A DNA stretch of 32,000 nt from Thermodesulfobacteriota bacterium (GTDB lineage Bacteria; Desulfobacterota; WTBG01; JAGOGO01): assembly GCA_026625185.1 (NCBI GenBank), contig CP113000.1, positions 2,445,622 through 2,477,621 on the forward strand, written 5' to 3'. How positions within the stretch are numbered: position 1 is the first letter of the stretch; every line of letters starts with the position of its first letter. Both the position numbers and the translations under genes were made by a program. The notes under the pieces were generated by a model that was not told the origin of the DNA, made no database searches, and was given only the letters and a program-made list of their open reading frames with translations. This document shows, in pieces, positions 1-32,000 of this stretch.

Positions 1-2
1 AC

Positions 3-283
3 AATTTTGAGTGGGATCCCATAAAGGCCAGTGACAACAAAGACAAACATGTGTAACATTTGATGAAGCAGCAACAGTATTTAGAGATTCAAAGGCACTT
101 TACATATTCGACCCAGACCACAGTGAAACTGAAGATAGATGGATAACTGCGGTTATTTCGGAGAAGGGACGGTTACTGGTCGTGGTCCATACCTTTCAAG
201 AAGAAAGTAAAGATGCTATCACGATCAGAATTATTTCAAGCCGAAAAGCAACAAAACAAGAAATCAAAACATATGGTGAATGA
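3..283 (+). pseudogene. brnT: BrnT-family (DUF497) type II toxin, 5' end at or beyond the window edge, disrupted by a 1-nt frameshift near 50-53
   Basis: Frame 3 reads NFEWDPIKASDNKDKH and then hits TAA at 54-56. Frame 2 from position 50 reads (C)VTFDEAATVFRDSKALYIFDPDHSETEDRWITAVISEKGRLLVVVHTFQEESKDAITIRIISSRKATKQEIKTYGE, ending in TGA at 281-283. Together these give a typical BrnT sequence (FEWD...KHGV.F..A..VF.D......HS..E.R....G......L.VV.T.....IRIISAR.AT..E...Y) if one G is restored in AAACATG-TGTA. The ATGA overlap with the downstream antitoxin gene is typical of these pairs. Confidence 0.75.
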
Positions 284-483
284 ACATGAGAAAAGAGTAT
301 GATTTTTCAAAAGGCCAAAGAGGCAAGTTCTATCATCCGGATATGAAGCTGAACATTCCCATTTATCTCGATGAGGAAGTTTCTGCTTTTGTAGAGAAAA
401 TAGCGGCGAAGAAAGGGCTTGATCGATCCTCGGTAGTGAACGAGCTCCTCAAGGGTGATATGAAAATCTCCGAGGCAATGTAA
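280..483 (+). CDS. brnA: BrnA-like antitoxin (KEYDFSK...RGKF N-terminus plus C-terminal ribbon-helix-helix-like part)
   Basis: The 67-aa ORF MNMRKEYDFSKGQRGKFYHPDMKLNIPIYLDEEV...GLDRSSVVNELLKGD matches the pattern recalled for BrnA partners of DUF497 toxins. Its start overlaps the brnT stop (ATGA at 280-283). Confidence 0.8.
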   Translation: MNMRKEYDFSKGQRGKFYHPDMKLNIPIYLDEEVSAFVEKIAAKKGLDRSSVVNELLKGDMKISEAM

Positions 484-787
484 TTTGATCGCTTTCGGCG
501 AACATGTCATGTGAGCAGCCTTCTAAACTCTAAGCGTTTTATAAGTGACTCAAGCGTTAGTCCTATAATAAGATTAGATCGCGGAGGAGAAACTCTTGCA
601 AGGATTGATTTTAATAAAAAGGCCGGATTGCCAGGTAAAAAGGTGATGGGCCTTTTTTGTTTTTTGAAGAGGTCAGGAGTCCAATCAAAAGGGTTTGAAC
701 TGGCTTACACAGAAGGCCAGAGCCTTTGTTTGCAGTATTACACAGACTGAATAATCATTGTTAGGATTTCATAATATTACCTGCAAT

Positions 788-1279
788 ATGGATCTTGAAT
801 CACTAAGAAAATCATTTCGACCAGGAAAAGTAAAAATGCTTCTGATTGGAGAATCAGCGCCCGTCAGCGGTAATTTTTTTTATATTAAGGGGGCGATGAC
901 AACTTATACTGCTCGTGCCTTCGAGAAAAGTTATGGAATCAAATTTTGTGACCACTCTGATTTCTTAAACTTTTTTCGCAAATGTGGTTGTTATATAGAT
1001 GACCTTTCTCTCATCCCGGTAAATGCTATGAACCCAAAGGAACGTGAGCAAGCATTGAAGGGAGGTATAAAGCCATTATCGCAACGCATACTCGAAATCA
1101 GGCCTGAAATTGTCGTTTCTGTTCTCCGAAAGATTGAACCATACGTTCGAGAGGCTGTTAAAATGACAGGCCTTGAGATGATTTTTTTTGTGCTCCCGTT
1201 TCCTGGCAATGGGCATCAAAATACGTATGTTGACGGGTTATCGAATATCTTGAGACAGTTTATGCCAATTAAAACATAA
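788..1279 (+). CDS. hypothetical protein with weak uracil-DNA-glycosylase-superfamily-like motifs
   Basis: This is a long ORF; I prefer the ATG at 788 over the TTG at 758. LLIGESAP resembles UDG motif A (GExPG) and VLPFPGNGHQ resembles motif B (HPS...). This is a motif-level resemblance only. Confidence 0.5.
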   Translation: MDLESLRKSFRPGKVKMLLIGESAPVSGNFFYIKGAMTTYTARAFEKSYGIKFCDHSDFLNFFRKCGCYIDDLSLIPVNAMNPKEREQALKGGIKPLSQRILEIRPEIVVSVLRKIEPYVREAVKMTGLEMIFFVLPFPGNGHQNTYVDGLSNILRQFMPIKT

Positions 1280-1347
1280 CCTTGCACTGGGCTTGCCGCC
1301 AAAGGGAGCGGCACAATTCGGTTTCTCGTTAGGATGAGGAACATTGA

Positions 1348-1653
1348 ATGTGGGGGAAAGCAAAATCATCATCGGACACGCGCTGGTCGGGAAGGGTGAC
1401 CAAAGAAAGCAATGCGCTGGATTTGGAGGAGGGAGTATTCACCTGGTCGGACCCAAAGAAGATTGCGCTGTCGCTCAAGCAGTCGGCGGATAGCAGTACC
1501 CGCCGCAAGGCCTCGCCGTTTCGCTCCGCCATGTCGATGCTCGTATTCTATATCAACCGGGCCGGCAAAAACCTGGACAAGGATCAGTCGCGTATTCTGG
1601 AACAGGCCAAGGAAGAACTGCGCGCACTCTATGAGAAGAGAGGACATAAGTAA
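1348..1653 (+). CDS. DUF3175 domain protein
   Basis: RWSGRVTKESNALDLEEGVFTWSDPKKIALSLKQSADSSTRRKASPFRSAMSMLVFYINRAGKNL matches the DUF3175 signature as I recall it. An AGGATGAGG RBS-like sequence lies upstream. The gene is visibly more GC-rich than its flanks. Confidence 0.85.
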   Translation: MWGKAKSSSDTRWSGRVTKESNALDLEEGVFTWSDPKKIALSLKQSADSSTRRKASPFRSAMSMLVFYINRAGKNLDKDQSRILEQAKEELRALYEKRGHK

Positions 1654-1813
1654 TCGCCGAGGAAGTACAAATATAAATGCGAACAACGGGCTGCATGATA
1701 CGGCGGGGTGCAAAGGGATAAACAACTTGAATTGTCCCGCTGACGGTGAGCCTTATCATTAGGCATCGTTAAACCTTTTTGATTGTTAGACCAATAATCG
1801 AAAGGAGGCAGGC

Positions 1814-2029
1814 ATGAGAGCACAAATTTTAGGATTGCGGGTGGCAAGCGTCATTTTCGGGCTGATAACTGTGGCGCAGGTGGCGCGCCTGGTGATACGG
1901 CCCGAGGTGCTTGTTGCTGGACACCTGATGCCGCTCTGGCCAAGTGCGATTGCGGTGGTGATTTTAGGCAGCCTGTGTATCTGGCTTTGGAAACTCTCAG
2001 GACTGCCGCCAAAAGAGGACGGTCAGTAA
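1814..2029 (+). CDS. small membrane protein with two predicted TM helices
   Basis: A strong RBS (GAAAGGAGG) lies 6 nt upstream of the ATG. There are two hydrophobic stretches (VASVIFGLITVAQVARLVI and LWPSAIAVVILGSLCIWLW). The gene is GC-rich like the neighbouring DUF3175 gene. Confidence 0.6.
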   Translation: MRAQILGLRVASVIFGLITVAQVARLVIRPEVLVAGHLMPLWPSAIAVVILGSLCIWLWKLSGLPPKEDGQ

Positions 2030-2142
2030 AACACTTTTAAGGAAATGGTGATAGAGAAGAAAAAAAATACCGTTGGTGGCGTGAAGTCAAATATGTAGGA
2101 ATCGAAAATTCTCATCGTGTTAATGCGTTTTTTAGTAAAAGA

Positions 2143-2919
2143 ATGGGAGTTACTCAGGTTAAAAGAAATCCACCTCTCATTGTGAGCCTTACAACCATCC
2201 CCGAACGTTTGTATAAAGTTCATTTGTGTATTGAATCATAGCTGAGGCAGTCATGTAAGCCTGAGTATCTGATGCTTTGGGTATCTGTCCCTGAAGATAA
2301 GATTCCGAAAAAACTTGCTCGGCTTAAACAACGGGGACTTCAAATAAAATTTTGTAAGGATATTCGTTCGCATCGGAAAATTTTTTACACCCTCAAGAAA
2401 AATCCGTAGAGCATTATTGTAACTGCGGATGACGATATTTTTTATCCGAATAACTGGCTCAAACCATTGTATGATGCTTACCTGAAAGAACTTCAGTACA
2501 TCCACTGTCACCGGGCGCACCTGATGATAAAGGACTCTGGTGGGAAATTAAAAAAGTTCAAGGAATGGAACTCTCTTGCTCCCGGAATTCAAGGGCCTTC
2601 TTTGTTTATTTGGCCGGTCGGAATGCATGGGGTATTGTATCCTCCTCATTCTTTATCTGAGGAGGCACTCGATGAAGAGATTTTTATGCGCTTATCTCCA
2701 TATTCTGATGAGACATGGGCAAAAGCAATGTCCTTGCTTAAAAAAATTGAATGCAAAAAAGTGTCTCCTTTTTGTCCCAATTATTTTCACATCAGGGGTG
2801 TTAGAGGACAAAGTTTAAACAAAATCAATAGCACGGGGACGAAAGACAAACAAATCCAGGCAGTCTTTGAATATTTTAATTTGTATACTGTTATCGGAAA
2901 TTCAATAAATCATTCTTAA
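2143..2919 (+). pseudogene. glycosyltransferase-like gene interrupted by two in-frame TAG codons (2239-2241 and 2407-2409)
   Basis: A single frame reads MGVTQVKRNPPLIVSLTTIPERLYKVHLCIES*LRQSCKPEYLMLWVSVPEDKIPKKLARLKQRGLQIKFCKDIRSHRKIFYTLKKNP*SIIVTADDDIFYPNNWLKPLYDAYL... and continues into the 150-aa ORF 2467..2919. The SLT(T/S)xPxR ... LW(L/V)s ... TADDD layout is typical of a capsule/EPS-type glycosyltransferase family. There are no frameshifts, only the two amber codons. Confidence 0.7.
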
Positions 2920-2946
2920 GAAGCGGAAGTATCAAAATAATTTTAC

Positions 2947-3750
2947 CTATCTTAGCGCCAGGCGGCCCCGGTAATCAATTTTCATGCGGGGATAAAATTG
3001 AGGATGGAGATAACGTAAGATGGTTTGATCTGAACCACAGCCTTTAGGAAACTCAGGGAGCTGCTCAAGGAGTTTTCCACTTTGTCTCAGTTTTTTATAT
3101 TTTTCCCCTATGAGATCGTTGTCAGTTACGTAAAATAGTGCGGCTTGCAATACCTCTCGTAAAAAAGCAGTTCGGCCAAAAAAGACTCCTGCATTAATAT
3201 ACCACTGTGAATAAAATCCGTTATCTTTGGCAATCTGGTCAGTCCAAATTTTTTGTTCGGGCATATACTTATAGTTGTCTTTGGATTTTGTTCGAGAAAA
3301 AAGCAGGTCACAGTTTTCCTCTTCCAAATACCGGATTGCTTTTTCTGGATTATCCCGCAACACCGAATCATTACTGTCACAGTAAAGGATATAGTCTGCT
3401 TTGCAGTCAGCATTTTTAAGATAGTTGAGTAACATACTTATTTTTTTAGTCTGGCGCCACGGTTCACCGGCATTAAGCTTAAGGACATGGTAGTAAGTTA
3501 TTCCCACATATTGGAGACTTAATTCCATAATTGGAGGATGTGCATAGTTGTGAAGCAAGAGGATGGTTATTTCCGGCGGACAACGCAATTTTCCTTTAGC
3601 ATGTCCGCAGAGTAAAGGGAGGGCAAGCGAAGGAGGATTTTCGGTAAGCTTGCGTCGATGAATGACAAGGTGATCCCAGGTGCGTCTTTTAAAAAAGGCC
3701 CATACGATATTTTTTATTTTTTTAAAGATTTTAATAATCGGTTGAGTCAT
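2947..3750 (-). CDS. putative nucleotide-diphospho-sugar transferase-like protein
   Basis: This is a 267-aa ORF. It contains a DxD-like motif, ILYCDSNDSVL, and INAGVFFGRTAFL, which recall GT-A-fold transferases. It sits beside the glycosyltransferase pseudogene and ends in TAG. Confidence 0.5.
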   Translation of the reverse strand: MTQPIIKIFKKIKNIVWAFFKRRTWDHLVIHRRKLTENPPSLALPLLCGHAKGKLRCPPEITILLLHNYAHPPIMELSLQYVGITYYHVLKLNAGEPWRQTKKISMLLNYLKNADCKADYILYCDSNDSVLRDNPEKAIRYLEEENCDLLFSRTKSKDNYKYMPEQKIWTDQIAKDNGFYSQWYINAGVFFGRTAFLREVLQAALFYVTDNDLIGEKYKKLRQSGKLLEQLPEFPKGCGSDQTILRYLHPQFYPRMKIDYRGRLALR

Positions 3751-3799
3751 AAGAAAAATTTCTCCACGCCCTGACTTAAAACCATCAAAAAGATATCAG

Positions 3800-5098
<1,299 letters not shown>

Positions 5099-5380
5099 TC
5101 AGGAGTCAGAAAAGGGAAGGTCAGTTCTCAGCCGTCCGTAGTCGGTTGCTTTATGCCATACAACTGACGACTACTTGCGGACTATGGACACCTTAATTTG
5201 CCGATTGTCAATTGCATACTGATACCAAGTCACCTTCATTTGTATATCTTGGTTGGCTCCTCGTCGTGCTTCTTGACGCACTTAAATGTACGCCTGCGTC
5301 GAATCCTCGTCGCCGCCTCGATCTACTTTTGAATTCAACTTGGTATGAATAGTGTTTTCTGGCTACTGACTTCAAATTAA

Positions 5381-5780
5381 AATGCTAAAGCAGACAATAA
5401 GCCGAGTTCTGTTCCCTGAAGTTTCCTTCAGGGCAATGGTCATTACTCTAGAGAAGCGGTTACCCGCTCCTTCAAGCGACCTACCCGGGAGCTACGGGCG
5501 GACCACCCTACTCATGCTCCCTTATTTGGTCTTGCTCCGGGCGGGGTTTACCAAGCACCTGATGTCACCATCAGGCCTGGTGAGCACTTATCTCACCGTT
5601 TCACCCTTGCCTCGCGTGTTGACTGGGAAAAACCCAGTCAGGAGGCGGTCTATTTTCTGTGGCACTTTCCTTCCCGTCACCGGGACTCCGTGTTACGGAG
5701 CGCCCTGTCCTGTGGAGCTCGGACTTTCCTCCCGTCCCGATAAATCGGGACCGGCGACCATTTTGTCTGCTTTAGCAGAT
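5381..5780 (-). ncRNA. rnpB: RNase P RNA, bacterial type A
   Basis: The reverse complement contains GGGAGGAAAGTCCGAGCTCCACAGGACAGGG, GGCAAGGGTGAAACGGTGAGATAAGTGCTCACC and ACAGAACTCGGCTTATTGTCTGC. A P1 helix pairs GCTAAAGCAGACA (5' end near 5776) with TGTCTGCTTTAGC (3' end near 5384). The ends are approximate, within a few nt. Confidence 0.9.
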
Positions 5781-5952
5781 CTGTTTACCTGGTTAGAAAT
5801 ACCCCGCTTGTCCCGTTAACTACTAAATATCTAACCGGGTGAAGAACCACGGGGCAAACTTAAAAATTCTTACCCGGTTTCGTACGAAGTAAATCACATT
5901 ATAAAATTTTTTAGCCGGATGAATGTGCCGTGTGAAATCCTTCCAACTGGCT

Positions 5953-6681
5953 TTACTCCGTATCCTCATCGTTATGCTCCTCAAAATAAACGATCCGGTT
6001 GCAGAATGGGCATTGCATAATAGCATGATTGCTTTTGCGGATCTCTAAGATTTTTTGAGGAGGAATATTGATATTGCAGCCGGTACAAAGCCCGTCTTGA
6101 ATCGACACAACAGCGAGACCCTGCCTTCGCTCTTTGATCATCTCAAACTTTTTGATCAGATCAGGCTCAATGTTTTCAAGGATTGTATCGCGGAGCGCTT
6201 TTTGGTTTTGGATATCTTGGTTTGATTTTTCCAACTCCGTGTTTAATGTCTCTTTTTTCTTTTCGAATTCCTGGAACCATTTCTGGTATTCGCTTTCTTC
6301 CTGGTTTACCTTTTTTGCCAGGGTATCGGTTTTTTCCAGGAAAAGGAGAATCTCGGTCTCAATATCACTATTGTGCTGTTTAATGTCATCGATTTCTTTT
6401 AGGACCGCCTGATATTCCTTGTTTGTTTTTACCAACGCAAGTTTATCCTGGGATTTCTGCAGTCGTTCGAGTTCCCGGCTCAGGTCCTTTTCTTTTTTAC
6501 GTCTTTCTTTTTGAGCCTCCTCGAAAGAAGTTTTTCCCTTTTCGAGTGATTGCTTCTTTTTTTCGAACTCTTTTTCCAACTGATTTATTTTTTTAGGAAA
6601 GTCCAGCTTGGTTTTCTCGAGATTTTTGAGAGCGCTATCAATCGCCTGAAGTTGTTTTATAAGTTCCAGTTGATCTTCCAA
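5953..6681 (-). CDS. coiled-coil protein with C-terminal C4 zinc ribbon (COG1579/DUF164-like)
   Basis: The 242-aa ORF has a long heptad-rich K/E region followed by CTGCNINIPPQ...CPFCNRIV. Confidence 0.85.
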   Translation of the reverse strand: MEDQLELIKQLQAIDSALKNLEKTKLDFPKKINQLEKEFEKKKQSLEKGKTSFEEAQKERRKKEKDLSRELERLQKSQDKLALVKTNKEYQAVLKEIDDIKQHNSDIETEILLFLEKTDTLAKKVNQEESEYQKWFQEFEKKKETLNTELEKSNQDIQNQKALRDTILENIEPDLIKKFEMIKERRQGLAVVSIQDGLCTGCNINIPPQKILEIRKSNHAIMQCPFCNRIVYFEEHNDEDTE

Positions 6682-6744
6682 GGTCTGTGTCCTTCAAAAG
6701 GGGTTGATGGTGACGGCTTCCTCAATCTTATCATGGAGCGCAAA

Positions 6745-6776
6745 TAAAAAATGCACCCCTCAGGAGTGCATTTTTC
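6745..6776 (-). terminator. bidirectional-looking Rho-independent terminator after tRNA-Met/rpoD
   Basis: The ATGCAC/GTGCAT stem (6751-6771) is flanked by an A-run on one side and a T-run on the other. Confidence 0.55.
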
Positions 6777-6910
6777 GCCCGATCTTTTACCAATAATGTG
6801 GTAATAAGCTAATAGTTCACTCTTTAGCAGTCTCATACACCTGTGCATCACTCACCTGCTTTTTGTTACCGATAAATTTTGTTTAATAATCAGCAAACTG
6901 CCGCTGGTTA

Positions 6911-6983
6911 TGGGCCCACCTGGGTTCGAACCAGGGACCGACCGGTTATGAGCCGGTAGCTCTTCCAGCTGAGCTATGGGCCC
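6911..6983 (-). tRNA. tRNA with CAU anticodon (elongator Met, or Ile2 if lysidine-modified)
   Basis: The reverse complement GGGCCCATAGCTCAGCTGGAAGAGCTACCGGCTCATAACCGGTCGGTCCCTGGTTCGAACCCAGGTGGGCCCA folds as a 73-nt cloverleaf (7/4/5/5-bp stems, GTTCGAA T-loop). G1-C72 is paired and there is no GGG/CCC anticodon stem, so it is not an initiator. CCA is not encoded. Confidence 0.9.
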
Positions 6984-6991
6984 TCATCTGC

Positions 6992-8761
6992 TTATTTCTC
7001 AATGAAACTTTTTAAATTTTTACTGCGAGTAGGATGCCGCAGCTTCCTTAAGGCCTTTACTTCTATTTGCCTGATTCTTTCTCGGGTCACATCAAAATCC
7101 TGCCCAACTTCTTCTAAGGTATGGTCAGCTTTTTCTCCGATTCCGAAACGCATCCTTAAAACCTTTTCCTCTCGGGGGGTTAAGGTCGCTAAAACCCTTC
7201 GAATGATATCAGAAAGATTGGTATTTACCACCGACTCCCCCGGAGAAAGGAAACTTTTATCTTCAATAAAATCTCCTAAGTGGCTATCTTCTTCTTCTCC
7301 AATAGGGGTCTCTAAAGAAATTGGTTCTTTGGCGATTTTAAGAACCTTTCTCACTTTGTCAAGAGGAAGTTCCATCTTTTCCGCAATTTCTTCAGGGGTG
7401 GGTTCACGACCGATTTCCTGAACCAAGAGGCGGGAGGTTCGGATCAGTTTATTGATTGTTTCAATCATATGGACGGGGATTCTAATGGTTCGCGCTTGGT
7501 CGGCGATTGCGCGGGTTATGGCCTGTCGGATCCACCAGGTCGCATAGGTGCTAAACTTATAACCCCGTTGATATTCAAATTTATCAACCGCCTTAATCAA
7601 TCCGATATTCCCTTCTTGGATAAGATCTAAAAACTGGAGGCCACGGTTGGTATATTTTTTAGCGAGGCTTACCACTAACCGTAAATTGGCCCTTACCAGT
7701 TCTTCATTGGCTGATTTGGTCTTGGTTTCCGCGCGCACTAAGGTTCTGTGGGTTTTTCGAAGCTCACTGGCGCAAAGTTCAGATTCTTGTTCAATCCGCT
7801 TATATTTCTTGGTAAAATTATTATACATCCGCTCCAGTTCTTCGGCCTGTTCTAAATCGAAACCGGCTTTAGCAAGGATACGGATTTTTCTCTTAGGATA
7901 TTTTTTTATTTCCGCCAATATTTTCTCTATCTCTTTTTTCGCTATTTTTGTTGACTCAATATATTTTTTCCATTCCTTTTCAGCAGCCTCGAGCTGGGAA
8001 AAGAATGATTTTAACTTATCGCCAATCATCTCAATCTGGCGAGGATTAAGGAGGGCCTCTCGAGAATAATTTAGAGCTAAAAGTTTTCTTCGAATAAGTT
8101 TGTCTTTGATTACTTTTGCTTTATCTTCATCTTTTCCCGCTTTAGCTAACTGAGATTGCAACTGTCGTATCTGTTTTTCGATTACCCGGATTTTCACAAC
8201 TAAATCTAAAAATTTTTGGGTTTGAAATTCCTTATCCTGAACCGGAACTTCTTCATCGTCACTAATAATTTCCTGAATCGTGATTTTTTTGTTGATAAGT
8301 TTTTCTTCGAGGCTATAGAGCTTTTTTAAGGCGAGCGGAGTATTAAGAATTACATCAAAAGTTTCTTGTTTTGCCTTTTCGATCCGTTTGGAAATTTTTA
8401 TCTCTTCTTCGCGGGTCAAGAGGGAATGGGCCCCCATCTCTTTAAGATACAATCTAACGGGATCAGCTGCTACTCCGGCAACACTTGCGGTTAAAACCTT
8501 TTCATCGGCTTCGCTTTCTTCAATCGGTTCTTCTTCGGGAGATTTGATGACATCTTTGTCAGAAATCATTACCTTATGGAGGTCATCAACGATTTCAACC
8601 GCCACCTCACCAAACATGCCCATTAAATCATCAATCTGATCGAGTGAAATAATGTCTGCAGGTAAAACAGTGTTTACTTCATTATAGGTGACGAAGCCTT
8701 TTTCTTTAGTCAGATTAATTAATTGCTTTATTCGATCAACCTTTGGTTTTTTTGCCATCAA
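6992..8761 (-). CDS. rpoD: RNA polymerase primary sigma factor (sigma-70)
   Basis: The 589-aa ORF contains [40 protein letters not shown] (region 2) and [30 protein letters not shown] (region 4.2). Confidence 0.97.
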
Positions 8762-8780
8762 ACTCTCCCGTACTTTGACA

Positions 8781-10559
8781 TTACAAGTTCAAAAGAGCGC
8801 CTATAGTAGCAGGTAAGTTTTTTTCCTGAAGGATGAGTTTAACTTTTTGCTCATTCAGGTCTCGGACTTTAGAATCATCTAGACTTTCTTGGGCTTTCTT
8901 AATCTTTATGGTTAACTGAGTCTTCATTTTTTTAAATTTGTTTCTTTTGATTTGTAAAACGCAGTCTTTTAAACTCTCGGTAATATCGGCAAAGTTTTCT
9001 TCTTTAAGACTTAAGCGCATGGTGAGCTTTCTTTTTTCTTCTCCTAATTGGTCAATTAATGTGGTGAGTTCCACTTCACCCTCTTTGTGATACAGAAGGA
9101 TAACGGTTTTAGCTATTTCCTGTAAAAGATGACTATCAAAATCTTCCACGACTTTGACCGTATCCACAGCGGGGATTAGTTCTGGTTTTTGAAGCATGAG
9201 GGTAAGGAGAAACTCTTCCAGCCGTGTCTCCTCTATGGGTGGTGAAGAGAGTTCTTTGGCGTGATGAGACACCGGCGATACCCCTAAACTACGGAGCCGA
9301 TCTTCTCGCACCCCTAATCTTTCGGAAAGTTTTCGAATATACTCATCTTGAATAATTGGCTCTCGTATGTAACCAATAATGGGCATGACCTCTTTAATGA
9401 CTTCAACTTTTCCCTCGGGGAGGGAAACATTTTTTTTCTCAATGGCCCTCTCAATGAAATGTTCGATCAGCAAAGGAGCAGTTTCCATTTTTTTTCGAAA
9501 ATTTTCCGCGCCTTTTTGCTGGATAAATTCATCGGGGTCAGAGCCAGAGGGGAGAATTATCACCCGGGGAGAGAGCCCTTCGCTTAAAAACATCTCCAAA
9601 CTTCTCAACGCTGCTTTATCTCCGGCTTCATCCGAATCAAAAACAACATAAAAACGAGAGGTGAAACGTTTTAAGGTTTGAATGTGTCCCCCTGTAAGGG
9701 CAGTGCCCAAAGGAGAGACGACCGAACAAATTCCTGCTTGAAAGAGACTTAAGAGATCAAAATATCCTTCTACAATTAAAACCTGGTCTTCCTTAGCAAT
9801 AAAATTTCTGGTTATGGGGAGCCCGAACAGGCTTGAGCTTTTTTTATAAATCATTGAATCAGAAGAGTTGAGATATTTAGGGGTCCCACCACCTATTGCT
9901 CGACCTCCAAATCCAATAATCATTCCGTTCAAATTGAAAATGGGGAAAATAATTCTTCCGCGGAAACAGTCAAAAAATCCGCTTTTTCCCCTGGGGGCGA
10001 TCAATCCCAATTGTTTTGCCATTGGTAAAGGGATTTTGCTCTTATTAAGAAAGGTTGCTAAACCATCCCACGTCTCGAGGGCATAACCAAGCTTAAATGT
10101 TTCCCATATTTTTTGATCAATACCTCGTTTATTAAGATATTTTCTCCCAACTTCTCCTTCAGGTCTTTGCATTAAGACCTGATGGAAAAAGTGCATAGCT
10201 TTTTCGTTTATTTCCAGGAACGTTTCTTGGTCGGTTGCTTTTTCTTTCCTATACGAAGAAGGGGGCAGGAGTGAGAGCCCATATTTATGCGCTAATTGAC
10301 TAACCGCTTCAACAAAGGAGAGGTTATTTATCTCTCTCAAAAACGTAATGACATCACCTCCCTTTTGGCATCCGAAACAATAAAAAATCTGTTTTTCCTC
10401 ATTTACATGAAATGAGGGGGTTTTTTCGGAATGGAAGGGGCAAAGAGCCAGGTAGTTTTTACCCGCTTTTTTAAAGGTTACGTATTCGGAGATGATATCA
10501 ACAATATTAGCTCGACTTCTAATTTCTGCCAATTTTTCTCTTGGAAAAAAAGAGGCCAA
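8781..10559 (-). CDS. dnaG: DNA primase
   Basis: The 592-aa ORF has the zinc finger [30 protein letters not shown], the TOPRIM motif IVEGYFD, and the acidic patch VVFDSDEAG. Confidence 0.97.
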
Positions 10560-10655
10560 CGTCCTTATTTCCCCACTGGAAAAGAGGGTTTGGGTAAAAA
10601 AATAACTCTGTTAGTCAAGAGAAAATCGTAGAACAATCAGAAAAGAAATATTTTT

Positions 10656-10859
10656 TTAATAAGTATTAAATAATTTTCGACCAAACCTATGCGCCCGTTT
10701 TTTGGCTGCCAGAGATTTTTTCTTTTTTCTTATGCTCGGTTTTTCATAATATTGACGTTTTCTAACTTCCGAAATAATTCCCGCTTTTTCACACTGTTTT
10801 TTGAAACGCCTTAAGGCAATTTCAAATGGTTCATTTTCATTTACTGTAATTCCGGGCAT
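10656..10859 (-). CDS. rpsU: 30S ribosomal protein S21
   Basis: The ORF reads [46 protein letters not shown]. It is the first gene of the classic rpsU-dnaG-rpoD arrangement. Confidence 0.95.
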
Positions 10860-11176
10860 TCATTTTCACCTTCCTCATCATTATTTAGTAGATTGTTAAA
10901 CTTTAAAATTTTATTTTTATTAAATTGAAAAGTCAAGAATATTTTTTATACCCAACAAGGAAAATACTTTTTCTTATTTTATTAATAGTTACAAATAAAC
11001 ACTGTATTTTTAGCAAAATCTTTTCCGGGGAAGGAAACAAGGTTTTTAGCTCAAGGGTTTTATCTCTAATAATAGTTATTCCTCTATATATTAAACACGA
11101 AATTTATCACTGTTACAAGAAAACCTGATAGTTTATTGATGTGGTGAGTCGATTTTTTTTAAAGAAAAAGTGAAAA

Positions 11177-12010
11177 TTAAAAATTAAGGTGGGGATCAAG
11201 ATAATCTCTTAAAAAATCCCCAATGATATTAAAAGAAAAGGTCGTCATGGCAATAGCAAGCCCAGGGAAAATGATCATCCAGGGAGCAGAATTGATATAA
11301 ATTCGGTTTAGGCTAATCATAGAACCCCAGGTGGGAATTGGGGGCTGAACTCCCAGACCTAAAAAGCTCAAAGCAGATTCAGCCAAGATAAAGCTGCCTA
11401 TTTTTAATGAGAAGGCTATGAGGATAGGAGAGAAAGAGTTGGGGAGGATGTGCCGCAAGATTATCCGTTGGGTTGAACACCCAATTGAACGAGAAGCCTC
11501 TACGAACAACGATTCTTTTTGTGCTATGGTTAATCCTCGAATCAGCCGGGCAAACGAGGCCCAGCCCACCAAGGCCAAGGCAATAATTACGGTATAAAAG
11601 CCTGGGGGTAGGACGACGGTTATGCCAATCGCCAGAAGAAGACTGGGAAACGCAAGGGTGAGATCAATAATCATAGTTATAAAGGTATCGAACTTCCCTC
11701 CACAATAGCCGGCAATGAGCCCCAAAAAAAGGCCGATAAGGATTGAGCCGAGAGCGGCGCTTAAGCTAATCGAAAGGGAGACGCGCGCGCCCCATAGAAT
11801 TCGACTGAGGATATCTCTTCCTTTGCTGTCAGTGCCGCAAGGGTGCATCAAGCTCGGCGGAAGCTTGATGCTGGCAAGGTCAATGGAGGTGGAAGATATT
11901 GGATACATCATCGGTCCGATCATAGCCCCAAGGCTCATGAATATGACAACCGTAAGAGCGATAAAGGCAAGTTTATTTTTTTTTAGATAAGACCATAGTG
12001 GTTTTCGCAT
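11177..12010 (-). CDS. ABC transporter permease, OppC/DppC family
   Basis: The 277-aa ORF is multi-TM and contains the family-typical GTDSKGRDILSRILWGARVSL and the permease core. Confidence 0.9.
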   Translation of the reverse strand: MRKPLWSYLKKNKLAFIALTVVIFMSLGAMIGPMMYPISSTSIDLASIKLPPSLMHPCGTDSKGRDILSRILWGARVSLSISLSAALGSILIGLFLGLIAGYCGGKFDTFITMIIDLTLAFPSLLLAIGITVVLPPGFYTVIIALALVGWASFARLIRGLTIAQKESLFVEASRSIGCSTQRIILRHILPNSFSPILIAFSLKIGSFILAESALSFLGLGVQPPIPTWGSMISLNRIYINSAPWMIIFPGLAIAMTTFSFNIIGDFLRDYLDPHLNF

Positions 12011-12011
12011 G

Positions 12012-12959
12012 TTATTTTCCCTTTGAACCCATACCGTTCACCCTGATTTGTGGATTAAAGAAGGTGTAAGAAAAATCGACCACCATATTTACCAATATAA
12101 AGACTACTGAACCGACGAGAACCGAACCCATCACCACCGGATAGTCTCGTTTGATAATTCCCTCCAAAGCATAAAGGCCGATTCCGTCCCAGCCAAAAAT
12201 AGTCTCCGTAAGGACCGCGCCATTGAGGTAGCTTCCAAAATCAATCCCGATCAAAGTGATAATGGGGATCATCGCATTTTTAAGAGAATGCTTAAAAATC
12301 ACTACGTTTTCGGATAATCCTTTTGACCGGGCAGTTGCAACAAAGGGTTGGGCAAGCACTTCCAGAAGACTTGCTCTGGTGATTCGTGAGATGTAGGCGG
12401 CGGAGTTAAGTCCCAGAGTGCTGGCAGGTAAGATCAGAAAAATGAGATTCCCTCCCCCCATTCCCGAAGGCGGGAGAAGTCGAAAAGTCAATGAAAAAAT
12501 GAGCATTAAAATTAACCCGATCCAAAAAACCGGTAAAGAAACTCCTGCAATGGCAAAACAAGAAAAGAAACGATCCCAAAAACTTCCTCGCGTAACTGCC
12601 ATAACCACACCGAACCCGATGCCCATAAAGGACGCAAAAATTATGGCGGCGATAGCTAAGCAAAGGGTATGGGGTAATTTTTCTTTAATATCCTTGACCA
12701 CCTCCCGGTTGGTGTAAAAGGAACGCCCCATTTCACCCTTGCAAAGAAGACGGATATAACCGAGGTATTGATAGATAAAAGGTTTTTCAACCCCCAGCTC
12801 TTTCCGTATTACTTCAATCGTCTCAGGGTTGGCTCGTTCCCCCACTAAACTCATTGTCGGATCGCCAGGAATAGATTTGACGAGGAGAAAAGTGATAAAA
12901 GTTACTCCGAGAAGGGTTGGAATGAAAAAAATTAATCTGCGGAGTAAATAACGTACCAT
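12012..12959 (-). CDS. ABC transporter permease, OppB/DppB family
   Basis: The 315-aa ORF has the N-terminus MVRYLLRRLIFFIPTLLGVTFITFLL..PGDP typical of the family. There is a 1-nt gap to the downstream permease gene. Confidence 0.9.
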   Translation of the reverse strand: MVRYLLRRLIFFIPTLLGVTFITFLLVKSIPGDPTMSLVGERANPETIEVIRKELGVEKPFIYQYLGYIRLLCKGEMGRSFYTNREVVKDIKEKLPHTLCLAIAAIIFASFMGIGFGVVMAVTRGSFWDRFFSCFAIAGVSLPVFWIGLILMLIFSLTFRLLPPSGMGGGNLIFLILPASTLGLNSAAYISRITRASLLEVLAQPFVATARSKGLSENVVIFKHSLKNAMIPIITLIGIDFGSYLNGAVLTETIFGWDGIGLYALEGIIKRDYPVVMGSVLVGSVVFILVNMVVDFSYTFFNPQIRVNGMGSKGK

Positions 12960-13075
12960 TTTAATTGCTTTTTTAAAAAACTTGAAAAAATTTATTGCAT
13001 AATTTTTTAAAATAAAGTAAATGGAGTGCTTAAATAATTTTTATACAATTTTACTGCAAATAACAATTTTTTTAT

Positions 13076-13148
<73 letters not shown>

Positions 13149-13475
13149 TCAGTATTTTTAATGACTTAGCTTAATTGTGTTAGGTCCTTTTTTGTTACCC
13201 GACCATTTTGTCCCCACTTTTTAAGTTAAGTATTGTGAAAAGAGGGTAGGGTAAAACTTATACCTCTTCCTAAACAAAGCATTCACTCCTTACCGGCACT
13301 ACTTCAAGGGACTGGGTTTCCAAAAGGGTGTAGACCCCCCCCTAAGACCCCAGTCACCCCTTCGTTTGAGTGTAGACTGGACCAATTTTACACAGGGGGG
13401 AAATTTATGAGGGCTAGCCATTTTTTGTTATTAGGTAAGCATGGGCGCCGAAATAAAGCGCTTAACCTATTCCCT

Positions 13476-14012
13476 TCACTCATCCGGAGAGTACGATAAT
13501 ATTTCATCCCTGAATCGTGCCGGGGCTGTGTAAGGGTGAAGCTCGCTCTTTGTCCTATCAAGGATATGCCGCACACAAACTCCTGCCGCCTTCAGGTAAT
13601 CGGCAATTAACGACCGATGACACCTCCACCAGACTGCTTCCGCGCACATGACGACCGTTCGTTTCCGAGAGGCCAGATCCAACAGTCGTTTGACTCCTGC
13701 ACGAAACTCTTTTGTCTCCATGTAGTCCGCATAGCCGCGAAATGATTCGTTGCGCCAGAGGGTGTTTTGCGAGTCCGGACGCGGCTGCCTTCGCCCGCCG
13801 AGTTCGGGCAGCAGAACATACTCTATTCCAACTCCTGTGAGTGAAATGCGAAGTGCGCCTTGATTGAAGTGTGGGTATTTACGGGAAGCCGGGACACGTC
13901 TCACATCAGCCAGAGATTCGATCTTATTATTGGTGAGCAACTCGAAAAATTCGCAAAGGGTTCGAGTTGAATGCCCCACCGTCCAAATAGTCAACTCCTC
14001 TTCATTCATCAT
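13476..14012 (-). CDS. DUF488 domain protein (copy 1)
   Basis: The 178-aa ORF with TIWTVGHSTRTLCEFFELL...IESLADVRRVPASRKYPHFNQ...VVMCAEAVWWRCHRSLIADYL is the DUF488 signature as I recall it. It is more GC-rich than the host backbone. Confidence 0.85.
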   Translation of the reverse strand: MMNEEELTIWTVGHSTRTLCEFFELLTNNKIESLADVRRVPASRKYPHFNQGALRISLTGVGIEYVLLPELGGRRQPRPDSQNTLWRNESFRGYADYMETKEFRAGVKRLLDLASRKRTVVMCAEAVWWRCHRSLIADYLKAAGVCVRHILDRTKSELHPYTAPARFRDEILSYSPDE

Positions 14013-14101
14013 ATAAAATCGCTGAGTGTCCGTCTAAAAATGTTTGTATGGTTTTCCTAGGATACATAGGTAAATGATTATATTTGGCATAAGACCCCTT
14101 T

Positions 14102-14136
14102 TTAAGGATTTTATAATTTTACGGACGGCCTCTTTC
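14102..14136 (-). promoter_or_regulatory. 35-nt motif upstream of the DUF488 gene, shared with the 96-aa gene upstream region
   Basis: TTAAGGATTTTATAATTTTACGGACGGCCTCTTTC matches 14679-14713 (TTAAGAATTTTATAATTTTATGGACGTCCCCTTTC) at 31 of 35 positions. The minus strand carries a TATAAAAT -10-like box. The motif is duplicated at 18355-18389 in copy 2. Confidence 0.45.
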
Positions 14137-14328
14137 CTTCTTCCAAGGAGCCGCCCCCCCTTCGGTCAACGGCGAGGGTCAGGTTCAGCGAGCTTGTGAG
14201 AGCCGTAACCTGGACTTTCTGGTTGGATATCTGTCTATCCTGTTTTCATCTTTTGTGAAGCATCCCGTCCAGAACCAATTCTAATCATAGAAATGCATCT
14301 ACCGGACTCCTCTGAATGTGCGCTCTTG

Positions 14329-14619
14329 TCATTGCTGAGCAACAGTGCCCGCCAAGCGGGCGGAAATCTCCGACAACTTCCGTATAATAATCCAGTTCTG
14401 CTTCACCACGGCAGCGAGATATCCGACTGTTGCCTGGTCTGCAGCATTGGCGAACGAAAACGCCATTCCCGCTTTCATCAGGCTGAGGCCAGTGAGATCA
14501 GTGGCGATTTCCTCGATCATCGCCACGTCTGCTGCGTCAATCTCCGTTAGGTGATACTTCTGTATGAATTCGTTCTTCTTGCGCTCGATTTTTTTCTCCT
14601 TGCTCTCAAACAGTCCCAT
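14329..14619 (-). CDS. 96-aa hypothetical protein (copy 1)
   Basis: A good RBS (GGAAGAAAGGAGGATCAC) lies upstream of the ATG. The product is MGLFESKEKKIERKKNEFIQKYHLTEIDAADVAMIEEIATDLTGLSLMKAGMAFSFANAADQATVGYLAAVVKQNWIIIRKL. I recall a QNWIIIR-type motif from uncharacterised small proteins but cannot name a family. Confidence 0.6.
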   Translation of the reverse strand: MGLFESKEKKIERKKNEFIQKYHLTEIDAADVAMIEEIATDLTGLSLMKAGMAFSFANAADQATVGYLAAVVKQNWIIIRKLSEISARLAGTVAQQ

Positions 14620-14678
14620 GTGATCCTCCTTTCTTCCTGCCTAACAATGCTTATATTGATCCGTATAAGATCACATTG

Positions 14679-14713
14679 TTAAGAATTTTATAATTTTATG
14701 GACGTCCCCTTTC
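14679..14713 (-). promoter_or_regulatory. 35-nt motif upstream of the 96-aa gene (paralogous to 14102-14136)
   Basis: See 14102-14136. It lies 60-95 nt upstream of the ATG at 14619 and is duplicated at 18932-18966. Confidence 0.45.
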
Positions 14714-14819
14714 TTCTCCCGTCCCCTTTCTTCTCCTTTTCATATTATTTCCTCCTTCTCTCATTAAACTATTCTCTAAGCTTTCCTGCCACTTCCCATT
14801 ATTTCTCTAAACAGCCAAT

Positions 14820-14855
14820 AAAAAAGCCGAACTTTCCCTTTACGGATAATTCGGC
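14820..14855 (-). terminator. candidate Rho-independent terminator (minus strand)
   Basis: The minus strand reads GCCGAATT-loop-AGTTCGGC followed by TTTTTTAT. The loop is long, so this is only a moderate call. Confidence 0.4.
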
Positions 14856-14934
14856 CTATGCCATCGCTTATATAGCATTTTTTCCTTCCTCTATTGGTAA
14901 CCTTCTTGTTTAATGAAGGTTATTTTATTCAACG

Positions 14935-14953
14935 CTTTAATCCTCGGAAAGTC
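14935..14953. repeat. 19-bp perfect inverted repeat, left arm
   Basis: CTTTAATCCTCGGAAAGTC is the exact reverse complement of 16844-16862. Confidence 0.9.
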
Positions 14954-15054
14954 AACACTTTTAATTTTCTTTATAACCTATAGGCCTGAACGGAGTCCTT
15001 CTCGGGTCGGGAAATTCTACCGGGAGTTTTTCCTGAAAAGAATTCTTTTTAAAA
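14952..15054 (+). repeat. R element copy R1 (about 100-nt noncoding repeat family)
   Basis: Positions 14963-15054 differ from 16981-17072 at only 3 of 92 positions. The core is CGGAGTCCTTCTCGGG and the copy ends in the palindrome AAAAGAATTCTTTT plus T/A runs. Confidence 0.85.
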
Positions 15055-15083
15055 TTTATCAGGCGGAGAGGGGCAAGAAAAAG

Positions 15084-15112
15084 AAATAAAAAAACCCGGT
15101 TGAGAGCCGGGC
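15084..15112 (-). terminator. Rho-independent terminator (minus strand)
   Basis: The minus strand reads GCCCGGCTCTCAACCGGG followed by TTTTTTTATTT. It lies inside the doubtful ORF 15059..15340. Confidence 0.7.
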
Positions 15113-15465
15113 AACATTCAGAGAAATAAAATCGGGGCTAAAATCAGGCGTACACGTGGTTAAAAAGTCCGGGACTATATCATTATAAGGGAAGGGGGGA
15201 TTGGGGTTTTTAGCCCCCAGGACTATGCGGAAATCGCACCTAACTAAATTCTTTTTTAAGAGGCCATGAAGTGGAGTTTGGTCATTTTCCAAAAATACAA
15301 CACTCAGGGCTCGTTTGGTTTTTTTCAACCGTTTTTCCAATTCTTTTACAACCTCTTAAATTTCTCCTTGTTTTTTTTCACCTTATGCTAAAGAGACAGA
15401 CCCGTGAAAGAAGCAATTAAAAAAATTTTATTTGTATAATATTTTATTTGACAATTAATTTTATT

Positions 15466-15480
15466 TTGTAATAATTACAA
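15466..15480. promoter_or_regulatory. perfect 7-1-7 palindrome resembling Fur-family operators
   Basis: TTGTAAT-A-ATTACAA has the same architecture as the B. subtilis Fur/PerR/Zur boxes (for example Zur TCGTAATNATTACGA and PerR TTATAATNATTATAA). It ends 2 nt before the ATG of the Fur-family gene and overlaps a TTGACA(15448)-17 nt-ATAATT promoter-like arrangement. Confidence 0.6.
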
Positions 15481-15482
15481 AT

Positions 15483-15911
15483 ATGGCACCTAACATAACT
15501 AAAAAGATTAAAGAAATTGCTTTGAGGGTTACCCCACAGCGCCACGCCATCTTAAAGTTCCTTGAGGGAAATGTGACCCACCCTTCGGCAGAAAACATTC
15601 ATCATAAATTGTTAAAAAAAATGCCAAATATATCCTTTACGACGGTCTATAACACATTGTCAAAGCTTGTGGAGGCAGGAAAGATTCAAGAAGTTTATAT
15701 CGACCCGAATAAGAAAAGATTCGATCCCCGTATAGATCCTCACCATCACTTTTATTGTAAGGTTTGCGGGAAAGTCTTCGACGTAGGTTATGATGCCCCT
15801 TTTTCAGTGATTATAAATCCTCTGAATACAAAAAAACTAGATGGGCACCAGGTTGATGAAATACAGATTTATATTAAAGGACTGTGTAAGGATTGCAGAA
15901 GTAAGCGATGA
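15483..15911 (+). CDS. Fur-family metalloregulator (Fur/PerR/Zur subtype not resolvable)
   Basis: The 142-aa ORF contains RVTPQRHAILKFLEGNVTHPSAENIHHKL...ISFTTVYNTLSKLVEAGKI (a wHTH), HHHFYCKVCGKVFDV and a C-terminal CKDC (CxxC...CxxC zinc site). It has no Shine-Dalgarno sequence and may be leaderless. Confidence 0.85.
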   Translation: MAPNITKKIKEIALRVTPQRHAILKFLEGNVTHPSAENIHHKLLKKMPNISFTTVYNTLSKLVEAGKIQEVYIDPNKKRFDPRIDPHHHFYCKVCGKVFDVGYDAPFSVIINPLNTKKLDGHQVDEIQIYIKGLCKDCRSKR

Positions 15912-16251
15912 GACAAGCGAGTACGGTCATCGTTTGTGAACGGGGAGGAATTTTGAAGGGAGGGGGAGAAGAAAAAAAGAGATTAGAGCCTTTTCCCTTA
16001 GACTAACCCCAATTTTATCTCTATCGGGAAATTGGTTTCTCTCTTATTTAGGGTTGATCAGATAGTTCAATGGACATAATAGAAAATGAGGGAATCGAGA
16101 CCATGTTTTCTTCCTGTATCGTTGGAGGAAAGAGATTGCAGACAAAAAAAGGGGATGAACTTATTAAGCATTATCAATCACGGCAACAGGCAACATCAAA
16201 GGTAGAATAGAACAAATCACAAAACATTAACCCTGACGGAATGTTCAAAAC

Positions 16252-16683
16252 ATGAAAAGAAAAGTAATCAAAAAAAGAACCCTTTGGTCTCGGGAAGTTT
16301 TTAGTTGCATTTTGGGACGGGAACTTGCCCGGACAGAACGGAGTAATCAGGTTTTTTCAGTGGTTGAGTTCGGCATCGGCGACTTTGAAACCAATATAGA
16401 GTTTGGAAACCGAATATTTCAGGTGGTTGCCAAGGAGCTTCGTTTTACTGACGAAGTGGGGTGGTTCAAGGATAATCATATCGGGGTTTTGCTCTATAAC
16501 ACTTCTTTTGAGGGAGCCCGAATTTTTGCTGAAAGAATCTGTGAGGTGCTTCCAACCCCACCAAATTTTTTCGGTTTCAAGATACATACCTTCCCAATTG
16601 AAAGGCAAATCCAAGATGGGGCGAACTATCAAGTCCCACAAGAGCGACAAGCCGTCTTATCGTCTCTTTTTGCTTCTAACTAA
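16252..16683 (+). CDS. small degenerate GGDEF-like domain protein
   Basis: The 143-aa ORF has SREVFSCILGRELARTERSNQVFSVVEFGIGDF...VAKELRFTDEVGWFKDNHIGVLLYNTSFEGARIFAERI, which follows the GGDEF-domain layout, but the GG(D/E)EF site is replaced by KDNHI. There is no clear RBS. Confidence 0.55.
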   Translation: MKRKVIKKRTLWSREVFSCILGRELARTERSNQVFSVVEFGIGDFETNIEFGNRIFQVVAKELRFTDEVGWFKDNHIGVLLYNTSFEGARIFAERICEVLPTPPNFFGFKIHTFPIERQIQDGANYQVPQERQAVLSSLFASN

Positions 16684-16797
16684 TGGTTCAAATTCAAGAA
16701 TGAAAACTTAAGTTGAAATTATTTTAATAACCCTTTTTTTCTTAGAATCTTTGATTTTATAACTCGCTTTTCATTTCTACAGTTTCCTCAAAAGTTA

Positions 16798-16826
16798 CCC
16801 TCGCAGAAATGCGGCGGTTTTATTTC
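16798..16826 (+). terminator. candidate terminator after the GGDEF-like gene
   Basis: The hairpin is CCTCGCA-GAAA-TGCGGCGG followed by TTTTATTT. It is imperfect. The same hairpin sequence occurs at 24048-24065. Confidence 0.4.
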
Positions 16827-16843
16827 CCAGAATATTTTTTTTG

Positions 16844-16862
16844 GACTTTCCGAGGATTAAAG
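16844..16862. repeat. 19-bp perfect inverted repeat, right arm
   Basis: GACTTTCCGAGGATTAAAG is the reverse complement of 14935-14953. Confidence 0.9.
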
Positions 16863-16969
16863 TGACCAGCCCTCGAAAGATGTACCACATTTAGAGTTAG
16901 GATTCTACCAGTTAATGTTTTTCAATATTACCTGATTTCAGGTTCCGGAGAAAATCCAAAAAGATAAAC

Positions 16970-17072
16970 TCAACCCTATTAATTTTCTTTATACCCTATC
17001 CGCCTGAACGGAGTCCTTCTCGGGTCGGGAAATTCTACCGGGAGTTTTTCCTGAAAAGAATTCTTTTTAAAA
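16970..17072 (+). repeat. R element copy R2
   Basis: It is about 97% identical to R1 over 92 nt and has the same orientation. Confidence 0.85.
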
Positions 17073-17139
17073 ACCAAGAAGCCTCGTTTGACCAACTCAG
17101 CAACCATTGTTAGAGAAAACAATAATGATAGTTCCTTTT

Positions 17140-17224
17140 GAATTTTTACCCCCGCAGTGCAGGGGATGAAACCATATGATGGGGTAAACGCTCGGTTGGC
17201 TCCCCCCTACCATACCCATCGAAC
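17140..17224 (+). repeat. X block copy X1 (conserved noncoding block of the island right arm)
   Basis: GAATTTTTACCCCCGCAGTGCAGGGGATGAAACC...CGGTTGGCTCCCCCCTACC aligns colinearly with 22492-22576. My by-eye estimate is 70-75% identity with one 1-nt indel. Confidence 0.75.
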
Positions 17225-17359
17225 TTCTATCCTTGCTACCATTTTGCTACCATAACAAGCCAAAACAGGAAACAACAAGGGACAACAAGAGAAAGTTAAA
17301 TTATTAATTTCTTTCTTATTCTTCCTTCCTGTTATCCCTTATTATGTACTTGCAAAGAC

Positions 17360-17401
17360 CTGAAAATCCGTGTGTCGACAGTTCGATTCTGTCCCTCGGC
17401 A
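17360..17401 (+). repeat. att-like direct repeat: exact copy of the last 42 nt of tRNA-Phe (anticodon loop to discriminator)
   Basis: CTGAAAATCCGTGTGTCGACAGTTCGATTCTGTCCCTCGGCA is identical to 13107-13148. There is no 5' half, so it is not a functional tRNA. Confidence 0.95.
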
Positions 17402-17728
17402 TCAGTATTTTTAATGACTTAGCTTAATTGTGTTAGGTCCTTTTTTGTTACCCGACCATTTTGTCCCCACTTTTTAAGTTAAGTATTGTGAAAAGAGGGT
17501 AGGGTAAAACTTATACCTCTTCCTAAACAAAGCATTCACTCCTTACCGGCACTACTTCAAGGGACTGGGTTTCCAAAAGGGTGTAGACCCCCCCCTAAGA
17601 CCCCAGTCACCCCTTCGTTTGAGTGTAGACTGGACCAATTTTACACAGGGGGGAAATTTATGAGGGCTAGCCATTTTTTGTTATTAGGTAAGCATGGGCG
17701 CCGAAATAAAGCGCTTAACCTATTCCCT

Positions 17729-18265
17729 TCACTCATCCGGAGAGTACGATAATATTTCATCCCTGAATCGTGCCGGGGCTGTGTAAGGGTGAAGCTCGCT
17801 CTTTGTCCTATCAAGGATATGCCGCACACAAACTCCTGCCGCCTTCAGGTAATCGGCAATTAACGACCGATGACACCTCCACCAGACTGCTTCCGCGCAC
17901 ATGACGACCGTTCGTTTCCGAGAGGCCAGATCCAACAGTCGTTTGACTCCTGCACGAAACTCTTTTGTCTCCATGTAGTCCGCATAGCCGCGAAATGATT
18001 CGTTGCGCCAGAGGGTGTTTTGCGAGTCCGGACGCGGCTGCCTTCGCCCGCCGAGTTCGGGCAGCAGAACATACTCTATTCCAACTCCTGTGAGTGAAAT
18101 GCGAAGTGCGCCTTGATTGAAGTGTGGGTATTTACGGGAAGCCGGGACACGTCTCACATCAGCCAGAGATTCGATCTTATTATTGGTGAGCAACTCGAAA
18201 AATTCGCAAAGGGTTCGAGTTGAATGCCCCACCGTCCAAATAGTCAACTCCTCTTCATTCATCAT
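17729..18265 (-). CDS. DUF488 domain protein (copy 2, identical)
   Basis: The translation is identical to 13476..14012. Confidence 0.85.
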   Translation of the reverse strand: MMNEEELTIWTVGHSTRTLCEFFELLTNNKIESLADVRRVPASRKYPHFNQGALRISLTGVGIEYVLLPELGGRRQPRPDSQNTLWRNESFRGYADYMETKEFRAGVKRLLDLASRKRTVVMCAEAVWWRCHRSLIADYLKAAGVCVRHILDRTKSELHPYTAPARFRDEILSYSPDE

Positions 18266-18581
18266 ATAAAATCGCTGAGTGTCCGTCTAAAAATGTTTGT
18301 ATGGTTTTCCTAGGATACATAGGTAAATGATTATATTTGGCATAAGACCCCTTTTTAAGGATTTTATAATTTTACGGACGGCCTCTTTCCTTCTTCCAAG
18401 GAGCCGCCCCCCCTTCGGTCAACGGCGAGGGTCAGGTTCAGCGAGCTTGTGAGAGCCGTAACCTGGACTTTCTGGTTGGATATCTGTCTATCCTGTTTTC
18501 ATCTTTTGTGAAGCATCCCGTCCAGAACCAATTCTAATCATAGAAATGCATCTACCGGACTCCTCTGAATGTGCGCTCTTG

Positions 18582-18872
18582 TCATTGCTGAGCAACAGTG
18601 CCCGCCAAGCGGGCGGAAATCTCCGACAACTTCCGTATAATAATCCAGTTCTGCTTCACCACGGCAGCGAGATATCCGACTGTTGCCTGGTCTGCAGCAT
18701 TGGCGAACGAAAACGCCATTCCCGCTTTCATCAGGCTGAGGCCAGTGAGATCAGTGGCGATTTCCTCGATCATCGCCACGTCTGCTGCGTCAATCTCCGT
18801 TAGGTGATACTTCTGTATGAATTCGTTCTTCTTGCGCTCGATTTTTTTCTCCTTGCTCTCAAACAGTCCCAT
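18582..18872 (-). CDS. 96-aa hypothetical protein (copy 2, identical)
   Basis: The translation is identical to 14329..14619. Confidence 0.6.
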   Translation of the reverse strand: MGLFESKEKKIERKKNEFIQKYHLTEIDAADVAMIEEIATDLTGLSLMKAGMAFSFANAADQATVGYLAAVVKQNWIIIRKLSEISARLAGTVAQQ

Positions 18873-19342
18873 GTGATCCTCCTTTCTTCCTGCCTAACAA
18901 TGCTTATATTGATCCGTATAAGATCACATTGTTAAGAATTTTATAATTTTATGGACGTCCCCTTTCTTCTCCTATCTTCCCTTCCTAAAAATCAAATAAA
19001 AATTTATTCCTGAAATTTCATGCTTACGTTATACGATGTTTTGCTTTTATAGTAAGTGCTTAAAGAAGGGAAGCCGAAAAACGAGGTTCGCCAGAGCTTA
19101 AGAAGGGCTTTTCAAGGCGAAGGTTATTTTTGGTTTTTGTCTTACAAAAAAATTTACAAAATTAACCTCATATAGACAGATATATAAAATTATTGTAGAT
19201 TTTAATTTTACAGGGTACAATTAACCATGCCTTGATGGAAAAACGACACTATTTCCTTTGAACCACCCGGGACAGAACCGAATGATCCGTAATTTCATTG
19301 ACCCGGCGTTTTTCCGAATCCGCATTTTTTAAGGGAGTAGTC

Positions 19343-21055
19343 ATGCCCAAAAAGCCTGCGAACCTGATTTACGCGGTGGATGAAAATCCGCCTGTGGGGA
19401 TTACCCTGCTCCAGGGAATTCAACACGTTTTTGTTTTGGCGGTCTATTTCATCTTTCCCGTTATCGTCGTCAATTCGGTAAACGGCACGAATGAGGAGGC
19501 CGCAACCATAATCAAGATGTCCATGATCGTCATGGGGTTGACCACGATTATTCAGGCGCTTTCCAAGGGACCTGTGGGCTCCGGCTATCTGGCCCCTGAC
19601 GGAAATGGCCCCGCCTACCTGTCCTCCGCCATGCTGGCCGCCAAAACCGGGGGGATATCTTTGATCTTCGGCATGACCCTCGTCAGCGCCTGTTTCAAGG
19701 CCGTCTTCTCCCGCCTGGTGAACCGCCTGCAGTTCCTATTTCCACCGGAAGTGGTCGGCCTCGTCGTCACCATGGTGGGAATTGAAATCATTCCTTTGGG
19801 CATTACACGGTTTTTCGGCCTGCAGCAATCCGGTGGCGCCATCGACCCCGGTGTTTTCCTGGTAGCCATGGCTACCTATGCGACAATGGTGGGCATCAAT
19901 ATCTGGGGTAAAGGCTGGCTTCGTCTTTATCCTATCCTCATCGGCATGGCCGTCGGCTATTTGTCATCGTATCTGTCCGGCATTCTCACCCCGAGTGACC
20001 TGCGCCACGTTACCGCCGAATCATGGATTTCCATGCCGCACTTCGCAGCCTTCGGCTGGAGTTTCGATATTTCGTTGTTGTTTCCGTTTTTAATCGCCAG
20101 CTTGTGCTCCTCCCTTAAAACCATCGGTGACTTGACTATGTGCCAGAAGATCAACGACAGTGAGTGGAAACGCTCTGATATGAAGTCCATCGGCCGGGGC
20201 ATCCTGGCCGACTCGCTGGGCGACACCTTGAGCGGGCTGATCGGCAGTCTTGGCCAGACAACCTCATCCAGCAATATCGGTTTCTCCATGGCCACCGGGG
20301 TTACCAGCCGCCGGATCGCCTTTGCCATCGGGGGCATCCTCTGCCTGCTGGCCTTTTTGCCCAAGCTGGCCCAAGTCTTTGTGATCATGCCCCGGCCGGT
20401 CATGGGCGCCATCCTGATCTTTGTGGCCAACTTCATGATTCTGGCTGGCATTCAGATTATCGCCACCCGAATGCTGGACGTTCGGAAAATTTTTGTCATC
20501 GGTACCTCCGTCATCTTCGGTCTTTCGGTCTTTTTATTCCCTAAGGCTTACAGCAACGTGCCCGCACTCCTACACCCGATTTTTAGCTCGGCCTTGTCGC
20601 TCGCCACCATTTCCGTGATCGTTTTGAATCTCATCTTTCGGATCGGCATTGCAAAGCGCAACGGCTTGGTTCTCGACACGAAAGAAAAAGAAGTTATGGA
20701 GACGCTCAGAACCTTTATGGAAAATCAAGGCGGTGCATGGGGTGCCCGACGAGAGGTGATCAAGCGGGCGGAATACGCCTTGAGCGAGTTCATGGAATCC
20801 CTCATCGGTTTGCAGCTGACCGAAGGCCCGGTAAGCCTGGAGGTAAGCTTTGAGGAGATGAGCCTGGATTTGAGTTTAAATTATAAAGGGCGACCGCTGG
20901 AATTTCCACCCCAAGTCCCCAGTGCTGCTGATTTGCTGGAAGACAAGACCGCAGTTTTCCGACTCTCCGGTTTTATTATCAAAAATTACGTGGATCGGAT
21001 CAAGACCGTCGAGAAAGACGGCAGATGCCGAGTTATGTTTCATTTCGACCATTGA
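19343..21055 (+). CDS. NCS2 (xanthine/uracil/vitamin C) family permease with about 120-aa C-terminal cytoplasmic extension
   Basis: I prefer the start at MPKKPANL because an AAGGGAG RBS lies 6 nt upstream. The product is multi-TM with a nucleobase-permease-like N-terminus (LLQGIQHVFVLAV) and mid-region (GDLTMCQK, TTSSSNIGF). The C-terminal soluble tail is LVLDTKEKEVMETLRTFMENQGGAWGAR...CRVMFHFDH. The gene is clearly more GC-rich than its surroundings. Confidence 0.85.
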   Translation: MPKKPANLIYAVDENPPVGITLLQGIQHVFVLAVYFIFPVIVVNSVNGTNEEAATIIKMSMIVMGLTTIIQALSKGPVGSGYLAPDGNGPAYLSSAMLAAKTGGISLIFGMTLVSACFKAVFSRLVNRLQFLFPPEVVGLVVTMVGIEIIPLGITRFFGLQQSGGAIDPGVFLVAMATYATMVGINIWGKGWLRLYPILIGMAVGYLSSYLSGILTPSDLRHVTAESWISMPHFAAFGWSFDISLLFPFLIASLCSSLKTIGDLTMCQKINDSEWKRSDMKSIGRGILADSLGDTLSGLIGSLGQTTSSSNIGFSMATGVTSRRIAFAIGGILCLLAFLPKLAQVFVIMPRPVMGAILIFVANFMILAGIQIIATRMLDVRKIFVIGTSVIFGLSVFLFPKAYSNVPALLHPIFSSALSLATISVIVLNLIFRIGIAKRNGLVLDTKEKEVMETLRTFMENQGGAWGARREVIKRAEYALSEFMESLIGLQLTEGPVSLEVSFEEMSLDLSLNYKGRPLEFPPQVPSAADLLEDKTAVFRLSGFIIKNYVDRIKTVEKDGRCRVMFHFDH

Positions 21056-21438
21056 TCAGCTATGTCGATTCAAGGCTGAGAACCCTGTTGTTTGACCAGC
21101 ATTTATATGTTTAGAGAAGGTAATCGGCGCTATTGATCTTATATTTATTGGTGCCAATGGCGGCGAGAATGGGGGCATATACCTACTCCTTTCATCTTCT
21201 CTTGCTCCGCATCCGACCCTACGCTTGCTACAGCTAGTATTCCGCAAACACGTGTATAACTGTCGAAAGTACTCCTTCCCTGAAATAATTTCTGGGAAGC
21301 TTGGCAGATTTCGCTATGCGATTTCAAGTCGAGGACAGGCATAAATTGCATCTTTTGTTTGGTATATTATAATGTTATAAGATTTTATCTCCGGTTATTC
21401 CGGACAGTAGTGAGCTTAAATATAAGATTATTAATCAA

Positions 21439-21476
21439 AGCCTAACCGCGTTTGAAATACTGGTTAGCCTTTTTTA
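21439..21476 (+). terminator. Rho-independent terminator
   Basis: The hairpin is GCCTAACC-loop-GGTTAGCC (one mismatch) followed by TTTTTT. Confidence 0.55.
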
Positions 21477-21554
21477 AATTATTTTTAGTAAATTATTTGT
21501 AGAAGAAAAAAACACGGAAAGCCCTGCATGCTGTTCATCGTTTTACCCTATTCA

Positions 21555-21647
21555 TTTTTCCCTTATTAACCAATAAGGCTGGACGGTGTCCCTCTCGGGT
21601 CCAGATTTTTATTTTACTGCTAATTTCAAAAATGAATTGTTTTTAAA
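21555..21647 (+). repeat. R element copy R3 (diverged)
   Basis: The core CGGTGTCCCTCTCGGG is closed by the perfect stem CTGGA/TCCAG. The copy ends in AAAAATGAATTGTTTTTAAAGG, as in R1/R2. Confidence 0.6.
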
Positions 21648-21700
21648 GGAGTTTTATTTTCAACAAAAAAAACCCTAAATTTTTTTCTCCTACCATAGAC

Positions 21701-21895
21701 TTATTTCTTATTACCGAGTAATTTAAAACTATGATCCGCCAAGCTAGTAACATTATCAACTAAAAAGATAATCCCTCGGGGGTCATTCTCGACAACTAAT
21801 TCTGAAATAGCTTGTATAAATCCTTCCAATAATGTCCCAAATCTTTTACGGTATTTTATGCCGTGCTCGTTTTTTTGCTCTTTTGTCATTCCCAT
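21701..21895 (-). CDS. 64-aa hypothetical protein
   Basis: The internal ATG has a GAAAGGG RBS-like sequence upstream. The product is MGMTKEQKNEHGIKYRKRFGTLLEGFIQAISELVVENDPRGIIFLVDNV... I recognise no family. Confidence 0.4.
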   Translation of the reverse strand: MGMTKEQKNEHGIKYRKRFGTLLEGFIQAISELVVENDPRGIIFLVDNVTSLADHSFKLLGNKK

Positions 21896-22281
21896 TGTTT
21901 TACCCTTTCTTTCATAAAGTTGTTTTTGATTGCTCCAATTTCCAATTAAATTCTTGGCCCGCATGGAAATCTTCTGCAGGTTATTTGGACTTAAAAAACC
22001 TTCTCGACAAAAAAATTTCCGGCCATAAATCGAGGAAAAGAGGGTTTAAGGATATTTTAACAATAAACCTTTACCCTTTAAAAAAAATAAGGTGAATTAT
22101 GTATTTTTAGAAAAAAAATATGGAATTTTAGAGATATGGATAAAGAAAGGATAAAATTTCTAAATCATCCTTGCATGGCTTTTAATTTCTAAGAAAATTT
22201 ATAAATTGAATAGTCGTAGGATAGTGTGTCTTTGAAAAGAATACAGACTAACTCCCTCAATGATAGTTAGTTTTGATTCCA

Positions 22282-22366
22282 TTTATATCCTAATCGCCGT
22301 TCTAACGTCCCTCGCGGGGCGGGAAAATCCCCTGAAGGTTTTTCGGAAAAACATGCTTTTTTAAAA
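22282..22366 (+). repeat. R element copy R4 (diverged)
   Basis: It aligns gap-free with R2 at 56 of 85 positions (my count). The core is ACGTCCCTCGCGGG and the copy ends in TTTTTTAAAA. Confidence 0.65.
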
Positions 22367-22491
22367 TAGTTTTAATTCCAGCAATAAAAAAAGACCTCGA
22401 ATTGAGACCCTTTTTTATTTTTTTAAATTGTAGAGTTTTTGTTTAGTATACAGAACAAACCAGGCCAAAACAGACGCAAAATATCTAAGAT

Positions 22492-22576
22492 GAATTCTTA
22501 CTCCCGAAATGCAGGGGAAGAAACCCTATTGTGTTGTCAACGGTCGGTAGGCTCTCCCTACCAAACCCCCGGGAAG
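22492..22576 (+). repeat. X block copy X2
   Basis: GAATTCTTACTCCCGAAATGCAGGGGAAGAAACC...CGGTAGGCTCTCCCTACC contains the perfect GGTAGG/CCTACC hairpin. Confidence 0.75.
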
Positions 22577-22731
22577 AGTAAAATTTATCCGTTTATGTCT
22601 TTAAAATGTCTCCATAATCAAACAAAAGACCAAATACCACTAAACACCAGGATAAAGGTATCAACACATAATTATTAAATTTTGTTGTTTTGTCTTTTCC
22701 TTGTTTTAGGTTAATTTTGCCTTGGTTCACT

Positions 22732-22772
22732 CTGAAAATCCGTGTGTCGACAGTTCGATTCTGTCCCTCGCA
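22732..22772 (+). repeat. att-like direct repeat: third, slightly degenerate copy of the tRNA-Phe 3' part
   Basis: CTGAAAATCCGTGTGTCGACAGTTCGATTCTGTCCCTCGCA equals 13107-13148 with one G deleted in the acceptor 3' strand. The next 64 nt or so are about 75% identical to the sequence following copies 1 and 2. Confidence 0.9.
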
Positions 22773-22847
22773 TTAATAGGTTAAATGACTTATCTCAATT
22801 GGGCAAAGTCCTTTTTTGCTTTGGGTCCATTTTGTCTCAACTCTTTG

Positions 22848-22915
22848 TATATCTCGGAGTCCCTCTCCGTTTGGCGATTCACCCAAGCCAAACTTTCCAA
22901 AATAATTCTTTTTAT
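22848..22915 (+). repeat. R element copy R5 (partial, diverged)
   Basis: TATATCTCGGAGTCCCTCTCCG...CCAAAATAATTCTTTTTATT shares the CGGAGTCC(C/T)TCTC core and the AATTCTTTTT tail with R1. Confidence 0.5.
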
Positions 22916-23081
22916 TGTGGAGATTCCCACCCAAATTCACTTTTTTCTAAAAAGTTTTTAGTCAAGTAACCTTTTCTAATTTTTTGCGACTTAATTAATG
23001 AAATAAGTTCAAAAAAAACAGGTTTTTTGATCCCATTGCTCTTTTTTATTAACAATAAACAATCAAAAGAGAGGCAAGGAA

Positions 23082-23432
23082 ATGAAAAAAATGTTGATTC
23101 TTTTAGCAATAGTGCTGACAACCAGTGCCTGTCCTGCTTATTATTCTGGGTATTATGGTGATTATGATTCGAGAGCTGGTTGGTATGGGAGCAACTACGG
23201 TGGGTATTATGGTATTTATCATGATGGATATCGTAAAGACAGGGATCATGACTGGAATCGTGGTGATAGGCATCGGGGGGATAGAAACTACGGTGATAGA
23301 GACCGGCGAGACAATGATCGTGAAGGTAGAAATCGTGATGATTATCGGGACCAGGGTGTCCGAGACCGTGATCAGGATCACGGTGATAGAAACTATCAGG
23401 CTCGAAATTCTGGAGATGGCCTTCGGAGATAA
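23082..23432 (+). CDS. predicted lipoprotein with Tyr/Gly-rich segment and Arg/Asp-rich low-complexity tail
   Basis: An AAGGAA RBS is present. The signal peptide MKKMLILLAIVLTTSAC is lipobox-like. It is followed by YYSGYYGDYDSRAGWYGSNYGGYYGIYHDGY and then GDRHRGDRNYGDRDRRDNDREGRNRDDYRDQGVRDRDQDHGDRNY. Confidence 0.7.
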   Translation: MKKMLILLAIVLTTSACPAYYSGYYGDYDSRAGWYGSNYGGYYGIYHDGYRKDRDHDWNRGDRHRGDRNYGDRDRRDNDREGRNRDDYRDQGVRDRDQDHGDRNYQARNSGDGLRR

Positions 23433-23446
23433 CAGGGTTTAAATTT

Positions 23447-23800
23447 TTATAGTTTAACGCTCGGCATCCTGAATGCCTGAGACAAACAGGTTTTTTTCAT
23501 ATTTATATAGGTCATGCAGGTTGCGATCACCAGGGGGATAACTCCCAAAAAAAACACCAGATCCCCGGGCAGTCTGCACCATTCGACGCGCCGAACAAAA
23601 CCTTGGTTCAAATAATCCAACCCGCGGGCATACCAATATCCGTTAATCAAAACATCACGCAACTGCAAAACACCTCCTGGAAACAGACTTCCGATGATCA
23701 TCAATACCAGTCCGATATTTAATCCGAAGAATGAAAAACGGATAAATTTCTCCGGAAGGGCCCACTTTTCATCCGTTAGGACTTGACGGCATGCCAGAGG
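23447..23800 (-). pseudogene. C-terminal fragment of a NorB / heme-copper-oxidase subunit I-like protein
   Basis: The open frame of 117 codons has no plausible start. WALPEKFIRFSFFGLNIGLVLMIIGSLFPGGVLQLRDVLINGYWYARGLDYLNQGFVRRVEWCRLPGDLVFFLGVIPLV resembles the last TM helices of nitric-oxide reductase large subunits. The frame is closed by a stop at 23801-23803 and the rest of the gene is absent. Confidence 0.5.
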
Positions 23801-24041
23801 TCATAGGCCAAGCACCACACCGGAATTGATGAACAAAAGTCCTTGCTTGAAAGAACTTCATCGAGGTGTTCCCATTTTTTATAGGTTTCTTCCAAAGTCA
23901 TGGCTGCCCCAACAGCTTGAAGAAATTTCCCTTTTGGGGGAATATGTTTGTTTATTCAAAGAATTTACTTTTGGTCAATAGGGAGACAACTTCATTTTGA
24001 TAGGGAAAATTCCCAGAGGTAAGGTTTTATCCTAACTAAAT

Positions 24042-24065
24042 AAAAAACCCCGCATTTCTGCGAGG
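24042..24065 (-). terminator. Rho-independent terminator (minus strand)
   Basis: The minus strand reads CCTCGCA-GAAA-TGCGGGG followed by TTTTTTATTT, 36 nt after the stop of ORF 24101..24502. Confidence 0.65.
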
Positions 24066-24100
24066 TATTGGGAAGAATAAAAAAAGCTATTTAAAATCTA

Positions 24101-24502
24101 TTATGGCCAAGGTTCTGTTTTAACTGGACGACCATACTTATCTTTGCCAACTCCTAATCCATAAACATTTGGTTCAACTTTACTTCCGGGGGGCACGGTT
24201 TGCCCATCTCGGGTTTTCCACTGGAAGGGGCGCCCTGTAGCGTCGGGCCCATAAGCATCATTATAATAAGGACCCATATAGGTGTGCTGGTTATTCCAAG
24301 AACTATTAAAAAGGCCATTAGCCATCTCAGAATCTATACCTTTAAGTATTTTGTCTTCCTCCAGTGCCGAGCCTTTATCGTCTAAACCCAAATAAGCCAA
24401 TCCCAGGTTATAGTGGGCATCGGCATCATCCGGTTTAAGGCGGATAGCCTGTTTATAAGCCTCCACCTCCTCCTGGTAGCGGCCGAGCTCGGTATAAACC
24501 AC
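24101..24502 (-). CDS. TPR-containing protein, probably an N-terminally truncated remnant
   Basis: The TPR consensus AKKYNLGVVYTELGRYQEEVEAYKQAIRLKPDDADAHYNLGLAYLGL starts right at the beginning of the open frame, which has only a GTG start, no ATG and no RBS. The C-terminal part is unrelated (Y/G/P-rich). Confidence 0.45.
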   Translation of the reverse strand: MVYTELGRYQEEVEAYKQAIRLKPDDADAHYNLGLAYLGLDDKGSALEEDKILKGIDSEMANGLFNSSWNNQHTYMGPYYNDAYGPDATGRPFQWKTRDGQTVPPGSKVEPNVYGLGVGKDKYGRPVKTEPWP

Positions 24503-24814
24503 GCCAAGGTTATATTTTTTGGCTTTTGGAATATAACACGTTCAGGCCCCAGAGCTCGTTAAAGTACTTTCATCCAGTGACAGCAGCATATTTTCATTGA
24601 GAAATAAAAAATGGCATAATTTTAGTTTTAAATGGAGCAAATGTTCCCGGGGCAGGTGAATCTCATATCAATCTGCTTTTGTTGTTATAGAATGGTTGAG
24701 AGTTCAAGGATTATGAAGGGAAATCAGTGACTGTAGTGGGACGCCTGAGAATCATGCGGAAAATTAACGATGGTATGAAAAAAGAAAATCCATAGCAGTA
24801 ATCTATTATTCAAG

Positions 24815-25738
24815 TTATTCAAATTCTTCAAATTCTTCCGCAGAATAAAAAAGATGCAAGTCCATTATTTTTTCTTTATCCAGCCTGTTATCCAGTATTA
24901 ACTTTTCGGCCTTATTTCTGAGCATTTCGGCGGCTCTTTCAAATTCGTCAAGCTTTTTGGAAAGCCCGTTTTCCTCTATGATGGTTTTGATGGTGTCGAA
25001 AAGAAGCTGGTTCCCATAAAGCAACAATCCTTCCTGGAGAATTTTAATGGCTACCATACGTTTGAAATCATCGAAACAGGCCTGGTCCCTGATGAGACTA
25101 AGCCTTTTTATTTTGTAGTCGACTTCTTCTCTGATAGCCGGAGTTATGAGCATCCGGTACTTTTTTTGATAGATAAGGTCATCGAGTTTATTGATATAGG
25201 TATCCGGAAAGTGATCATCGACGGCAACAATAAGGTCAATATCAGAGCCCATTACAATTTTCCCGGTGCTGCGTTCCGGTCTGGGCACGTCATGCGCCAT
25301 ATTATAAACAATGTCCCCTGCAATAATAAAACAAATTTGATGGCGCTTTGATATACCATCGTCGAATTCCTGCATAACATCCGAAACCATTTTTTGGGCA
25401 AGCTCAAGTTTAAACCTGCTTATTTCATGAATGCGGGCACTTAACTCTATGCACCTTTTTTCAAGCAGGTCCGGGCGGTCCTTGAGCCCTATAATTGAGT
25501 AGGTGAGGAATTCTCTGAGAATGGAAGGTGAGAGACGGGCAAAACCCTTGACATGGCGGTCAAGCCTCAAGTACCTTTTGCCTACTGTTTGTACCTGAAG
25601 GCTCCGGGAATGCCTGCAGGTTTTCCAGATCAAAAGGTTGTCTTCATCTATCTCTTTCTTAATTTCAAACCCGGTGCGAGGTCCTTTTGTTCCGATCAGC
25701 CTGACTATATCCCTTTCAATAGGAGGCATATCCTGCAT
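24815..25738 (-). CDS. uncharacterised protein: N-terminal wHTH-like region + Pol-beta-superfamily nucleotidyltransferase-like core
   Basis: This is a 307-aa ORF. IERDIVRLIGTKGPRTGFEIKKEI is wHTH-like. IIAGDIVYN...GKIVMGSDIDLIVAVDD resembles the G[SG]...D.D minimal nucleotidyltransferase motif. The start lies 2 nt after the stop of the upstream gene. Confidence 0.6.
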   Translation of the reverse strand: MQDMPPIERDIVRLIGTKGPRTGFEIKKEIDEDNLLIWKTCRHSRSLQVQTVGKRYLRLDRHVKGFARLSPSILREFLTYSIIGLKDRPDLLEKRCIELSARIHEISRFKLELAQKMVSDVMQEFDDGISKRHQICFIIAGDIVYNMAHDVPRPERSTGKIVMGSDIDLIVAVDDHFPDTYINKLDDLIYQKKYRMLITPAIREEVDYKIKRLSLIRDQACFDDFKRMVAIKILQEGLLLYGNQLLFDTIKTIIEENGLSKKLDEFERAAEMLRNKAEKLILDNRLDKEKIMDLHLFYSAEEFEEFE

Positions 25739-25740
25739 CG

Positions 25741-26706
25741 TTAAACTAAGGTTAAATCCTCAAGCGTTATCGTTTTTTCTTTGAGCCGGCCTTTATTGGC
25801 AAGCAACTCCCTGCCGGCAACTTTGTCGAGCACATATAATAACTTACCGCCATTTTCTGCATATTTCTGTCCATAAGAAATGGGAACCGCAGGGGTCACT
25901 GGTTCCAAAAGAGACCGTGTTATAGACTCGACCTTTCTTTCCCCGCTTGCCAGAAGAATTACATTTCTTGCCTGATAAACAAGCTCCGCCCCCATGGATA
26001 TAGCATAATGAGGGCAGTCCTTTACGGTAGGAAAATGTCCGTCGGTGACCGAGTTTTTAATGGTGTTATCATCAAGCTTAACAAGCAGGACTGAACTTCC
26101 CTTGAACGGAATTCCTGACTCATGAAAGGCCACATGCCCGCGTCCCCCGACACCGATGACTTGCACGTCTATCCCTCCCGCCTTTTTAATTTTTCGCGAG
26201 TAGCCGTCCAAGATATCCTTCCTTATCCAGGCAAGATATTTTGATTTTGCTTTTGGTTTTATGACGATTGATTTTCCGGCATCAGTGCCCGTATAGCTCC
26301 AATCCCCGGGATAGCTTCTGAGTTCTTTTATCAGTGTCCTCTGGTCAATCAACGAACCAAAAGGCACACTTGTTTCAACAAACTTCTTTTTCAAAAGGCC
26401 GAAAAACTCCTGAATCATGAAATAGCAATAGCTTTCAGGATGTACCACCCGCTGCTGGATGTTTTCACCGGGCAAACCAACATACTCATCAAGATTAAAG
26501 CTTCTGATACGTCCGCTGTCGAACTCACCGTCATTCGCTGCCTGGGCTAAATATTTGTACATGCCGGTCGGCGAGTTTCCGGTGGCGAGTCCCAAAACAA
26601 TCTCCTTTTTGGTTTTAGACAGCCCGATCAGTTCTTTTTTTACAATGTCCGCCGCGACCTTGCTCATATGTTCAAAGTTATTTGTTATTAATACCTGAAT
26701 GGACAT
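25741..26706 (-). CDS. glucosamine-6-phosphate deaminase/isomerase (NagB/6-phosphogluconolactonase superfamily) paralog with internal insertion
   Basis: This is a 321-aa ORF. It contains VLGLATGNSPTGMY, FNLDEYVGL and IGVGGRGHVAFHESG, which are NagB-type motifs. About 50 extra residues (SLIDQRTLIKELRSYPGDWSYTGTDAGKSIVIKPKAKSKYLAWIRKD) lie between the conserved blocks. Confidence 0.75.
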   Translation of the reverse strand: MSIQVLITNNFEHMSKVAADIVKKELIGLSKTKKEIVLGLATGNSPTGMYKYLAQAANDGEFDSGRIRSFNLDEYVGLPGENIQQRVVHPESYCYFMIQEFFGLLKKKFVETSVPFGSLIDQRTLIKELRSYPGDWSYTGTDAGKSIVIKPKAKSKYLAWIRKDILDGYSRKIKKAGGIDVQVIGVGGRGHVAFHESGIPFKGSSVLLVKLDDNTIKNSVTDGHFPTVKDCPHYAISMGAELVYQARNVILLASGERKVESITRSLLEPVTPAVPISYGQKYAENGGKLLYVLDKVAGRELLANKGRLKEKTITLEDLTLV

Positions 26707-26760
26707 TGGTTTCCTCCAGTAAGTGTTTATTAAAGATATGCGGTAATGTGAACTGTCATG

Positions 26761-28110
26761 TCAGCCCAGGACACTTTTTACGGCGTCAGCAATCTCTTTG
26801 CAGTACTTATCCGTAACTGACTCAGAAGGTCCCTCAACCATTACCCTGCACATGTTCTGGGTGCCGGAATACCGGACCAGAACACGGCCATCATCACCCA
26901 ATTCCTTCTCAACCTTCTCTATTATCTCCTTAATCTGAGGGACAGTTGAGATATCCGGTTTGCTCTTCACGTCCACATTGATCAGTTTCTGGGGATAAAT
27001 ATCCATCATCCGGGCAAGTTCTGACAGGGGTTTGCCTTTTCTGACCATTGCAGCGAGCAGCTGCAGAGCGGTGATGATACCGTCGCCGGTGGTGTGATGA
27101 TCAATAAAAATCACATGACCTGATTCTTCCCCGCCGATCACGCTACCCAGCTGTAACATGTCCTCCAGGACGTAACGGTCTCCGACTTTGGAGGCATGGT
27201 ATTTGAACCCATATTTTTTACAGGCAACCCTTAACCCAAGGTTGCTCATTACGGTGCTTACAAGAAGGTCATTTTTTAATTTACCCTGTTCCTTGAGAAT
27301 CGTTGCGCATATGAGCAAAATTTGATCGCCGCTTATTTCCTGTCCTTTTTCATCGACGGCTATCAGACGGTCACCATCGCCATCAAAGGCAAGGCCGATC
27401 GCGGCACCACATTCAACAACCTTTTTCCTCAGGTCCTGGGGATGTTGTGAACCACATTTATCATTTATGTTGATACCATTTGGGGTGTTGTGGATAACTT
27501 CTATTTCTGCGCCCAGTTCCCAGAAAGTTTCGGGGGCAACTTTATACGTGGCGCCATTGGCAGTATCGAGAACGATTTTCATTCCTTCAATAGATAAATC
27601 CCGGGGGAACGTGTTCTTTAAAAAGACAATATAACGGCCATTCACATCTTCCAGACGGAAAGCCTGCCCCATCTCATTGACGGGCGGCACCAGCCCGTGA
27701 AGAGTATTGCTCATTATCAGGTCTTCAATAGATTCTTCCTGCTCATCGGAGAGTTTGAAACCGCTGCCGGAAAAAATTTTTATGCCGTTATCTTGAAATG
27801 GATTATGCGAAGCCGAAATGACAATCCCCGCATTGGCCCGCATACTCTGGGCAGCGAATGCTATTCCCGGGGTCGGCAATACCCCAAGCAGATATGGATT
27901 TCCGCCCATTGAGGTTATCCCCGACTCCAGGGAACTCTCCAGCATATAGCCCGAAATACGCGTGTCTTTCCCGATAACTATTTTCGGGCGGGAGTGAGCC
28001 TTTTTTAAGATATAGACAACTGCTTGCCCTATGGTAAAAGCTATTTCTGCGTTCATCGGATACCGGTTTGCTTCTCCCCGGACACCATCGGTACCAAACA
28101 ATTTAGCCAT
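26761..28110 (-). CDS. glmM: phosphoglucosamine mutase
   Basis: The 449-aa ORF has MAKLFGTDGVRGEAN, the active-site loop GIVISASHNPFQDNGIK, the metal loop FDGDGDR and GGEESGH. Confidence 0.95.
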   Translation of the reverse strand: MAKLFGTDGVRGEANRYPMNAEIAFTIGQAVVYILKKAHSRPKIVIGKDTRISGYMLESSLESGITSMGGNPYLLGVLPTPGIAFAAQSMRANAGIVISASHNPFQDNGIKIFSGSGFKLSDEQEESIEDLIMSNTLHGLVPPVNEMGQAFRLEDVNGRYIVFLKNTFPRDLSIEGMKIVLDTANGATYKVAPETFWELGAEIEVIHNTPNGININDKCGSQHPQDLRKKVVECGAAIGLAFDGDGDRLIAVDEKGQEISGDQILLICATILKEQGKLKNDLLVSTVMSNLGLRVACKKYGFKYHASKVGDRYVLEDMLQLGSVIGGEESGHVIFIDHHTTGDGIITALQLLAAMVRKGKPLSELARMMDIYPQKLINVDVKSKPDISTVPQIKEIIEKVEKELGDDGRVLVRYSGTQNMCRVMVEGPSESVTDKYCKEIADAVKSVLG

Positions 28111-28146
28111 ATGCGTTCCCTCCTCTAATTATTGTATTTTAAGAAA

Positions 28147-29367
28147 TCATTTATCAAACACCTTAAGCGACGGAAGGATTGCTTTTGTCTTTTCGCAAAA
28201 ACAATCAACCACCCGCTGAAGCCATAATACGCCTTTCTCAGAAACATGAGCGGGTAACGCCTGTATAACAGCAATATAATGTGCCCCGCTTCCGCTCCCG
28301 GCTTTATCGAAAACAAAGAGAAAGTCATCGCGGTATTTCTCAACAAGATTATCCCTTATGCCTTCTGCAAACAACCCTTCTATTTCCGAAAACTTATCAT
28401 AGAACTGGTTCCTTCCAGCCGGGCCCTTTGTTTTTTCGGCCAGCATCTGCAAACGCTTCACCCGTTCTTTTTTCGCAAGGGTCAGTTTATCAAGCAACCC
28501 GGAAAAAATAAGCTGGCCGAATTCCTGTGAATCAAGAAATGCACGCCTCACATAAATATACCACTCCTCCAAGGCCATAAGATTTGCGATATACATAATA
28601 TTATTCTCTACTATCCGGCGAAGGTTGAAATAGGCTTTGGGCTTAAAACTAATCGATTTTCCGGAGGGTGTGTTCCCGACGATAAGTTTGTTGTCCTCAG
28701 TAAAATCTTTCCTCAGAACGGAGTTAGCCGCCACCACATTGCCGTATCCCATACGTAAAGGGCCGACGATGCCTCCTTGACCGCCAAGAAAGATGGCCGG
28801 CTGGTTAAGCATCACACCCCTTGGTACATCACCGATCAGTGATGCCGTTGTTTTGTCCCCATCCGGTGTAAAGTTAAAATGAATATAGGAACTGCCCACC
28901 TCACTGTGGTCCTTGCGGCTCCTACCTCCGGCCATTAAACAATCACAAAAATTGATCAGACTACCGAGGGTCACAAAAGGGAAAAGAATGGTCTGTTTTA
29001 AACCGACACAGTGCGCTCCGTTGGCCTCCTCTTCAAGGATACAGCCTTCACGTACGTGAGCCCCCAAACCCATATTTGCCTTTTCCAGAAAGACCGACTT
29101 GGTGAAATACCCGCCCTTCAGCTCAACCATTGGTCCTAACTGGCAATTTTCTATTGTAACCGGACCTTCGTATCCAATCTGCACCCCAGTTGACATGACA
29201 GTTTGCTCGCCATAAATTCTGCAGCCAGGATAAATCTTGACACCTTTTGCCGAGATTCGATCAACTCTTACCTCGTCGCCCAGATCTATGGTTGAGGGAT
29301 TTGGAATATCAATTCCTTTCTGCATCAACTGAACAACCTTATCATAGCACCGGGGTTGATTATCCAT
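28147..29367 (-). CDS. left-handed beta-helix (hexapeptide) acyltransferase-like protein resembling only the C-terminal domain of GlmU, with a long helical C-terminal extension
   Basis: This is a 406-aa ORF. Residues of about 20-240 parallel the GlmU acetyltransferase domain (GAHVREGCILEEEANGAHCVGLKQTILFP...SSYIHFNFTPDGDKTTASLIGDVPRGVMLNQPAIFLGGQGGIVGPLRMGYGNVVAANSVL). There is no N-terminal pyrophosphorylase domain. The last 170 aa or so are unassigned. The RBS is AAGGAGGAAAGG. Confidence 0.65.
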   Translation of the reverse strand: MDNQPRCYDKVVQLMQKGIDIPNPSTIDLGDEVRVDRISAKGVKIYPGCRIYGEQTVMSTGVQIGYEGPVTIENCQLGPMVELKGGYFTKSVFLEKANMGLGAHVREGCILEEEANGAHCVGLKQTILFPFVTLGSLINFCDCLMAGGRSRKDHSEVGSSYIHFNFTPDGDKTTASLIGDVPRGVMLNQPAIFLGGQGGIVGPLRMGYGNVVAANSVLRKDFTEDNKLIVGNTPSGKSISFKPKAYFNLRRIVENNIMYIANLMALEEWYIYVRRAFLDSQEFGQLIFSGLLDKLTLAKKERVKRLQMLAEKTKGPAGRNQFYDKFSEIEGLFAEGIRDNLVEKYRDDFLFVFDKAGSGSGAHYIAVIQALPAHVSEKGVLWLQRVVDCFCEKTKAILPSLKVFDK

Positions 29368-29440
29368 CCTTTCCTCCTTAAAGAAACTTGTGTATCAATA
29401 ACGCTATCATGATTGAATAGTTAGAATCAGTTAACCAACC

Positions 29441-29491
29441 AATTTCTTTCTTATTCTTTCTACTTGTTATCCCCTGTTAGGCATTTGCAAG
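29441..29491 (+). repeat. sequence related to the extreme right end of island E1
   Basis: AATTTCTTTCTTATTCTT (18/18), TGTTATCCC (9/9) and TTGCAAG are shared, colinearly, with 17306-17357, which abuts the tRNA fragment in E1. Confidence 0.55.
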
Positions 29492-29493
29492 CA

Positions 29494-29607
29494 ACTGATG
29501 GCAGAGCGCAGAAACTTCTTGATGTCTCGCTACTAAATCGCCTTGGCTGGAAGGCAAAAATCACCTTAAAGCAGAGTATCGCCACAACCTACGGTTGGTA
29601 TACGTAA
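29494..29607 (+). pseudogene. 3'-terminal fragment (about 37 codons) of a GDP-L-fucose synthase (fcl/wcaG)-like epimerase/reductase gene
   Basis: TDGRAQKLLDVSLLNRLGWKAKITLKQSIATTYGWYT* matches the conserved C-terminus (DGtPrKLlDvs.l..LGW......l..gi..TY.W) of Fcl enzymes. The rest of the gene is absent. Confidence 0.65.
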
Positions 29608-29666
29608 GCCGGTTAAGAGTATTAGAGGAAAAAACTCTTTAATGTCTCCTTCAACTATGCCACTTT

Positions 29667-32000
29667 CTACCGAAGTGAACTCAGCAGTTGCGCAGCGTCA
29701 TCTTTCCCATAAAATTTCTGGTTGCTGGCGAGAGCTTTTTGGAGATACTGTTTTGCTTCACTGGTTTTGCCGGTTTTTGCCAGGATGGCACCCATATGGT
29801 AATTGATGTCTGGATTATCGGGAGCTTTTTCAAGGGCGGTATGCATAAAACCCAGAGCCTGGTTAGTATCACCCATTTTAAAATAAATCCATCCCATGGT
29901 ATCAGTGATGCCGAATTCCCCGGGCCGTTCTTTAAGGGCGTTTTGGGCTAAGAGCAGAGCTTTTTCTAAATCAGATTTTTTCGAACTCTGCTCGGCCAGC
30001 AAAAAAGCCAGGTTATTTTCTGCTACCCAGAATTTTGGTATATTGGCAACCCCCTGTTCATAAACAGCAATTGCGTTCGGAAAGTCTTTTATCCCTTCAT
30101 AAACCTGGCCGAGTAATAAATAGGCCGCAGGGTTTTTCGGATTAGCCTTTAAAGCCGTCCGGAACTTCTCAATGGCAACATCGCTCTTTCGTTGAGCGAG
30201 ATAGAGCTGGGCGAGAGCATTATATGGATCCGACCATTGGGGCTTAATCTCGATTGCTTTTTGCAAGGCTTCTTCAGCCTGAGGATAATTCTTCTTGGCG
30301 GCATAGACCTGGCCGAGTAGGAAGTAGGAAGAAGCATCCTTGGGATTTTGATTAATCCGTCTCGTGCAGGTTGCCAGTGCTTCCGGATACTTTTCCTGGC
30401 GGAGATAAAGGCTAATGAGGGATTGCAGGATTAATGGTGCATTGGGATTAAGCTGATAGGCCTTTTCGGCTTCTGCAATTGCCTGGTCCCATTTTCCTTC
30501 TTTTTGATAAAGACCACTCAGCTTCAAGGGACCAAGAAAAAACCGGGGATCTTGCTCGCTGATGCTCTGGTATTCCTGTTCCGCCTGAGTGAGGTTACCC
30601 GCGGACACAAATACATCTCCCAGGTCTGCCCGCGCTTCAACATCCTTGGGCTTGGCATCTAAAATTTTCCGTAACTGGGTTTCCGCTTCCCGATAGTCCT
30701 TTTTTATAACCAACACCCGCGCAAGCATTCTCAGGACCTCCCGCGAATTGGGGTTGACTTTGAGCCCGTTTTTCAGGACATCAGCAGCGAGGTCTATCTC
30801 CTGGTTCAAAAGGTGGGCTTTTGCCAGGTTAACATATCCGGCCATAAATTCGGGTTTATCATTGACAATGGCGCGGAATGCTGCCACTGCTTTTTCCCCT
30901 TGGTTATCCCCGAGGTTGATGGTTCCGAGCATGAAGTTTGCGTCCAGATTGCGGGGAAATTCTTTGAGGACTTCATTGATAAACTTCTCTGCCTCATTGC
31001 GCTGTCCTTTCAGAAGATAGATTTTGGCCAGGGCGTTTTTGGTCTGAATAATCTCGGGATTGGCCGGATCCTTTTCTAATCCCAGACAGATATTCAGGGT
31101 GGCAATAGCATCAGCGGTTCGGTTCGTGTTCACATAAAGTTCACTCAGGGCCGAACGGAGTTTAAAGCTCTTTTCATTCTGTTTGATGCCGTCCTTTAGC
31201 TCCTGCTCAGCCTCAGGGAACATTTTTTTGGAAATATAAAATTTACTAACCAGAAGCCAATTGTCTTCTTTTTGCGGGTCAGCGGAAATTATCCCCTGGA
31301 GCAGTTCCCGGCCTTTTTCTTTTTGGTTGGTTGCCCAGTAAAGATTTGCCAGAGCAAGTTTATAAGACCCATTCTTAGGATCAAGCGCGATGATTTTTTG
31401 CAGACATCCAACTGCTTCCTCGGTTTTTCCCTGCTGGCCATAAAAGCCCGCCAGCACGGTCAGCAGAACTACTGACTTGGGGTTGGCTTCAACCCCTTTG
31501 CGAAGCCATTCTTCTGCCTTGGCTGGGTCGTTTTTTTGCTCATAGGCGGTAGCGAGTTGTGCGTATATTTCCGGCCCGGTGGCTTTCCGGTCCATTAGTT
31601 TTTGTAAAATCCCCATAGCCTCGTCAGGCTTTTTCTCCCGCAGGGCGACCGCGCTTTTAAGCAGCAGCGCTTCTTCATTCCCGGGGTTCTCTTTCAGGAC
31701 CAACTCGGCTTTTTCTAACGCTTTGTCATTCATCTGGGCGCCAAAAAAAAGTTTTCCTACCTGGATATGTGCGTCCCAATACTTAGGGTCAAGATCAGCG
31801 GCTTTCACAAAAAAACCGTAGGCCTTCTGGGGGATTCCTTTTTTTAGCTCCACCATGCCCAGCATATAATAGGCCTGGCTGAACTTTGGGTCAATCTGGA
31901 GAGCGTTTTTAAATTCCAGCCCCGCCTTTACATAATCGCCTTTTTCATACAACGACTTTCCTTTGTTGAAGAATTTCGTCTTTTTTTCTTCCGGACCGCC
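29667..32000 (-). CDS. large TPR-repeat protein, PrsT-like (PEP-CTERM system associated); N-terminus beyond window
   Basis: The open frame runs to the window edge with more than 15 tandem TPR units throughout. Its size and repeat style resemble the PrsT lipoproteins of PEP-CTERM/exosortase loci. The PrsT assignment is tentative. Confidence 0.7.
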   Translation of the reverse strand, partial: GGPEEKKTKFFNKGKSLYEKGDYVKAGLEFKNALQIDPKFSQAYYMLGMVELKKGIPQKAYGFFVKAADLDPKYWDAHIQVGKLFFGAQMNDKALEKAELVLKENPGNEEALLLKSAVALREKKPDEAMGILQKLMDRKATGPEIYAQLATAYEQKNDPAKAEEWLRKGVEANPKSVVLLTVLAGFYGQQGKTEEAVGCLQKIIALDPKNGSYKLALANLYWATNQKEKGRELLQGIISADPQKEDNWLLVSKFYISKKMFPEAEQELKDGIKQNEKSFKLRSALSELYVNTNRTADAIATLNICLGLEKDPANPEIIQTKNALAKIYLLKGQRNEAEKFINEVLKEFPRNLDANFMLGTINLGDNQGEKAVAAFRAIVNDKPEFMAGYVNLAKAHLLNQEIDLAADVLKNGLKVNPNSREVLRMLARVLVIKKDYREAETQLRKILDAKPKDVEARADLGDVFVSAGNLTQAEQEYQSISEQDPRFFLGPLKLSGLYQKEGKWDQAIAEAEKAYQLNPNAPLILQSLISLYLRQEKYPEALATCTRRINQNPKDASSYFLLGQVYAAKKNYPQAEEALQKAIEIKPQWSDPYNALAQLYLAQRKSDVAIEKFRTALKANPKNPAAYLLLGQVYEGIKDFPNAIAVYEQGVANIPKFWVAENNLAFLLAEQSSKKSDLEKALLLAQNALKERPGEFGITDTMGWIYFKMGDTNQALGFMHTALEKAPDNPDINYHMGAILAKTGKTSEAKQYLQKALASNQKFYGKDDAAQLLSSLR

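Follow-up and report, generated by a model that had tools for sequence, protein, structure and literature searches.

Two minus-strand genes, one for a DUF488-family protein and the other for a 96-aa protein, lie in a perfectly duplicated block next to a tRNA-Phe gene in the window (the whole 32,000-nucleotide stretch of DNA analysed here). We read this block, with a probability of roughly 0.6, as two independent single-gene units placed side by side in a variable region beside tRNA-Phe, each headed by its own copy of a reused ('mobile') promoter-like repeat. The motif shared by the two genes forms the centre of a longer repeat, about 75-95 nt in length and specific to the host lineage. Because copies of this repeat precede dozens of unrelated genes, the pair does not constitute a dedicated system of its own, and the repeat is a more interesting object than the pair.

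Anatomy of the duplicated block

The features of the block and its surroundings, in window coordinates, are the following.

13075-13150, plus strand: tRNA-Phe (GAA) (ARAGORN; Rfam RF00005 at 75 bits)
From 13107: 3' part of tRNA-Phe, first copy of an att-like direct repeat (repeat family D4)
13107-14719: copy 1 of the 1613-bp block, 100% identical to 17360-18972
13476-14012, minus strand: DUF488-family protein, 178 aa (PF04343, E=5e-34)
14073-14136, minus strand: element A, degenerate repeat copy before DUF488 (nhmmer 45 bits, E=2.5e-12)
14177-14215: imperfect GC-rich hairpin GGTCAGGTT...AACCTGGAC, seen in the sequence, with no T-run after it
14329-14619, minus strand: 96-aa three-helix protein of phage family phrog_16443 (E=2.5e-23)
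14639-14736, minus strand: element B, near-consensus repeat copy (14639-14712) plus a purine-rich 5' tract (nhmmer 70.7 bits, E=2.4e-20)
17360-18972: copy 2 of the block, the same 1613 bp at 100%
17729-18265 and 18582-18872, minus strand: DUF488 and 96-aa genes of copy 2
18326-18389 and 18892-18965: repeat elements of copy 2
22732-22846, plus strand: third, older att-like tRNA-Phe 3' fragment

An earlier note on this DNA had described a perfectly conserved, tRNA-proximal module in which a DUF488 gene and a 96-aa gene, both on the minus strand and more GC-rich than the host, are separated by a 316-bp noncoding spacer with GC-rich hairpins and are each preceded by the same 35-nt motif. This description held. 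Both ORFs were recovered on the minus strand, that of the 96-aa protein with a strong Shine-Dalgarno sequence, and the identity of the two block copies extended over all 1613 bp. The window has a GC content of 43.2%, the DUF488 gene one of 51.8% and the 96-aa gene one of 51.2%; GC3 reached 0.54 and 0.64 in these two genes, respectively, compared with 0.38-0.39 in rpoD and dnaG. The spacer (14013-14328) measured 316 bp, and the motif copies (14102-14136 and 14679-14713) matched at 31 of 35 positions. As for the hairpins, one was located within the spacer as listed, but folding of the full spacer was no better than that of shuffled sequences (z=-0.61). No terminator-like site was scored in the spacer, and Rfam returned nothing except tRNA in 13100-15100 at E<=1; on these grounds a terminator or non-coding RNA is unsupported, and the hairpin is probably incidental.

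Starting from the tRNA, the block consists of the tRNA-Phe 3' half, 325 nt of non-coding DNA, DUF488, element A, the spacer, the 96-aa gene and element B. Its first base falls within the tRNA-Phe anticodon loop. The perfect identity of the two copies stops precisely at a 17-nt direct repeat (14703-14719/14720-14736) and runs from the tRNA-Phe 3' half to the 5' edge of the lineage repeat. Block identity was 99.6-100% in metagenome contigs L001-L009, and searches that included metagenome contigs found the block in this organism only. All four possible joins across the 1613-bp repeat were represented among these contigs, and L003 joined the end of segment X, the block and the start of X, as expected of a circle or a tandem copy. 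The perfect duplication reflects a recent integration or recombination event and is no evidence of selection on a functional backbone.

Three direct repeats of the tRNA-Phe 3' part (13107-13150, 17360-17403 and 22732-22770) flank the inserted DNA, which is the arrangement of a genomic island at a tRNA gene. The third matches exactly for 39 nt and then at 82% across 116 nt, and its acceptor arm has lost 1 nt. The proposal that the block occupies the position of an integrative element stood as to the tRNA-Phe-linked variable region and the flanking partial tRNA repeats. Scanned window ORFs of at least 90 aa had no match to Phage_integrase, Resolvase or Recombinase, tblastn with 8 recombinases gave no match in 13-23 kb, and neither integrase nor TUDOR remnants were detected by tblastn in the non-coding parts of the block; the window is thus without the element-encoded integrase by which a tRNA-targeting integrative element is recognized. 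An origin of the 96-aa gene, or of the block, in an integrative element is plausible, because the 96-aa family directly adjoins the integrase in prophages.

The shared motif belongs to a lineage-wide repeat

In a slightly longer comparison, 14099-14136 and 14676-14713 were identical at 33 of 38 positions, and with one gap allowed the similarity reached 54 nt at 83% (BLAST E=1.7e-6). A 26-nt motif pattern with up to 3 mismatches occurred in the window only at these sites and their duplicates (0.00 expected from 100 shuffles). Element A has 4 nt fewer than the consensus, a deletion that creates TTAAAA-17-TATAAT (14105->14077); it scored 10/12 in a promoter scan, and the DUF488 ATG lies 53 nt past it. 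The ATG of the 96-aa gene is found 19 nt past element B.

Metagenome searches showed the repeat to be dispersed. An exact 24-nt pattern matched in 35 metagenome contigs, and an HMM search recovered about 50 distinct copies in host relatives (uncultured Thermodesulfobacteriota), many scoring 60-80 bits against the 77-position model; sampling was seeded by the exact-match pattern, which biases both the copy numbers and the apparent conservation of the core. The repeat-bearing contigs belong to the host lineage; they encoded proteins that fell into clusters of at least 90% identity with those of the 3.3-Mb genome and were named Thermodesulfobacteriota. The layout of the repeat is a purine-rich tract followed by GTCCATAAAATTATAAAATTCTTAACAAC, GGGGTC and TTATACGGATCAATATAAACATTGTTRGG.

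A co-oriented ORF began at most 80 nt downstream of the repeat in 37 of 48 copies, and same-direction arrays contained 2-3 copies, 400-1300 nt apart, and each interval held a single small gene. The downstream genes were unrelated to one another and included DUF188, Tag, PEMT, flavin reductase, ADP-ribosylglycohydrolase, DUF4145, a GlsB-like gene and DUF488. Unit order differed between genomes, with SelW, GlsB and DUF188 in L030, SelW and a 160-aa gene in L044, and an 88-aa gene, GlsB and AhpD in L039, and DUF188 was found behind four different upstream genes. At L049 an array stood immediately after ychF, where a host-like genome had none. Gene-order breaks coincided with repeat edges, and L059 showed a doubled repeat edge similar to that of element B. 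Pairwise identities gave no preference for travel of the repeat with the upstream or the downstream gene. The left and right halves also occurred separately, the right half alone sometimes just upstream of a gene (for example L059 8166-8134, 27 nt before an ORF). A phage-borne repeat was rejected: the left half had no match in IMG/VR, and the right-half pattern gave two 20-30-nt chance matches.

The two proteins have different partners elsewhere

The DUF488 protein matched PF04343 at 117.9 bits (cut-off 22.2) over profile positions 2-121 of 121, with a weak match to PF22751 besides. It had more than 8000 homologues, up to 89% identical, and shared 67-89% identity and the full-length domain with hundreds of metagenomic ones. 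PADLOC models PDC-M45B (E=9e-34), PDC-M45C (E=1e-9) and PDC-M19A also matched. The PDB held no sequence relative, and a literature search found no established function. In 3 of 3 loci outside the lineage a Hva1_TUDOR (PF11160) gene directly followed DUF488, and the two domains were fused in two proteins (P0063 and P0086). The conserved partner of DUF488 elsewhere is Hva1_TUDOR, and it has decayed in the host lineage, where it is truncated (L059), frameshifted (L060) or absent (the window, where tblastn found no TUDOR remnant downstream of DUF488 in 13100-13560). Compared with the TUDOR-linked arrangement and the PDC-M45/PDC-M19 candidates, the window gene lacks the TUDOR partner, has none of the other PDC-M45 or PDC-M19 components beside it and is predicted to be expressed from the lineage repeat. 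An orthologue in L059 carried the same repeat, with different neighbours and no tRNA. The link between DUF488 and Hva1_TUDOR by adjacency and fusion offers a clue to a widespread uncharacterised domain.

The 96-aa protein aligned with phrog_16443 from residue 1 to 90 (profile positions 1-93 of 100), and all 123 aligned relatives matched the same family, which comprises about 385 representatives at 50% identity. Typically, its members are co-oriented between a cI/LexA-like or ImmA-type repressor and an integrase. All 6 genome loci showed the order repressor, homologue, integrase, as did the two annotated Streptococcus prophages examined, and in the prophage records that matched, the gene was on the minus strand in 13/13 and 0.7-2.5 kb from the record start in 12/13. 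Such examples as XHB26857.1 (Streptococcus phage phiGBSVK-E2_GBSInt6.1) and the region around SpyM3_1352 of phage 315.5 share with the window a full-length HMM match, a length of ~95-100 aa and the core ...SFANAADQATVGYL..QNWIIIR. In contrast to them, the window gene has no repressor upstream and no integrase downstream: its neighbours are DUF488, which follows it, and non-coding DNA, and its 5' region is the host-lineage repeat. No Pfam, NCBIfam or PADLOC match was obtained for the 96-aa protein. AlphaFold2 modelling gave a poor result with 6 sequences (pLDDT 61) and an acceptable one, consisting of three helices, with 123 (pLDDT 80). Foldseek against the PDB and BFVD returned nothing below E=1, and a PDB profile search returned designed helical proteins only. 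Given its very strict synteny between repressor and integrase, this uncharacterised prophage family is a good candidate for work on the control of lysogeny or integration.

The repeat as a probable reused promoter module

We infer promoter activity of the repeat, and the mechanism of its spread, from sequence features and genomic distribution. The repeat contains an A/T-rich UP-like stretch, a -35-like TTAACA and a -10-like TATAAA/TATAAT. The shared motif had been proposed as a common promoter or operator that co-regulates the two genes; it does occupy a promoter-like position upstream of both, but it is not private to them. Its most likely role is that of a reused promoter or 5' regulatory module that would let horizontally acquired genes be transcribed. 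DUF488 and the 96-aa gene would be expressed, along with dozens of other genes, under a factor that reads the repeat. One unit carries the phrog_16443 protein, normally encoded in the prophage lysogeny module between repressor and integrase; the other carries a DUF488 protein, in this reading acquired along with a Hva1_TUDOR partner that was later lost.

Several observations count against the promoter reading. The consensus hexamers are arranged as TTAACA-21-TATAAA, a spacing too long for an ordinary sigma-70 promoter, and canonical spacing is found in deletion variants only, such as the DUF488 copy (17); the promoter of the host's PerR-like gene has a 16-bp spacer. Conservation over 75-95 nt exceeds the need of a core promoter, half-repeats occur on their own, and the permuted gene units would also fit a recombination function. 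A PerR/Fur box in the repeat was rejected, the PerR-like neighbour having its own perfect operator, TTGTAATAATTACAA, unlike the repeat. Comparison by eye with the consensus sequences of sigma-54, sigma-28, sigma-32 and ECF promoters, MerR-type spacer operators and IHF sites gave no convincing fit.

Judged by sequence, the repeat most resembles a putative mobile promoter (PMP; Matus-Garcia, Nijveen & van Passel 2012, as summarized in PMC3575422). PMPs share at least 80% identity over at least 50 nt upstream of non-paralogous genes (PMC3575422). The window copies share 83% over 54 nt and precede unrelated genes. In both cases highly similar non-coding sequence lies before non-homologous genes of one genome or lineage and is linked to no known mobile element or RNA family. 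Most PMP families are pairs. Unlike these, the repeat is present in dozens of copies, forms same-direction arrays in variable regions and has a non-canonical 21-bp hexamer spacing in its consensus, its promoter activity being putative. A large family of oriented promoter-like repeats before horizontally acquired small genes, in an uncultured lineage related to sulfate reducers, offers a concrete case for asking by what route foreign genes come by their expression signals, and if promoters present in many copies lead to cassette-like shuffling of genes.

Alternative explanations

The repeat might instead be mainly a recombination site, forming gene-cassette junctions with integron-like logic but no hairpins, such that single genes move between arrays and the tRNA-Phe block is one array. 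We consider this unlikely, although it would account for the regular spacing of the arrays with one small gene each, their location in variable regions, the permutation of units between related genomes (L030, L044 and L039, and DUF188 with its four upstream genes), the RYYYAAC-like TCTTAAC and GTTRRRY-like GTTAGGC/GTTGGGC boxes, and the end of the perfect duplication at the repeat 5' edge with its 17-nt direct repeat, as similarly in L059. However, breakpoints in BLAST alignments are expected at repeat edges because the copies are all alike, ordinary homologous recombination between copies could yield the same pattern, and no integrase or recombinase was present in the window or the annotated flanks. 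Nor did the repeat form a stable single-strand hairpin (mean dG -1.9 kcal/mol, mean z +0.13, 51 copies); RNAalifold gave 0 pairs, and candidate stems had no compensatory changes. An integron attC site was rejected on folding and covariation, since the hairpin is missing: single-stranded folding of the 47-nt core gave z<-1.64 in 6% of 51 copies, the consensus folded at -2.5 and -2.9 kcal/mol with z near 0, and pairing across the copies did not surpass that of shuffles. Like attC sites and CALINs, the repeats lie between small co-oriented unrelated genes at cassette-sized spacing, carry boxes that partly resemble RYYYAAC and GTTRRRY and show permuted gene order with no integrase nearby (as in CALINs); the arrays hold 2-3 co-oriented copies, whereas attC/CALIN arrays are defined by at least 2 sites of like orientation within 4 kb and a complete integron also by an IntI integrase, and no tyrosine recombinase was found in the window or annotated flanks. 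In contrast to attC sites, the repeat has no folded bottom-strand hairpin and conserves sequence rather than structure, its conserved part runs ~30-50 nt 5' of the R''-like box, and its candidate core of 45-47 nt is shorter than typical. The two boxes are found in most copies, but the first base of R'' is T instead of R, R' varies, and conservation extends well past them. A related idea, which we consider unlikely, is that the ~95-nt repeat represents an undescribed flexible-genome organisation of an uncultured Thermodesulfobacteriota genus. In it, 'promoter + gene' cassettes would be swapped at the repeat, lacking attC hairpins or a linked integron integrase, by means of some site-specific recombinase with its site of action close to the GGACGTCC edge, or else by homologous recombination between copies; an array of this kind, picked up beside an att site, would account for the tRNA-Phe block. 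Action at the RNA level, as a shared 5' leader and not a promoter, is very unlikely. A weak A/U hairpin (UAUA-CGGAUCAA-UAUA) might present a GGA loop to a CsrA-like regulator, and the right halves found alone just upstream of genes (L059 8166-8134), the pairing of the candidate inner stem in 92% of cells and several A-U to G-U changes point in this direction. On the other side, no consensus structure was predicted, pairing was no better than in shuffles and lacked compensatory changes, folding energies were at shuffle level, and Rfam gave no match; such a leader also needs a promoter further upstream, yet the upstream ORF often ends within 0-60 nt.

The remaining rivals to the promoter-module reading concern the block itself. 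The earlier note regarded the two genes as a candidate maintenance, addiction or defence pair, and named co-occurrence of their homologues, presence of the motif at homologous loci and a fold or phenotype related to nucleic acids or addiction as the points that would decide. By its own standards this idea was essentially refuted. No DUF488 was present in about 12 independent loci of 96-aa homologues or in the Streptococcus prophages, a 96-aa homologue was present in 0 of 6 DUF488 loci, the motif was absent from the distant loci L010, L064 and L066, and fold and sequence searches with the 96-aa protein gave nothing related to nucleic acids or addiction. The motif is also no pair-specific signal, standing as it does before many unrelated genes of the lineage. 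We regard it as extremely unlikely that the genes act as a co-regulated pair (for maintenance, addiction, defence or a recombination-accessory function) on which a small tRNA-Phe integrative element is built. The perfectly duplicated block with different cargo behind it and an att-like tRNA half at its start, the place of DUF488 between the phrog_16443 gene and the att site (that of the integrase in prophages), its matches to candidate-defence models PDC-M45B/C and PDC-M19A and the X-block-X join in L003 speak for such a pair. Against it are the two families never occurring together outside this organism, the restriction of the block to this organism, the lineage-wide motif, the L059 orthologue away from any tRNA, the lack of PADLOC, Pfam and NCBIfam matches in the 96-aa protein, and the want of a toxin-antitoxin signature: no toxin-antitoxin family appeared among the Pfam, NCBIfam and PADLOC matches, and the genes lie 316 bp apart, each with its own upstream element. 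PDC-M45 consists of adjacent A, B and C components, and here DUF488 alone matched; the 96-aa, PerR-like, 143-aa and 116-aa ORFs had no PADLOC PDC match, the PerR-like protein gave only a marginal match to Csa3 (E=0.003), and no complete defence system was present. The result is deflationary, with no evidence that the two genes make up a new pair for maintenance or defence, and it carries a lesson for annotation: an upstream motif shared by two genes is no sign of a functional link if it belongs to a repeat spread over the genome. It is also very improbable that the tandem duplication is an assembly artefact that merged strain variants, the 'conserved module' being in reality a single locus. 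Short reads resolve a 1613-bp perfect repeat poorly, metagenome contigs show every possible join across it, and an N-gap in L001 falls exactly at the repeat boundary (the divergence of L001 at 17360 proved to be this scaffold gap). The window, however, belongs to a 3.3-Mb contig, the X-side and Y-side junctions were reproduced by the independent contigs L003, L004 and L006, and the third, diverged att copy shows repeated events at this tRNA to be real.

Comparison with integrase-less islands

Tandem islands at tRNA genes that have no integrase include the CIMEs (cis-mobilizable elements) of Streptococcus and the tycheposon satellites of Prochlorococcus. These and the tRNA-Phe region have in common tandem segments at one tRNA gene, tRNA 3'-part direct repeats as bounds and the absence of an own recombinase. 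The tRNA-Phe region differs in that no cognate integrase-bearing element was seen and its mobility is putative; RecA-mediated recombination between the 1613-bp perfect repeats explains its variants equally well.

A perfectly duplicated block follows tRNA-Phe

Core chromosome genes (serS, the RNase P RNA, tRNA-Met, rpoD, dnaG and opp permeases) fill the window, and their interruption begins after tRNA-Phe. The 3′ part of this tRNA is present in three direct copies, which mark off tandem segments of 4253 and 5372 bp. A 1613-bp block begins at each of the first two copies, and the two blocks are 100% identical. The 2.6-kb segment after block 1 contains a PerR-like Fur-family gene and an ORF of 143 aa; the 3.8-kb segment after block 2 contains a nucleobase permease.

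13075-13150, tRNA-Phe
13107-13150, 17360-17403 and 22732-22846, direct copies of the tRNA-Phe 3′ part (39-44 nt; n = 3)
13107-14719 and 17360-18972, block copies 1 and 2
13476-14012, minus strand, DUF488 ORF (178 aa)
14102-14136 and 14679-14713, copies of the 35-nt motif
14177-14215, hairpin in the spacer between the two ORFs
14329-14619, minus strand, 96-aa ORF

What the earlier note had observed in this block was confirmed, and its interpretation was only partly supported. The DUF488 ORF matches PF04343 over its full length (E=5e-34) and, weakly, the 'active DUF488-N3' subclade; the 96-aa ORF has a strong Shine-Dalgarno sequence and gave no match in Pfam and NCBIfam. The spacer separating them is 316 bp, both genes have a GC content about 8 points above that of the window, and the motif copies are identical at 31 of 35 positions. 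With one gap, this similarity covers 54 nt at 83% (E=1.7e-6), and matches to a 26-nt motif pattern were confined to both sites and their duplicates, with zero in shuffles. The spacer hairpin is present; in folding, the spacer does not exceed shuffled sequence, and searches for terminators and Rfam families came up empty there.

An ORF domain scan and tblastn revealed no recombinase or integrase in the tRNA-Phe region. The third tRNA copy carries a 1-nt deletion and its flank is only 82% similar, a divergence that suggests repeated events at this site. Each of the four joins that the 1613-bp repeat allows was present in metagenome contigs of the same organism (L003, L004, L005 and L006, compared with 13089-19783). 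In L003, the end of the segment behind block 1 is joined through the block to the start of that same segment, matching an excised circle or a tandem junction, and L005 joins the start of the segment behind block 2, plus the block, to the tRNA 5′ part over just 18 nt. These joins could be real excision or assembly paths; that the tandem duplication itself is an assembly artefact seems very unlikely. An apparent divergence of contig L001 at the att boundary was entirely accounted for by an N-gap.

The motif belongs to a repeat found across the lineage

A scan of public metagenome contigs with an exact 24-nt core of the motif matched 35 contigs. Aligned copies have about 75 nt in common, GGGGAC-GTCCATAAAATTATAAAATTCTTAACAAC-GGGGTC-TTATACGGATCAATATAAACATTGTTRGG, with 20-25 nt of purine-rich sequence (72% purines) on the 5′ side, and beyond the repeat the sequences diverge fully on either side. 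An HMM built from these copies retrieved about 50 distinct ones, including diverged copies that the 24-nt pattern could not select and in which the same blocks are conserved. Arrays consist of two or three copies in the same direction, 400-1300 nt apart, and a co-oriented ORF starts at most 80 nt downstream in 37/48 copies. The downstream genes are unrelated: DUF188/YaiI, 3-methyladenine glycosylase, PEMT, flavin reductase, ADP-ribosylglycohydrolase, DUF4145, a GlsB/YmgE-like membrane protein and DUF488. Because housekeeping proteins on the repeat contigs form clusters of at least 90% identity with one 3.3-Mb genome and with MAGs named Thermodesulfobacteriota, the repeat belongs to the host's own genus-level lineage. 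No copy was found in IMG/VR. Absence of the motif from homologous loci, one of the earlier note's refuting conditions, was observed at the distant DUF488 loci L064 and L066 and at the GC-rich locus of a 96-aa homologue, L010. Within the window, the repeat precedes only DUF488 (a degenerate copy of 45 bits, lacking 4 nt) and the 96-aa gene (near-consensus, 70.7 bits), each copy being duplicated with the block.

Units of repeat and gene are permuted among related genomes (SelW-like, GlsB and DUF188 in L030; SelW-like and a 160-aa gene in L044; an 88-aa gene, GlsB and AhpD-like in L039), and four different genes were found upstream of DUF188. In contig L049 of one relative (3400-5700), a repeat-Tag-repeat-117-aa array lies directly after ychF, where a host-like genome (L067/L068 8069-8800) has other genes and zero repeat copies; arrays thus occupy variable regions. 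The end of the perfect duplication in the window coincides exactly with the repeat's 5′ edge and falls between the two copies of a 17-nt direct repeat, cgtcccctttcttctcc (14703-14719 and 14720-14736). Permutation, variable arrays and this edge fit both homologous recombination between dispersed copies and a site-specific process, and identity comparisons did not show which neighbouring gene, the upstream or the downstream one, moves along with the repeat. A comparable doubled edge, GGGGACATCC-TATAGC-GTCC, was seen in L059, a host-lineage locus (~3750-3785). In L030 (2035-2250), one repeat copy is followed by a SelW/Rdx-like ORF that has TGA codons in frame close to its N-terminus; the product may be a selenoprotein.

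The repeat probably supplies transcription signals

Its arrays, its cassette-sized spacing and its TCTTAAC...GTTAGGC ends prompted us to test the repeat as an integron attC site; we rejected this: the core has no single-stranded DNA fold (mean dG -1.9 kcal/mol, mean z +0.13; 51 copies). We consider it unlikely that the repeat is the recombination site of a cassette system. RNAalifold predicted zero pairs, candidate stems showed no compensatory change, and their pairing was no higher than in shuffles. Conservation is therefore of sequence and not of structure, which points to recognition by a protein on double-stranded DNA; that the repeat is an RNA leader is highly improbable.

The repeat's consistent partner is the downstream gene, and the upstream neighbour varies, being co-oriented, divergent or, as at 18973-19297 in the window, missing altogether. 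An A/T-rich stretch is followed by TTAACA and, further on, by TATAAA, and the 4-nt deletion in the DUF488 copy yields TTAAAA-17-TATAAT. The consensus hexamers are 21 bp apart, versus 16 bp in the host's PerR-like promoter, so that the repeat is unlikely to work as an ordinary sigma-70 promoter unless a helper protein or a different sigma factor takes part. The left and right halves of the repeat are also found separately. The repeat falls within the definition published for putative mobile promoters (at least 80% identity over at least 50 nt, upstream of non-homologous genes; PMC3575422), and these are regarded as its closest known kind. The odds that it functions as a promoter are about even.

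With a probability of about 0.6, we read the block as two autonomous units, the repeat with the phrog_16443 (96-aa) gene and the repeat with DUF488, both of which would have been deposited beside tRNA-Phe, in a region that would rearrange through the att-like repeats and the dispersed repeat. Transcription signals are most likely what the repeat provides, and DUF488 and the 96-aa gene are thus probably co-expressed. They would share this expression as members of a large heterogeneous set, not as a couple. The dedicated functional pair that the earlier note suggested for the two motif-bearing genes is scarcely credible, since no locus carrying a 96-aa homologue has a DUF488 gene and the motif is a lineage-wide repeat. 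It is nearly certain that the repeat is dispersed and that no conserved pair exists. Both proteins belong to known uncharacterised families, and the motif is a reused promoter-like repeat.

The two proteins have different associations

Close relatives of the 96-aa protein are few. Searching with a profile gave 385 representatives, and each of the 123 members aligned matched phrog_16443. In six genome loci of Firmicutes and Tenericutes, the homologue is flanked by a repressor (cI/LexA-type or ImmA-associated) and an integrase (tyrosine or serine), all in one orientation, an order also present in the two Streptococcus prophages whose annotation was examined. In prophage records the match was on the minus strand in 13/13 and 0.7-2.5 kb from the record start in 12/13. 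The nearest relative (77% aa, 80% nt) belongs to a ~60%-GC genome, which agrees with a foreign origin of the gene. No fold hint emerged: the AlphaFold2 model has three helices (pLDDT 80), and Foldseek found no structural neighbour. The strict repressor-X-integrase synteny of phrog_16443 is, together with the repeat family, worth following up. In a Vulcanimicrobiota MAG (L011 8001-16268), a putative integrative element (SEC-C, HTH_36, resolvase) has a homologue at one end and its tyrosine integrase at the other, unlike the Firmicutes order.

The DUF488 protein has thousands of close homologues. An Hva1_TUDOR gene follows DUF488 in 3/3 loci examined outside the host lineage, and the two are fused in two proteins, P0063 and P0086. 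Host-lineage loci have the TUDOR gene truncated (L059) or frameshifted (L060/L061), and it is gone from the window.

L059 4476-4583, truncated Hva1_TUDOR after DUF488 (host lineage)
L060 6620-6833, frameshifted Hva1_TUDOR after DUF488 (host lineage)
L064 4370-4597, Hva1_TUDOR after DUF488 (distant genome)
L066 8621-8836, Hva1_TUDOR after DUF488 (distant genome)

The L059 orthologue has the lineage-wide repeat upstream, a RelA/SpoT-like gene on one side and a PEMT unit on the other, and no tRNA lies close by. DUF488 matched the PADLOC candidate-system models PDC-M45B/C and PDC-M19A; no PDC partner components adjoin it. No PDB relative was found, and the searchable literature contained nothing relevant on DUF488 function.

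Other repeats and the PerR-like gene

A second repeat family brackets a 2018-bp segment carrying the PerR-like gene and the 143-aa ORF. This segment is missing from contig L008 and is thus an insertion/deletion polymorphism.

14948-15054, 16966-17072 and 22260-22366, 107-nt repeats (94% and 61% identical)
15448-15480, operator region of the PerR-like Fur-family regulator
15483-15911, PerR-like gene (NCBIfam PerR models, E=1e-31, below cut-off)

Over the gene's own TTGACA-16-AATAAT promoter lies a perfect 7-1-7 palindrome, TTGTAATAATTACAA, and the regulator is, judging from this arrangement, probably autoregulated. A stretch of 50-70 nt just before the second att copy (17294-17363) is 77-84% identical to 29429-29498, upstream of a 406-aa ORF (28147-29367), a second example of 5′-region reuse.

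Follow-up and report, generated by a model that had tools for sequence, protein, structure and literature searches.

Integrative elements at tRNA genes and the islands E1 and E2

CIMEs (cis-mobilizable elements) and the tandem accretion of integrative elements at tRNA genes have been defined previously (PMC5704250). CIMEs are bounded by attL and attR sites derived from the 3' part of a tRNA gene, carry no integration or transfer genes, and can be stacked head to tail at one tRNA gene, with decayed relatives elsewhere in the genome. All of these properties were found for two islands, E1 and E2, in the window analysed here, a stretch of 32,000 nt from a Thermodesulfobacteriota bacterium (GCA_026625185.1 CP113000.1:2445622-2477621). 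Three exact 39-nt copies of the 3' part of tRNA-Phe bound the islands, and their ORFs represent cargo only (DUF488, Fur, a xanthine/uracil-type permease and unknown proteins). No recombinase was found in E1 or E2 and no PF00589 match in the window, in agreement with the earlier note, and the genome has no Relaxase, TrwC, MobA/MobL family relaxase or TraG/VirD4-type coupling protein. E1 and E2 therefore fit the definition of CIMEs (PMC5704250). In contrast to the Firmicute CIMEs, they have no functional ICE or IME partner at tRNA-Phe, their mobilisation is putative, and the host belongs to an uncultured delta-proteobacterium-type lineage. E1 and E2 also resemble other genomic islands integrated at tRNA genes with decayed integrases, as their tRNA 3' fragment starts from the anticodon loop, their cargo is metabolic or regulatory, and the integrase is broken or missing. 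The features of the locus are listed below.

13075..13150, + strand: intact tRNA-Phe(GAA), found by ARAGORN (Rfam tRNA, 75 bits); integration target and attL side of E1
16966..17072, + strand: R element, start of the E1 right arm; a dispersed repeat family found in many island right arms
17097..17139, + strand: upstream module U1, from BLAST and alignment; accompanies X in E1, g842, g2224, g2226 and G001
17140..17224, + strand: X block of E1, with a CRISPR-like hairpin CCCC-N8-GGGG and then ATGAAACC
17233..17253, + strand: paired direct repeat, two copies of TTGCTACCAT with an 11-nt period; candidate arm-type integrase sites
17272-17289: second E1 pair, two copies of ACAACAAG
17300..17359, + strand: T/C-rich end of E1, starting with AATTATTAA and abutting the att core
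17360..17398, + strand: displaced tRNA-Phe 3' fragment (att core, exact 39-nt copy), E1/E2 junction
22260..22366, + strand: R element in the right arm of E2; identity to the reference R copy, 61%
22430..22491, + strand: upstream module U2, from alignments; common to the X copies of E2, g925 and the metagenome contig L030
22492..22576, + strand: X block of E2
22595..22611, + strand: paired direct repeat ATGTCT-N5-ATGTCT, 11-nt period
22670..22731, + strand: T/C-rich end of E2, also starting with AATTATTAA
22732..22770, + strand: second displaced tRNA-Phe 3' fragment (exact 39-nt copy), attR of E2

The two right arms are colinear, with the order of R, X, the pyrimidine-rich end and the tRNA-Phe 3' fragment, and the alignment gave a mean column identity of 73%, which bears out the layout described in the earlier note. 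The gap from R to X is 67 nt in E1 and 125 nt in E2. The coordinates of both X blocks were confirmed, and so was their homology; the identity of 70-75% given before was slightly low, since we measured 79.7% over 79 nt. The ATGTCT pair of E2 occurs nowhere else in the genome and is located at the aligned position of the E1 pair. The paired-repeat module of E1 (17233..17253) also adjoins tRNA-Arg, tRNA-Val and a second Phe-like fragment, and the E1 T/C-rich end shares 87% identity with the arm at 390394-390528 of the genome, directly next to which lies another Phe-like fragment. The flank on the 3' side of the 22732-22770 fragment is left-arm-like (74% identical to the island left arms). Contigs from four DNA runs (two from sediment, one of which may be the source, and two from anaerobic digesters) have the same tandem layout; they contain no excision joint or informative empty-site joint, and contigs cannot reveal rare forms.

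No credible ORF was found in either right arm, as noted earlier. Substitutions in X by phase were 30, 29 and 16 among seven copies, and there was no coding periodicity. A minus-strand frame is open in six of the seven copies, but its peptide is less conserved than the DNA and no third-position excess was detected, and a coding remnant was rejected. Derivation of X from the 3' end of tmRNA was also rejected, as the local alignment was no better than those of shuffles (p = 0.09-0.64).

The X family and the modular arms of the genome

X is a real repeat. Eight copies are present in its own genome (E1, E2, g925, g1501, g2400, g842, g2224 and g2226), one in each of two genomes of the same genus (G001 and G002), and one on a metagenome contig (L030). 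Searches of 37 more distant relatives and of viral contigs detected no copy, and among the hits of pattern scans in GTDB species genomes, JGI metagenomes and IMG/VR, only G002 and a single short metagenome contig proved to be true relatives. X is restricted to one genus. It occurs once per island, as the earlier note stated, yet it is not private to E1 and E2. The grounds named there for abandoning its proposal gave a mixed outcome: no CRISPR repeat of the genome matches X, and X is conserved in related islands.

Five of the eight copies in the genome reside in tRNA- or tmRNA-linked islands, and all five are co-oriented with the tRNA. The distance from the end of X to the displaced tRNA fragment is 135 nt in E1, 155 nt in E2 and 155 nt in g925, the island at tRNA-Leu(CAA), as expected for an attP-derived arm that lies next to the core in a fixed orientation. 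The remaining three copies (one at 842 kb, two at 2224-2227 kb) lack a tRNA fragment in their vicinity. X is not beside a recognisable core in g1501, g2400 and G002; in G002, a tRNA-like fragment precedes it by about 200 nt.

Tandem direct repeats with a period of 10-12 nt start 8-40 nt after X in E1, E2 (a 6-nt word), g925, g2400, G002 and g1501, and the words vary by copy (TTGCTACCAT, ATGTCT, ATCCAACT, ATAGGCAA and ATTGTAGACA). They have the form expected of arm-type sites, namely element-specific direct repeats paired at about one helical turn. Such pairs were found in 14 of the 22 right arms of the genome, 60-180 nt from the fragment, as compared with 6.7% of random 220-mers. The word TTTGTCCCC is present on both arms of the tRNA-Arg(ACG) island, whose 414-aa integrase is intact, and it is also located 57 nt into the left arms of E1 and E2. 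The genome contains at least 22 displaced tRNA or tmRNA fragments, most of them without a working integrase. The island-side arms are assembled from a limited repertoire of modules that can replace one another (R, X, paired repeats and the pyrimidine-rich end), and right arms of islands at different tRNAs have common modules at equal offsets from the core. As compared with other tRNA-gene islands with decayed integrases, the emphasis here is on these modules, which recur in islands beside at least six different tRNA or tmRNA genes within this one genome. In four related arms (tRNA-Arg fragment 3, the Phe-like fragment at 390 kb, tRNA-Val and tRNA-Lys), R abuts the paired repeats and X is absent, and therefore X is dispensable for that arm type. 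The extra E1 segment, as compared with these R-plus-repeat arms, has no terminal inverted repeats or target duplication at its boundaries, and a MITE-like insertion was rejected.

Integrase genes or remnants near copies of X are located at the tRNA-proximal end of the adjoining or the same island.

925050-925570: broken integrase
2396584-2397105: integrase remnant with an internal TGA, adjoining tRNA-Val
Next to the tmRNA gene: integrase gene, 433 aa

The integrase remnants are only about 30% identical to one another, and no single integrase lineage co-varies with X. A cognate integrase, as expected of a tyrosine-integrase element, is encoded by neither E1 nor E2, and the integrases in the neighbourhood of other X copies are all broken or unrelated.

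X as a probable part of an attachment arm, or possibly as repeated DNA

The attP arms of lambda-type elements contain arm-type integrase sites together with sites for accessory factors. The noncoding arm of the islands, about 150-250 nt beside the core, resembles them in its paired direct repeats at a spacing of one helical turn, in words that differ between related elements, and in the recurrence of a word on both arms of the integrase-bearing island. In contrast to lambda-type arms, X is a block of about 85 nt that is conserved between elements which differ in their cores and in their paired-repeat words, and it is absent from some homologous arms; it is not known to bind Xis, IHF or integrase. 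The earlier note had listed recombination arm sites among its alternatives, and this alternative fits the anatomy in the distance of X, its co-orientation with the tRNA and the paired element-specific direct repeats.

The explanation that we prefer, with moderate confidence, regards X as a noncoding module, limited to the genus, in the attP-derived arm (on the P-arm side, now attR) of tyrosine-integrase elements, and E1 and E2 as decayed, integrase-less, CIME-like members stacked at tRNA-Phe. The parent elements would insert into the part of tRNA and tmRNA genes from the anticodon loop to the 3' end. E1 and E2 would have lost the integrase and kept both att junctions, which would make them CIME-like, and they may have been stacked by successive integration (accretion). 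X probably works as DNA, if at all, and would then act in the double-stranded form. It may serve as an outer platform to which an accessory protein (a directionality factor or a nucleoid protein) binds, or as an extra arm site for integrase, and the paired repeats beside it would carry the putative element-specific integrase contacts. Because no cognate integrase is resident, the copies of X in E1 and E2 are probably relics, workable only if an incoming related element supplies the enzyme. With 150-235 nt between it and the core, X reaches or exceeds the distance at which a lambda-type P arm usually ends, and this counts against the explanation. So do the related arms that lack X, the three copies far from any tRNA fragment, the copies in g1501, g2400 and G002 that do not adjoin a core, and the diversity of the integrase remnants.

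Repeated DNA with no function is a less likely, but serious, alternative. X would then be an ancestral arm fragment or a small non-autonomous repeat that was spread between islands by homologous recombination or gene conversion, and its conservation could stem from such recent spread and young age, not from function or selection. The genome is rich in short dispersed intergenic repeats, including R, the pyrimidine-rich end and the left arm, and each arm is pieced together from exchangeable modules. An identical block of 1.6 kb is common to E1 and E2, which shows that homogenisation is active. The copies of X form a decay series from 87% identity down to barely detectable, and both the limitation to one genus and the homologous arms that lack X speak for this alternative. 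However, X is at least 85% identical in the pairs of E1 with g925 and E1 with L030 while both flanks cannot be aligned, its orientation and distance from the core are kept at three independent tRNA sites, and the boundaries of the 'insertion' in E1 do not have the terminal inverted repeats or target duplications of an inserted repeat.

Less likely readings of X as RNA, CRISPR repeat or transfer origin

It is unlikely, but still worth weighing, that X is the 5' part or the promoter of a small noncoding RNA that is read towards the island end. The stop would be a terminator after the tRNA fragment in E1, E2 and g925, or a terminator-like hairpin about 400 nt downstream in g2400 and G002. A terminator-like hairpin was indeed found at 17416-17439, on the 3' side of the displaced fragment 17360-17398, and in both g2400 and G002, X is followed by a conserved noncoding stretch of about 700 nt, at the end of which are a hairpin and a T-run. 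In the alignment of X, TAT..T is invariant and TGAAAC precedes CG.T by 16 nt in most copies, a layout that, as read from the alignment, loosely recalls ECF-type promoters. On the other hand, no sigma-70-type promoter was found at X, no Rfam family was matched at or near the threshold by any copy, and the downstream gene or RNA is inconsistent across the copies.

The structural evidence concerns the two hairpins, which the earlier note regarded as conserved; hairpin 1 exists in some copies and hairpin 2 is perfect in E2, but neither is kept or supported across the family. Hairpin 1 has a C/G stem of only 4 bp, with three one-sided C-to-U changes and no compensatory change, is disrupted in g2400, g2224, g2226 and g842, and is reduced to 3 bp in g1501. 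The three C-to-U changes maintain G-U pairing only in the plus-strand RNA, a point in favour of transcription. Hairpin 2 (GGTWGG/CCTACC), perfect only in E2, is paired in 68% of cells, no better than in the shuffled controls, and both of its versions are within the shuffled range. The folding energies of X are unremarkable on either strand (Z-scores from +0.6 to -2.1). Thus, neither compensatory changes nor unusual stability was detected in the 7-10 sequences, a set of low power, and the covariance analysis recommended in the earlier note gave no support. X is conserved as sequence, not as RNA structure.

In a more elaborate and highly improbable version, one RNA of about 300 nt would run from X through the paired repeats and the displaced tRNA 3' fragment to the terminator, and its tRNA-derived part would direct a trans-encoded recombinase to the tRNA gene. 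This would explain how one set of arm modules stands beside the cores of six or more tRNAs, and how islands persist without their own integrase. In a milder form, the islands may carry X as a small RNA with a regulatory or decoy role.

X has also been compared with solitary CRISPR repeat units, which are located on mobile-element-derived DNA without an array (PMC10651486). Such units are called at 90% or higher identity and coverage to a known CRISPR repeat (the SRUFinder criterion), and most of them have a host with CRISPR-Cas of the matching subtype (PMC10651486). Like Racr and other solitary repeat units (Camara-Wilpert et al. 2023, PMC10651486), X has a single repeat-like hairpin with a ...GAAAC tail, and it is intergenic in a mobile-element-derived region with no array or cas genes nearby. 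The earlier note had called it a solitary CRISPR-repeat-like hairpin; as such, X would be a Racr-type decoy or a crRNA-like guide acting with Cas proteins or an RNA-guided recombinase. The top-ranked match of the E1 hairpin with ATGAAAC was CRISPR-DR10, but it scored only 18.1 bits (12.7 bits with E = 9.6 for E2) against the gathering score of 39, and about 23 of 37 positions (about 62%) are identical to the DR10 consensus. In contrast to Racr, no copy reached 90% identity, with all of the Rfam CRISPR-DR models used as a proxy for the SRUFinder repeat database, and no CRISPR-Cas of a matching subtype was found in the host. An array search of the whole genome detected only protein-coding tandem repeats, Cas1, Cas2, Cas3-HD, Cas6 and Cas6e are absent from this genome (94% complete), and Cas1 is absent from the four searched genomes of the genus (this one and three others). 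RF01323 gave nothing above the cut-off in 61 relatives, in which no DR10-type repeats were found, and the CRISPR repeats that class-level relatives do have differ from X. Four or five copies have lost the GGGG and GAAAC parts. The repeat-like part is not conserved across the wider family, and the conservation of X extends well beyond the repeat-sized part. The stretch after GAAACC, which would be the spacer, is conserved between islands that occupy different tRNAs, and no target matches it; against the tRNA-Phe site its longest matches are 7-8 nt, as in shuffles, with no complementarity beyond chance. This stretch is therefore not a target-specific guide. The reading of X as a CRISPR unit is already largely refuted, we give it very little credence, and the resemblance looks like a coincidence.

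Many oriT sites have the general form of a short inverted repeat followed by an invariant stretch. X as an oriT mimic (a hairpin with a conserved nick region), by which the gene-poor islands would be mobilised by a conjugative element, would suit E1 and E2 in that they have no mobility genes at all, but it is scarcely credible, because the genome has no relaxase or coupling protein and the hairpin, a mere 4 bp long, is not maintained throughout the family.

Probable relic docking arms in a lineage of tRNA-targeting elements

The noncoding ends common to E1 and E2 most probably represent docking arms left over from mobile elements of the integrase type. With the CRISPR likeness looking like a coincidence, they are a fairly ordinary feature. 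The analysis removes a tempting false lead, that of an orphan CRISPR repeat on a recombinase-less island, and shows the conserved DNA to belong to the docking arms of a family of tRNA-targeting elements that is specific to this lineage. The genome-wide picture of displaced fragments and modular arms is a useful by-product. If X is indeed a shared site for an accessory protein, it would show how islands without an integrase stay recombination-competent in trans, which would be a modest advance and not a new kind of system.

Islands E1 and E2 and their right arms

The two stacked islands at tRNA-Phe, E1 (~4.2 kb) and E2 (~5.3 kb), are delimited by 39-nt copies of the tRNA-Phe gene. Their noncoding ends beside the displaced tRNA fragment (the core) are referred to as arms. 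The following features lie in the window.

13075-13150, tRNA-Phe(GAA) gene
17360-17398 and 22732-22770, exact copies of the last 39 nt of the tRNA-Phe 3' end
17140-17224 and 22492-22576, noncoding X blocks of E1 and E2
17233-17253 (E1) and 22595-22611 (E2), paired direct repeats

The initial 1.6 kb of the two islands is identical (window 13107-14719 and 17360-18972). In the probable source run, the contig depth was ~1650 for this shared block versus ~800 for its neighbours, and this doubled depth indicates that the duplication is real. Contigs of low depth from two runs of anaerobic digesters and one further sediment run matched the window without differences, and some of them crossed the X block of E1 and the junction between the two islands.

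By Pfam, the island cargo consisted only of DUF488, a Fur-family regulator and a xanthine/uracil-type permease, and the remaining small ORFs searched in E1 and E2 had no Pfam family. None of the 17 genome matches to PF00589 fell in the window, in agreement with the claim that the islands carry no recombinase gene. E1 and E2 agree with cis-mobilizable elements (CIMEs) stacked by accretion, as defined in PMC5704250.

The earlier note described the right arms as colinear and without a credible ORF, and this observation is real: they aligned colinearly with 73% column identity, no credible ORF was present in the terminal 390-450 nt of either island, and the coordinates and spacings proved correct on checking. 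The order is the R element, a spacer, X, a repeat-bearing stretch, a T/C-rich end and the tRNA fragment. The likeness of the two X blocks had been put at roughly 70-75%; it is real and somewhat higher, at 80% identity over 79 nt.

Copies of X and their positions

A profile search with nhmmer detected eight full copies of X in the 3.3-Mb genome, two of them in the window and six elsewhere, as follows.

925966-926064, minus strand, copy g925
1501486-1501585, minus strand, copy g1501
2400219-2400311, plus strand, copy g2400
2223981-2224140, minus strand, copy g2224
2226691-2226852, minus strand, copy g2226
842120-842274, minus strand, copy g842

A partial copy lies near tRNA-Leu(TAA). Of the other genomes of the genus, three in number, two had one copy each, and a further copy was on a 1.7-kb metagenome contig. 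X was not found in 37 further family- and class-level relatives or in other GTDB species representatives, and IMG/VR gave nothing except matches to the search pattern itself. Subsets of the copies are accompanied by two different upstream modules of ~45-70 nt.

A genome-wide search for extra tRNA and tmRNA ends yielded 22 displaced fragments, nearly all of which begin in the anticodon loop (tRNA position 31-34). The end of g925 lies 155 nt from a 54-nt tRNA-Leu(CAA) fragment, which closes a 4.9-kb island at tRNA-Leu, and this layout is like those of E1 (135 nt from X to fragment) and E2 (155 nt). Copy g1501 is part of the island array at the tmRNA gene, and g2400 of the island at tRNA-Val(CAC). 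Together with g925 and the two in the window, this makes five copies, all co-oriented with their tRNA. In these islands or adjoining ones, the end nearest the tRNA holds a tyrosine integrase gene or remnant that reads towards the tRNA; these sequences share only ~30% identity with each other.

Two ~200-aa tyrosine-recombinase paralogues with the catalytic domain only (genome 1499802-1500455 and 2197085-2197687) are 84% identical and of equal truncated length; they may represent a genuine short gene and not two separately decayed ones. In the tmRNA-linked island, an int-alpA RNA match (RF02996; L002:12026-12097, plus strand, genome 1503025-1503096; 38.2 bits against a gathering score of 35.8) lies 5' of a 385-aa ORF without a Pfam family; other genes of this island code for a 684-aa protein carrying an HBD domain of the NrS-1-polymerase type and for a 433-aa integrase. 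Copies g2224 and g2226 (L056:5982-6141 and 8692-8853, minus strand; genome 2223981-2226852) form a near-identical degenerate pair in direct orientation. A 523-aa ORF with no Pfam family lies between them, and the surrounding variable region includes an ORF resembling a resolvase, a fragment of endonuclease V and a SIR2-like gene.

Paired repeats and the arm-site reading

A tandem direct repeat with a 10-12-nt period was found 8-40 nt 3' of X in E1, E2, g925, g1501, g2400 and the copy of G002, a same-genus genome, and the repeat word differs between the copies. Paired repeats occurred in 14 of the 22 right arms, 60-180 nt from the fragment, compared with 6.7% of random 220-mers. Many consist of TTTTG followed by 4-6 variable bases, and they look like a family of candidate arm-type integrase sites with element-specific words. 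The right arms of the islands at tRNA-Phe, -Arg, -Val, -Leu, -Ser, -Lys and tmRNA have common modules at equal core offsets.

The tRNA-Arg(ACG) island, which keeps an intact 414-aa integrase (485367-486608), bears the word TTTGTCCCC on each of its two arms (genome 485322 and 506959). E1 and E2 have this word too, in their left arms at an offset of 57 nt (window 13207 and 17460). Their left arms share 72% identity with the left arm of the tRNA-Arg(ACG) island, whose integrase is a candidate trans-acting partner.

Arm-type integrase sites are expected in attP-derived arms of the lambda type. By analogy with lambda-type sites, the arm anatomy is that expected of attP-derived arms with putative arm-type integrase sites. 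Among the alternatives in the earlier note, an arm site fitted best with the position, orientation and paired repeats. We favour, with about an even chance of being right, the reading that X is a putative accessory site acting at the DNA level, or what remains of such a site.

Alternative readings of X

The main alternative, that X is simply young repeated DNA, is less likely. It is supported by four homologous arms that have no X, by three X copies away from any tRNA fragment, and by the G002 copy, which follows rather than precedes a tRNA-like fragment, so that core and X stand in the opposite order to the window. This tRNA- or tmRNA-like 3' fragment (L013:8505-8545), ~200 nt before X, has its own terminator and is preceded by tRNA-Ala and a 348-aa ORF without a Pfam family.

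Still less probable is a small RNA or promoter. Terminators follow the displaced tRNA fragments, and ~500-700 nt of conserved noncoding DNA lies 3' of X in g2400 and G002.

L055:5312-5960, L013:8816-9460 and L063:1-450 (minus strand), conserved noncoding DNA 3' of X

This DNA is single-copy in this genome, ~76% identical between the 2400-kb locus and G002, and partly present in G001, another genome of the genus; it includes nearly invariant blocks and a hairpin resembling a terminator, and gave no Rfam match. At X itself, neither a sigma-70 promoter nor coding periodicity was found, and a derivation from the tmRNA 3' end was rejected for lack of significant likeness. The two conserved hairpins proposed earlier were only partly borne out by covariance analysis: RNAalifold retained a 4-bp stem alone, with no compensatory change, and the second hairpin and an alternative 9-bp hairpin, with 68-71% paired cells, covaried no better than shuffled controls (ten sequences, little power). 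Single-sequence folds had z-scores of +0.6 to -2.1 on either strand. From these negative structure tests, which had little power with ten sequences, X appears to be conserved as sequence and not as fold.

The CRISPR and guide-RNA interpretation was not supported. For the E1 hairpin with ATGAAAC, the top-ranked Rfam match was CRISPR-DR10 at 18.1 bits (E = 0.26, 521-nt search), and E2 scored 12.7 bits, against a gathering score of 39. A CRISPR locus with a matching repeat was looked for: the genome (94% complete, one contig) had no array-like repeats and no Cas1, Cas2, Cas3-HD, Cas6 or Cas6e, and Cas1 was absent from the four genomes of the genus searched. Three array candidates from a spacing scan were protein-coding tandem repeats. 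The Cas1-adjacent repeats of class-level relatives resemble X only in a G/C stem and GAAAC tail, and four or five of the ten X copies carry mutations in GGGG or GAAAC. Solitary repeat units are defined by at least 90% identity to a known repeat, and ~90% of their carriers infect CRISPR-Cas-bearing hosts (PMC10651486), whereas X falls below this identity and its host has no CRISPR-Cas. Since the stretch 3' of GAAACC is kept in islands that sit at different tRNAs and its matches to the tRNA-Phe site were at chance level, it is not a guide. An oriT mimic is very unlikely: a genome search detected no relaxase or coupling protein that could partner it.

On the favoured reading of X as an accessory site or its relic, the block would be a module of the P-arm side of CIMEs E1 and E2.

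Follow-up and report, generated by a model that had tools for sequence, protein, structure and literature searches.

A stand-alone GlmU-C-like protein beside glmM: a candidate cassette for GlcNAc-1-P synthesis in a Thermodesulfobacteriota bacterium

Why does a Thermodesulfobacteriota bacterium encode, next to glmM, a protein that resembles only one half of GlmU, and does the operon in which it lies specify a variant hexosamine route? GlmU is treated as near-universal, and an earlier note on this DNA had proposed such a route, running from a NagB-like enzyme through GlmM and acylation by an LbH protein to nucleotidylation by the product of a fourth gene. The conserved operon and LbH acylation after GlmM are upheld by our analysis, an aminating NagB is plausible, and the nucleotidylation step is not supported. 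We assign a probability of about 0.72 to the reading that the operon is a horizontally mobile cassette making GlcNAc-1-P, with the LbH protein as a GlmU-type acetyltransferase. This is a joint figure for the whole explanation, in which the cassette has passed horizontally among anaerobes of sediments and digesters, most lineages lose the acetyltransferase half of glmU by erosion after the LbH gene arrives, and the present genome is at an early stage, with glmM displaced and glmU and glmS intact.

The window is the whole stretch of 32,000 nt, and feature coordinates are given on it. All four genes are on the minus strand. Gene 1 encodes a predicted stand-alone GlmU-C-like LbH acyltransferase (28147..29367, 406 aa; assigned by profile search and fold), gene 2 is the phosphoglucosamine mutase gene glmM (26761..28110, 449 aa; TIGR01455), gene 3 encodes a NagB-family glucosamine-6-phosphate deaminase paralog (25741..26706, 321 aa; profile search), and gene 4 a winged helix plus Pol-beta-type nucleotidyltransferase (24815..25738, 307 aa; fold). 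The open reading frames are present as the earlier note had described them, co-directional and separated, from gene 1 to gene 4, by gaps of 36, 54, and 2 nt. Gene 4 may instead start at the ATG at 25729, 9 nt later, giving an 11-nt gap, since the database call and most relatives are 304–305 aa long. Promoter and terminator scans of the operon gave nothing above chance level, and an Rfam search there found neither a riboswitch nor a ribozyme. The EPS and PrsT-like genes nearby, which had been tied to the cassette, are absent as recurrent neighbours of its relatives.

The resemblance of gene 1 to the acetyltransferase half of GlmU alone, and its helical tail, were both confirmed. Residues 12–231 align to positions 242–436 of TIGR01173 (E 2e-12), with matches to the C-terminal half of GlmU models only; the score is 46.6 bits against a cut-off of 366.85, and the uridylyltransferase domain is absent. 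A Pfam search with gene 1 matched no family. The structure model is confident (pLDDT 93) and comprises a beta-helix (residues 1–240) and a helical C-terminal domain (249–397). The top 35 Foldseek matches to this model were all GlmU, and VIA likewise placed GlmU above QdtC and LpxD, with Z scores of 22.5 (rmsd 6.4, 218 aligned) and 22.4 (rmsd 2.7, 207 aligned) compared with 18.6 for the next family. Membership of the GlmU family itself was rejected on domain content, score, and loss of the catalytic histidine. An affinity with DUF6819/DUF4954, suggested by an Atlas lead, was also discarded, as the score was only 0.85 and 0 alignment members matched those Pfams.

Of 251 evenly drawn genomes of the phylum, 40 contain the LbH family, 11 the NagB paralog, and 8 gene 4. 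Full-length GlmU is found in 5/40 LbH genomes versus 132/211 LbH-negative genomes; these counts come from related genomes and are hence not independent, and a Fisher test was not relied on. Among the 35 LbH genomes without full-length GlmU, 33 retain a uridylyltransferase-only GlmU, and these truncated partners end before the acetyltransferase site with their uridylyltransferase residues intact. In genus g17, two LbH carriers have a truncated GlmU and two non-carriers a complete one. Furthermore, a 750-aa protein (P0285), encoded on a single 3.6-kb contig, is a truncated GlmU fused to a member of the LbH family. The complementarity with full-length GlmU is the strongest functional evidence for the LbH role. 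Given the GlmU-like fold, this natural fusion, and the complementarity, gene 1 most likely encodes a stand-alone GlcN-1-P N-acetyltransferase. GlmU truncation does not require the LbH family, since 79/211 LbH-negative genomes also lack full-length GlmU; in those 79, some other enzyme must be needed. In genome G210, GlmU is truncated although the LbH search gave no match, and PF16314 was absent from five genomes with neither LbH nor full GlmU.

The gene order is conserved among relatives beyond what chance would give. In the best 80 gene 4 loci in GTDB, the complete four-gene order is present at 26 and only nagB is missing at a further 12; the matches come mainly from Syntrophorhabdaceae, Syntrophaceae, Desulfobacteraceae, or Desulfatiglandales bins. 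A metagenome set of 80 NagB-paralog loci has glmM directly upstream in 64/70, the LbH gene two upstream in 49/53, and gene 4 downstream in 27/68. At the LbH loci, glmM lies directly downstream in 30/39, and in four more a giant GlmS-like gene takes its place. The core of the cassette is LbH–glmM, with nagB and gene 4 optional.

In the present genome the cassette fills no gap, because an intact canonical glmU–glmS pair is kept (C1:515141-518397). All 20 checked residues of the native GlmU are intact, which rules out a degenerate copy. Canonical glmS and glmU, together with operon genes shown to be unrelated in function, had been named as grounds for refuting the route; both genes are indeed there, and we attribute this to recent acquisition of the cassette rather than to an unrelated function. 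Gene 2 scores 591.2 bits against TIGR01455 (cut-off 447.55) and carries the invariant active-site serine motif S101-H102-N103; this genome has no other intact glmM. The cassette glmM is also the sole glmM in each of four other genomes with LbH and full GlmU. The native gene is reduced to a frameshifted 290-nt 3′ remnant between folP and pdxJ (G000:C1:2720718-2721007), which has 89–93% protein identity to the intact glmM at that site in the same-genus genomes G252 and G253. The intact proteins of these two genomes are just 52% identical to the cassette GlmM, which groups in a quick tree with Syntrophorhabdaceae-type cassette copies (SH-aLRT 100). No cassette genes were found in three same-genus genomes (84–95% complete), G252 and G253 among them.

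The cassette sits in an accessory region behind a tRNA gene (13076..13148, plus strand), as DNA similarity to the same-genus genomes ends at this tRNA. The 3′ part of the tRNA gene is repeated at 17352-17398 and 22732-22770. Upstream of the cassette, a segment at 29429..29498 (no strand assigned) has 77% identity to 17294-17363 (repeat family D8), the sequence immediately preceding a tRNA-fragment repeat, and it could possibly mark a boundary of inserted DNA. In the probable source sequencing run, contigs reproduce the glmM deletion junction at a depth of ~694, their 30-letter overlaps falling narrowly short of the bridging rule; another branch, with a depth of ~83 and a length of 1183 nt, may represent the intact glmM allele. 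On these comparisons, the cassette reached this genome recently by horizontal transfer and its glmM has already taken the place of the native gene; the genome captures gene displacement in progress.

According to the reading that we favour, GlmM, the family membership of which is established, would convert GlcN-6-P to GlcN-1-P. The LbH protein, which would presumably form trimers as GlmU does, would acetylate the amine of GlcN-1-P with acetyl-CoA as the donor, and a separately encoded GlmU N-terminal domain would complete UDP-GlcNAc. The NagB paralog could provide an optional, ammonia-dependent supply of GlcN-6-P beside GlmS, while gene 4 could be an optional accessory encoding a protein-nucleotidylating regulator. 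In evolutionary terms, the cassette would arrive first, the native glmM would then be lost, and erosion of glmU would follow. A bolder version, in which the cassette forms a self-contained, ammonia-fed GlcNAc-1-P route for energy-limited anaerobes, with a histidine-less acetyltransferase of different chemistry and a gene 4 product that nucleotidylates a pathway enzyme as a switch, seems improbable as a whole.

Gene 3 scores below all cut-offs, that of the curated nagB model included (139.7 bits; cut-off 236.9). Relative to E. coli NagB it contains ~40 + 7 inserted residues, close to the insertion of ~50 aa first noticed, and the insertion carries its own conserved residues. NagB residues D72, H143, E148, G42, and K208 correspond to D73, H191, E196, G43, and K258 of gene 3 in 35/35 sequences; D141, which aligns to R189, and R172, which aligns to V220 in an uncertain stretch, are not kept. 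We have a slight preference, from gene context, for a paralog that runs in the aminating direction as an ammonia-dependent source of GlcN-6-P beside GlmS. It could also be a catabolic overflow valve for excess GlcN-6-P, with gene 4 a passenger, which we regard as possible at clearly below even odds. Deamination is the usual direction of NagB (PMC3306399), GlmS is present in 9/11 carriers of the paralog, and at 22 of the best 80 GTDB gene 4 loci the retrieved DNA contains no other gene of the cassette. Nevertheless, the position of glmM directly upstream of the paralog argues against a valve, as does nagA, which was not found in 10/11 carriers, this genome included. In addition, glmS was not found in G010 (98% complete) or G210, and three glmS-bearing relatives lack a cassette-type nagB; this pattern probably represents a single event. 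Two contig ends of G010 share 114 exact bases, placing convergent nagB–glmM behind glmU, and the relative G119 has glmS where G010 has nagB–glmM. With nagA mostly missing and this context in G010, the NagB-like first step of the proposed route is plausible. An aminating NagB would likely be supplementary, because most carriers keep GlmS, and would rarely be needed, because GlmS is present in 40/40 LbH genomes (canonical in 21, giant in 19). A valve would not conflict with the role that we favour for the LbH protein. The glucosamine-6-phosphate deaminase of Giardia is anabolic and makes GlcN-6-P without GlcN-6-P synthase (PMC4281351), and is thus a NagB-family precedent for GlcN-6-P synthesis; for the cassette enzyme, however, we infer the direction, GlmS is usually present, and the insertion is conserved.

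The active site of the LbH family is where its likeness to GlmU becomes partial. E. coli GlmU R333, K351, and N386, which we take to be phosphate/oxyanion residues, correspond to R106, K124, and N165 of gene 1, found in 69/69 relatives and 99% of distant relatives, and K172 of the family lies within one alignment column of GlmU K392. GlmU H363, which we take to be catalytic together with E349, is replaced by S136 and E349 by G122, with N139 and E156 in place of Y366 and N377; the same is true of distant relatives, and the Ser at the His363 position is invariant. As the phosphate/oxyanion residues are kept but His363 is Ser, the general base would be another residue, such as E156, H154, or H163, or the reaction would use none. 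If the LbH protein is active, the histidine that is commonly described as catalytic is dispensable for acetylation of the GlmU type.

Because these four residues are replaced family-wide, the substrate or chemistry may also differ from those of GlmU. The LbH protein might acylate another acceptor (UDP-GlcN, in a reversed order of steps like that of nucleotide-sugar N-acyltransferases, or GlcN-6-P) or use a non-acetyl donor, with the helical domain forming a new pocket. The four differences fall in the amine site. After GlmU, the closest structures are QdtC, LpxD, and LpxA, enzymes whose acyl acceptors are nucleotide sugars, and the alignment to QdtC continues into the helical tail (model 10–380). 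This alternative is nonetheless unlikely, as GlmU is clearly first by both sequence and fold, the phosphate-binding positions are kept, and the partner GlmU-N proteins retain the GlcNAc-site residues G140, E154, and N169.

The fold of gene 4 bears out both domains read from its sequence, a winged helix (residues 1–90) followed by a Pol-beta nucleotidyltransferase domain, in which G141-D142, D166, D168, and D207 are invariant. PF01909 matches 47/69 family members, weakly. The nearest folds are DrrA, ANT, GlnE, MNT, and GlnD, mostly enzymes that nucleotidylate proteins, with the best VIA score to DrrA (Z 9.3, rmsd 3.2, 149 aligned), Z 7.3 to GlnE, and TM 0.44–0.46 to GlnD clusters. All share with gene 4 the Pol-beta core with G-D, D-x-D, and a third Asp, but at 10–17% identity, and gene 4 has a winged helix and lacks HD/ACT domains or a HEPN partner. 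A PADLOC defence-model search gave no meaningful match, and no recurring partner was recognised among the neighbours of relatives. A search for longer forms returned one 1052-aa protein, which was uninformative. RapZ senses GlcN-6-P in E. coli, and rapZ lies near gene 4 in 7/80 of the best GTDB loci. From these fold comparisons, gene 4 may be an optional accessory, a regulator of hexosamine flux that nucleotidylates a protein, an assignment that we place somewhat short of an even chance; a small-molecule nucleotidyltransferase or a passenger is also possible. To our knowledge, GlnD/GlnE-like nucleotidylation control has not been described for cell-wall precursor synthesis.

It is very unlikely that gene 4 is instead a non-canonical GlcNAc-1-P nucleotidyltransferase, through which the cassette alone would make a nucleotide sugar. 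LbH, glmM, or nagB does lie near it in 58/80 of the best GTDB loci, its catalytic acidic residues are invariant, and there is a weak match to Tam41, a Pol-beta-type fold able to use a phosphate acceptor. Two genomes, G263 and G265, carry gene 4 with no GlmU match, but they have a UDPGP-family gene that is common to relatives without gene 4. In the phylum sample, each of the eight genomes with gene 4 also encodes a GlmU-type uridylyltransferase whose expected residues are in place, so gene 4 is not needed as one; in five of these genomes the uridylyltransferase is a divergent GlmU-N of 268–290 aa that keeps G140, E154, and N169. Gene 4 is moreover absent from 33/40 LbH genomes, and its nearest folds point elsewhere. 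The suggestion that it replaces the N-terminal domain of GlmU is not supported by these counts. An apparent tracking of gene 4 with GlmU-N loss was likewise dropped, since the weakly scoring GlmU matches of the genomes concerned were in fact GlmU-N proteins of a divergent type. No UDPGP/NagU-type gene was found in the present genome. Lastly, a catalytically dead LbH protein that scaffolds or regulates GlmM or GlmS, to which the lost His363/Glu349 pair and the constant adjacency to glmM or giant glmS might point, is highly improbable, as invariant polar residues new relative to GlmU (E156, H154, H163, N165, and K172) surround the site and the loss of the GlmU acetyltransferase half in LbH genomes would be left unexplained.

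Our literature searches found no paper on the LbH family or the cassette. The LbH protein is like bifunctional E. coli GlmU (PDB 2oi6) in its beta-helix, which is collinear with the acetyltransferase half, in the kept R333, K351, and N386, and in its pathway context, but differs in the missing uridylyltransferase domain, ~20% identity, the four substitutions, an added helical domain of ~160 residues, and linkage to glmM. Uridylyltransferase-only GlmU exists, and a 2026 preprint states that some pathways can be completed only by an acetyltransferase yet to be identified (bioRxiv 10.64898/2026.06.23.733835); the stand-alone halves in that study, the text of which does not contain ‘Desulfo’, are described as truncated GlmU domains. 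Capnocytophaga also has a uridylyltransferase-only enzyme, GlmUCc, but scavenges GlcNAc (PMC4358021). Split and truncated GlmU are already known, and the LbH–glmM cassette would represent a variant of the GlcNAc-1-P pathway. The LbH family is a testable candidate for the missing acetyltransferase in many sulfate reducers and syntrophs. It comprises >8,000 sequence clusters, which databases often mislabel as ‘bifunctional GlmU’ or ‘UDP-GlcNAc pyrophosphorylase’ despite the absent domain.

A giant GlmS-like protein of 1230-1310 aa stands in place of canonical GlmS in 19 of the 40 genomes that carry the stand-alone, GlmU-C-like left-handed beta-helix (LbH) family (e.g., locus L028, positions 1927-5691), and the giant and canonical forms never co-occur among these 40 genomes. 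Its catalytic residues are mostly retained, the exceptions being the substitutions of S303 by A and of S347 by T, while its Cys1 equivalent is preceded by a long N-terminal extension.

Full-length GlmU is absent from 79 LbH-negative genomes of the phylum, which include several entire families, and additional unrecognised acetyltransferases therefore probably exist. No GlmU match was found in any of the six genomes of family f93 (G258 and G261-G265), and UDPGP-family matches were detected in all five genomes of this family that were tested. We also observed a divergent subfamily of stand-alone GlmU-N, the uridylyltransferase-only form (loci L137-L144; 258-290 aa), with an N227 to D substitution and two insertions. 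The gene of a distant LbH member at locus L159 overlaps a DegT-type aminotransferase gene rather than glmM. Some LbH members may therefore serve other amino sugars.

The native glmM of the genome holding the window (G000) is reduced to a remnant at positions 2720718-2721007 of contig C1 (2219-2508 of locus L301), left by a deletion of ~1079 nt that displays a 5-nt microhomology. In the sequencing run that is the probable source, the intact allele may persist on a minority branch. In the same-genus genome G251 (84% complete; loci L209 and L302), the native glmM is interrupted and no match to the cassette was found.

An orphan 38-codon fragment on the plus strand (window 29491-29607) resembles, as judged by eye, the C-terminal end of a protein of the GDP-fucose synthase type, and similar DNA is found in same-genus genomes. 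A TPR-coding segment (24390-24515) matches many tandem copies in G252, another genome of the genus, and the 133-aa ORF spanning 24101-24502 appears to be a TPR gene in truncated form. The window also contains a tRNA integration hot spot (13076-13148, 17352-19300, and 22732-22770), in which the 3′ part of the tRNA is present in two additional copies (17352-17398 and 22732-22770) and a near-exact duplication, with a spacing of 4253, includes two ORFs.
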